DNA of 63,366 nt, counting the filler, from Dugesia japonica (lineage: Eukaryota): NCBI GenBank assembly GCA_001938525.1. It is 6 parts of 6 records of this genome, joined end to end, with 100 filler letters (N's around TTAATTAATTAA, not from the genome) between each part and the next. Parts side by side here need not be neighbours in the genome. Positions count along the whole stretch, not along the records: positions 1 to 10,134 come from MQRL01605893.1; 5 more parts are not named here. One strand, 5' to 3'. Shown here in pieces: positions 1 to 63,366 of this stretch (the first letter of the stretch is position 1; every line of letters begins with the position of its first letter). The notes beneath the pieces were generated by a model. The model did no database searches and was not told the origin of the DNA. It saw only the letters and a program-made list of their open reading frames with translations. The position numbers and the translations under genes were made by a program.

Positions 1-415
1 AATGTGAACAATATTGTGTTGATTGGTTGTATAAACAGAGTACTAAATAAATGTATTTTTCTCAAAATGTTTGTTTTGTTTGTAAAAATAAATGTTTTCT
101 AAAATAATTGTTTTTTTTGTTACTATTGTTATTAAATATAGTCAAAATAAAAAAAATAAATCTAGATATAATAAAATTAATGTTGTCATTAAATATAGTT
201 ATAATAAAAAAATGATGTTAATAAATATTACATTGAAAACAAAGATCCTATATAGAAGCAATGCGAAGCAGATACAATGCAGATACAAAGCAGGTACAAT
301 GCAGATGCAATAACTAATTTAATTAGACAAAATGTTGTTCGATTAAATCAATATAATTGACTAAATAAAATAGTATATAAGTAAATGTCATAAATCATTT
401 TATTATAATTTTGAA

Positions 416-688
416 ATGATGAATAACTCTCATTACCTTCCTGTCGATGATGAAAGAAAACCAGTTGAAAAAGCAATTGATGATCTGCAAAATTATACTG
501 AAGGTGGAAGAAAAGTCGAATTCATTATCAAACTAATGAGGCGATTAAAAGGTATGCTGGACTTTTCTTGTCAATTTAACGAACAAGACCAAATGAATCA
601 AAATCGAAGAAAATTAACATATGAAGAAATATTTGGTGAGGAAATGCAAAATAATGAAGGTTTTCTATTATTATTACTATTTCATTAA
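416..688 (+). CDS. Hypothetical small protein; the 3' end may run into an intron after ...NNE
   Basis: ORF track; protein-like composition for the first ~80 aa; no family recognised. Confidence 0.35.
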   Translation: MMNNSHYLPVDDERKPVEKAIDDLQNYTEGGRKVEFIIKLMRRLKGMLDFSCQFNEQDQMNQNRRKLTYEEIFGEEMQNNEGFLLLLLFH

Positions 689-852
689 TTTTATTTTCTT
701 TAAGGAAATTTCAATCCACCAGTTACATATCACGGTTATAAAATNNNNNNNNNNNNNNNNNNNNNNNNNNNNNNNNNNNNNNNNNNNNNNNNNNATTAAT
801 TTTATTTTCTTTAAGGAAATTTCAATCCACCAGTTACATATCACGGTTATAA

Positions 853-1191
853 AATGGCTTTTCTCAAAGAACATAAATGATTGCTTCTGCCAGATGTAAT
901 CAAGTTGCAAAAAGTTAAGTTTGGATTACAGATATCGCATTTAACAGATAAAAATATACAATTCATAAAGGATGAATTTAGCCAAATTGATACAGAAATG
1001 GAAACAGACATTCCAATGAAAAGATCATTTTACATTAAAGCAACGGATTTCAATTGGTATGACAATTAAGGAAAACTATGTATTCTAGCACAAGATGGTA
1101 TGACTAAAGTAAAACTCTTACTTCAAGGATACGAAGTAAAAAATTGAATCAAAAATCCTGTATGGAAATTGTTAGATGTTTTTAATTGTTA
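853..1191 (+). pseudogene. Decayed hypothetical ORF
   Basis: The 881-1069 ORF continues in frame through stops: ...FYIKATDFNWYDN*GKLCILAQDGMTKVKLLLQGYEVKN*IKNPVWKLLDVFNC*. Confidence 0.35.
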
Positions 1192-1680
1192 ATTAAAAAT
1201 AGAAAATTTGTTGTTATCGTTATTATTGTAGTTTGATGTCTTAGAAATAAATTGCTTTTTATATAACTTGTTTTTTAATTTTTTATTAAATATCATTATT
1301 TAAAAAAATTAATTCAAAATTTTTACTAAACAATAAATTTAACAATCATTTGAACAATCATTTGAACAATAATCGTTATCAACATCATCCAAGTTTTCCT
1401 TTTTATCATCATTATCAATATCATCATCATCATTACCATTTGTAAAGTTTTTATCATCCATCTCGTTACCTTCGTCTTCATTTGATGCAAGCATGTTTTA
1501 AAATGAAGCAAGTTTCAAACCTTCGTCAATTATCATAGTTGCGTATTCTTTGATAATGAATAAACTTTGTTTTTCCTCTGCAGTATTCATGATTGTAAAG
1601 CATTTTTANNNNNNNNNNNNNNNNNNTTTATAGTCAAAAAGTTTAAATAGACTGAAATGAGTCATTTTTATTTTGTAATT

Positions 1681-2095
1681 ATGTTGCTGTCAAATATTAA
1701 TTATAAAGGATATACTACTGAAAATAGTCTTCAATTTACTTATAAGCCAAAACAATGTATATTAAAGTATCCCGATTATACAATAATCATATTTCCAAAT
1801 GGAAATGTAGAGTAATGGGTTGTAAAAAGCCATTAGAAAGAAAAAATCTTCCATTCAAAATAATTTTTGAACAAATACAATCAGTGATGGTGACTGCTTC
1901 CTTACAGATTTCAATAAATCTACAGAAATTGGCCGAAAAACCAAATTGTATATTTTCAGGTCTTTGATTAGTACTATTTAATCCTTTATGTGTAAATGAT
2001 TTTCATTCTGGGAAAATAGTAATAACCGGTTTGAAAACTTTAGATTTTTATGATGTTGTAAATATTATTAAAAGATATGTATTAGATTTGATAAN
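1681..2095 (+). pseudogene. TATA-binding protein (TBP)-like pseudogene
   Basis: Manual translation: MLLSNINYKG...YTIIIFPNG[frameshift ~1803]KCRVMGCK...IQSVMVTASLQISINLQKLAEKPNCIFSGL*LVLFNPLCVNDFHSGKIVITGLK. Matches both TBP repeats (ALIFSSGKMVCTGAK; IQNMVGSCD..I.LE.L....PGL...VLLIFVSGKVVLTGAK). One frameshift, one stop, EPELF absent. Confidence 0.8.
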
Positions 2096-3543
2096 NNNNN
2101 NNNNNNNNNNNNNNNNNNNNNNNNNNNNNNNNNNNNNNNNNNNNNNNNNNNNNNNNTAATTAAGTCATGTAATACATATACATGATATAAGCAAGTCATA
2201 AGCAATGTAGATGCAATTTATACATCAATATTACTGATTAGGCAGACTTATGTATAATGAAAAGTTATAATTCATGTTTTCATAATTTTACAACAATGAT
2301 GAAAATGGATGATTTTGAAAGTAAAATGGTGAATGAGGAAAGAGAAAATATCTTAAAATTATGCAATCAACAACAACAGCATCAACAAGCAACACAAACG
2401 ACCAGTAAGTATCCATTCTAACTTAATTCAATTCTCGTCAACAATATGGAGAAATATCTACGCGATTTTTAAAAACCACTAAATCTTGATATATTTTTCT
2501 CAATTTATTGAAATTTTAAAATATTGTAAAATAAATTTTTTTTCTTTATTTTTTCATGAAAAAATTTTAAAAAATAATAAAATAAAAGATACAGATCGAT
2601 CAGTAATTAACGCGACTTTATTCCTCTAAATTGTTGAGAAAAATCGATGAAAAAATATCTTTGCATGTTACCATGACAACCACTCCATTCTTTTTAATCA
2701 AGGTCAGAAAAAAATCTATATTCCATTACAAAAAGAATTTCTTTAAAAAATATATGGTAATTTGCCTAAAAACATTGGATGACTAGAGAACAGGAACTTT
2801 AGAAAGTTTTCTCAATTTTCTCACATTTTAAAATTTTCAAAAATCACAAAGAGAAATTTTATTTTTTCAGAAAAAATTCAAAAAAAATATTAAAAAAATT
2901 TTGGTTGCCATTGCAAACAGTTACCGTAGATACGACAACTTTTGATACACATTACGCAATAAGCTTCCGCGCACCATTGCCTTTAGTTACCCCGTAAAAT
3001 CAAAAAACCCATATCTCGGCCGGTTCCTTTGGAAATGGTCCGGATCACGGTTTCGATAAAATGCCATAGAGCGGTCGCGGTCACGGTTCTGCGATTGTTA
3101 CCATGTTAACGGTTACCCCCTTGTCTGTCCTCGTGTCCTCCTTTCTCTCTACTCAATCTACTTCAAGGTATGACTTTATTTTATTTTAGATAATATTTTA
3201 AACTTTAATAATTAGGAAAAAGAAGAAATATGTGTATATGAGAACGTGTATCGGTCATCTTTAGGACCACAAATATTGATTGAGAGTATATTAGTCCTCT
3301 TTAGGGCCCCAAATTATAGGTTCAATAAAGAAACTTAAGCAAATATCATGTAATGCAGAGGCAAGTCATCAAAAACTATGAGTCATACATGTGCAACTCG
3401 AATGTAAGTTAAACAAAGACAATGCAAGTATACAAAGAGGATGAGTAATGCAGGTGCGCAATAAGAATGCAAGTTTAACACAGAAAATAAAGTTGCAACA
3501 ATGGTTAATATAAACAAAATCAACATCTTTTATTTTATCGACA

Positions 3544-3868
3544 ATGAATTTAGACAAAGTTATAGATGATATGGTTGAATATATTGATATAAATTATTCC
3601 CATGAAATTCAACAAAATGTTGTAGAATTGAATGAAGAAGAGAAGAAGGAAACATTTGTTGAAGCTATAGGTAAGATATTTCTATTAATTTATTATTTAA
3701 ATAATAAATAACTTAGAAAATATTCAAGAGGATGCTGAAATGGTAGTCGATGTACAAACAGTCGAAGTAAACACAGATGTACCAATGATAGAGGAAGAAA
3801 TACTGGTAATTAAAGATGCGGACCTTTTAAAAAAATCAACAGATATATTTGATTATATTGACTGTTAA
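3544..3868 (+). CDS. Two-exon small acidic protein (exons 3544-3670, 3717-3868; 92 aa)
   Basis: ATG at 3544; G|gtaaga donor; 46-nt AT-rich intron ending ttag; splicing restores an open frame to TAA at 3866-3868; AATAAA about 15 nt downstream. Confidence 0.6.
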
Positions 3869-5262
3869 TTATATGTTATCAAATAAATAATCGTTTTAAA
3901 ATTGTTTTTATTTTCATTAGCAGTGTAACAAATATATTTTTAAAAAACAAAAAAATCAATTTTATAAGAAAGTAAGCATTATAACATACAAGTTCATGAG
4001 ACAATCGTATCTGCATTTTTAATTTTCTATCTAATATATAAAAATAAAATAAAAAATAAAAATTTCTTTGTTTAACTTCTTTGTTCTCTGGTCTTTAAAT
4101 TTGGACGAAACAAATAACCTTTTGATACTATTCACTAATATAATGTATGAATAGTTTTTAATTCTTTATCGAATTGTTCAAGAATAAAATTTTAAAAATT
4201 CAAAATGGCGGCTATGTCGATTTTTAAAATTTCTTTGTTTAATAACCTTCTATGACGATGTCAACTAAAATTCTTTCATACACCAATTTGTTTGCCAACA
4301 AAAAGCGCGTCGTTCAATATCAAGTTCGGCGCGATATCATGTTTCTACTTGACTCTGTCTTCAAAAAACTAAATTCCTTTGTTCCCATTTTTCAACCGGA
4401 AGAAAGCATTTTAGGATACGAGTTCATGAGACATTTCTATCTTACTTTTTAATGTTATATTTAAACATAAATTTTCATCCAAATCAGTCTACTAATATCA
4501 AATTTGCGACTGTCCAAAAAATTTTATAGATAATAGGAACGAAAAGCTGCAAAATTTTTATAAATTGAGTAAGTAAGCGATTACGTAAACAAAATAATTA
4601 ATTTTTTGTGTTTTTAATCAGGAAGGAATTATTTTACGGTACAAATTCATTACATATTCCTATTTTACTTTTTAATTTTCTATCCGATGGTGCTACTCGT
4701 GACCTTGAATGACCTTGACAAAAAAAGGATTACCCTTAAAAATGAATGACTTTGAAAAAACCTTTAATGACCTTGTATAAAACAATTTAAAAAAATAAAA
4801 TTACAAAAAACAATTTTTAAAAAAATCAAAAAAAATTCGAATAAAGAAAAATTTATAAAAATGGAAAAAAATATTTTAAAAAATCTCTCAAAAAAAGAAA
4901 TTTTCCATCCAAGGAGATGCGGTCATGCTGACATGTCTCACTACTTTGATCTTTAATAGTGATTTTCATAGGGAAAGAATATTTTTACGCTACAGGTTCA
5001 TGAGACAATCCTATCTTACTTTTTAATTTTTTATCTTATGACATAAAAAAATTAGGAAAGAAAATGAAAGAAATTTGAAACTTTTAAACAAACAAAAAAT
5101 ATTAATATTAAGTTTGCGCGGGGAATTCAATTATAAAGTCTGTCAAATGATATGCCATGGGAATAACCTTGACTTACTTTCATTTAACCTTAACCTACAT
5201 TAATTCGATCTTGAAATAATGAAACAATCATAAGAGAAAATTATAAAGAAAAAATAAATGCG

Positions 5263-6798
5263 ATGTTAGAAGAATTACTAAATTTTATGGATGATAAAGA
5301 TCGAAATGAATCAAATTGTAATTTAGATTATATAATTGATTTTAAAATAGAACTAGAAAAATATCAATCATTAGTTGGTGGCGTCTATACTTATTGTGAT
5401 TTGCCGTTAGAAAGATATGGAATTATTAATATAAAAAATAAAGATGATAAATGTTTACTTTATTCTGTTTTAGCTCATAAATATGTTTTTCATAATGCAA
5501 GGCGAGTAAATAATTATATTCCACATTTACGCGAATTAAAAACAGAAGGAATGAACTTTCCATCAAGAATTGAAGATGTGAAGAAATTAGAAAAGTTAAA
5601 TGGTTTAAATATAAATGATTTTGAAAAAGATGGTAAATTAAAGATTACACCGCTTTACATTTCACATTACGAAGCAAAACCAAATCCAGAAGATGATAAA
5701 TGTAATTTGTTAATTTATTCACAACATTATGTATTAGTTAGAAATGTCGAAAGTTTATTAAATGTGCCTAGAGGAAATCATTCATGCTTAGGTTGTATGA
5801 ATCAATATTCTAATAAAAATGTTTTATTAAAACATCAACAAGAATGTTAAAAAATCAACAAAAACCAGCAAATGTGAAATTTCCTAATTATGATTATTTC
5901 GAATTTAAAAATAATTGCTTTATAAATAAAATGCCATTTCTTTTATATGGTGATTTTGAAGCATATACAAAAGAAAATAGAAAACAAGAAGCGTTAAGTT
6001 TAGGTGTTTATTTCAAAAGCGATTACCAAAAATTATTTTAAAGCGGATATTATGGATTCTCAGGAGAAAATGTTATTAATGATTTTATAAAGTTTCTTGA
6101 AAATATTAATTATCAATTTAGAGATGTTATTTTTAATAAATTAATAATAGATTACACAGGAACAAACCATCCAGAATTTATACCAAATCAATTATGTAGG
6201 TATTGTGATCAACCAATAACAGAAAATCCACTTAAAGACCATAACCATTTCAATGGAAAATTTCGTGGTTATGCACATTCAGAATGTAATCTTCAAGATA
6301 GAAGTAAAAAGAATTTATTTATACCATTTTACTTTCATAACGCGATGGGTTATGATAATCATTTGTTTTTTGAAACAACTTTTAAAGAAGCATCCAAATG
6401 AAATAAAGAAAATAATTCCACATTCTGATGATCAATGTATTTCATTTCAATATAAAAATATAAGATTTCTAGGTTCTTATAAATTATGTCCAACAACTGT
6501 TGAGAAAATGGGTGGTACATTATCTAAAATAAGAAATCATACCATATTAGATTCATTTAACTTAAAACCAAAGAAGGCATATTTTCCTTATTATTATGTA
6601 AAAGGAAATAATGCTACAGAAGTCATGCAACTATTAAAATTAAACAACATTCCAACAAAAGATGATTTCTTTACCATATTAAAACAAAAAGGAATATCCG
6701 ACGAAGATTATGCGATATTTCTAATTGACTTTGAACAATATGAAAATATGTGGCAATACATGTTACATTACATGAAACTTGATGTATTAATTACTTGA
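5263..6798 (+). pseudogene. Protein-primed family B DNA polymerase (pPolB), N-terminal/exonuclease half with inserted endonuclease VII; Polinton/adintovirus type
   Basis: IINIKNKDDKCLLYSVLA; C2HC finger CLGC...KHQQEC; ExoI PFLLYGDFE; EndoVII CRYC...KDHNHFNGKFRGYAHSECNL; ExoII FHNAMGYDNH; RFLGSY; KAYFPYYY; ExoIII YMKLDVL. Frameshifts and stops; polymerase domain absent. Confidence 0.9.
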
Positions 6799-7073
6799 TT
6801 CATAATTACATATGTTTTTTTACCAAATGATAATTCAATATTTACACTTAACAACAATCAATTTCATATTAGTGATCACGTTTATAATTTTAAATTTCCA
6901 AAAAATTCTATTGTTTTACATGCAGACATTAAAGAAAAAGTTTGTATATATATTGAGGGTTATTGTGATATTGTAAAATTTCTTTACACCATTAAANNNN
7001 NNNNNNNNNNNNNNNNNNNNNNNNNNNNNNNNNNNNNNNNNNNNNNATTAAAATTAATAATATTGCATTAGTA

Positions 7074-7713
7074 ATGGATCATGTTACACCTGAAGATGGT
7101 AATATTAAAATTTATCGTGAAAGTACTGAAATTAATAAAGATATAAAAATAAATTACATTGAAATAATTTTTGTAAATAAAATTAAATTAAAGAGTTTAA
7201 ATATTAAGTTTGATACTTTAAATCAATTAAAAAAAGAATTTGAAAGTTTAAAACCAAAACTGCATAAATTTTATATTAGCAAAATTAATCTTTTTTTTAA
7301 AACTAATTCATTCAAAGAAATAAGAGAAATGTTTGATAATTACTTACCTTATTATTCAAATCCACATTTGACTATTTTCAATTAAACATGTAAAAGATGA
7401 TCTTCCACATTTTAGTATTTTAGAGAAATATGTTTATGATTTTAATTTTAAAAGAAAAGGTAAAGAACTTTTAATTATTGCTTTAAACACAAACATTAAT
7501 ACAAAAGTAAGAATAAATATTAATGCCTACGGACAAACAGAAAATTTTACATATGCCATTAAAATTAATACTATAACAATAGCATTTACACATTCTAATG
7601 AAAATATTAATATTTTTAAAGAAAGCACTGAAATTAATAAAGATACAAATATAAAGTATATTGCAATAGTTTTACCAGAAAAAATTAAGTTAAAGTATTT
7701 AACTTTAACTTAA
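7074..7713 (+). pseudogene. Frameshifted ORF with an internally duplicated domain (Polinton accessory)
   Basis: 7074-7385 and 7381-7713 are open in different frames; NIKIYRESTEINKDIKINYIEIIFVNKIKLKSL vs NINIFKESTEINKDTNIKYIAIVLPEKIKLKYL. Confidence 0.5.
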
Positions 7714-7715
7714 AA

Positions 7716-8327
7716 ATGTTATATAGAAAAATGGACGCGGACAAATTATATCCAGAGTTAAATGAAGAAAGAAATTGTTTTACTATTTTAGATTTAAAAA
7801 ATAAACTTGCAATGTCTAGAATTAAAGATTTTGAAAATGACCTTTACTTTATAAAAGATAAAATTAAACATTATAAGAAAATACATAAAAAATGGGAAAG
7901 AATTGATTCAAGTATAAAATATGCACAAATAATTGTTAGTGCAGGAATTGGAATTGGTGGTATTATATTAATTACTCCAATTAGAATAGCGCTTACAACA
8001 ATCGGTATACCAATTATAACAGGCGCTATTTCCATGTTACCTGTAATAGGAACATTAAACACTTCATTAATAAAATCTAGAAAAGAAAAATATGAAAAGT
8101 TAATAAAGAAACTTGAATGTGTTAAAAACAAATTATTCTTATTTCCACAGAAAGCTGTTAATGATGAAATTTTAACTGATGATGAGTTACTGATTTCTAA
8201 AAATATGGTTAATGAAGTTCATGAATTAATGTCTGGACATAAAAAAGCGAAAGATGAAAATTTAAAAATCCTACTAGAAAATCAAAGCAAGGTTATTAAT
8301 GAAATGAAAATGAAACTTGGCATGTAA
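7716..8327 (+). CDS. Polinton/adintovirus-type membrane protein (LYPxL start, central Gly-rich hydrophobic hairpin, KA..D..L...E tail)
   Basis: Intact 203-aa ORF: KLYPEL, coiled coil, IIVSAGIGIGGIILITP...IGIPIITGAISMLPVIG, KAVNDEILTDDEL. Architecture resembles a recurrent Polinton accessory family. Confidence 0.65.
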   Translation: MLYRKMDADKLYPELNEERNCFTILDLKNKLAMSRIKDFENDLYFIKDKIKHYKKIHKKWERIDSSIKYAQIIVSAGIGIGGIILITPIRIALTTIGIPIITGAISMLPVIGTLNTSLIKSRKEKYEKLIKKLECVKNKLFLFPQKAVNDEILTDDELLISKNMVNEVHELMSGHKKAKDENLKILLENQSKVINEMKMKLGM

Positions 8328-8410
8328 AATATTAGATGTAAAATGTTGAATGTAAAATGTTGAATGTAAAAGGTTGAATGTAAAATGTGATATGTAAAAT
8401 GTAAAATGTT
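8322..8410 (+). repeat. 14-bp tandem repeat (ATGTAAAATGTTGA), about 6 degenerate copies
   Basis: Read directly. Confidence 0.85.
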
Positions 8411-8439
8411 GGTTTCAGCTGTTCGCATGCGAACGGATA

Positions 8440-8757
8440 ATGATTAAATTAATTTTATTCCAAATAGCTACGGAAATGTCTACAACAGAAAGTGAATGTG
8501 AATGTGAAAGTGAGTGTGAATGTGGAACAATAAAAACAAATGAAAGAATTAAAAAAGGATATGACAAATTATTAAAAAAAGTTAAAAAATTATTTAAAAC
8601 AATAGAACCAGTAAAAAAAGAATTTTTACATATTATATTAGAAGAAGATCGTGGTGATTTAATATTTAAAAATCAACCGCCTAAAGAACATTTATTATGT
8701 TTAATAAAAAAAGGAATGGAAATAAAAAAAGAAAAAAAAGAAGAAAAAAATGTTTAA
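8440..8757 (+). CDS. Hypothetical Polinton-associated protein (ECECESECEC, Lys-rich)
   Basis: ORF track; overlaps the next ORF in compact, virus-like packing. Confidence 0.5.
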   Translation: MIKLILFQIATEMSTTESECECESECECGTIKTNERIKKGYDKLLKKVKKLFKTIEPVKKEFLHIILEEDRGDLIFKNQPPKEHLLCLIKKGMEIKKEKKEEKNV

Positions 8758-9954
8758 AAGAAAAATGCTTGAATTAAAAAGAAAGAAATTAAAAAGTATT
8801 ACATTTATTACAAAAATAATTATTCCATTGGCCTACGAACAAATAGTAATAAATAATTTCGAGAGAAAAAAGTGTTCGCATTTGAAAAGTAGTAACAATT
8901 TTTTCCATATAGAAATAGCAATTGAAGAATTATTTTATATATGCTGCCACAAATGTAAATATGTTTTTGATTCATATTTACGAGTAAATAATCCTGAACT
9001 TCTTGAACATCTTAAAAAATATGAGGAAAAAAGAAAAAGAGAAAATATGTTTAAAACTGGTAACATGATTGGATTTAATAAATTTGATGAAAAATGTTGG
9101 AATCAAATACAAATACCATCATTACAATTAAAAAAGAATCCATTAAAAAGGTCTCTGAAAATATGGTTTCACATAGAAAAACTTTTGAAGAAGAAATCGC
9201 TTCGCTGACCTCTGGACAAATAGAAGATATTAAAACTCTAGATGAAATATCTGAAATCGCTTCGCTGGCCTCCGGACAAATAGAATATGATAATGATGAT
9301 GTTACATTTGAAAACGCTACGCTGGACTACGTACAAGATATAAATATAAATGGAGATGTAGATATTTCATATGTAGATGTTTCATATGCAGATTTAAATG
9401 AAGATGTTACATGTGAAATCGAAAATGAACATGTAACACCTGAAGGCGGTATGTTGGACTACATACAAGATGAATCACCTGAAGATGTTGAATTTTATCA
9501 AAGATTTTCTAAATTACTTGTGAATCGTATTAATCCAGAATTGTTTAATTTAAATGATGCAATAATGTTACCAGAGAAACAATTAAATTATGAAGATGAA
9601 ACATTAGAAAATATTAATGATAATATTAAACAATGGGTTAATAATTTAAATGTTGGAAAAAGAATTGTTTTAATAAGTCTTTATAAATTGGGTTATTTCT
9701 TTAATTTATTAAAAACTAAATTTAAAAGTAATCGTGAAATAGAAGAACATTTACAGCAAATTGGAATTAACTATAAAATTAATTATATAAACAAAATAAT
9801 AAACTTATATAAATTTGCTAATCATTATCCGGAAATATTAAAATCAAATTGGTCATTTAGAACAATAGAAAAAGAAATAAAAAGAATTAAAATATTTTCC
9901 CGAGAAAATAAATTTGAACAATTAAGACAATTAAATTTTGTGTGTAATATTTAA
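8750..9954 (+). CDS. Hypothetical Polinton-associated protein(s): 8750-9208 (Cys/His) and 9094-9954 (acidic repeats + helical C-terminal domain), possibly one frameshifted gene
   Basis: Overlapping ORFs; internal repeats EIASL(T/A)SGQIE and LDY(V/I)QD; C-terminal LYKLGYFF...YINKIINLYKFANHYPEI. Confidence 0.5.
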
Positions 9955-10134
9955 AATTAAAAATGCGCCTTGCAGGGCGCAAAATGTTTTGTGTAAAATC
10001 TAAAATAAATCATCTAACATTTCATCTGTTTCTTTATTTAAGTAAAAATAATTATATTTGGTTTTCCAGTGAAGATTTACTTCATAATCATAATCTAACT
10101 TATTTATAAAAATATTTGAAAACAATTCATGATA

Positions 10135-10234
10135 NNNNNNNNNNNNNNNNNNNNNNNNNNNNNNNNNNNNNNNNNNNNTTAATTAATTAANNNNNNNNNN
10201 NNNNNNNNNNNNNNNNNNNNNNNNNNNNNNNNNN
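10135..10234. other. Artificial scaffold-joining spacer (N44-TTAATTAATTAA-N44)
   Basis: Exactly 44 N + six-frame-stop 12-mer + 44 N; the identical structure recurs five times. Confidence 0.97.
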
Positions 10235-24009: not shown

Positions 24010-24316
24010 CGGGTGAGCACCGCTCATTATGCTTATATTTACAATAGCAATACACACTGTACAGAGATACGAGAATGCATACATCGGGTGAGCACCGTTT
24101 ACTGCCATTATAAAATATATGTGGTAGATAGATTTGCAAACGAGTTGTGTCGGGTGAGCACCGCACATTGCATATGAAATAAAAAATTCTGTCTAAAATT
24201 CTGAGACGCCGATTGAGCACTGGCAAGCATCTGAAGTTGTCTGCAGATAAAATATGAAAATAAAATCATGACTAAATTTAGTCATTTATGTAGAATCTGC
24301 GAGTGAGCACCGCACG
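24010..24316 (+). repeat. Spaced array of palindromic 13-mer CGGGTGAGCACCG (24010, 24085, 24151, degenerate 24210, 24300)
   Basis: Read directly; intervening sequences (about 46-77 bp) are not copies of each other. Confidence 0.85.
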
Positions 24317-24537
24317 ATTCTGCGAATTTTGAAGTGGTGGCCTACCTGAAGTGTCAATATTTGATGCTACAAAATTTCTATAAAAGCAATTCGAAAAACT
24401 CAAAAATTAATCTCATATATCATATCATTTTATCTTTTAAAAGTGACACTTATTTACTTATAGTTAAAAGTAATAAGTTGTAAAAAACCTTAATTATTAT
24501 TATCTAAAGTAATCATGTAGCATTAGTTGTATTTATT

Positions 24538-25065
24538 ATGCAGATGACTAAGCAAATTATCAGGACAGAAGCTATACAATCTTTAGAACCAGCAGGTTAT
24601 ACATTCGAGGCAGGATTATGTAACGACATGCCACCACTTTGAGATTCCGTCAGCACCAAAGTAACCGATAGCGATCTCTGGTGGATCATTCAGGACCAAT
24701 TACGAACTAAGAACGAAGAAATAAAAGAATTACGACAGGAGATCATTCGGCAGTTCTCCGAACAGATCCAAAGGATAAATCAACTACAAATCCGAGTGGA
24801 TGGACAAGAACGGCAGCATAAACTATAGCCGAAGGAGATCACTCATTGGCAGCACGAGGGGGGAAAAGAGTTGGTATCTCTCCTCATTAGATCGACAGAG
24901 CTTGCCAAACAGCAGCAGCATGNGATACAGACAATGAGAGCAGCCTAGCTAGAAGCCGACGAGTACACCAAACTATCGGAACGGTTGAATAGTAAAGTTG
25001 ATGCAGTGTTACAGCAGGTGCTGACGCCACTGGACGAATCGAATCTGGTGAAAACAGTGGTTTAA
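24538..25065 (+). pseudogene. Decayed coiled-coil ORF
   Basis: Single frame ATG to TAA with three internal stops; WIIQDQLRTKNEEIKELRQEIIRQFSEQIQRINQLQIRV. Confidence 0.55.
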
Positions 25066-25309
25066 ACTATTTATGTGTTAAAAGCAATATGGTTTTGAAT
25101 TTACAATTATTTTCATTTAAGAGGTGGTTATTATTGTGATGATCTAGAACTAATTTTAAAAAATTTTTATCATCAACTTTAGCATTATATTGATAATTAA
25201 ATTACCGAGTACCTTGTTGAAATAAATAAATGATATATTAGTATTAAAGATATTAAAGATATTTGATTACAAATTATAATGAAACGAGTTATAACTTATG
25301 ATACTAAAA

Positions 25310-25629
25310 TGCTTACTAATTACAGTTTCTGAAGCCAAGAAATTGACGGATAATTTGATAGCAGACTGGTGAGCAAAATGATGTTCAATCTAAAAGAGAT
25401 TGAAAACCGACGTTATTGAGCTACAACATAAAAACCCTCAGCTTCGAAAAAAGAAAAGTTGAAGGAACGGGATCTCGCGTTATTCCAAACTTGTCGCGCT
25501 ATGGCGGATATCAACAAGGCATACGGGGACAGGGAAAACGTGATGATTGCGACGGTTTGAACCTTAACTCAGGCATCTAAATCACCATCGGAGGTCATCA
25601 AAACAAAGCCAAAAGAAATCCTCAAATGA
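25310..25629 (+). pseudogene. Decayed coiled-coil ORF, paralog of 26830-27103
   Basis: KERDLALFQTCRAMADINKAYGDRENVMIATV*TL. Confidence 0.5.
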
Positions 25630-26069
25630 GACCAGTGAAAGACATTAATGGATTAAATGTTATACAGCATGTATTTTATATTTCTGATTATAAAATAAAT
25701 TAAAATGAATTCTTGATGTTAACTTCAAAACGAGAGCCCGATAAAAAAGGAAATTGAAACCTAAGACGGGATACAGCTTAGTCCCGCTGAATCCGGGAAA
25801 AGTGGGTTCATGTTACTAGTGAGAGTAACATAAATTTCTGTGGTTGCTAGATGTCATTCCCGAGACAGGAAGGATATTTAACAGAAGGGACCATGATCAT
25901 CGAGAAATGAATAATAGAGATCATAACAATAATAATAAAATAATATCAAAAAGCCTAGCAACCCAACAATTATACTAATTTTCTGCCTAATAATGTTAAG
26001 TAATAAGTGTCCACTGCGAAATGATTTCCTAAATAATTGGATAGTTAATATTTCGACAGATTTCTTTTG

Positions 26070-26297
26070 CTTTAAAGTGAACAAAAAAGGAATCTTAAAG
26101 TCAATTCACTTCTCTAACGTGAATTTAATTTTATCATTATTACTATTGGCTATTTCCAAAATGTTTTCTAAAGAAGAATTAGTAACAAAGAAAATATCGT
26201 CTACGTATCTAAACCATAAATAAATTTTCCCTTTTGATTTAAGAATTATTTGATTTTCAATGAAAATCATAAAAATTATCGCCAGAATGAAAGACAA
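26070..26297 (-). mobile_element. Penelope-like reverse transcriptase fragment
   Basis: LAIIFM..IEN...YLWFRYVDDIF...IKFTLEK*IDFKIPFL, the Penelope RT motif 5-7 pattern. Confidence 0.8.
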
Positions 26298-26829
26298 ATT
26301 TCAAGACCACTTTTTGTTTAAAAACATGTTCGCGATAAAAATGCTATCAGAGAAGAAACGAAATTAATAAGACGTTTGAGATAATGTTTTTGGTGATCTC
26401 TTGAATATCTGTATATTTTTTGATTCTTTCAAAGACGTCACTTACAATATTAATTTGAATTTGATCTAGAGTCACAAATCCAGGCCTAAAGGAGGCGACT
26501 CGCAACCCGTAGTTTAAGTACATTCTCGGATTCCTTTGGTTTATTTTGGTTTCATTTAGTGAGTGTCTGTTTTTATCAGTGGTTTCTAACAATAGTGATC
26601 TTAATGTCACTTTACTTTTGTTTATCGATGTAGGTGGTAAGTGGAAGTAATTTAAAAGACACTAATTTATTATTTGTTGGATGCTAATGGCGATACAAGT
26701 TAAAATTTATTATTTATTGAAAGATATCAGTAATATTAAATAACATTTATTTTTTTTATTCATATTTTGNGGTTGATAAAATTAAAATCTAGTTAAAGTC
26801 GATGTTCATAAACTAATTTTTATTAGATG

Positions 26830-27103
26830 TAGTGTCGAAACAGGCGGAGAAAGCATCAAACAAGATTTGACTGTTAAATCATTAGCAGAAATGGAAGGAA
26901 GAGAGATGGGAATTAAGCCATGAAGTACTACTATTAAAAGGCTTGCAAAAAAACTCCAAGAGTAAACGATTGCAACTAAAAAAAAGGAAGTAGTCTTACA
27001 ACAGGCCAATCAATTAATGACCGATCTCATAAAGATCTATGGAGAGAGGGAGTCAACTCTCCTCGTCACGCTTAGGATCTTGTGGTTGGTCTACCAGCCG
27101 TGA
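26830..27103 (+). pseudogene. Decayed coiled-coil ORF, paralog of 25310-25629
   Basis: KKKEVVLQQANQLMTDLIKIYGERESTLLVTLRIL. Confidence 0.5.
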
Positions 27104-28315
27104 AAGAAGAAACGGATGAGAAAGAAACACCGTAGATTTGAATGGCCAAATTGTAGAAAATAAATCGCAATAGTGGGAGATGTTATTATTTTAATTTTCT
27201 TTTTGTTTGGTTATGTATTTAACATAAAAGCTTTCAGTGGTGATTATTAACTGTACGGAGCAAACGCTGTTGTCCAGGAACATCAAAATAGAGTAAGGGG
27301 CAATACCACAAAATTGCTCTGAATCCAAAATTGACTCTAGGTTGCCTGTTAGACGAATGATGCAATCAATAAATATGTAGAGGAAAGTCACGAGAGTTAG
27401 TAAATTAAACCGAACACCAAAAGCCTAGAATTCCAACATGGTTATAACAAAATTATAAAAAAACCTAATCCATTAAATAAATATTTATAAAACTATAAGT
27501 ACAATATCAAATTGCGTATATGTAAAATTAGAATAATAGATTGAATTTATGTTTTCATTAAATAAAGCTTTAAAAAGCTTCAAAAACAGAAGCATTCTTC
27601 AACTTGCTTTTTTTTGAATAAAATATGCCTGGTATGGAAAATTTTCTTTTATTTTATATGGATGTGGGTTTTATAGTCATAATTTTTACCTTTAAATTTT
27701 TCAGATTAGTGATCAGTTGTCCAGTTACTTTGTATAAATTAAATGCTCTTATTAATGTACTAAAATTATTTACAACTGATTATGATTGCTTTAAAATCGC
27801 TTGTATTGATTCTTCTAACTTCTGTTTTAAATGTGTTTTATTAATATGAGCATTATTTTCCTAAGCAGCGGTAAAATAAAATGCAAAATCAAAGTTATTT
27901 TGCTCAAAATTGAATTCATCTTGATCTATATTTGAATTATTGTATAATCTTCGCATAAAAGCTTAAGTCACTTTTAAGCGACATATCCAATTTTGATGAA
28001 GAGTTGAAAAATTCATCATTTTGTTTTAGTTAATTGCTTGGATCTTGTAAAGACTTTAATAAAGAAACTGTAGATTTATTTCTTCTTTTCATTAATTGCA
28101 TTTTTAGTTCATGCCGAAGTTTTTAGCTGAGTACTAAATTATCATTNGGAGTGCACTAAATAAACATTTTAGTGCTCCTTCATATGTAAGAAGGCCAGGA
28201 TCTTACGACTTAAAGCTTCGATAGTAATTTTTATAGAATGTAAAGAGTTTAATATACGTTTTTTTGTATTTGATTTCTCTAACCCTCATAAGTAACTCAT
28301 ATTTAGATCTAATAA

Positions 28316-28415
28316 NNNNNNNNNNNNNNNNNNNNNNNNNNNNNNNNNNNNNNNNNNNNTTAATTAATTAANNNNNNNNNNNNNNNNNNNNNNNNNNNNN
28401 NNNNNNNNNNNNNNN
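28316..28415. other. Artificial scaffold-joining spacer
   Basis: N44-TTAATTAATTAA-N44. Confidence 0.97.
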
Positions 28416-29305
28416 TTGATTTTCTCGATTTGATTCCTGGGATATATGCCATATTATTTTAAATTTTAGATGTTTTTTGGAGTTCCTTAGAAAATTTGAT
28501 TTGTTTCTCTGAAGGAAAGATGTTGAGTATTAAGGTTCTGCAAAAATGCGCTGAGTGTGTATCCATTATATTTAATACCATTCTCCGATAAGGATGGTGT
28601 ATTCATTAAAGTTTTTCGTGAAAACTTTTGACTAGGCTGAAATTGGTAACACAATTGTAAAAATTTAATTTCTCATTTATTTGAGTTGCATAATATTTTG
28701 TGTATTTTTAGCAATATTTGCATGTCGTTAATCAAAAAAAATAATTTGGTAATTAGTAATAGTGGTTGTTATTTTTAAATTGTTTTTTGGACAGTATTAC
28801 TATTGAAGAGAGTTATGATGCTTATTATGTGAAAAAAATTTATCCAGAAGAATACTTCATGCTTTCTTCAATGTATTTAACAAGGCAGGTGTGTACATTA
28901 ATAAAAAAAATTTAAAGAGGGTGACCAAAAATCAAGTTGTCATATTCATTCTTTTTTATATTAAACTCAAAACCAATATTTTTAATTATTTAATTTAATA
29001 TTGAGTAATTTAATATATTGTTACATCAATACGGTGTTATATCCCTACAAAGAAAATTTTTAAAGGATTTATCAGTTTTTTAATTTTTATTTTCATTCCA
29101 AATTCGAAGGGTTGCAGTCTCAAAGGCTACATACATACATCATTATCTTAAAATACAAAAATATAAACGGAAAATATACAATAATTAGAAAGTTTTGTAA
29201 TTTTACAATTATTTGAATTTAAATGCTAAATGTCATAATCATCAAATTGAGTCTCCTCAATAAATGGAAACAAATAATATTTTCATAGTAATTTATTTTA
29301 TTCAG

Positions 29306-32300
29306 CCTCAGAAAGAGCATGGAGTTTATACAGTTTTTGTTGAATTAGAAAATGCGAAAATTGAGGTAAAATATTAAAATTTTTTAATGTTAATTTATTA
29401 TAATTATGGATTATCTACAACCTATTTCAACAGATAAAATTTTGTTTCTATCGTATATAATCTACAAATAGTTTACTACTCAAATAATTTTATCAATTCA
29501 CTACTCAACAACTTTTTCATTATTCAATTACTCACAACTCAACAATCTTTTATTTATTAGAAGTGGAAATAAACCAGTTGATGTTACATATGATGATACT
29601 CAGTAGTTTATCAATAATAAATCTAAACCAAAATATAAAATTTGTCAATATGTACGGATTTCCCGAATTAGTAGTACACAATGTATCCAAAACTTTGATA
29701 ATAACTGGGGTGATGAAGTCTTTCAAATATTAGAAATCAACACTAGGAAGACCCCAATTATATACATTTGTAATTATATACAATTATATACATACAATTA
29801 CAAATGTATTACATACAGACATACATCTGTATGTAATACGCGAAAAAGGTGATAATATTATTCAAGGTAAGTTTTATAAGCATGAATTAAAAGTGTTGTT
29901 TGAAAAGCCAAGTATTTATCAAATCAAATCAATTCTCAAAACCAAAGGTAAATGACAATATAAGCAAGATCTAGTTGAATGGCATGGGTATTCAAAACTT
30001 ACTCGGATTCAAGCATCTCAAAAAGAATGAATTTTTATATGGTTTTGCCAATAATAGTTGTTCTAGAAAGTAGAAGGATCCTAGCGCACTGAATCACCCC
30101 TCCCCTTCCTCAAGGTTTAAATTTTTCAAGGTCACTGATACAGTATACTTGATTCTGATTGGTCCGGGATCTAGTATACTCAACTTTGATTAGTGGTAAA
30201 TTTGAAGATTGAATTTTCAAGGTCAAACTGATACAGAATACTCGATTCTAATTGGTCGAAATATTTTCAATGTCAAGGTGATATAGTATCCTATGATCTC
30301 ATTGGTCGAAGTGTTTCAAAGTCAAAGTGATATAGTATCCTATGATCTCATTGATCGAAGTGTTTCAAAGTCAAAGTGATATAGTATCCTGTGTTCTAAT
30401 TGGTTGATTCGTTTCAAGGTCAAAGTAATATAGTATCATGCAATCTGATTGGTCGAAGCATTTCAATCAGATCATTCCAGTGATCTGATTAGTCGAAGCG
30501 TTTCAAGGTCATCCGGCGAGATTTCTTCAGACAGACTTAATATTTAAATTCTCCGACAAAACTTAATATTTAAATTTCCCGCGCAGACTTAATATTTAAA
30601 TATCCGCGCAGACTTAATATTTAAATTTCCCGCGCAGATTTAATATTTAAATTTCCCGCGCAGACTTAATATTTAAATTTCCTGCGCAGANNNNNNNNNN
30701 NNNNNNNNNGTTTTATTGTTTCAATTATTTTTTTTTGGTTTCAATTTATTAATTTAATATTTTTTTGGAATCAATATTGATAACTTTATTAGAACATATC
30801 ACTCGTACCATGAAGAACAAAACATGCGAAGTTTGTAGAATAGATAAGAAAAAGAAAATTAAAATAAAATTAGCGAAACTTATTTAGACAAAATCAAATA
30901 AGAAACATTGTATATAATTTTGATAGGTTTTTTTTATAAAATTGACTTCTTATAAATTATAATTTGTAATTATTATTAAAAGATAAAAAATAGTTTTAAT
31001 TTTGTATTTGTAATAATAAAAATGTAACAGCTTTACAATATGGATTGAAATTGAACTTTGAAAGTAAGAATAANAATAATAATAATAATAATAATAATAA
31101 TAATTTTAGATGAGTTTGAAGTGCTCATCGGATAATTAATGTCAAAACTCGTTTCCATAAAAGTTTTATTAACAAAACAAAACTATATCCAACACTATTT
31201 GTTTATTTAAACAAATTAACATTCTGTGTTTTAATTGATTATTATTTTTCAAATATTAAAATTTGAAACAAAATTTTTACTTTATTATTAAATTGATATT
31301 AAGAGCCTTGTTTAGTGTTCTTCTCCTAAATCATTCGGAGTTTTGAGAATATAGCTTGATAAAAAATTNNNNNNNNNNNNNNNNNNNNNNNNNNNNNNNN
31401 NNNNNNNNNNNNNNNNNNNNNNNNNNNNNNNNNNNNNNNNNNNNNNNNNNNNNNNNNNNNNNNNNNNNNNNNNNATTTATTCTTAGTTTTCTTGTTTTTT
31501 AATTACTTTGATGACTAGAGTATGAGTTTTGTAGTTTCGTTGACTATACTATGTATCTACAGTGTATTATCAGAATGAAGTCCTTCTAAATTTCATTCGT
31601 CCCTTAAATTGAATACACGTTTTTTATGTTACTTTTTTTTACAGAAGTGAAACCAGTTTTCCATTGTCATTGTTTACAAAATTTAAATATTTACAGTTTA
31701 AAATCTAAAGCTATAAAACTCAAGTAATTTTGTGCTGTTATTTTGAAATATNAACAAAACAAAGTTTGGATTTTTTAATGAAGAAAGTTTTGACGAACCC
31801 TGATCTTAAAAATTGCTATTGTTTATTCAAACAAATTAAAATTCTATGTTTTAATTGATGATTAATTTTCAAATATTAAAATTTTAAAAAATTTTTTACT
31901 TTATTATTAAATCGTCATTTCAAATTTAAAACAAAATAATCATTTGTTACTAAATTTTCATCCAAAATTTGAAACAAATAAATCACTCCTTATTAAATTT
32001 CCATTTAAAATTTAAAACAATAAGTTTTAATAATTGAATTTTCATCCAAAATTTAAAACAAAATAATCATTCGTTATTAAATCTTTTTATCAAAATTTAA
32101 ATATTTTAAATGAAAACATTTTAAGAAAAATTTTAAAAAAAGGTAACAATAATAATAATATTAATAATTGTTAGTTGGTTATTGAAAACTCATTGAATCA
32201 TTAACATCAGAATTCAAACTCATTACACCGATTTATTAATACATAAAACTATAACATTATTAGTTGTTTTAACAAACAAATTTAAAAATTCATATTCAAA

Positions 32301-33514
32301 ACAGAAAATATTTAATTTTATATTTTATTATATTTAAATTATATTTAATTTTGAAAAATATATTAAATAACATCTTTTATTCATTTGATTTTATATTTTA
32401 TTCTTTTTAAAATACATTTGATTTTAAAAAAATACATTACAATAGAAATTTAATTTTATATTTTATTCTTTTTAAAATATAATTGATTTCAAAAAATACA
32501 ATATAATAAAAATCTTTTATTCATTTCATTTTATATTTTAAAAAATTCTTAAATTTTAGTAAATTATTTTATAGTTTATCTTCTTGTTATAATTTTAAAT
32601 ATACTTTTGATTTTACTAAATTCCGTTTTCAAAGATAAAAGTTTTTAAATCTGTTCTTTTAAAAAGCTATCTTTTTAAGAAATTTTTTGATCTTTTCTAT
32701 GTTTCTTTCAAGAGTTTTTCTGTTTGTATCTTCCAGAATGTAACGTCTGTCATGAATCTTCCACTTAATCTTATAGGGTCCTTCATAACGATCTTGGTTC
32801 TTGTTTAAGGTTTCACTAATACCTCATCACCGATCTCGAATTGTCTTTTGGTTAATATTTACCCATTTGTGTTATGATGATATTGACTCGAAAACCTGAG
32901 GGTAATTCCATGTTCAGCTGCGAAATCTTTCATTGATTTTGACTGAAATGCTCTTNCACAATCAGCTCGAATTTCTCTCGGACACCGGAACTTGAATATC
33001 CACTTCTTCAATAAGAATACATAAATGAATTTCCAAATTTTTTACTATGCTTTCTCCTAATTTTGTTTAATAAATTGTTTGAAAATAGTAATAATATTAC
33101 TAAAAATTGTCTTCAGAACATTTTCCTATCAAAAAAGTACGATCAAAATCAAATGTAATTTATTTAAATTTTAGTCTGGATTTTTCTATTTCGATGTGTA
33201 AAGATTGATAATTAATTTTTTAGCTCTTACATCCTATGGGTGAAAATAGTCCAATAAAAAACTTTTTAGAGAAAAATACATCAGGTGGTATTCATCATAT
33301 ATGCTTGGAAGTAATTTTATTCATCTATTTTATTACTTTTTGTCTTATATTAAAGGTTGATAATATAAAAGAAGCTATGAAAGACTTGAAAGCTTATAAT
33401 GTTAGAACCCTAGGAGAGAAGCCAAAAATTGGGGCTCATGGTTTCCCAGTTATATTTTTACATCCTAAAGATGTCAACGGAGTACTTACTGAGCTTGAAG
33501 AACCTGATAAATAA
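29306..33514 (+). CDS. MCEE: Methylmalonyl-CoA epimerase, 3' portion (exons 29306-29365, 33224-33310, 33356-33514)
   Basis: PQKEHGVYTVFVELENAKIE|LLHPMGENSPIKNFLEKNTSGGIHHICLE|VDNIKEAM...KIGAHGFPVIFLHPKDVNGVLTELEE; GT-AG introns of 3858 and 45 nt; 5' exons not found on this scaffold. Confidence 0.93.
29560..30060 (+). mobile_element. Polinton integrase C-terminus/chromodomain + start of minor capsid (inside MCEE intron)
   Basis: KPVDV, KPKYKICQYVRISR, NWGDEVFQI, IQGKFYKHEL, LVEWHGYSK, then MNFYMVLP. Confidence 0.8.
30069..30690 (+). mobile_element. Polinton-type terminus with subterminal tandem arrays (~49-bp units 30124-30510; ~26-bp units 30532-30690)
   Basis: AGTAGAAGGATCCTAGCGCACTG end; TTTCAARGTCAAAGTGATATAGTATCC..GATTGGTCGAA units; CAGACTTAATATTTAAATTTCCCGCG units. 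Confidence 0.7.
32660..33010 (-). mobile_element. Gypsy integrase C-terminal fragment (inside MCEE intron)
   Basis: WIFKFRCPREIRADC..AF, SQYHHNTNG, FEIGDEVLV, DRYEGPYKI. Confidence 0.8.
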
Positions 33515-33609
33515 ATGTTGAGTTTTTATATCAATTTACAAATGTTAATTTAATAAATATAATTTGCTTTTTACTAATGTTATTATTACATCTTTAAATT
33601 GTTTTCCAG

Positions 33610-33960
33610 ATTATTAGACAATACTTAATTGAAGTTAGTCGAACCTAATCTGTGTACAGCTGTTTGATAACTTGTTTCTGAACTAGGCATATCAGCCATG
33701 ACCGTTTCCAACCATGTGAGAAAAATCAAGAAAACTCGCAAAATGAAAATCTCAGGAATTGATAGAAATTCAGAAAAATCGTCGGCACTTCTTTTTTGCA
33801 ACAAAAATGAATAGTCCGTAGATCAGATGGTGACGTGCGATAAGAAGTGGATACTTTACAATAATAATCAGCATTCTCCACAATAGTTAGATTGAAATGA
33901 AACTTCTAAACATTTTATTAACTCAAACGGAAGGTTATGATGCCTGTTGGGAGATTTTCG
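33610..33960 (+). mobile_element. Mariner transposase fragment
   Basis: ELGISAMTVSNHVRKIKK...; DQMVTCDKKWILYNN (DRIVTCDEKW motif). Confidence 0.75.
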
Positions 33961-34001
33961 ATAGGTCTAATATTCTAATAATCAAAAGGAGATTACGTAA
34001 A

Positions 34002-37000
34002 AATAATTATCATTGAAAAGAACTGATTGAACTTAGTACTGAATTAACTCAATTTCTATTGGCTAAAAATACTAAATAATAATTATATTTTATTATACGT
34101 CAAAATACATACATACACATGATTTTTTCTTAATGATATTTCTTAAAGAAACCTTCAATTTTCGATTCATAAACAATGATATTTAACCTAAAACATAGAG
34201 TAAGTTAATTGTGATTCGGTATTTGCATTTAATGTTATTTCTTCGACAATGTANNNNNNNNNNNNNNNNNNNNNNNNNNNNNNNNNNNNNNNNNNNNNNN
34301 NNNNNNNNNNNNNNNNNNNNNNNNNNNNGATTTTTTTGATTTTTATGTACTTGTATACACATGTAGGATTATATTTCCTATAATAAAAATAGTAATATAG
34401 AAATTTAAAAAGGTCAATGATAATTATTGACAATGACAAATTAAAAAAATTTGAATTGAAAAAAACTTGCTAACTGCCGAAAATTTGCAAAAATTTAAAA
34501 TAACTAATTTAAATTGAAAATTGAACACTTATTTCTTGGCCACAGTCAGAAAATTCAGAAGAAAGTCGAAAACAATTCAAAGACTGAATAAAACCAATTG
34601 TATTCATTTTTAATAAGAATTAGGATTGACGAAAAACAATTATTTTTCAAACATTAAAATAGAAAGAAAATAAATTATTAAAGGGTTNNNNNNNNNNNNN
34701 NNNNNNNNNNNNNNNNNNNNNNNNNNNNNNNNNNNNNNNNNNNNNNNNNNNNNNNNNNNNNNNNNNNNNNNNNNNNNNNNNNNNNNNNNNNNNNNNNNNN
34801 NNNNNNNNNNNNNTAAAATTGTTAATTTCATTGGTAATTCATTTTTTACATTTCTATTAAAGGTATTTTAAACTAATTGTGTAATATTTTAATCTTTAAA
34901 CACATCAAACATCCCGGTTGTCCCAACATTGAAACAGGAGACTCTGCAGGGCTCAACAGAATTCCTCTAGCAATTAAATATAAAATAATTAACATACTAT
35001 TAATAAAAATAACTGAGATTAAACCCTTTACAAAAATTATTTTCTTATTAAATTATTTCCCCCTACTGAAGAAACTTCTAAGTTTTTCCTGTCCATTTTC
35101 TCCTTGTACTGCATACCGTCTTTCGTGAATTCTCTCAATTATTCGAGGTACTTCAAATCTGTCTTGACTTTTATTTCTTGTTTCTATCTTAATGAGTACA
35201 AAATCGCCTTCTATTCTATTAAAACAATATTGTCCATGCTTTGTTGAAAACGTAGTTTTTTCTCGAGATTCTTCTTTGAGCTCTACTTGATGTTATGCGT
35301 TTCCTAAATCTATTTAACTAAAATATTGAGCTCCATCTAACTTCTCCAGCATTTCAGCGACATTCACAAGGCTTGTCTTTTCGTTACTGCATTCAATTTT
35401 CTGAAATTCAAACATATTCTTATGTCTTTCTTTTCTTTTTTCAAACACAGATCAGTGGGGTATTCCATGGAGAGTTGCATTTCCGGATAATATTATTCTC
35501 GAAAAGGTTTTGGATAGCTTCTTCAATTTTAGATTCTAAGTTTTTATTGGTTGCCTATACGATTTACATTGATTGGTTCAGCACCTGTGAGTATTTTGTG
35601 TCTTATTAGATGTGTGCGTCCTACATCCCATTTATCTGCCATAAAAGCATCTTCTTTACTTTCAANNNNNNNNNNNNNNNNNNNNNNNNNNNNNNNNNNN
35701 NNNNNNNNNNNNNNNNNNNNNNNNNNNNNNNNNNNNNTAATTTTCGACTTTTTCATCCGTTTTGCTGTCGACCTTTTGCACAAGCTGTTATCCAAAAACC
35801 TTCTGAATGTCTATTTCTTCTATCAGATCTGGTGTTACTCTTTCAGCAACTAAGAACGTAATCTCTTTGCAAACTTCATCAATTATCACTCCAATTTTAA
35901 CTTTTCCAACAATTTAAAGTGTACTATTATTTGCATAACGCAATCTTTCATCACTGATTTCTAAATTTACTTATCGTAATTTATTAAAACAACTCAAACT
36001 CATCACGTTAATTCTACCCCTGTATCTAATAGACATTCTACTTTTTTCCTTTGAATTGATACCGTAACACTTGGTTTGCCTTGCAATTTATGGTACGAAA
36101 TGTTTGTTTTATTTCCTGTTTCAACTGTTCCAACCCATTCTACTTTTCTATCATCCGCAAAATTTTCCCTCCTTATGAACTTGTATACTTTTTCTGTAAC
36201 TTTCCGGATATCATCCCACTTTTCGACTCCTTGAGGATAATTACTAACTTCATTTAACAATTGCTCCAACCAACTCCTCTACTGGTGGAGCGCTGTCTTT
36301 TGGGAACTGCCTTTCGCAATCACTTTCATATACTTCCTCATATCCATCGTTTGTACTGACATCTTCATCTTCAATCGCATTTACTCGATTATATCGGTTT
36401 CTTGATCTTTCTGCACTCATAAATTTTTAACTTGTTCTTTTCAATTTTAAATTTGTGTAGCACTCTTCTGCTCTATGTTCACCATTACCACATCGTTACA
36501 CCTCACTTCTTGACATAACCTTTTAATATGACCAACCTTTCCACATTCAAAACATTTTGTTGGTTTTTTATTTGGACAATCTCGACTTATATGTCCAGTT
36601 TTAGGACAAGTCCAGCACACTACCCCTTTTTTGGTCGGACAATTTGCTTTAGTATGACCAATCTTATGACATGATCAACATTCGATGTTTTGTTTTTCCT
36701 TTCTTTGTTCCACATGTCTATTCACTGTATGATTTACATGTTTCTGATAATTTCGATTTGTAACTCTAGCGTAACTTCGATCTTTGTAAACTCGATCTCT
36801 ATTTTTCTCCATGCAATCTACTAATGTCATTGTTTCTTCAATTTCTTCTATATTCTTTCGTTTCCTCAAAGTCACTTTTTCTTCAACCTTTTTATTTTCT
36901 GAACAATATACTAGCATTTTTGCTACCATTTTGACTTTTGTAAAATCTTTATTTGTAAATAATCTTTCCACTAAATCATTTATATTTTTAAAATAAACTT

Positions 37001-37488
37001 GAATTTTTTCCTTTCCACGCTTGTAGATAATCAAATTTTGAAAATCTTTGATAAAATATTTATCTTTCTCAAAAACGAGCCTGAAAACCTTCAAATTCTT
37101 TCAACGTCTTTGCATATTCTTCCAACAAATCTTCATCTAACATACAAGAGACTAATCTCTCCTGTTTTCTCACATGGGTATTGTTTTTAGCTTCAAAATA
37201 CAATTCACACCTTTTGATAAATTTCTCAATATCTTCTCCTCTGCAGAAAACTTTTGGCAATAACCTCTCTGTAATGAAATCGGTGTTTACCATTCCCACC
37301 ATGTTAGGTAAATCTTCAATTGGTAATTCATTTTCCAAATCAGTACTAATATTTTGGGACATAATTTATTTTACTAATACAACTCTGCTATTTATAAATA
37401 ATTATCATTGAAAAGAACTGATTGAAACTTAGTACTGAATTTACTCGATTCCCATTGGCTAAAAATATCAAATAATAATTATTTCCTT
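34002..37488 (-). mobile_element. Internally deleted gypsy element with ~85-bp direct-repeat LTR remnants (34002-34087, 37397-37488)
   Basis: gag LLPKVFCRGEDIEKFIKRCELYF, four CCHC knuckles (36480-36680), protease CLLDTG, RT start (CNSPWNTP, IRICLNFRKLN), integrase tail, PPT-like AGTAGGGGGAAA ~35055. Confidence 0.88.
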
Positions 37489-40400
37489 AAAGTGGAGATT
37501 ATGTAATAATAAATATTGTCACCATGATGTAATATTTCAAAAAATGCGTATTCAATGGAATGACATTGTTAATTCGTAATTTATTATGTAATATTTTGAA
37601 AAGTTAACTTTTCATGGAAATTCATCAGGAAAATCAGTTTTTGTTTATATTAACCAATTTTTAACACGTGGATATTTTTACAACAATTAGGTCAAAATGA
37701 CCAAAGTAATTCTTTCAAAAAATAAAAAGTTATTCAAAATTTTTATTAAAGTGTATCAATAAATAGAGTATTTTTCGCTTATTACAAATAACGTAGCTAA
37801 AACCTATCCTTGATGAAAGAAACTGTAAACCCCGATAGATATGTTGGGGCTTCATTTTGGTTGAGTGTTTTATTTTATGTCTGGAAGAATTAGTCACCCA
37901 GCTAAGAATTTGATCTAGCGTTCCTGTGCTAGATTTTCGAAATGGAACCAGTGAATCGTAGCCTGTAGTTAAAGTGCATGCTTGACTTCTTTGGGTTCGG
38001 GTTCCTTATTCCCCTTACCTTTAGTTCTATAAGAGACAACACAACAAGACTATTGTTGCCAACATATTTATTCATATATCAAATTGTTCATTTAAGGTTG
38101 GGCCAAAGACTCGTTGTTTAAACTGAAAGCAGTTTCGTCATCCTGGTCATCTCATTGGTTAATGACCAGGGTGCCGCGTCTAGCAGCTAGATCCGCGCTA
38201 TATTGGTTCAAGAATTTTTCCTTTCGAAAAAGTCGGCTTGTAGTATCGTTAGTAGTAAATAGTGGTTTTTTAAACATAATTTCCGAATAATTTGATTTTT
38301 GCGCTCTATATGCCTAAGGAACATGCTCTCACGTTCCTTAGCATAATTAACGGGGTAAAGCTACCAACGATATTTGGTGGCAATTATTTCATCTAGGTCT
38401 AAGGAAAGATAATTATACGAGTAACAGTTCTTCAATCCAAAACGTAAAAGAAAATAATCAATCACAACTTCACAATAACAAAAATAAGCGAACAAAAGTC
38501 AAGACATTATTTTATTTACGACATAAATAAAGTAACGATGATTAATTAGTTCTCTACTTAAGCTGGTGCTCATCAAAATCTACCGTAAAGAAAGGAGTGG
38601 GAAATGCAGGAGACTCGGTATATGTGATAGTTGAGATGGGCCAATATCGGTGGTTATAAGGTTTGAGGCTGTCCTCGCCACGGTGCTGTATTTAGTCTTC
38701 CGGAGGAATATTTTGCCAATCCACCAGAATACCCACATTCCGGTGGAACGGATTCCACACGCGCTGGAACACGATGCGGTCGTTTACTAAATGAAATAAT
38801 CTTCAAGTGTATCATCTATTCATTCTAGTAAGATTAATGCAATTTAAGCTAACGACTATAAGAAATGAAATATTCATTATTAAAATATCAAATTTCATTT
38901 ATTCGTAACAAGAGTAAAAATAGGAGGATGGCCACATGTAATAGTATATCTACGACTAATGATGTTGGATGATAATAACGATAAATCTATGGATGGTATT
39001 GCTGCTGGTTAATATAAATTTGAAGTCCGATAATGAATTTAATTTGAGAAGCTGAATACTAATGATTATTAAGACCAAATGATTTATGTCCGCCATGAGA
39101 ATTAAGGATAACCATTCAAGTGCCCATTCTAATCTCAAAAATAATCATGAAAATAGTGTCTATAGTAATAATAATCATAATAATAAATTTATAATAATAA
39201 TATTAGTAGTATCCGGAATAAGTTGATCAAGAATGATGCTAATAATAACGATAATGATCTTAAACGCGCTGTTAATTGTACTAACAATAGTAATAGTGCC
39301 ATTATTAATAATACCGTAAAACGATGAGGATAATAACGATCATTTTAATATTTTTATGAAAAGAACAGCAGAATAATTGTGCAGTGAATAGAATATATGA
39401 GCTTATTAAGAGTTTTATAAATACTAATTAATGATAATTCTACTTTGATCCTTAACATATCGCTGCTATACCACAAATAATTCTTTCCCACACCATTTTC
39501 AACCATAATATAATAAAGCCAACAATTAAATTGTATTTTAATTAATTTTCTTCATAATAACTTCCCATACTATACTTTATGGTTCCCTTATTTTATCGAA
39601 AAGGAAGATTATATAATCATAAAACATGATAAAAGATAATCAAGTTAAATTCGGGAATCTGTTATCTATTTGCAGACGGAACTATTGATTAACAATGTAA
39701 TATTTCTCATGCTGTTTTTATGTAGTCAAATTGTAGAAGTGCCCACTCACTATTATCAAGAATCAAAAGTAAAGTAAATATTTAAAGTAAATAGATGATT
39801 CATCACAACTAGTTGGAAGTCTTATGTAACACTTTGCTATGGAGAACACACTTAATTTGCTGCGATGATCAATTATAATCATATATGAGTACCAGATGTT
39901 CATTAGCGGTTCGTGGTTTTCTTCTAACAGGTTTTAAAGAATTGGGAACAAACTGAAATTTATTCATTAAAAGAATACTCATTTACTCATTGTTACTGAG
40001 TGATTGCCATAAGAAATGATAATAATGATAGGCGTAATACATAAATTACAATAATTTTTATTAATAATAATAATAACGACAGCAATAGTGGGATTAATAA
40101 TTACTGACAACAGAGAATGTAATGATGACAACAATATTAATACTATTGCGAACCAATAATAACTATGGTTAGTAATAACTACTAACACTAATTTTGAAAT
40201 GATCCTTATGCATGTTATTCTAAATGACGATATCAACGAAATTAGCTAGCCAGTTTTCCCGAAAGCGACGAAAGTGAACCCACTAGCATGTTTCGGCCCA
40301 CCGCTAATCTCCTAAGGCTATTTGATTAAGTTATATAATATATAGAGACTCACAAGTCATCACTTTAACTGATAATTATAGCACAGTCTCAATGACAGAT

Positions 40401-41720
40401 CGGTAAAATAGTAACGTTGCTATGGTGGCAGTAATAGAAGAGATTAATTTTGGTGACTGACAATGGCGACTTCTTAATGGACCGTAGCAGTAAGTGATAA
40501 TGCCTACGGAACGCGTGGTGAATCTGAATTGGTTGGTAAATAACGTCGGAGACAAATAACTCGTAGCAGTACGAAATTCTTAAATTAAATCCAAATTGAT
40601 TTGGATTGAGAATGAATCACATTATCAATATCACTAAATTTACTAGCCCTGCTGACGAAATGAGAAGTGGCATTTATTATCGTGTTGCTCGATATACGGT
40701 ACTTGTGGCTACCGCGTGTGTTTCCTCATTGGAAATTAATTATTTTCTTAGTGATTTATCATGGTAAACATTCTTAATATAATTGAACTTTTTATCAAGC
40801 CATTGAGGGGACACCGAAGGTAATCCGTTTTAATTTCTTTTATTAATCAATATAACTAAGCAAGAGAATTTTAAGTAATTAATATTTATTTATAACTAAT
40901 AAAACAATCAAAATGCATCTTACTGATTTATTTGCTTGGTCTGCAAAGGTTGAAATTGCCGATAGAAATTGAAATAACTTCTTTGTTTGGAAGAGCGATA
41001 GAAGCTGTATATAATTTTTTAAGGGTGAAATCTTCTAAACTTCTGGGAGTTTTTTTTCTATTTACATCCCGATTCGTTTCTAATTGGTGGGCTATTTTAA
41101 AATGCTTTCTTTGCCTGCTGATTGGAGTTTGTTTTTTAAATTTCAAATTTTCTGTACTTGTCTTTGTTTTTTATTGGTGGATATTTAAAGCAACCACTTG
41201 ACTTTTGCTGCTTTGTTTGAAGTCTTTTTTCTGGTCTCTTATTGGCCTAATTTAGAGACCTCTTTCCTTGCCTCCCTAAGGATTTCTTATTTTAGCAATA
41301 AAAAAATTTGAATTCTCCTCTTCTAATTATATATAGGTTTTTATGTCCCGATCTTTTCAGATTATTCTGAGCAAAGTTATTCGCTTTTTCTTCTATTTTT
41401 CACTAATTAACCTTTGTCTTTATTCTCTTAATTAATTAATTATATTTTTTATATGGTTGTTGGGATCATGGGTGATATGGCTAAAAAATATATATATATC
41501 ACTCACAACCCTCAAACTGGGATTTAAATANCCGTCCTGAGAGTATGTTGATAGCAGCCCGGGTGACTCTTGCCCGACGCCAAGAGTGCATGAGCGTACC
41601 ATCTGCGTGTTATTTAGGTTCATGATATATCGACGATAGAAGTCGTAAGGAAAGAAAAACCAAATGGTCTAATTATGGTATTTTATACAAAATGTACACG
41701 ATGTTCAAATGTGGTTAGAG

Positions 41721-42113
41721 TTAATTTTCATCGGAAAGATCCACAAAAATCTTCCGGATCTTTCTTGGAGGAGAAGTTGTAGAGGAAGTTGATGGTTGGG
41801 AATGCACTCTCTCGCTTAAATGCTTATTTTCTGTGTGGAGCCATTCTACCTCGGCCTCCAACTCCCATATCTTCATATCCTGGGCTGCGTCCCTCCGGGT
41901 ATACTCAATATTCTGTCGACGGAGTTGAGTCATCTCGAAAACTAACATTCCTATCTTTTCCTGAAGAGCTTGACAGGCCCTTGACCAATTTGTGGTGGTA
42001 GCTAACTGTCTATCAAAGCTAGCTGCGATCTGAACCTCTGCTCCAAAGTTTCGGCTTGGTCTAAGTTGGAACAGGGGCTGATTAGCCACATTTTGCGGTG
42101 CATTTTCGTCCAT
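41721..42113 (-). CDS. Intact hypothetical coiled-coil protein (130 aa), possibly a retroelement accessory ORF
   Basis: GC-richer ORF with heptad pattern, Ser/Thr/Pro tail and basic PRKIRK; no family recognised. Confidence 0.5.
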   Translation of the reverse strand: MDENAPQNVANQPLFQLRPSRNFGAEVQIAASFDRQLATTTNWSRACQALQEKIGMLVFEMTQLRRQNIEYTRRDAAQDMKIWELEAEVEWLHTENKHLSERVHSQPSTSSTTSPPRKIRKIFVDLSDEN

Positions 42114-42569
42114 ACCTGAACATTTCAGATTAAATCTGGCTTAATCGGTATCTCATTATGCGGTAATGGAACGTTTAGGGACGCTTTATTTTAGTGTTGT
42201 TTCTACTGATAGTAATATTGATTTTTAAGAGAATAACGATAGTAATGGTATCCGTGATACACCTAAGAAACACAATTTAACACTAAATTTCCTGCGCGTC
42301 CTAATAATGAACTAATGAGTAGCTGTCTATTGATGGTAAAACACTTTTAAATCGAGATACAGTATACTAATTTAAGATATTAAGGAATGAAATAAATTTA
42401 AGTGATGTAGTAATATTATACTGTTGATAAACAACTAAATCCGATCATGGTAATAAGTGATAATAATCATACTCCTAAAATAAAATACTACTGAATCGTA
42501 ACGGTATTGGTGAAGGGGATATAAAGTGTATTAAGAATCTTAATGGGAAATCCCAAAAATAATAAGGAT

Positions 42570-42669
42570 NNNNNNNNNNNNNNNNNNNNNNNNNNNNNNN
42601 NNNNNNNNNNNNNTTAATTAATTAANNNNNNNNNNNNNNNNNNNNNNNNNNNNNNNNNNNNNNNNNNNN
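42570..42669. other. Artificial scaffold-joining spacer
   Basis: N44-TTAATTAATTAA-N44. Confidence 0.97.
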
Positions 42670-42725
<56 letters not shown>

Positions 42726-42742
42726 TAATAATAATTATTAAT
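42670..42742. repeat. (ATT)n microsatellite
   Basis: Read directly. Confidence 0.95.
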
Positions 42743-42744
42743 TT

Positions 42745-45700
42745 TATGATCTCATCCAATAGAAATTGATTTATCTGAATATTAATATTGAAATTCTTGT
42801 ATTTCAATATTATTTATATTATGAAACGTGTGTTAATTATGATTTGCAAAATTAATTACCGATTAAAAATTTACCCAACATGGTGGCAGCAGTAAATACC
42901 GATTCTTTTACAGAGAAGTTATCGCCAAAAGTGTTCTGCAGAGGAGATGATATTGAGAAATTCATCAAGCGATGTGAATTGTATTTTGAAGCTAAAAACA
43001 TCACTCATTTGAAACAACAGGGTTGATTAGTCTCTTGTTTGGTAGTGAAGATTTGTTGGAAAAATATGTAAAGACGTTTAAAATAATTGAAAGTTTTCAG
43101 GCTCGTTAACGTATGGTATTTGAGAAAAAGAAAGATTTTATCAAAGACTTTCAAAATTTGATTAACTTCATGCGTGGAAATGAAGAGATTCAAGTTTATT
43201 TTTAAAATGTAAAAGATTTAGTGGAAAGATTATTTACAAATGAAGATTTTACTGAAGAAAAAATAGTAGCAAAGATGCCAGTATATTGTTCAGATAACAA
43301 AACAGTTGAAGAAGAAGTGACTTTGAGGAAACGAGAGAATATAGAAAAAATTGAAGAAACAATGATGTTAGTAGATCAAGTAGAGAAAAAGAGAGATCAA
43401 GTCAATGCAGTTAGAAGTTACACGAGAGTTATTAATTTAAATTATCAGAAACCGGTAAATTATACAGTGTATAGACATGTGGGGAAAAGAAAGGAAAAAC
43501 AAAATATCAGATGCTACTAATGTCATAGGTTTAGTCATACTATAGCCAATTGTCGGACAAAATAAATTGTCATGAAACAGAACAAACAAGTCGAGATTGT
43601 CAAAATAAAAAACCAACAAAATAAGTAGGATATGTCAAAAAGTGAGGTGTAAACGATGAGGTAATGGTGGACATTACGAGAAGTAAATTTACAAATGAGT
43701 GATGAAATATTGCGTTGTGCAAATAATGTTACACTTGAAATTGTTTGAAAAGTTAAAATTGGAGTGATAATTGATGAAATTTGCAAAGAGATTAGTTTCT
43801 TTATTGAAGAAAGAGTAACATCAGATCTGATAGGAGAAATAGATATGCATAAGATTTTTGAGTACTAGCTTATGCGAAAGGTCGATAGCAAAACGGATAA
43901 AAAAGTCGAAAATTACATTTGCAATATTGAAGTAAAATTCGAAAGAGAAATTAAAAAAGGAGAGCGATTGACAAGAGGCTTAAATATTTTGAAGATTAAA
44001 GAGGATCAACGGTTATTGAAAATAATTGAAAGTAAAGAAAATGCTTTTATGGTAGATAAATTAGATGTAGGACGCACACATTTGACAAGACACAAAATAT
44101 TCACAAGTGGTGAACCAATCAATGTAAACCGTATATACAACCAATGAACTTAGAATCTAAAATTGAAGAAGCTATCCAAAACCATATCGAGAATAATATT
44201 ATCCGGAAATGCAACTTTCCTTGGAATACCCCACTGATCTGTGTTTGGAAAAAAAGAAAGACATAAGAATATGTTTGAATTTTAGACGATTGAATGTAGT
44301 AACGAAAGGACAATCCTTTCGAATGCCTAATGTCGATGAAAAGTTAGTTGAAACCAAAAAATTAAGTTCAATAAATTTGGGAAATATCTACTAGCAGGTA
44401 AAGCTTGAAGACTGTATTTTCAACGAAACACGGACAATATTGTTTTAATAGAAGGTCATTTGGTATCGTAGTGGCACACTTTAGGAAATGATGACAAAAG
44501 TGGTAGGCGGAATCAGATTCCAAGAAAGGGAAGATTAAAACGAGAATAATGAACATAATTGAAAAGGAAAAACAAGATCATTCAAATATTTCTGAGGAAA
44601 CAGATTTGATCAAGAAACTGACAATTCCGGATGACAAACTACGTGAAACAATTGTAGAAATACATATATTATTATGTCATGCAGGATTTGAAAAGGTGTA
44701 CGAATATATGAGAAAAAATATATTGCAAAGAATTTGTGCAACCAAATACAGAAAGTAGTTCGAAGTTGTGAAATTTGTCAAAAGACCAAAGTAGTGACAA
44801 CACCAACTAAAGAGTAGAAAAAGAGTTTAGAAGCTACTAATTTATTTGAAGTGATATTAACAGATATATGTGGGCCAATGTGGGAAACAAGTGAAAGGAA
44901 AAAATACATTCTTGGAATATCCGACCTTTACAGTAAATATCTGGTTCTTATACCATTGCCTAGACACGACAAGGAAACAATATGAAACGGTATTTTTGAA
45001 ATGTGGTTACTGATATTTGGATGTCTGAGAGAGATAAGATTAGATTTTGGAAAAGCTTTTGAATCTAGAGTAATGAGAGAGTTTGCACTGAAGGTAGATG
45101 TTAAACTTTGCTTTTTGAGTCCATATCATTATATTGCAAAAGGAAAAATTAAGAGACAGTTTAGAGCAGTTTAGTTTAATTCAATTCAAGATTTGATTAA
45201 TGCAACACTTCAGGAAAGAAAGAACATATTAGACAGATCTTTTTCCGAAAATAGAATATACAATGAACTCAATAAAACAAAAGACAACTGGAAAGAGTCC
45301 GACTGAGATCGAATTTAGAAAGAGAATTAGCAGAGAAAAGTAGTACGAGTCAGACATGTTAGATGGAACTAAAGAAAATTTTTCTTGACGTGATAACTAA
45401 AATAGAATTCAAAGTGGGTGATGTTCTACTCATCAAGGTAGACACAAGAAATAAAAATCAAGAGAGATTTGAAGGTCCTTATCGAATAATTGAGAAAATT
45501 CATGAAAGACGGTATGCTATACAAAGAGAAAATGGACAGCGATTAGAAAGAAATGTGGAAAAACGTAGGAAGTTTCTTAAGAAGAGGGATATGAGGAAAT
45601 ATTTATTAATTAATAATCCCATCCAATAGAAATTGAGTTATCTGAATATTAATATTGAAATTCTTGTATTTTCATATTAATTATATTATGAAACGTGGGT

Positions 45701-45770
45701 AGTAGTAAAATATAAGATGTCTCAAAATATTAATTATGACTTGCAAAAGGAATAACTACTTGAATATTTA
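42745..45770 (+). mobile_element. Internally deleted gypsy element (same family as 34002-37488) with short LTR-like direct repeats (~42752-42850, ~45591-45750)
   Basis: Near-identical gag (LSPKVFCRGDDIEKFIKRCELYF), RT start, integrase (HILLCHAG, CEICQK, DICGP, FEGPYRII), PPT AAGAAGAGGGA; CATCCAATAGAAATTGA...GAAACGTG repeated at both ends. Confidence 0.9.
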
Positions 45771-45779
45771 CTAACAATG

Positions 45780-45844
<65 letters not shown>

Positions 45845-45968
45845 NNNNNNNNNNNNNNNNNNNNNNNNNNNNNNNNNNNNNNNNNNNNNNNNNNTTAATA
45901 TTATTATTAATATTATTATTAATATTATTATTAATATTATTATTAATATTATTATTAATATTATTATT
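45780..45968. repeat. (ATT)n and (ATTATTATTAAT)n microsatellite
   Basis: Read directly; contains an N gap. Confidence 0.95.
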
Positions 45969-47493
45969 CTTAGTAATTGTAAAAAATGGGGTACCAGTCA
46001 TGTTGCTCCAAAGGGCAGTAGTAATAGTAGTACAAGTTTAGGCATGAAGCTGTATTTCCTATGCTTTGTGACTAGAAATCATGTATACTCTTACGCAAGC
46101 TACCGTTCACTACGTTTACTGCATTTCACGTCATAAAGCATAGAAAAAATCATTTTTAGACTTAAAGTCGTTCTCCTATTACTACTTGTTTTCATTTTAT
46201 TTTGAATAAACAGGAATAAATAAAAAACTAAAAAAAATTTTATCATTAAGCACTGGAATTTAATATAAAAAAACGATGAATAAAAAATGTGAATTAAAAT
46301 CTAAAATTTAATTTTAGATAATGTTAATAAATTAAATTTTAAATACCTGCTTGTTTTTAAAATTAATATATATAAATATAAATTTTTTATATAAATTAAT
46401 ATATAAAAATTTATTAGTATAAAAATCTGAAAATTTATATTTTAAAAACGTTTTTTAATTAGAGAAATGATAGGAATTTTAAATTTTATTAATTGTAGAT
46501 TTTTTATAAAAAGTTATTTTGAATATTTTGAATTTCTTAATTAGTAAATTCAATTTCATTAGGTTTAAATTTATTTATAAAATATCATTTTTTATGTTTA
46601 GAAAATCGTTTATACTAATAATAAATTTTTCAAAACAATAATTACATTTTCATTGATAAGTTAATAAAGTTTTACAATTTCCGAAATCACTATGATTATA
46701 TAATTTAACTTTTCCTAGAAATATTTCACCACAATCATTACAATTATATTCTCTCATTTTAATATATAAATTTTAAATACAATAGATAATTCTAAAAATC
46801 ATCTGAACACTGATGAATTAAAAATGATGAATTATTAGAAAATAATGATATTTGAGTATTTGATGTATTTTTGAGTATTTTTGTATGGAAACGGTTGGTT
46901 TTAATATTTTTTGATGTGAGAAGAGGGGAGTCTTGATACTTTTAAAGGGAAAATTTTTTGGTGGGAAATAAAAAAAAATATTTTTAACGAGAAATTTAAA
47001 ATTTTATTTTTAAATAAAAGAAATTTTTTTAAAATTTAATAAAATTTTTTTGAGAAGACTTTATATTTATGTAAGAGATGAGGCAGTCTTGACATTTTGC
47101 ATGGGGAGTCTCTATATTTTGCATCGGATGGAGCAGTCTAAAATTCATAGTCACGTGATTTTCAATGTATGTCTTGCACATGAGTTGCATACCTATTGCA
47201 TTTTTTTAAAAAAATCAATAAAAATTCCGAGGCATGTATTTTCAGTTTATGTGTGTTGCATCTGAATAGCATTTGATCTGCCTACATATTGCATTTATTA
47301 ATAGAAACTTCCCATGCACGTTATTTTTAGTTTGTGTGTTGCATCTGAGTGTCAACCTTATTGCATACATACTGCATTTATTAATAAAAATAATTAAACT
47401 TTCAATTATAAACAATTAACTAAAATATGAATAAATTAAAGACGATTAAGATAAAGACATTAAGAAATTATGCGCATTGTTGTCTATCTAAAT

Positions 47494-47718
47494 TTTGGAC
47501 CTAGCGATAGAAGAAAAATATAGCTTGTATGTCAATTATTGAAATCAAAGTTATTCAAGTCTAAATTTAAACAAATATACTTACATGAGAAGCAGGGACT
47601 GACTAAATCTGAATTTTCTAATATTAAAATGAAAATAATAATTGGTTTTGATTCTAATTGGAGTAAACGATTAAAACTAGGTGATGTTATTGTTGTTGAT
47701 GATTTGTATCAGGAGGCT
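47494..47718 (+). pseudogene. Packaging ATPase remnant fused to integrase
   Basis: Degenerate Walker A FGPSDRRKI* in frame with Walker B VIVVDDL. Confidence 0.6.
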
Positions 47719-48543
47719 ATAGAGATGATTCCGTATTCAAAAATGAATAAAGGATACAAGTATATTTTAACATGTATCGATGTATTCAGTAGATTTGGAA
47801 GACCTGCTCCTGTTTAATCAAAATCTGCTAATGATATGGAACCAGAAATCAAATATATGTTTACAAATTGACATCCAGATAATTTACAAACGGATTTTGG
47901 TAAGGAATTCTACAATTCCAAAGTGAAACAACTTAGAAATCCTCTATCGATAAACCATTATAATATATTCTCTCAGTATAAAGCTGCAAATGTAGAGAGA
48001 TTTAATCGTATATTGAGAGATGCATTGAAAAAGTACTTTTTACATGTTGGTAAAAAGACTTAAATAAGTGTTTTACCGAAACATATTCATAGTTATAATC
48101 ATTCTGCTCATAAGGAATTAAATGGAGGAAGACCAGTTGATGGAAAAACAAACAATCAATTAAAGTTATGGTTATTGCAAAAATATTCAAAAGCAAGTAA
48201 AACACCAAAGTATAACGTTTGCGATCATGTGAGAATATCGTAAATATCAGCTTAGCCATATATCAAGAATTTCAATAGTAATTGGAGTAATGAAGTGTTT
48301 CAAATAACAAAAACCATTATGAAACAATATCTGGTCATGAATGTTATTAAAGATTATGAAGATAATATCGTGCAAGGAAAATTCTATGAGGAAGTATTAC
48401 AAGTCATTCCACCACCAGAGATATATAGAATAGAAACAATAATCAAATCAAAAAGATCAGGAAAGAATAACCAATACTATGTAAAGTGGCATGGATACAA
48501 AAGAGTAAGTTGGATATTAGCATCACAAATAGTCAATCAGTAA
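47719..48543 (+). pseudogene. Polinton retroviral-like integrase with chromodomain
   Basis: NKGYKYILTCIDVFSRF, LQTDFGKEFYN, KAANVERFNR, NWSNEVFQI, VQGKFYEE, QYYVKWHGY. Confidence 0.92.
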
Positions 48544-48554
48544 GAACATTTAGA

Positions 48555-49632
48555 TGAAATCAGATAACGTCTATTCACTATTACCTAGTAATAGTAGTCC
48601 ACTAGTTCATCCAAATAATACTGCTAGTAATTATGTTGTTTAGCTTCAAAATCCAATTTACATGGATGATAAATGGGAAGTTGCCAAAATGGATTTTAAC
48701 TTTGTATATTCAGCCATACCGATTTATAGTCAATCTAAGATTGAATATGAATTATTTAAAATAATTCAGAAAAAACTAATACTTGATGTTAACAATAAAG
48801 AAAAAACGTTTTTTAACTGTTAATTTTCGATAAAAATATAAAAATAATACGGAAACAGTTATAAAATTATCGAAAGAAATCGTTTTAATCTTTACTAGTG
48901 ATATTACATACCACAGTTTATTATTTGAAAATCGGGAAACTATAAAGAGATTTTCACGTTTTAACGGTGAATAAGTAAGTGAAAAGAATACATTAAGTTT
49001 TTATGCTAATAAGCATTTTGGAGATAAAAGATTTTTTCTTGGCTTTCAGAACTTTAAAGACGATGATTCCATTGAAAAAATAAATATTAAATATTATTAT
49101 CCGATTGTAACTGAACATTCCTTTCAATTCAAATCTGAATTGCATATATAGAGGATTTAAATCAACTAAATGCATTTGTAAACACTACTTTCTAAAGTTA
49201 TTTAAAACGTTTACATTAAAGCAAGATGAACTATTTGAATTTACATTAGCAATTGAAGCTAAAAGTGTTAAATTCGAAAAAATCTTAACAAAAATATTAG
49301 GATTAAAAGAATCGCAATATACTCGAATACAATTGAATGATAAACAACCACTAAATAAACGTAATATGAAACCTAGAATATTAAAGTGTAATAATGAAAT
49401 TTTCATCTATTGTAGTATTGTTAAACCTATAATTGTCGGAGATGTTAATGTTCCTTTATTCAAAGCAGTTTGGATAGAAAAACATGAGAATGATGATGTA
49501 GTTCAAATAATTGTTGATCATCCGATGTATCTACCTATTTCTTCATCATATATAAAAAATATAGAAATCAATATACGTGATGATAGTAGAAAACTAGTCA
49601 ACTTTGCCGAAGACTCAAAAACACATAATTAA
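48555..49632 (+). pseudogene. Polinton minor capsid (penton-like) protein
   Basis: LPSNSS..HPNNTASNY...PIYMDDKWEVA at the N-terminus; IFIYCSIVKPIIVGDVNVPL...PMYLP...IEINIRDD at the C-terminus. Confidence 0.85.
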
Positions 49633-49634
49633 TA

Positions 49635-49860
49635 ATGAATCCTGATATTGTATCATTGTATAGTACTAGTCAAGAGGGTGGAGAAATACCTTACTTTCTT
49701 AGAAATCAGTATGGATCTGGGTGGTTATGAACAATAGGGATATTTTCTTAGCCTATTCTTAGACGTATTGGTGATTTTGGTATGAAATCAGATCAGGATG
49801 TTCTAGGTAATTACGGAAAAATACTAACTACATTTAAATCAAATGAATTAAAACTGGTGA
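49635..49860 (+). pseudogene. Small Polinton core-like protein with QxGG/QYGSG motifs
   Basis: MNPDIVSLYSTSQEGGEIPYFLRNQYGSGWL*; lies directly after the minor capsid gene. Confidence 0.6.
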
Positions 49861-50379
49861 AGTCTTAGTAGAAACAATATGTGATATGCATAATGAAAAT
49901 GTTGATTTAACTGAAGAAAATAATCATTTAAAAAATGTTTTAAATAATAATAATTTATATAATATAGAAGATTAAAACTTTAGAGAGAAAATAAAAAAAA
50001 ATTTTCACAGGATCAAAATCAATACTTAGTACATTGAGAAATAAAGTATCACAAAAAGTAGTGTCACGAACCCGCCATCCCCCGGGGTGGGGGTTTCAAT
50101 ATGTGACAGTGCGCTACTATCTTTCTACTAATAGAATATAACTTACTTATTTACTCAATAAAATATAAGTTACTCATTTACTCATTTACTCAACTACTCA
50201 TTTACTTTGTAAAATATAATTTACTCATTTACTCAATTTTCATATTAATAATTTTTCAGTGGTAGTTTTCTAGACCATTATAAATAGTTATTCTAAGTAA
50301 AACTATATTTTAAAAAATATTATTATTTTGATTATTATAATTTATAATTAATTATATAACTTTATATTAATCCGAGATC

Positions 50380-51309
50380 CATGCATTTTTCTATCGTAAA
50401 CCATATGTTAAATATGTTCAGTTTTATATTTTGAGTTCATCAATATCAAATGTATATGATCAAATGTATATTTCTCGACTCATACTCTTTTATCCAAGGT
50501 GCGTATGGTACTTGTTGATTTTATATCTTTCAAATCAATCTTATTTGTATAACAAACCCTATACGAATTATGTTTAGAATTTTATTCTGAATCAAATTGT
50601 AGTATATGTGACGCGATACAATAAGTTCTGACTGAAGAATTCGTAAATCAAGGTCAACTGTACCAGTGCGCTGGTACCTTGATCTTGAAAACTAAAATTA
50701 TTTATATAGCAAGCCATATATAAAAACTGTTCAACATTTAATTCTGAGTTTAACAATATCAAATTTGTTTGCTTATCATAAGTATTTTCCGAAATAATAA
50801 TTCTTTATCCAACTGTTGGACATGTCACCCGGCCATTTTCTATCTTTAAAACAGAGCATATTTCTACAACAAACTCTATACGAAATATGTTCGGAATTTT
50901 TTCTTTATCCGATGCTATTATTTTGAGAGCCATACGAAAAGCTTTGATTGAGACATCTATAATAAAAGTCAAACTGTTCCAGTCCGCTAGTATCTTTTCC
51001 CAGAAAACCAAGAATATTTTTCAGCACAACCTATACAAGAAAATGTTCACCCTTTAATTCTAAGACGATCAATACCAAATTTGAATTTATACGAAAAAAT
51101 TCGACCGAAAAATTTAAAAAACAAGTTTTTAATATACGAACTTCTCAAGCATAAATTCGATCGTTCGAACCTGAATTTGAGAAACACTTTTCATGTATTT
51201 ATAATCTCCAATTAAAATGCTACAATATTAAAACAGTGAAAACTCTTAAATTAGTAAAACATTCGGCGGATGGGGTGTTTCTGTTTCAGTGCGCTAGTAT
51301 CTATCTACT
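50380..51309 (-). repeat. Non-coding repeat family ending in a Polinton-type terminus; internally duplicated
   Basis: 50760-51309 aligns by eye with 52697-53225; ends GTGCGCTAGTATCTATCTACT. Confidence 0.7.
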
Positions 51310-52090
51310 AAAGTTTTATATAGTAGTGAATAAATATTGTTTCTGAGTCGAATTAGTTGCTATTGAATACAGATATGTTTAAAATAAGGGTAACGTTGTT
51401 TTTAATTTTTCATTCCTTACAGTGGTTCTAAATGAATTTTTAAATGTCCCTGGGAGGTCTATATATTTCCCGGGCAGTTTCAAATATGTCTCTGAGTAGT
51501 CTGGGTAATAATGTATATCCAGAGAAGTCTAAAGATTTTCAGGAATGTGCATTCATATTAAATTTGTGTTGCAAAAATATATAATATATATTTAAATTGT
51601 TTCCTCACTATTTATAAAGAATATTAATAAATAGGAAAGACAATTTTCAAATATAAAATATTTGTTTATAAGCATTACAATACTTTTCATCTTCATTTTT
51701 AACCACATTGAAGGTAATGAGATATATCAGAATTTCTGTTATAAATATCTTTTAAAGAATTTAATATAAATTCAGATTCAATACTTTCAATTCATTTGGA
51801 ATACGGACATATTTAGGATCGAGCTCACGCAATGTTAAACCATTGATTGATATTAGTAAAGAAATCAATATCTCTACAATAAATACTATTCCACCAGGTG
51901 TGGTGAATATCTCAAGGAATGAAAAAGGAATAATATTAATCGATGTTATTGCAAATCGAAGTACAAAAGTTTCTTTACATAATGAAAATAAGTTATTTCC
52001 TAATACAACAGTGACAGTGGTCAGTGATCACTTGGTGTCTGTAGTTAAGTTCCTTGGTAGATGTATTTCACATTTTGATATTAACAAAAT

Positions 52091-52190
52091 NNNNNNNNNN
52101 NNNNNNNNNNNNNNNNNNNNNNNNNNNNNNNNNNTTAATTAATTAANNNNNNNNNNNNNNNNNNNNNNNNNNNNNNNNNNNNNNNNNNNN
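52091..52190. other. Artificial scaffold-joining spacer
   Basis: N44-TTAATTAATTAA-N44. Confidence 0.97.
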
Positions 52191-52460
52191 GAGCAAGCAA
52201 AGATGAAGGCAAATAGTGAAGGATTTTATTGAAAAGATAAAACTCTTATTTTTCATGTTGAAACCTATATTGAACTCAAATTGTAATAGACTTAATCCTT
52301 TTTCCAATAAAATAAGCCATGAGTTATTAATATTATTTGAAACTTAATAAATAAATATAAAGAAAATATAAAAAAAATTCGGCAAAATATGGAGAAATTG
52401 AGCAAACTATGGGAAAATAGGGGCAAAAATACGGTTAAGTGATGAATATATGGTAAACAG

Positions 52461-52627
52461 GATAAAATAGAGGTAAATAGGTAAAATAGGGGTATATAAT
52501 TGTAAATAGGGGTAAATTATGGTAAATAATGGTTAAATAAGGGTAAATAGGGGAAATATAGAGGTAAATGGTGGTGAAATATTTACCATTATATACCCCT
52601 ATTTTACCTATTTAGCTCTATTTTATC
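52461..52627. repeat. 48-bp inverted repeat within GGTAAATAGGG-rich low-complexity DNA
   Basis: 52461-52508 vs reverse complement of 52580-52627 (2 mismatches). Confidence 0.85.
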
Positions 52628-52696
52628 ATTTTTTACACACGGGGGGTGGGTGGGTACGCATGTGTGCAGAGGTTGACCACTACTATCTATCTACTT

Positions 52697-53225
52697 ACAT
52701 TTGTTTGATTATCATAAGTATTTCTTGAAAAAATAATTTTTTATCCTGTGTGACATGGCACCTGACAATTTTCAATCCATTGAACCAATCATCTTTCTAC
52801 AGCAAACACTATACAAAATATGTTCTGAATCGAATAGTATTATTTGTGATACGATACGTTTTCACCGAGAAATTTAAATAATAAGTCAAAGTGTTCCGGT
52901 GAGCTACCACCTTTATCTTGGAAACTAAAGAATTTATATTGCATATCATATACAAAAAATGTTTAGTTTTTGATTCTATGACGATCAATACTAAATTCGA
53001 AACCATACTATAAAATTTGACTGAAAAATTTAAGAAACAAATTTTCCTTATTCGAACTTTCCGAGAAAAAATTCGACAGTTCCAATCCGAATTCGAAAAA
53101 TTTTTCATGTATTCGTAACGTCCAATCAAAATGCAACATGTTAAAACCAGCAAAAACAGTCAAAATATCAAAAACAGTCGGCGGCCGGGGGGGGTACTGT
53201 TACCGTGCGCTACTGTCTATCTTCT
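52697..53225 (-). repeat. Second copy of the Polinton-end repeat family
   Basis: Homologous to 50760-51309; ends GTGCGCTACTGTCTATCTTCT. Confidence 0.7.
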
Positions 53226-53459
53226 TTAATTGTCTGATTATAGAAATTATTCCACCAAAATTAATTGCAACTAAATATTTTATTAAATGGCGTTTTATTT
53301 GTATGGGAAAGTTGCTAATGTTTTCTGTGTTTTAGTTACTTTTGTTTGAATTCTTTTAACTTTGGCTATAAACACAAATTAGTTAAATAATAAAATGAAT
53401 AGATATAAATATAATGAATAATGAATTTTATCAAATCAATAGAAATCAATCAATAGTTT

Positions 53460-53862
53460 CATTTTCAAGCATATTTTCAATGGCCCATTTACTGAATTTA
53501 CGGCGTATTTCAATGTCTGCTGGCTTTATTTTTTACGTTATTTGAATCTTGAATGCCTTAAAATAAAGATCCTCGTGCAAAATTCTGAATAACGTCGTTC
53601 TTTGAATGGATAGTTGTTGTGAACGACAACGGATTGATGTTTTTGGTTTCTCACTTACACTACAGCTTACAGCTGCAATAACTTATGCCGTATTTAAAAT
53701 AATTTTTTACCATTAAAACTTTTTGTTCAATGTTATAACGATTCATTTTTAAAAACCGCATGAATTCCTATTGCTTATTCAACAATTATTGATTTAATAA
53801 AACAATACAGAAATAAATGGAATTAAATTTAAAATGTAACCTTAAATTGGAACATCCGGTAT
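53460..53862 (-). mobile_element. Tc1/mariner-superfamily (maT/DD37D-like) 5' fragment
   Basis: End TATACCGGATGTTCCAAT; MNRYNIEQKVLMVKI HTH start; RRKFSKWAIENML. Confidence 0.6.
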
Positions 53863-54194
53863 AAAATTTTATTTATAAATAAAAACAATCAGCAATTAAT
53901 TATAATATTAATTTGTAAAAGATTTNAATATAAAAGAAAATTAATAAAAATATAAAAATTAGTTTTATATTATAATTTCTTTAATTAATATCAAATTAAT
54001 AATATTTTCAATTTTAATTTAAATTGTTAAAATTATTTTATTGGAAAAATTTTTATTGATGAAAATTTAACAATGAAACGAAATGATTGAGCGTTTTAAG
54101 TTTGGAAATTTTATTTCACTTGTTCTATTTACTAGAAATTGTTTTAAATATTTTAATGCTAAAATATTATATTAATAAAAAATAAATAACTCAC

Positions 54195-54950
54195 TGGAAA
54201 TGGCAATTTTACTTTTGGGATTCGATTTTCATGTCTCGACAAATAATGTGCTTCTAGATTATTTGCACCTTTATAAGCTTGGAGAATCTTCACCAATTCT
54301 GCATTAGTTTTCATTGGGAATTCTTGACCAGTTAGATTGATGAGGTATTTCCAATCTTTATATCTTTCATAAAGTTCTTTCATACAGTTTAAATCTGCTG
54401 TCAATACAGACATTTNNNNNNNNNNNNNNNNNNNNNNNTTTTTTGTATTGACTATATTGCCATATTTTGAGTTGAGACATTTTACCAATTCATTTATAAA
54501 TTTTACAAGTTCTTTACTAGATTTCTTATCGACATGAATACAATAATAGTTCCATGGTCGATAAATCGTTCGTAATAATCTTTCAACCTGAGACCCGTTT
54601 TTATAAACAACAATAGTAAAAGCAATTTTAAATGTTCTTTCTATTTTATTGATGTAGTTTAATATATAATTTTGTTCCAGTAAAAATTTATTGCAATTAT
54701 TATGAATTCTTTTATACAATAGATTATCTGTGTCTTTACTTTGATCTCCTCGCCAATTTTCAGCACTCTTTAGCAAATTTGAATTATTAACTCCATTCAA
54801 TAATTTATCACAATCAATATCGATCGGTTTTATATATAAAAATGTAGGATCTTTTATGTCTTTATTACGCAAAGAAAAATATAAAACTATTAAGCAGACT
54901 AATAAAATGATCTGTAAATAAAAAAATTTTTTAATGGTAATTACTCTCAT
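54195..54950 (-). CDS. GCNT: Core-2/I-branching beta-1,6-N-acetylglucosaminyltransferase (GT14, GCNT-like), first coding exon
   Basis: Type II transmembrane anchor; IAFTIVVYK, ERLLRTIYRPWNYYCIHVDKKS, ADLNCMKEL, WKYLINLTGQEFPMKTNAELV; donor CCA|gtgagt at 54194; later exons not found. Confidence 0.92.
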
Positions 54951-56271
54951 GATTTCATTTTATTGTTTTTAGTTGTTGAAATATGAATTAATTATATATC
55001 CGCCGTTATTTAACCCTGAAAATAAATATTTTAAAACAAAATCTTTTTAATAATTAACATTGATATTTTGTATTAAATTAGAAAAATCTAAAAATTGTAT
55101 TGCTGTCAAATTTTATATTTAGGCAAGCTTGATTTTATTTTTACTTTCATTAAAATCCAAAAAAGATGGACTCTTTAAATTATTGCCAGACTAAAATAAA
55201 TATTCCACTAGTAATAATCAAAAATAATCATACCTAAATACTTGGTATTATGGAAATTTCCATCTCGATGACTTTAAGGGTAAATGATGATTATTTGCAC
55301 AAGTTTTAAATTTATCTGTAGATTATTTTCAGAGTAAATACTTTTACTTCAATAATAACCGTTTTTTGTTTCATTTAACAAGCATAAGAATTTTATAAAA
55401 ATATTCTCAAAATATTTCTCAAAATATACTCAAATTGACACANNNNNNNNNNNNNNNNNNNNNNNNNNNNNNNNNNNNNNNNCTTATTGTATATAGATCG
55501 AAGCAATTTGTTCGATATGTTTTTGAATATATATATTTAAATTAATACCTTCGTTAATAAACACTTTTCCCGAGATGATATTTTAACTTTGTATAGTAAC
55601 TTTGTATAGTAATATTTTTACTTCTAAGTTCAATTATACCAAATATGTAACCATGCGCGTTATCTCCGCACAGCGAATGGAGCGATAAAATATGAAATTT
55701 GAGTTTTTTCGAGATAAAACTTTATTTATTTCAACCAGAACAATGTTTGACGATTTCAAATTATGATATTCTTGATCAGTGTAAAATTCTCTTTCGAATA
55801 ACCGCTCAGTTGACCAATTTTTAGGCCGAAAATTTTTTTTAAAAACATTCTTTGAAATATTGGAAAATTGAAAAATAAATTTTATAAAATTTTTAGCTAT
55901 TTGGTATAAAAACTTTGAAATCTGAAAATAGAAAATATTTTTTCAAAAAAATTTTGAACTTTTCACCCGTATTCAATAAAAAAGGTTACATTTAAGAATA
56001 AAAAATTTAAATTATTTTAACCATTTGGGTTGTTCACTCGAATTTCCGTAAAAAATCCCATAAAAATTTTTCCTAACTAAAAATGAGATAAATAGTTAAA
56101 TAATTAATAAGATTACGTAAAATTTCGACGATTAAATGAATTCAATGACATAAATTGTTAACAAAATATTTTTTTCCAACTACTAGGTAGTTTCATTAAT
56201 TCTCGCTTTATTTTAATTATAAGAAGAAAAGTAAAAAAAACTCCAAATACATTTATTTTTAGATAACACCT

Positions 56272-58196
56272 CATTCACAGTAGCGTCCATCATTGCTAAC
56301 AACATATTCCTATCTTTCTGGCAACAAATAAATTCCATGATAAAAAAATTTCTTCCTTACCCATTTAGTCAAGCCATTTCTGGATATCAAAATGATTGGT
56401 GAATTGCTGTTTACAAAGGCCCTATTGCATTGAGCGAAAAAGGAGATTATAACTTCCCATCTGAATTCTTCAAATTCTACAAATTCATAAAATTATACAC
56501 AAATTATATAATTAGTTTTATTGTTCATAATTCTTTTTATAAAAATTTTGTATTATTTACAATTATTTATTTATAACATTTAATTATTCATCATTCTATT
56601 TATAAAAATTTTATATTACCACTAAACAAAATCACAATTAAATAATGTTAAATTAAAAGATTTACAACTGATAAAAATAAAACTCATAAAATAAAATCAC
56701 GATCGAATGATGTCAAATATCAATAAATATAGTCAAATCCCAGATCACGATAGTCAAATCCAAGGGACGTTGAACTTTTGCATCACGATTGATATCTTCA
56801 TTGCTTTGCTTGATTCTTGATCTCTCTGCACATTCATTCTTTTTGTATGTCTGTGTGTGTATGTCTATTTTGTTTGTGTGTATTTCATGTCTGCGTCTGT
56901 ATGTCAATAACTCAACATTTATAACAATTTTAACATAGCTACTGACAATTGTTGTACAATTGCAAAAGCTCTAATACTGCTAATAGATAGCAAGAAAATT
57001 TATAAAACAATTTAATTTTTTATTAAGCAAACTAAACTGCTTACCAAGATAATAATTTTTTTTTAAAACTTGTTTCTTTAACCTGAACTGCTTTTTTTAA
57101 CAATCAATTTATTTTAACGTTAATAACAGCTTGTATAAGCTACCGATAATTTTAGTTTTGTATTTGTTGCCTTTCTACTGATTTTCAATCAGTATTTATA
57201 CCAAAAATCTTGTTTATTTTTTATTAGAGAAATTTCTGAATAAATTAACATTTACCTGAATTGGTAATATTAAATTACTCAAATTAGAAATTCGAATAAA
57301 CTAAAATAATTAAAAATTTAGATTACTATTTTTAGTAATTAATAATTTTTGAGAAAATATTTCCTTTAATGACCTTGAGAAATAAAAATTTTATTAATAA
57401 ATTAAAACAACTATAAAAAATATTTAATAAATATATTTATAAATTAATGTAAGCTTAGCTTACAACCCTAACAATAAGCTAAAAATAAAAAATCCCCCTT
57501 TGATTCCAAAAATAAATAACATCACCTTGTTTCTATTTAAGTCTCGTTTTGGTGTTGATTTTCCGGGTTGACCAGGCTTTACCTATGATTTTCTTAGTTT
57601 TGGGTTATCATAAGAAATCCATTTTTCATCAAGTAACAATGTGATGTAAAAAGAACTTTTTTCTTTGCCTGCTGAGCAGCGTCTAACAAATGTCTAATCG
57701 TTTTGCGGTATCTGCTTCTTTCAATTGATGAAGCAACCATTTACCGACTTTCTGTTTGTATCCAATGGCTTTTAGTCGTATGCTTATGGTAGATTTATTT
57801 ACAATTAATAATTTCTGGCATTGTTTCAATTGTTCCGGATCGTCTTTGATCAACACCTTTTTCAAATAAAAGTCACCCATTTTGAATTACCGAAACCATT
57901 CTCGACAAAATGTTTCAGACAGAGCAAGCATCCTATGACTTTCTGCAGCATTTCTGTAGTGATGAAAACAAAAAAGTAACGCCTCTCGCAAATGTGCGTT
58001 TTTTGAATTAAAACTAGTCATATTAAATAGATCGGTTTTCGTTTGCTGTACAACTTAGCTAAATAAAATACCATTATTTTAACATTAAAATATTAATACT
58101 TAACAAATCTTACCGATTGATTTAAATTATCGCTGAAATATTTAATAAGTTAGTTGATTAAAACATACAGCGGGAATTAATGTAACTATGTAATAA
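56272..58196 (-). mobile_element. Mariner (Mos1-like) element split by nested insertions
   Basis: 58021-57535: HLREALLFCF, CREWF..FKMGDF, STISIRLKAIG, GKWLLHQL, DEKWISYDNPK; 56480-56272: GIYLLPER*EYVVSNDGRYCE*. Confidence 0.85.
56690..56917 (-). mobile_element. LTR fragment related to the solo LTR at 59792
   Basis: Begins TGTTGAGTTA with an (AC)-rich tract and GATCAAG repeats, like 59792-59950. Confidence 0.55.
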
Positions 58197-59519
58197 ATAC
58201 ATAGGAAAAATACTTAAACACATAATATTACCTAAAAAGATGTCAATTTTTTAAATTTCCAACTAAAAACATGGAGATTAAGTATCATGACATCTCTAAT
58301 TCTGAGTGTATACACCCACAAAATGTTGCAATGCGCTCATATCCATCTACTTATAATACCATAAAAAACTTGTATGACTTATTAGAATAAATATATCTCC
58401 ATAGAAACAGTATGTTATCCAATAAACCTATATAAACCTTATAGATAGTCTAAAATCACAATTGAAGCTTATAAAGCTATGTAGATAATTTAAAATTACT
58501 ATGTAAAAACTTACAAGATTATAAATAACTTGTAAGGCTATGTAAACACTATAGATAATTTTTTCTATACGTTTAATTAGAGTATTNTATGGTCTTTATA
58601 GTTTTATCAGGTAATGCATATATCTTTTCATAAGTAAATATTTTATTAAGAAGTTAAATAAATATTTATTTTTAAAAAAATATTAACTTTTAAGTAATAA
58701 CTTTTATTTATTTAGATTTTAACAAATTTTTAGATAAAAAACATTAATTTGTTAAAACAAAGCAATTATTTTTTTAAAATGAAACATCTTTATTATAAAA
58801 TTCTATAAAAACCTACATTTATTTCTTTATCAATCATTAATTTTTGTCCGCACAGAGGGTCGGTTTGTGCCTTCACAAGTTGATTTAGTTAAAACCTTTT
58901 AATTAAATCAAACCTTTTTTAAACATTTAACAATCAATATTTGTAGCTCTAAAGATGGCAGGTTTTTTAATTCACAGTAGTATTACTTCTACTTATTACT
59001 TCTTATTATGCTTCTAAACATTTTCCTTCAAATTTCTCTTTTCATATTTATCGGTTATTACCCAAAAATTTGTTCATTTTTCCAAATAATTTTTGATAAC
59101 CTTTTCCATATTAATTTGTAAGAGAAAATTGACTCTCTCCCAATATTCATACTGTAGCCATTCCTTTGAGTACACATTTATTGTGAGAAATATATCCTTG
59201 AAGATCTCATTAAGTATATCTAAAACTAAACAATAAAAAAATAAAATAAAACATACTTTTCTTTTAAAGAAATAGTTCTTCTTTGAAAACATGTTCTTCT
59301 CAAAATTTTGCTTCGTGATTTAAATTTTCTCACAATTTTTATAATTAATTCAAAAGTAAAATATTGTTGAAATAAAATATATTATGCATGTACTATAAAC
59401 TACCACAACGTAATACATTTAATTATTTGAAAATTAAATATAAAAATTTTAATTGATATGATTTGTACTTGAATTTTACATTTTTTGCATCTGTGCTGTA
59501 AATTTTCTAAATTATTCAA

Positions 59520-61590
59520 TCAACCCCTATGTACACATAAAATCTATAAATCTTTAAAAAAAATAACTTATTTTCAGTAGACACAAAAAACCAAACATTA
59601 ATCAATGAAAAATACTCATAACAATTATACATTCATAACCTTGAACACTCATAAAACTCATACATTTATAAACACTATAACTTCATACTCATAAAAGTAA
59701 TACAAACATAAACCCTATTAATTCATAAACCATATACATTCATTAACCAGAAATATTCATAAACCTTATTCACTCACAAAACCCATACATTTGTTGAGTT
59801 AGTACACACGCAGATATACACACACAAATATACACACACATGCAGACATATAAAATAAAGAGAATCAAGATCAAGAAGCCATCAAAAGATGCAGAAAATA
59901 ATTATCAAGATCAAAAGAGGCAGAAGATGTGAAGATGATCCTCAAATGTTATAACAGCAAATTATCTGACATTGAATTATCTAATTGCGTTTGACTTGTG
60001 AATTATTATGATTATCTGACATTGAATTATCTAATTGCGTTTGAATTGTGAAGTATTATTTTGTGAATTATTGTAAATTGTTTGTGAATTATTTGCTTTT
60101 GTTATAAATAGCTATATTATTCAAATTAAATAGCTATGTCATTCAAATGGTTGTACTATAAATAAGTCAATAGTAAAATTGGTAATACTTTATTATTAAT
60201 ATTCTATAAATATTTTCTGAATAATACTTTATTATTAATATTTTATAAATAAATAATTTGTTATAGAAAAATTCTATAAATATTTTTATGAATAATAATT
60301 TGTTTTAATAATGAATGATAATTTATTTTAATAATGGATGTTTGAATGATTGATAGGTGTGTGTTCTAAAAATCAGTATAAATACTGATGATAATTGTAA
60401 ATTTTTCAGACATTCTTTGAANNNNNNNNNNNNNNNNNNNNNNNNNNNNNNNNNNNNNNNNNNNNNNNNNNNNNNNNNNNNNNNNNNNNNNNNNNNNNNN
60501 NNNNNNNNNNNNNNNNNNNNNNNNNNNNNNNNNNNNNNNNNNNNNNNNNNNNNNNNNNNNNNNNNNNNNNATAATATATCTTTTATATATATTACAGTAT
60601 CTACATATATTGATTAACAATAAAATCAGTTACACATAAACGAACGAACCATAAATATCTTTTGTTGAGTTGTAATACCTAACACATTCATAAAACCTAT
60701 GCACTCATAAACCGTATACATGCAATAATCAAATACATCCATAAATTCTATACATACATAAACACTATACATTCCCAATCCCCATACACTCATAAACCAT
60801 ATTCACTTATAAAACCTATACTTTCATAAACCATTTTCAATCATAAGCCATAGAAAAATTCATAAATCTTATACAGCCATAGTCCCTATAAACTGATAAA
60901 CACTATTCCTTAATAAACCCTATACATTCACAATTCCTATACACTTCAAAACCCAATTCACTTATAAACCATGAATAGTTATACACTCATAAATATCATG
61001 CACTTACAGAACCTAAAAAATGATAAACTCTAAACATTCATAAACCTATAAATCTATTTTAAAAAAATAGAAAACATTTACACAGTAAATTCATAAAACC
61101 TATAAACACAAAACCATCAACATTCATCAATGAAAAATACTCATAACTCGTATACACTCATAAAACCCATAAATTCATAAACAATATACACTCACAAACT
61201 AAATACACTTATCAACCCAATTAATTCATAAACAATAAACATTCAATAACCAAATATATTCATTGAACCTTAACATGCATAAAATCTATTCCCTAATAAA
61301 ATCCATGCACTCATAAACTAAATACATTCATAAAACATATATTCACAAACCTTCACTCATAAACACTATTCACTCAATCAACAACACTCATAACCTGATA
61401 CACTCATAAAACCCATACATTCATAAACCAAATAAATTCATAAACCCTCTACACTCATAAATTATACTTCTTCATAAATCTTTACATTCATAAACCATAT
61501 TGACTCATAAAACCAATACATTCATAAACTGTATGCATTCATAAATCATATACACTTAAAAACCATATACATTCACTAACAAAATACATA
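59520..61590 (+). repeat. Degenerate ~17-18-bp C/A-rich minisatellite (CATTCATAAACCCTATA-like), interrupted by a solo LTR
   Basis: Read directly; very low G on the + strand. Confidence 0.85.
59792..60684 (+). mobile_element. Solo LTR with 4-bp target-site duplication (CATT)
   Basis: CATT|TGTTGAG...CCTAACA|CATT; TGTT/AACA inverted ends; internal 50-bp tandem duplication ~59960-60060. Confidence 0.75.
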
Positions 61591-62633
61591 TGGTTTTAAT
61601 GAAGGCATTTTTCATTTTCCGAAGAAAATGAAGAAGTTCCTAATGAAATATATGAAAGGAAATTCATTTCAAACTTTTTAATCTACTTTTCCAAAACGAC
61701 TCCCATGCAAAACACTTTGGTTGTCATCTTTCAGTGACTGTTACTGTATTTACAACTCCCACTTTAGTGCTAGTTTCCCTTTGAATATTTAAATCATAAA
61801 CGTTTATTCAAATAAGAGAGATATATAAATAAACATATTATTTAAGCAAATTTACCTATTTTACTTGTTATTCTTTTATTTTAAGTGAAATTTAAATTAA
61901 TTTGAAGAATTAATTTTTCAAAAAAATAATGAAAATTAATGTTTCAAAAATCAATTAAATTTTAAAAACTGAAAAAAAAATTAAAAGATCTACTTAGAGT
62001 CTAGAATACATTGATCGAAGAAATGAAACATAAATTACCCTACGATAAATAATGATAAGAATTATTTTATTTTGTGATATAACAATGAAAAAATATGTAA
62101 CTTAACATTGCTGAAATTATCTTGTTAATTTTATAAATAAATTTAATAGGTTTATTAAAATTGTATTACCGGCTGTATAGAGATTATTTTCAACATTTCA
62201 ACTATCGAGTAAAGTGTTAAAACATTCCAAAGAAATTTGAAATCGAATGAAGAAATTTAGAAAATTTACTGTTGCTCTATGTATTGTGTATATACAAAAT
62301 AGTGAAAACGAATTGAGACGAATAATACGAAAAACTAATTATAACTCAGCTACTAATAGATTATGAATTCAACTACAATTGGATATTGATAATAAAGAGC
62401 ATCTTTACTAACTTCAAACTAATAAAACCAAATTTTCCAATTCTATGCGAGATTTTGATGTAAGTTACACGAATTGGATCTCAGCCTAAGAGTCATTACA
62501 AAAAAAAGATAAACTTGAAAACTATTAATAATCAACTAATTCAACAAAAGGACAATAGTGTTATAAATACAATTACTGTGAGAATAATTGTTAGACTTGA
62601 ACATTGATCGGTTTTCAGATTTCATTAAAATAT

Positions 62634-62771
62634 AAGCTTCGATCAAATTATTTTTTTTTATAGTATTTCAAATTTTCGACTTTATCTTCGTCAGGAATTG
62701 AATTTTCATAACGAAGACAAAGTTGAAAATTCAAAATACTATCAAACACAAAAATAATTTGATTGAAGCTT
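62634..62771. repeat. Second palindromic hammerhead-containing element (degenerate)
   Basis: AAGCTT-bounded inverted repeat; minus strand CTGACGA-A-GAT AAA GTC-GAAA; flank 62580-62640 matches the reverse complement of 13985-14045. Confidence 0.75.
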
Positions 62772-63366
62772 TTATTTTAATGAAAAGAACAATGATTTTA
62801 AAATTTCGTTGAGTGAATAATAAAATTGTTATCGTTATATTACAAAATATTTAAGTAAAGACCCAAAAATTGTAACAAATTTTCGATAGAAATAATTGAA
62901 CTTTGCCACTAAATATTATAAAGTTATTTGTATAGTTTTTTTTTTCAATATTTTTTGACAATTTATAATGTCAATAGCTGTTTACAATTGTATTTAAAGA
63001 ATGCTTGGGTTGTGTAAAAGAATTGTAAACTATTTAAACTTTAAAAATGCATATTTAATTAAAAATTTCTAATTTCTTTTATTTATTTGTGGAAATAATT
63101 TATATTAAATAAATTGGTGTAATTAATAATGAATAAATAATATTCAGAGAAAATGTCAATTATTTTAATATTTAAATATTCAAAAAATANNNNNNNNNNN
63201 NNNNNNNNNNNNNNNNNNNAATGATATGATATTCATTGATGATCCATTTGAGAGAATTATAATGACTGAGGAAATCATTGGTCTGAATAATGAAGATTCG
63301 ACCTGCAACTTGTCAATAGAAAAAATTCAATGTCACGACTAATATATCTCTAAGACATTAGTTGTG

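Follow-up and report, generated by a model that had tools for sequence, protein, structure and literature searches.

The window, i.e., the whole stretch of 63,366 nucleotides analysed here, which is AT-rich eukaryotic DNA with numerous N runs, carries a broken gene for a protein resembling the TATA-binding protein (TBP), and this gene belongs to a family whose intact members are found on contigs with Polinton hallmark genes. From the residues of these proteins and from a box located upstream of virion genes, we estimate with a probability of about 0.6 that the intact protein would be a one-protein promoter factor for late genes, binding YATAAAC(A/G) and recruiting TFIIB and RNA polymerase II (Pol II) of the host. 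Polintons have capsids but no RNA polymerase, and a self-encoded TBP together with its box would be a concrete answer to the question of what turns on their virion genes. The dead copy of the window is valuable as a pointer to this family.

The TBP-like gene of the window and its surroundings

The TBP-like gene lies on the + strand in two pieces. The 5′ piece (1681-1806) encodes 42 aa with a reduced first repeat and ends at a frameshift; it is 93% identical over aligned residues to the intact protein P0003, with a short in-frame deletion. The 3′ piece (1803-2093), whose frame differs from that of the 5′ piece, comprises 97 codons corresponding to the end of repeat 1 and to repeat 2, with one in-frame TGA at 1965-1967. 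Scanned alone, with an X at the stop codon, this 3′ piece matches the Pfam TBP family PF00352 (E 1.2e-6, 28.7 bits for a curated cut-off of 22.9) as well as solved TBPs (best E 3e-7), so that its TBP likeness is not a matter of chance. All the TBP-repeat motifs that an earlier note on this DNA had read in the gene are present where it had placed them. The same note had counted one frameshift and one stop; both are found, but the damage was understated, since alignment with intact relatives reveals two in-frame deletions in addition, one of which takes out the acidic stirrup loop of repeat 2. As these deletions add to the frameshift and the stop, the gene is a dead copy with more than two lesions. 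In the upstream region (1627-1680, +), the TATA box is decayed, and downstream the frame enters an N run (2095-2156), where no stop codon is visible.

The gene occupies a 468-nt island flanked by this N run and by another one at 1609-1626, and its presence on the same scaffold as the Polinton DNA polymerase gene (pPolB) therefore depends on scaffolding. Contig pieces from public sequencing runs of one organism were placed on positions 795-2540 of the window (1331 and 1020 pieces from two runs, with 85-99+% likeness). Two sister-copy contigs bridge the left gap (1557-1684), whereas the right gap, which conceals the end of the frame, is crossed by a weak joint only, a single contig that connects the gene end to position 2305 with a short side of 29 letters. 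The summed depth is far higher over the TBP-like gene than immediately beyond the gap at 2095-2156: the gene belongs to a multi-copy family in the species, although the depth gives no copy number. The sister copies have sequence where the window copy is broken, and they have a TATA box of canonical type, situated about 40 nt ahead of the start. Some of them may be weakly transcribed. In an oligo-dT RNA run, about a quarter of which was read, 302 reads were placed, most of them partial and none at least 99% alike, with low depth over the TBP-like gene; a second RNA run provided 15 reads, none on this gene.

Upstream of the TBP-like gene, a decayed gene (374-1180, +, with an N run at 745-794 inside) corresponds to the gene that neighbours TBP in intact relatives (tblastn E 3e-8 at 836-1180); its orientation is unchanged, and this gene order is conserved between the window and the family loci. 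Its homolog in locus L013 resembles Pox_I3/DUF2738/DUF5871 proteins (atlas matches), which we take to have a single-stranded-DNA-binding role, and the gene at 374-1180 is likely a homolog of such a protein (SSB-like hereafter). A short AT-rich GT..AG intron is predicted at a similar place in the SSB-like genes of the window and of L002, L003, L005, L007 and L010; intact vertebrate Mavericks are reported to show no introns (PMC8097293, partial text).

Downstream, the pPolB gene (5215-6795, +) is broken and truncated. It corresponds to the N-terminal and exonuclease part of the protein, contains an endonuclease VII/HNH-like insert and matches a relative of 1207 aa no further than about residue 680; a search for the polymerase domain across the window did not find it. 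HNH inserts have been described in pPolB2 (bioRxiv 2023.08.22.554363, partial text). The earlier note had located the TBP-like gene 3 kb upstream of pPolB on the same scaffold and strand: the distance (3.1 kb) and the + strand hold, but an N run lies between the two genes and pPolB is broken. Of 169 inverted pairs around 1-10 kb, the 25 longest include no terminal inverted repeats, the window being gapped and the contigs partial. Other repeats are present in this region, namely an 82-nt repeat in four dispersed copies upstream of the pPolB piece (3955-5040) and, to its right, a 117-nt direct repeat (77%) within two small ORFs (7084-7200 and 7586-7702). The latter is followed by four longer open ORFs (7689-9951) without Pfam matches, which are probably further genes of the element.

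A family of TBP-like proteins on Polinton contigs

A search with the 3′ piece retained 24 proteins out of 26 candidates, the best of them being 71-72% identical and 146 aa long. A profile built from 22 of the 24 led to 57 clusters (50% identity) at E ≤1e-30, and a search with a second subtype to 226 proteins at E ≤1e-10, a set that overlaps with the previous one. Intact proteins of the family have 144-180 aa, and those nearest to the window copy 144-146 aa. The intact protein P0003 matches Pfam TBP with 72.7 bits in two stretches, and its predicted model has a pLDDT of 94. The comparison with the TBP fold, which the earlier note had called for, was run on this intact protein and gave a match to TBP (Foldseek E 5e-9, TM 0.77); the 44 top matches have E ≤0.001, and all matches listed are TBPs. 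The model also aligns over all 146 residues with an rmsd of 2.5 (VIA Z 13.7), with a structural identity to cellular TBPs of 21-29%. According to this model, the family keeps the two-lobed saddle of TBP.

The P0003 model contains no helix of four or more residues before residue 83, i.e., the helices of the N-lobe are absent. The longer subtype represented by L020 keeps both of them, and the loss of helices is therefore graded across the family. When tested against canonical TBPs, the N-lobe helix segment has a median length of 22 versus 33 residues and a net charge of 0.5 versus 4.

Among 80 metagenome loci, 25 correspond to family members (L001-L023, L025 and L061) and the others to cellular-type or virus-like canonical TBPs. 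Polinton hallmark genes are present on 9 of the 25 family loci, including all six family contigs longer than 4.5 kb; the 16 loci without hallmark genes span 1-3.4 kb. Genes for an A32-like ATPase, an rve integrase, an adenain-type protease and a PLA2-like protein share contigs with intact TBP relatives. The integrase, the packaging ATPase and the maturation protease occur with a family TBP in L002, L006, L009, L015, L017, L019, L020 and L061, and L020 carries in one piece pPolB, the PLA2-like gene, TBP, ATPase, integrase and a capsid-like ORF. The capsid-like ORFs (410-425 aa) have no Pfam match and align mutually at the expected place, their label resting on size, order and this mutual alignment and not on profile matches. 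Intact copies are thus linked to ATPase, integrase and protease genes, and in L020 to pPolB, which bears out the proposal of the earlier note that a Polinton lineage carries its own divergent TBP.

Two other types of ORFs recur on these contigs. One of them (150-190 aa, with a "D-x-E" start and no Pfam match) often lies directly before the TBP gene; it was observed near TBP or the protease in L009, L011, L012, L016, L017, L020 and L061, and its fold might, at a guess, be exonuclease-like. Leucine-rich-repeat ORFs with a signal-peptide-like start are located behind a YATAAAC box in L016 (1618-1971) and L021 (1307-1843).

A box before virion genes and a rebuilt DNA-reading face

The motif YATAAAC was first picked by eye upstream of ORFs, and for some hold-out loci (L007 and L013) the sequence upstream had been viewed beforehand. 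On the seven discovery loci, 52 sites share the strand of the genes and one lies on the opposite strand, whereas AATAAAC is evenly distributed (12/12); CATAAAC exhibits a strand bias (18 versus 1) like that of TATAAAC. On 16 hold-out loci, an ORF starts 20-60 nt downstream of 8 of the 11 YATAAAC sites, for a null expectation of 6% (p 3e-8). No such enrichment was detected for one-letter control motifs (5/37 and 9/111 before starts) or for sites on 94 non-Polinton loci (13/245). The distance from box to start has a median of 36 nt, with 34 of 40 values between 29 and 43 nt, which fits a TATA-like element preceding a very short leader.

The box discriminates between classes of genes. Within the 90 nt that precede the gene, it occurs for 19 of 27 virion-module genes, those behind it encoding packaging, protease and likely capsid proteins, versus 3 of 33 TBP, SSB and KilA genes (Fisher p 1.6e-6); the remaining 8 of the 27 virion-module genes lack it within 90 nt. 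The canonical TATAWAAG has the opposite distribution (0/27 versus 7/33), and canonical TATA-type boxes precede 4 of 19 family TBP genes. Several YATAAAC boxes overlap the upstream ORF, 43-112 nt from its end and thus well before its stop, and the frames vary, which speaks against both a polyadenylation signal and a codon effect. The polyadenylation signal was also rejected on its own counts, AATAAA being found before starts in only 12 of 205 cases. In the window itself, a YATAAAC box is present at 47407, just before a decayed ATPase piece.

Residues were counted over 86 intact members anchored on L070, to which we assigned yeast TBP numbering. Three intercalating phenylalanines, F116, F190 and F207, are kept in 86, 85 and 86 of the 86 proteins, respectively, and the fourth one, F99, is replaced by proline in 82. 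N69 is kept in 79. On the DNA-reading face, the changes V122R, T124M, L205N and N159S/T are each found in 85 of 86 proteins, L061 being the sole exception at all four positions, and V71N, V203C and I194R in 68, 66 and 63. This face is thus rebuilt with residues that are invariant in the family. In yeast, changes at I194, V203 and L205 alter TATA specificity in the mutant TBPm3, and the C-lobe of TBP reads the 5′ half of the box (PMC1636458, partial text). Two glutamates of the repeat-2 stirrup (C.L3.2 and C.L3.4), which bind TFIIB in known TBPs (PMC7221094, partial text), are kept in 79 and 85 of the 86 proteins and lost in the window copy. This conservation is partly circular, because one search pattern contained the stirrup; among the 68 proteins found by HMMER, the two residues are kept in 62 and 67.

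We propose the following mechanism. Host TBP would read the early genes. The TBP-like and SSB-like genes would count among these, and a canonical TATA box precedes several of them. The viral TBP, with its rebuilt face, would then bind YATAAAC, as suggested by the box and the residues together, and the kept acidic stirrup would, judging from its residues, dock TFIIB. The shortened or lost N-lobe helices could allow the protein to evade host regulators such as Mot1/BTAF1 and TAF1 (PMC7221094, partial text). The genes driven by YATAAAC would be expressed late. For the broad Polinton lineage, we lean slightly towards the view that a stripped TBP escapes host regulators and pairs a private box (YATAAAC, or ATGCAAA after a switch of the face) with borrowed host TFIIB and Pol II.

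The most serious alternative, which we nevertheless consider unlikely, is that host TBP, or another factor of the host or the virus, recognises the box as a late promoter or initiator, the viral TBP acting at early genes or at the ends of the element. TATAAAC is close to the canonical TATA box and could therefore serve host TBP at 34 of the 52 discovery sites; CATAAAC/TATAAACA presumably overlaps the forkhead core; and the late initiators TAAAT of poxviruses and TAAG of baculoviruses are similar to the box. All the Polinton loci compared carry a TBP, and since the statistics thus cover TBP-carrying Polintons only, the box may be general to the Polinton group and have another reader; viral contigs searched with ATPase, capsid-like and integrase queries for a TBP-less Polinton yielded no usable locus. 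CATAAAC sites, however, behave as TATAAAC sites do, whereas the C-terminal Pro191 of host TBP is said to permit only T at the first position of the box (PMC1636458, partial text). The forkhead reading is weakened by the rarity before starts of GTAAAYA (1/41) and of the reversed box (2/44) and by the enrichment of YATAAACG, which is not a forkhead motif (8/13). In addition, the box differs where the face of the TBP differs: in L061, ATGCAAA precedes starts in 6 of 8 cases and YATAAAC in 0 of 3, for one element and a motif picked by eye.

Two further readings seem to us improbable, and about equally so. In the first, the protein is a decoy or dominant-negative factor that sequesters TFIIB or TBP regulators and shuts host transcription. 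The kept TFIIB-binding glutamates and the loss of one phenylalanine and of the hydrophobic DNA face would agree with such a role, but a decoy would not require new DNA-face residues that are constant across 85 of 86 proteins, and the surfaces that have been lost are precisely those contacted by host regulators. Between the two roles evoked in the earlier note, redirection of the host polymerase is thus better supported than a decoy by the kept stirrup, the rebuilt face and the box, and would be the likelier role. In the second reading, the viral TBP pairs privately with a TFIIB or other co-factors encoded by the element instead of host TFIIB, as could be imagined from the giant viruses, which often encode TBP and TFIIB together (PMC7221094, partial text), and from the partial state of most family contigs. 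No TFIIB or RNA polymerase family was detected by Pfam among 94 ORFs of the family loci, including the 18-kb stretch of L020 (94 of 115 listed ORFs were scanned, those left out being mostly overlapping shadow frames); a short divergent TFIIB could escape such a scan. The stirrup itself is host-like.

Origin of the family and comparison with known systems

The tree of TBPs was built from 155 hand-chosen rows and 153 columns, partial and near-duplicate rows being left out, and other eukaryotic TBPs stood in for the TBP of the host. The 87 family rows, including the 3′ piece of the window, lie on one side of a branch supported at 100/99. The other side contains 31 eukaryotic, 27 archaeal, 6 divergent and 3 giant-virus-like rows (L056, L085 and L091, labelled so from their gene content and not named giant-virus TBPs) and one TRF2-like row; in this tree, the bootstrap had not fully settled (0.973). 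A search of genome contigs for TBPs retrieved archaeal and canonical-type proteins only, and viral contigs provided no usable locus with the TBP alignment, the L020 TBP, a stirrup DNA pattern or a giant-virus-like TBP as query. The tree with TBP and TRF2 suggested in the earlier note thus gives a single family clade apart from cellular TBPs, inside which the window copy falls together with five intact relatives (support 100/99). The window copy is therefore not a recent retrocopy, as that note had argued. AU tests on 53 rows rejected none of the candidate sisters of the family, i.e., the TRF2-like protein (p 0.81), giant-virus-like TBPs (0.58) and canonical TBPs (0.34), and the deep branching is unreliable because the free tree search missed better trees.

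It is very improbable that the gene is a host TBP/TRF2 pseudogene, processed or captured, that lies by chance near a Polinton on a gapped scaffold, as its broken state, the N runs on both sides and the AU results for TRF2-like and canonical TBPs as deep sisters might suggest, given its 71-72% identity to the intact family versus 21-29% structural identity between the family model and cellular TBPs, its nesting within the family, the conserved order of the neighbour gene and the many sister copies in the species. A recent host-copy origin is largely refuted, and an ancient capture from a host paralog may have taken place.

The family shares with cellular TBP and TRF2 (PF00352) the two-lobed saddle, N69, three of the four phenylalanines and the acidic stirrup of repeat 2. 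It differs from cellular TBP by the replacement of F99 by proline, the rebuilt DNA face and the mobile-element context, and the subgroup of the window copy is about 30 residues shorter, with N-lobe helices absent in the model. The TRF2-like row of the tree (P0187) lacks two phenylalanines that the Polinton family keeps. Giant-virus TBPs share the fold, the kept S3 phenylalanines and an unconserved N-lobe regulator surface (PMC7221094, partial text; BFVD matches); their two TFIIB-binding glutamates are reported to have diverged, and they supply a TFIIB of their own (same partial text), whereas the Polinton family keeps these glutamates and has no TFIIB or polymerase gene in the ORFs scanned.

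The closest functional parallel would be the vTBP of beta- and gammaherpesviruses (KSHV ORF24 and EBV BcRF1, with a TATT late box), which also combines a TBP mimic with a variant box in a nuclear virus without an RNA polymerase of its own (PMC7498053, partial text). ORF24, however, is large, binds the Pol II CTD through an N-terminal domain and needs five more viral activators (PMC7498053, partial text), whereas the Polinton TBP is a bare saddle with a host-like TFIIB stirrup and a presumed late role. A CTD-binding N-terminal domain is absent, the whole 144-146 aa chain aligning to the TBP core. By analogy, the Polinton TBP would work like the herpesvirus vTBP without being a member of that family.

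The elements themselves resemble adintoviruses and Polintons in their pPolB, rve integrase, packaging ATPase, adenain, PLA2-like and pX-like genes, and TBP lies outside the eight vertebrate core genes (PMC8502044 and PMC8097293, partial texts). We found no published description of the TBP family or of the box in a literature search outside of which lay most subscription journals. "TBP" appears in the legend of Fig. 5 of a 2021 article for MELD viruses with an adintovirus-like PolB (PMC8502044, partial text). The words TBP and TATA have no match in one supplement file of that article or in the main text of PMC8097293, bioRxiv 2023.08.22.554363 and bioRxiv 2026.06.19.733378.

Virophage relatives of Polintons borrow the machinery of giant viruses. 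If our proposal is correct, Polintons would be able to make virions without a helper virus, and their TBPs and boxes would constitute a natural set of orthogonal TBP-promoter pairs. The protein would also be a minimal natural TBP, revealing which surfaces initiation needs, and a natural TBP of altered specificity. A 146-aa protein and a 7-nt motif make the proposal testable.

Several other features were observed in the window and in the contigs. A second decayed Polinton virion module (47407-49865, +) contains ATPase, integrase, minor-capsid-like and basic-core-like pieces, and scraps of Polintons at 11147-11318 and 29565-30018 correspond to a minor-capsid-like C-terminus and integrase pieces. 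The window also contains a host cathepsin-L-like gene with an I29 propeptide, apparently split by introns (15379-16657, -), and decayed pol pieces of LTR retrotransposons at 12729-13495 (+) and 19013-22371 (-), the second with reverse transcriptase and RNase H matches. A long inverted duplication (35089-37349 and 42833-45539, 83-94% identity) includes one ORF with a weak match to the Plavaka transposase, and tandem arrays at 30122-30708, 14960-15239 and 59578-61596 are made of units of 49 nt (with a CCAAT-like ATTGG core), 26 nt, 14 nt and 17 nt. Finally, L085, L086 and L091 are contigs from bacterial genome bins that carry a eukaryote-type TBP among virus-like genes and are probably giant-virus or mirusvirus DNA.
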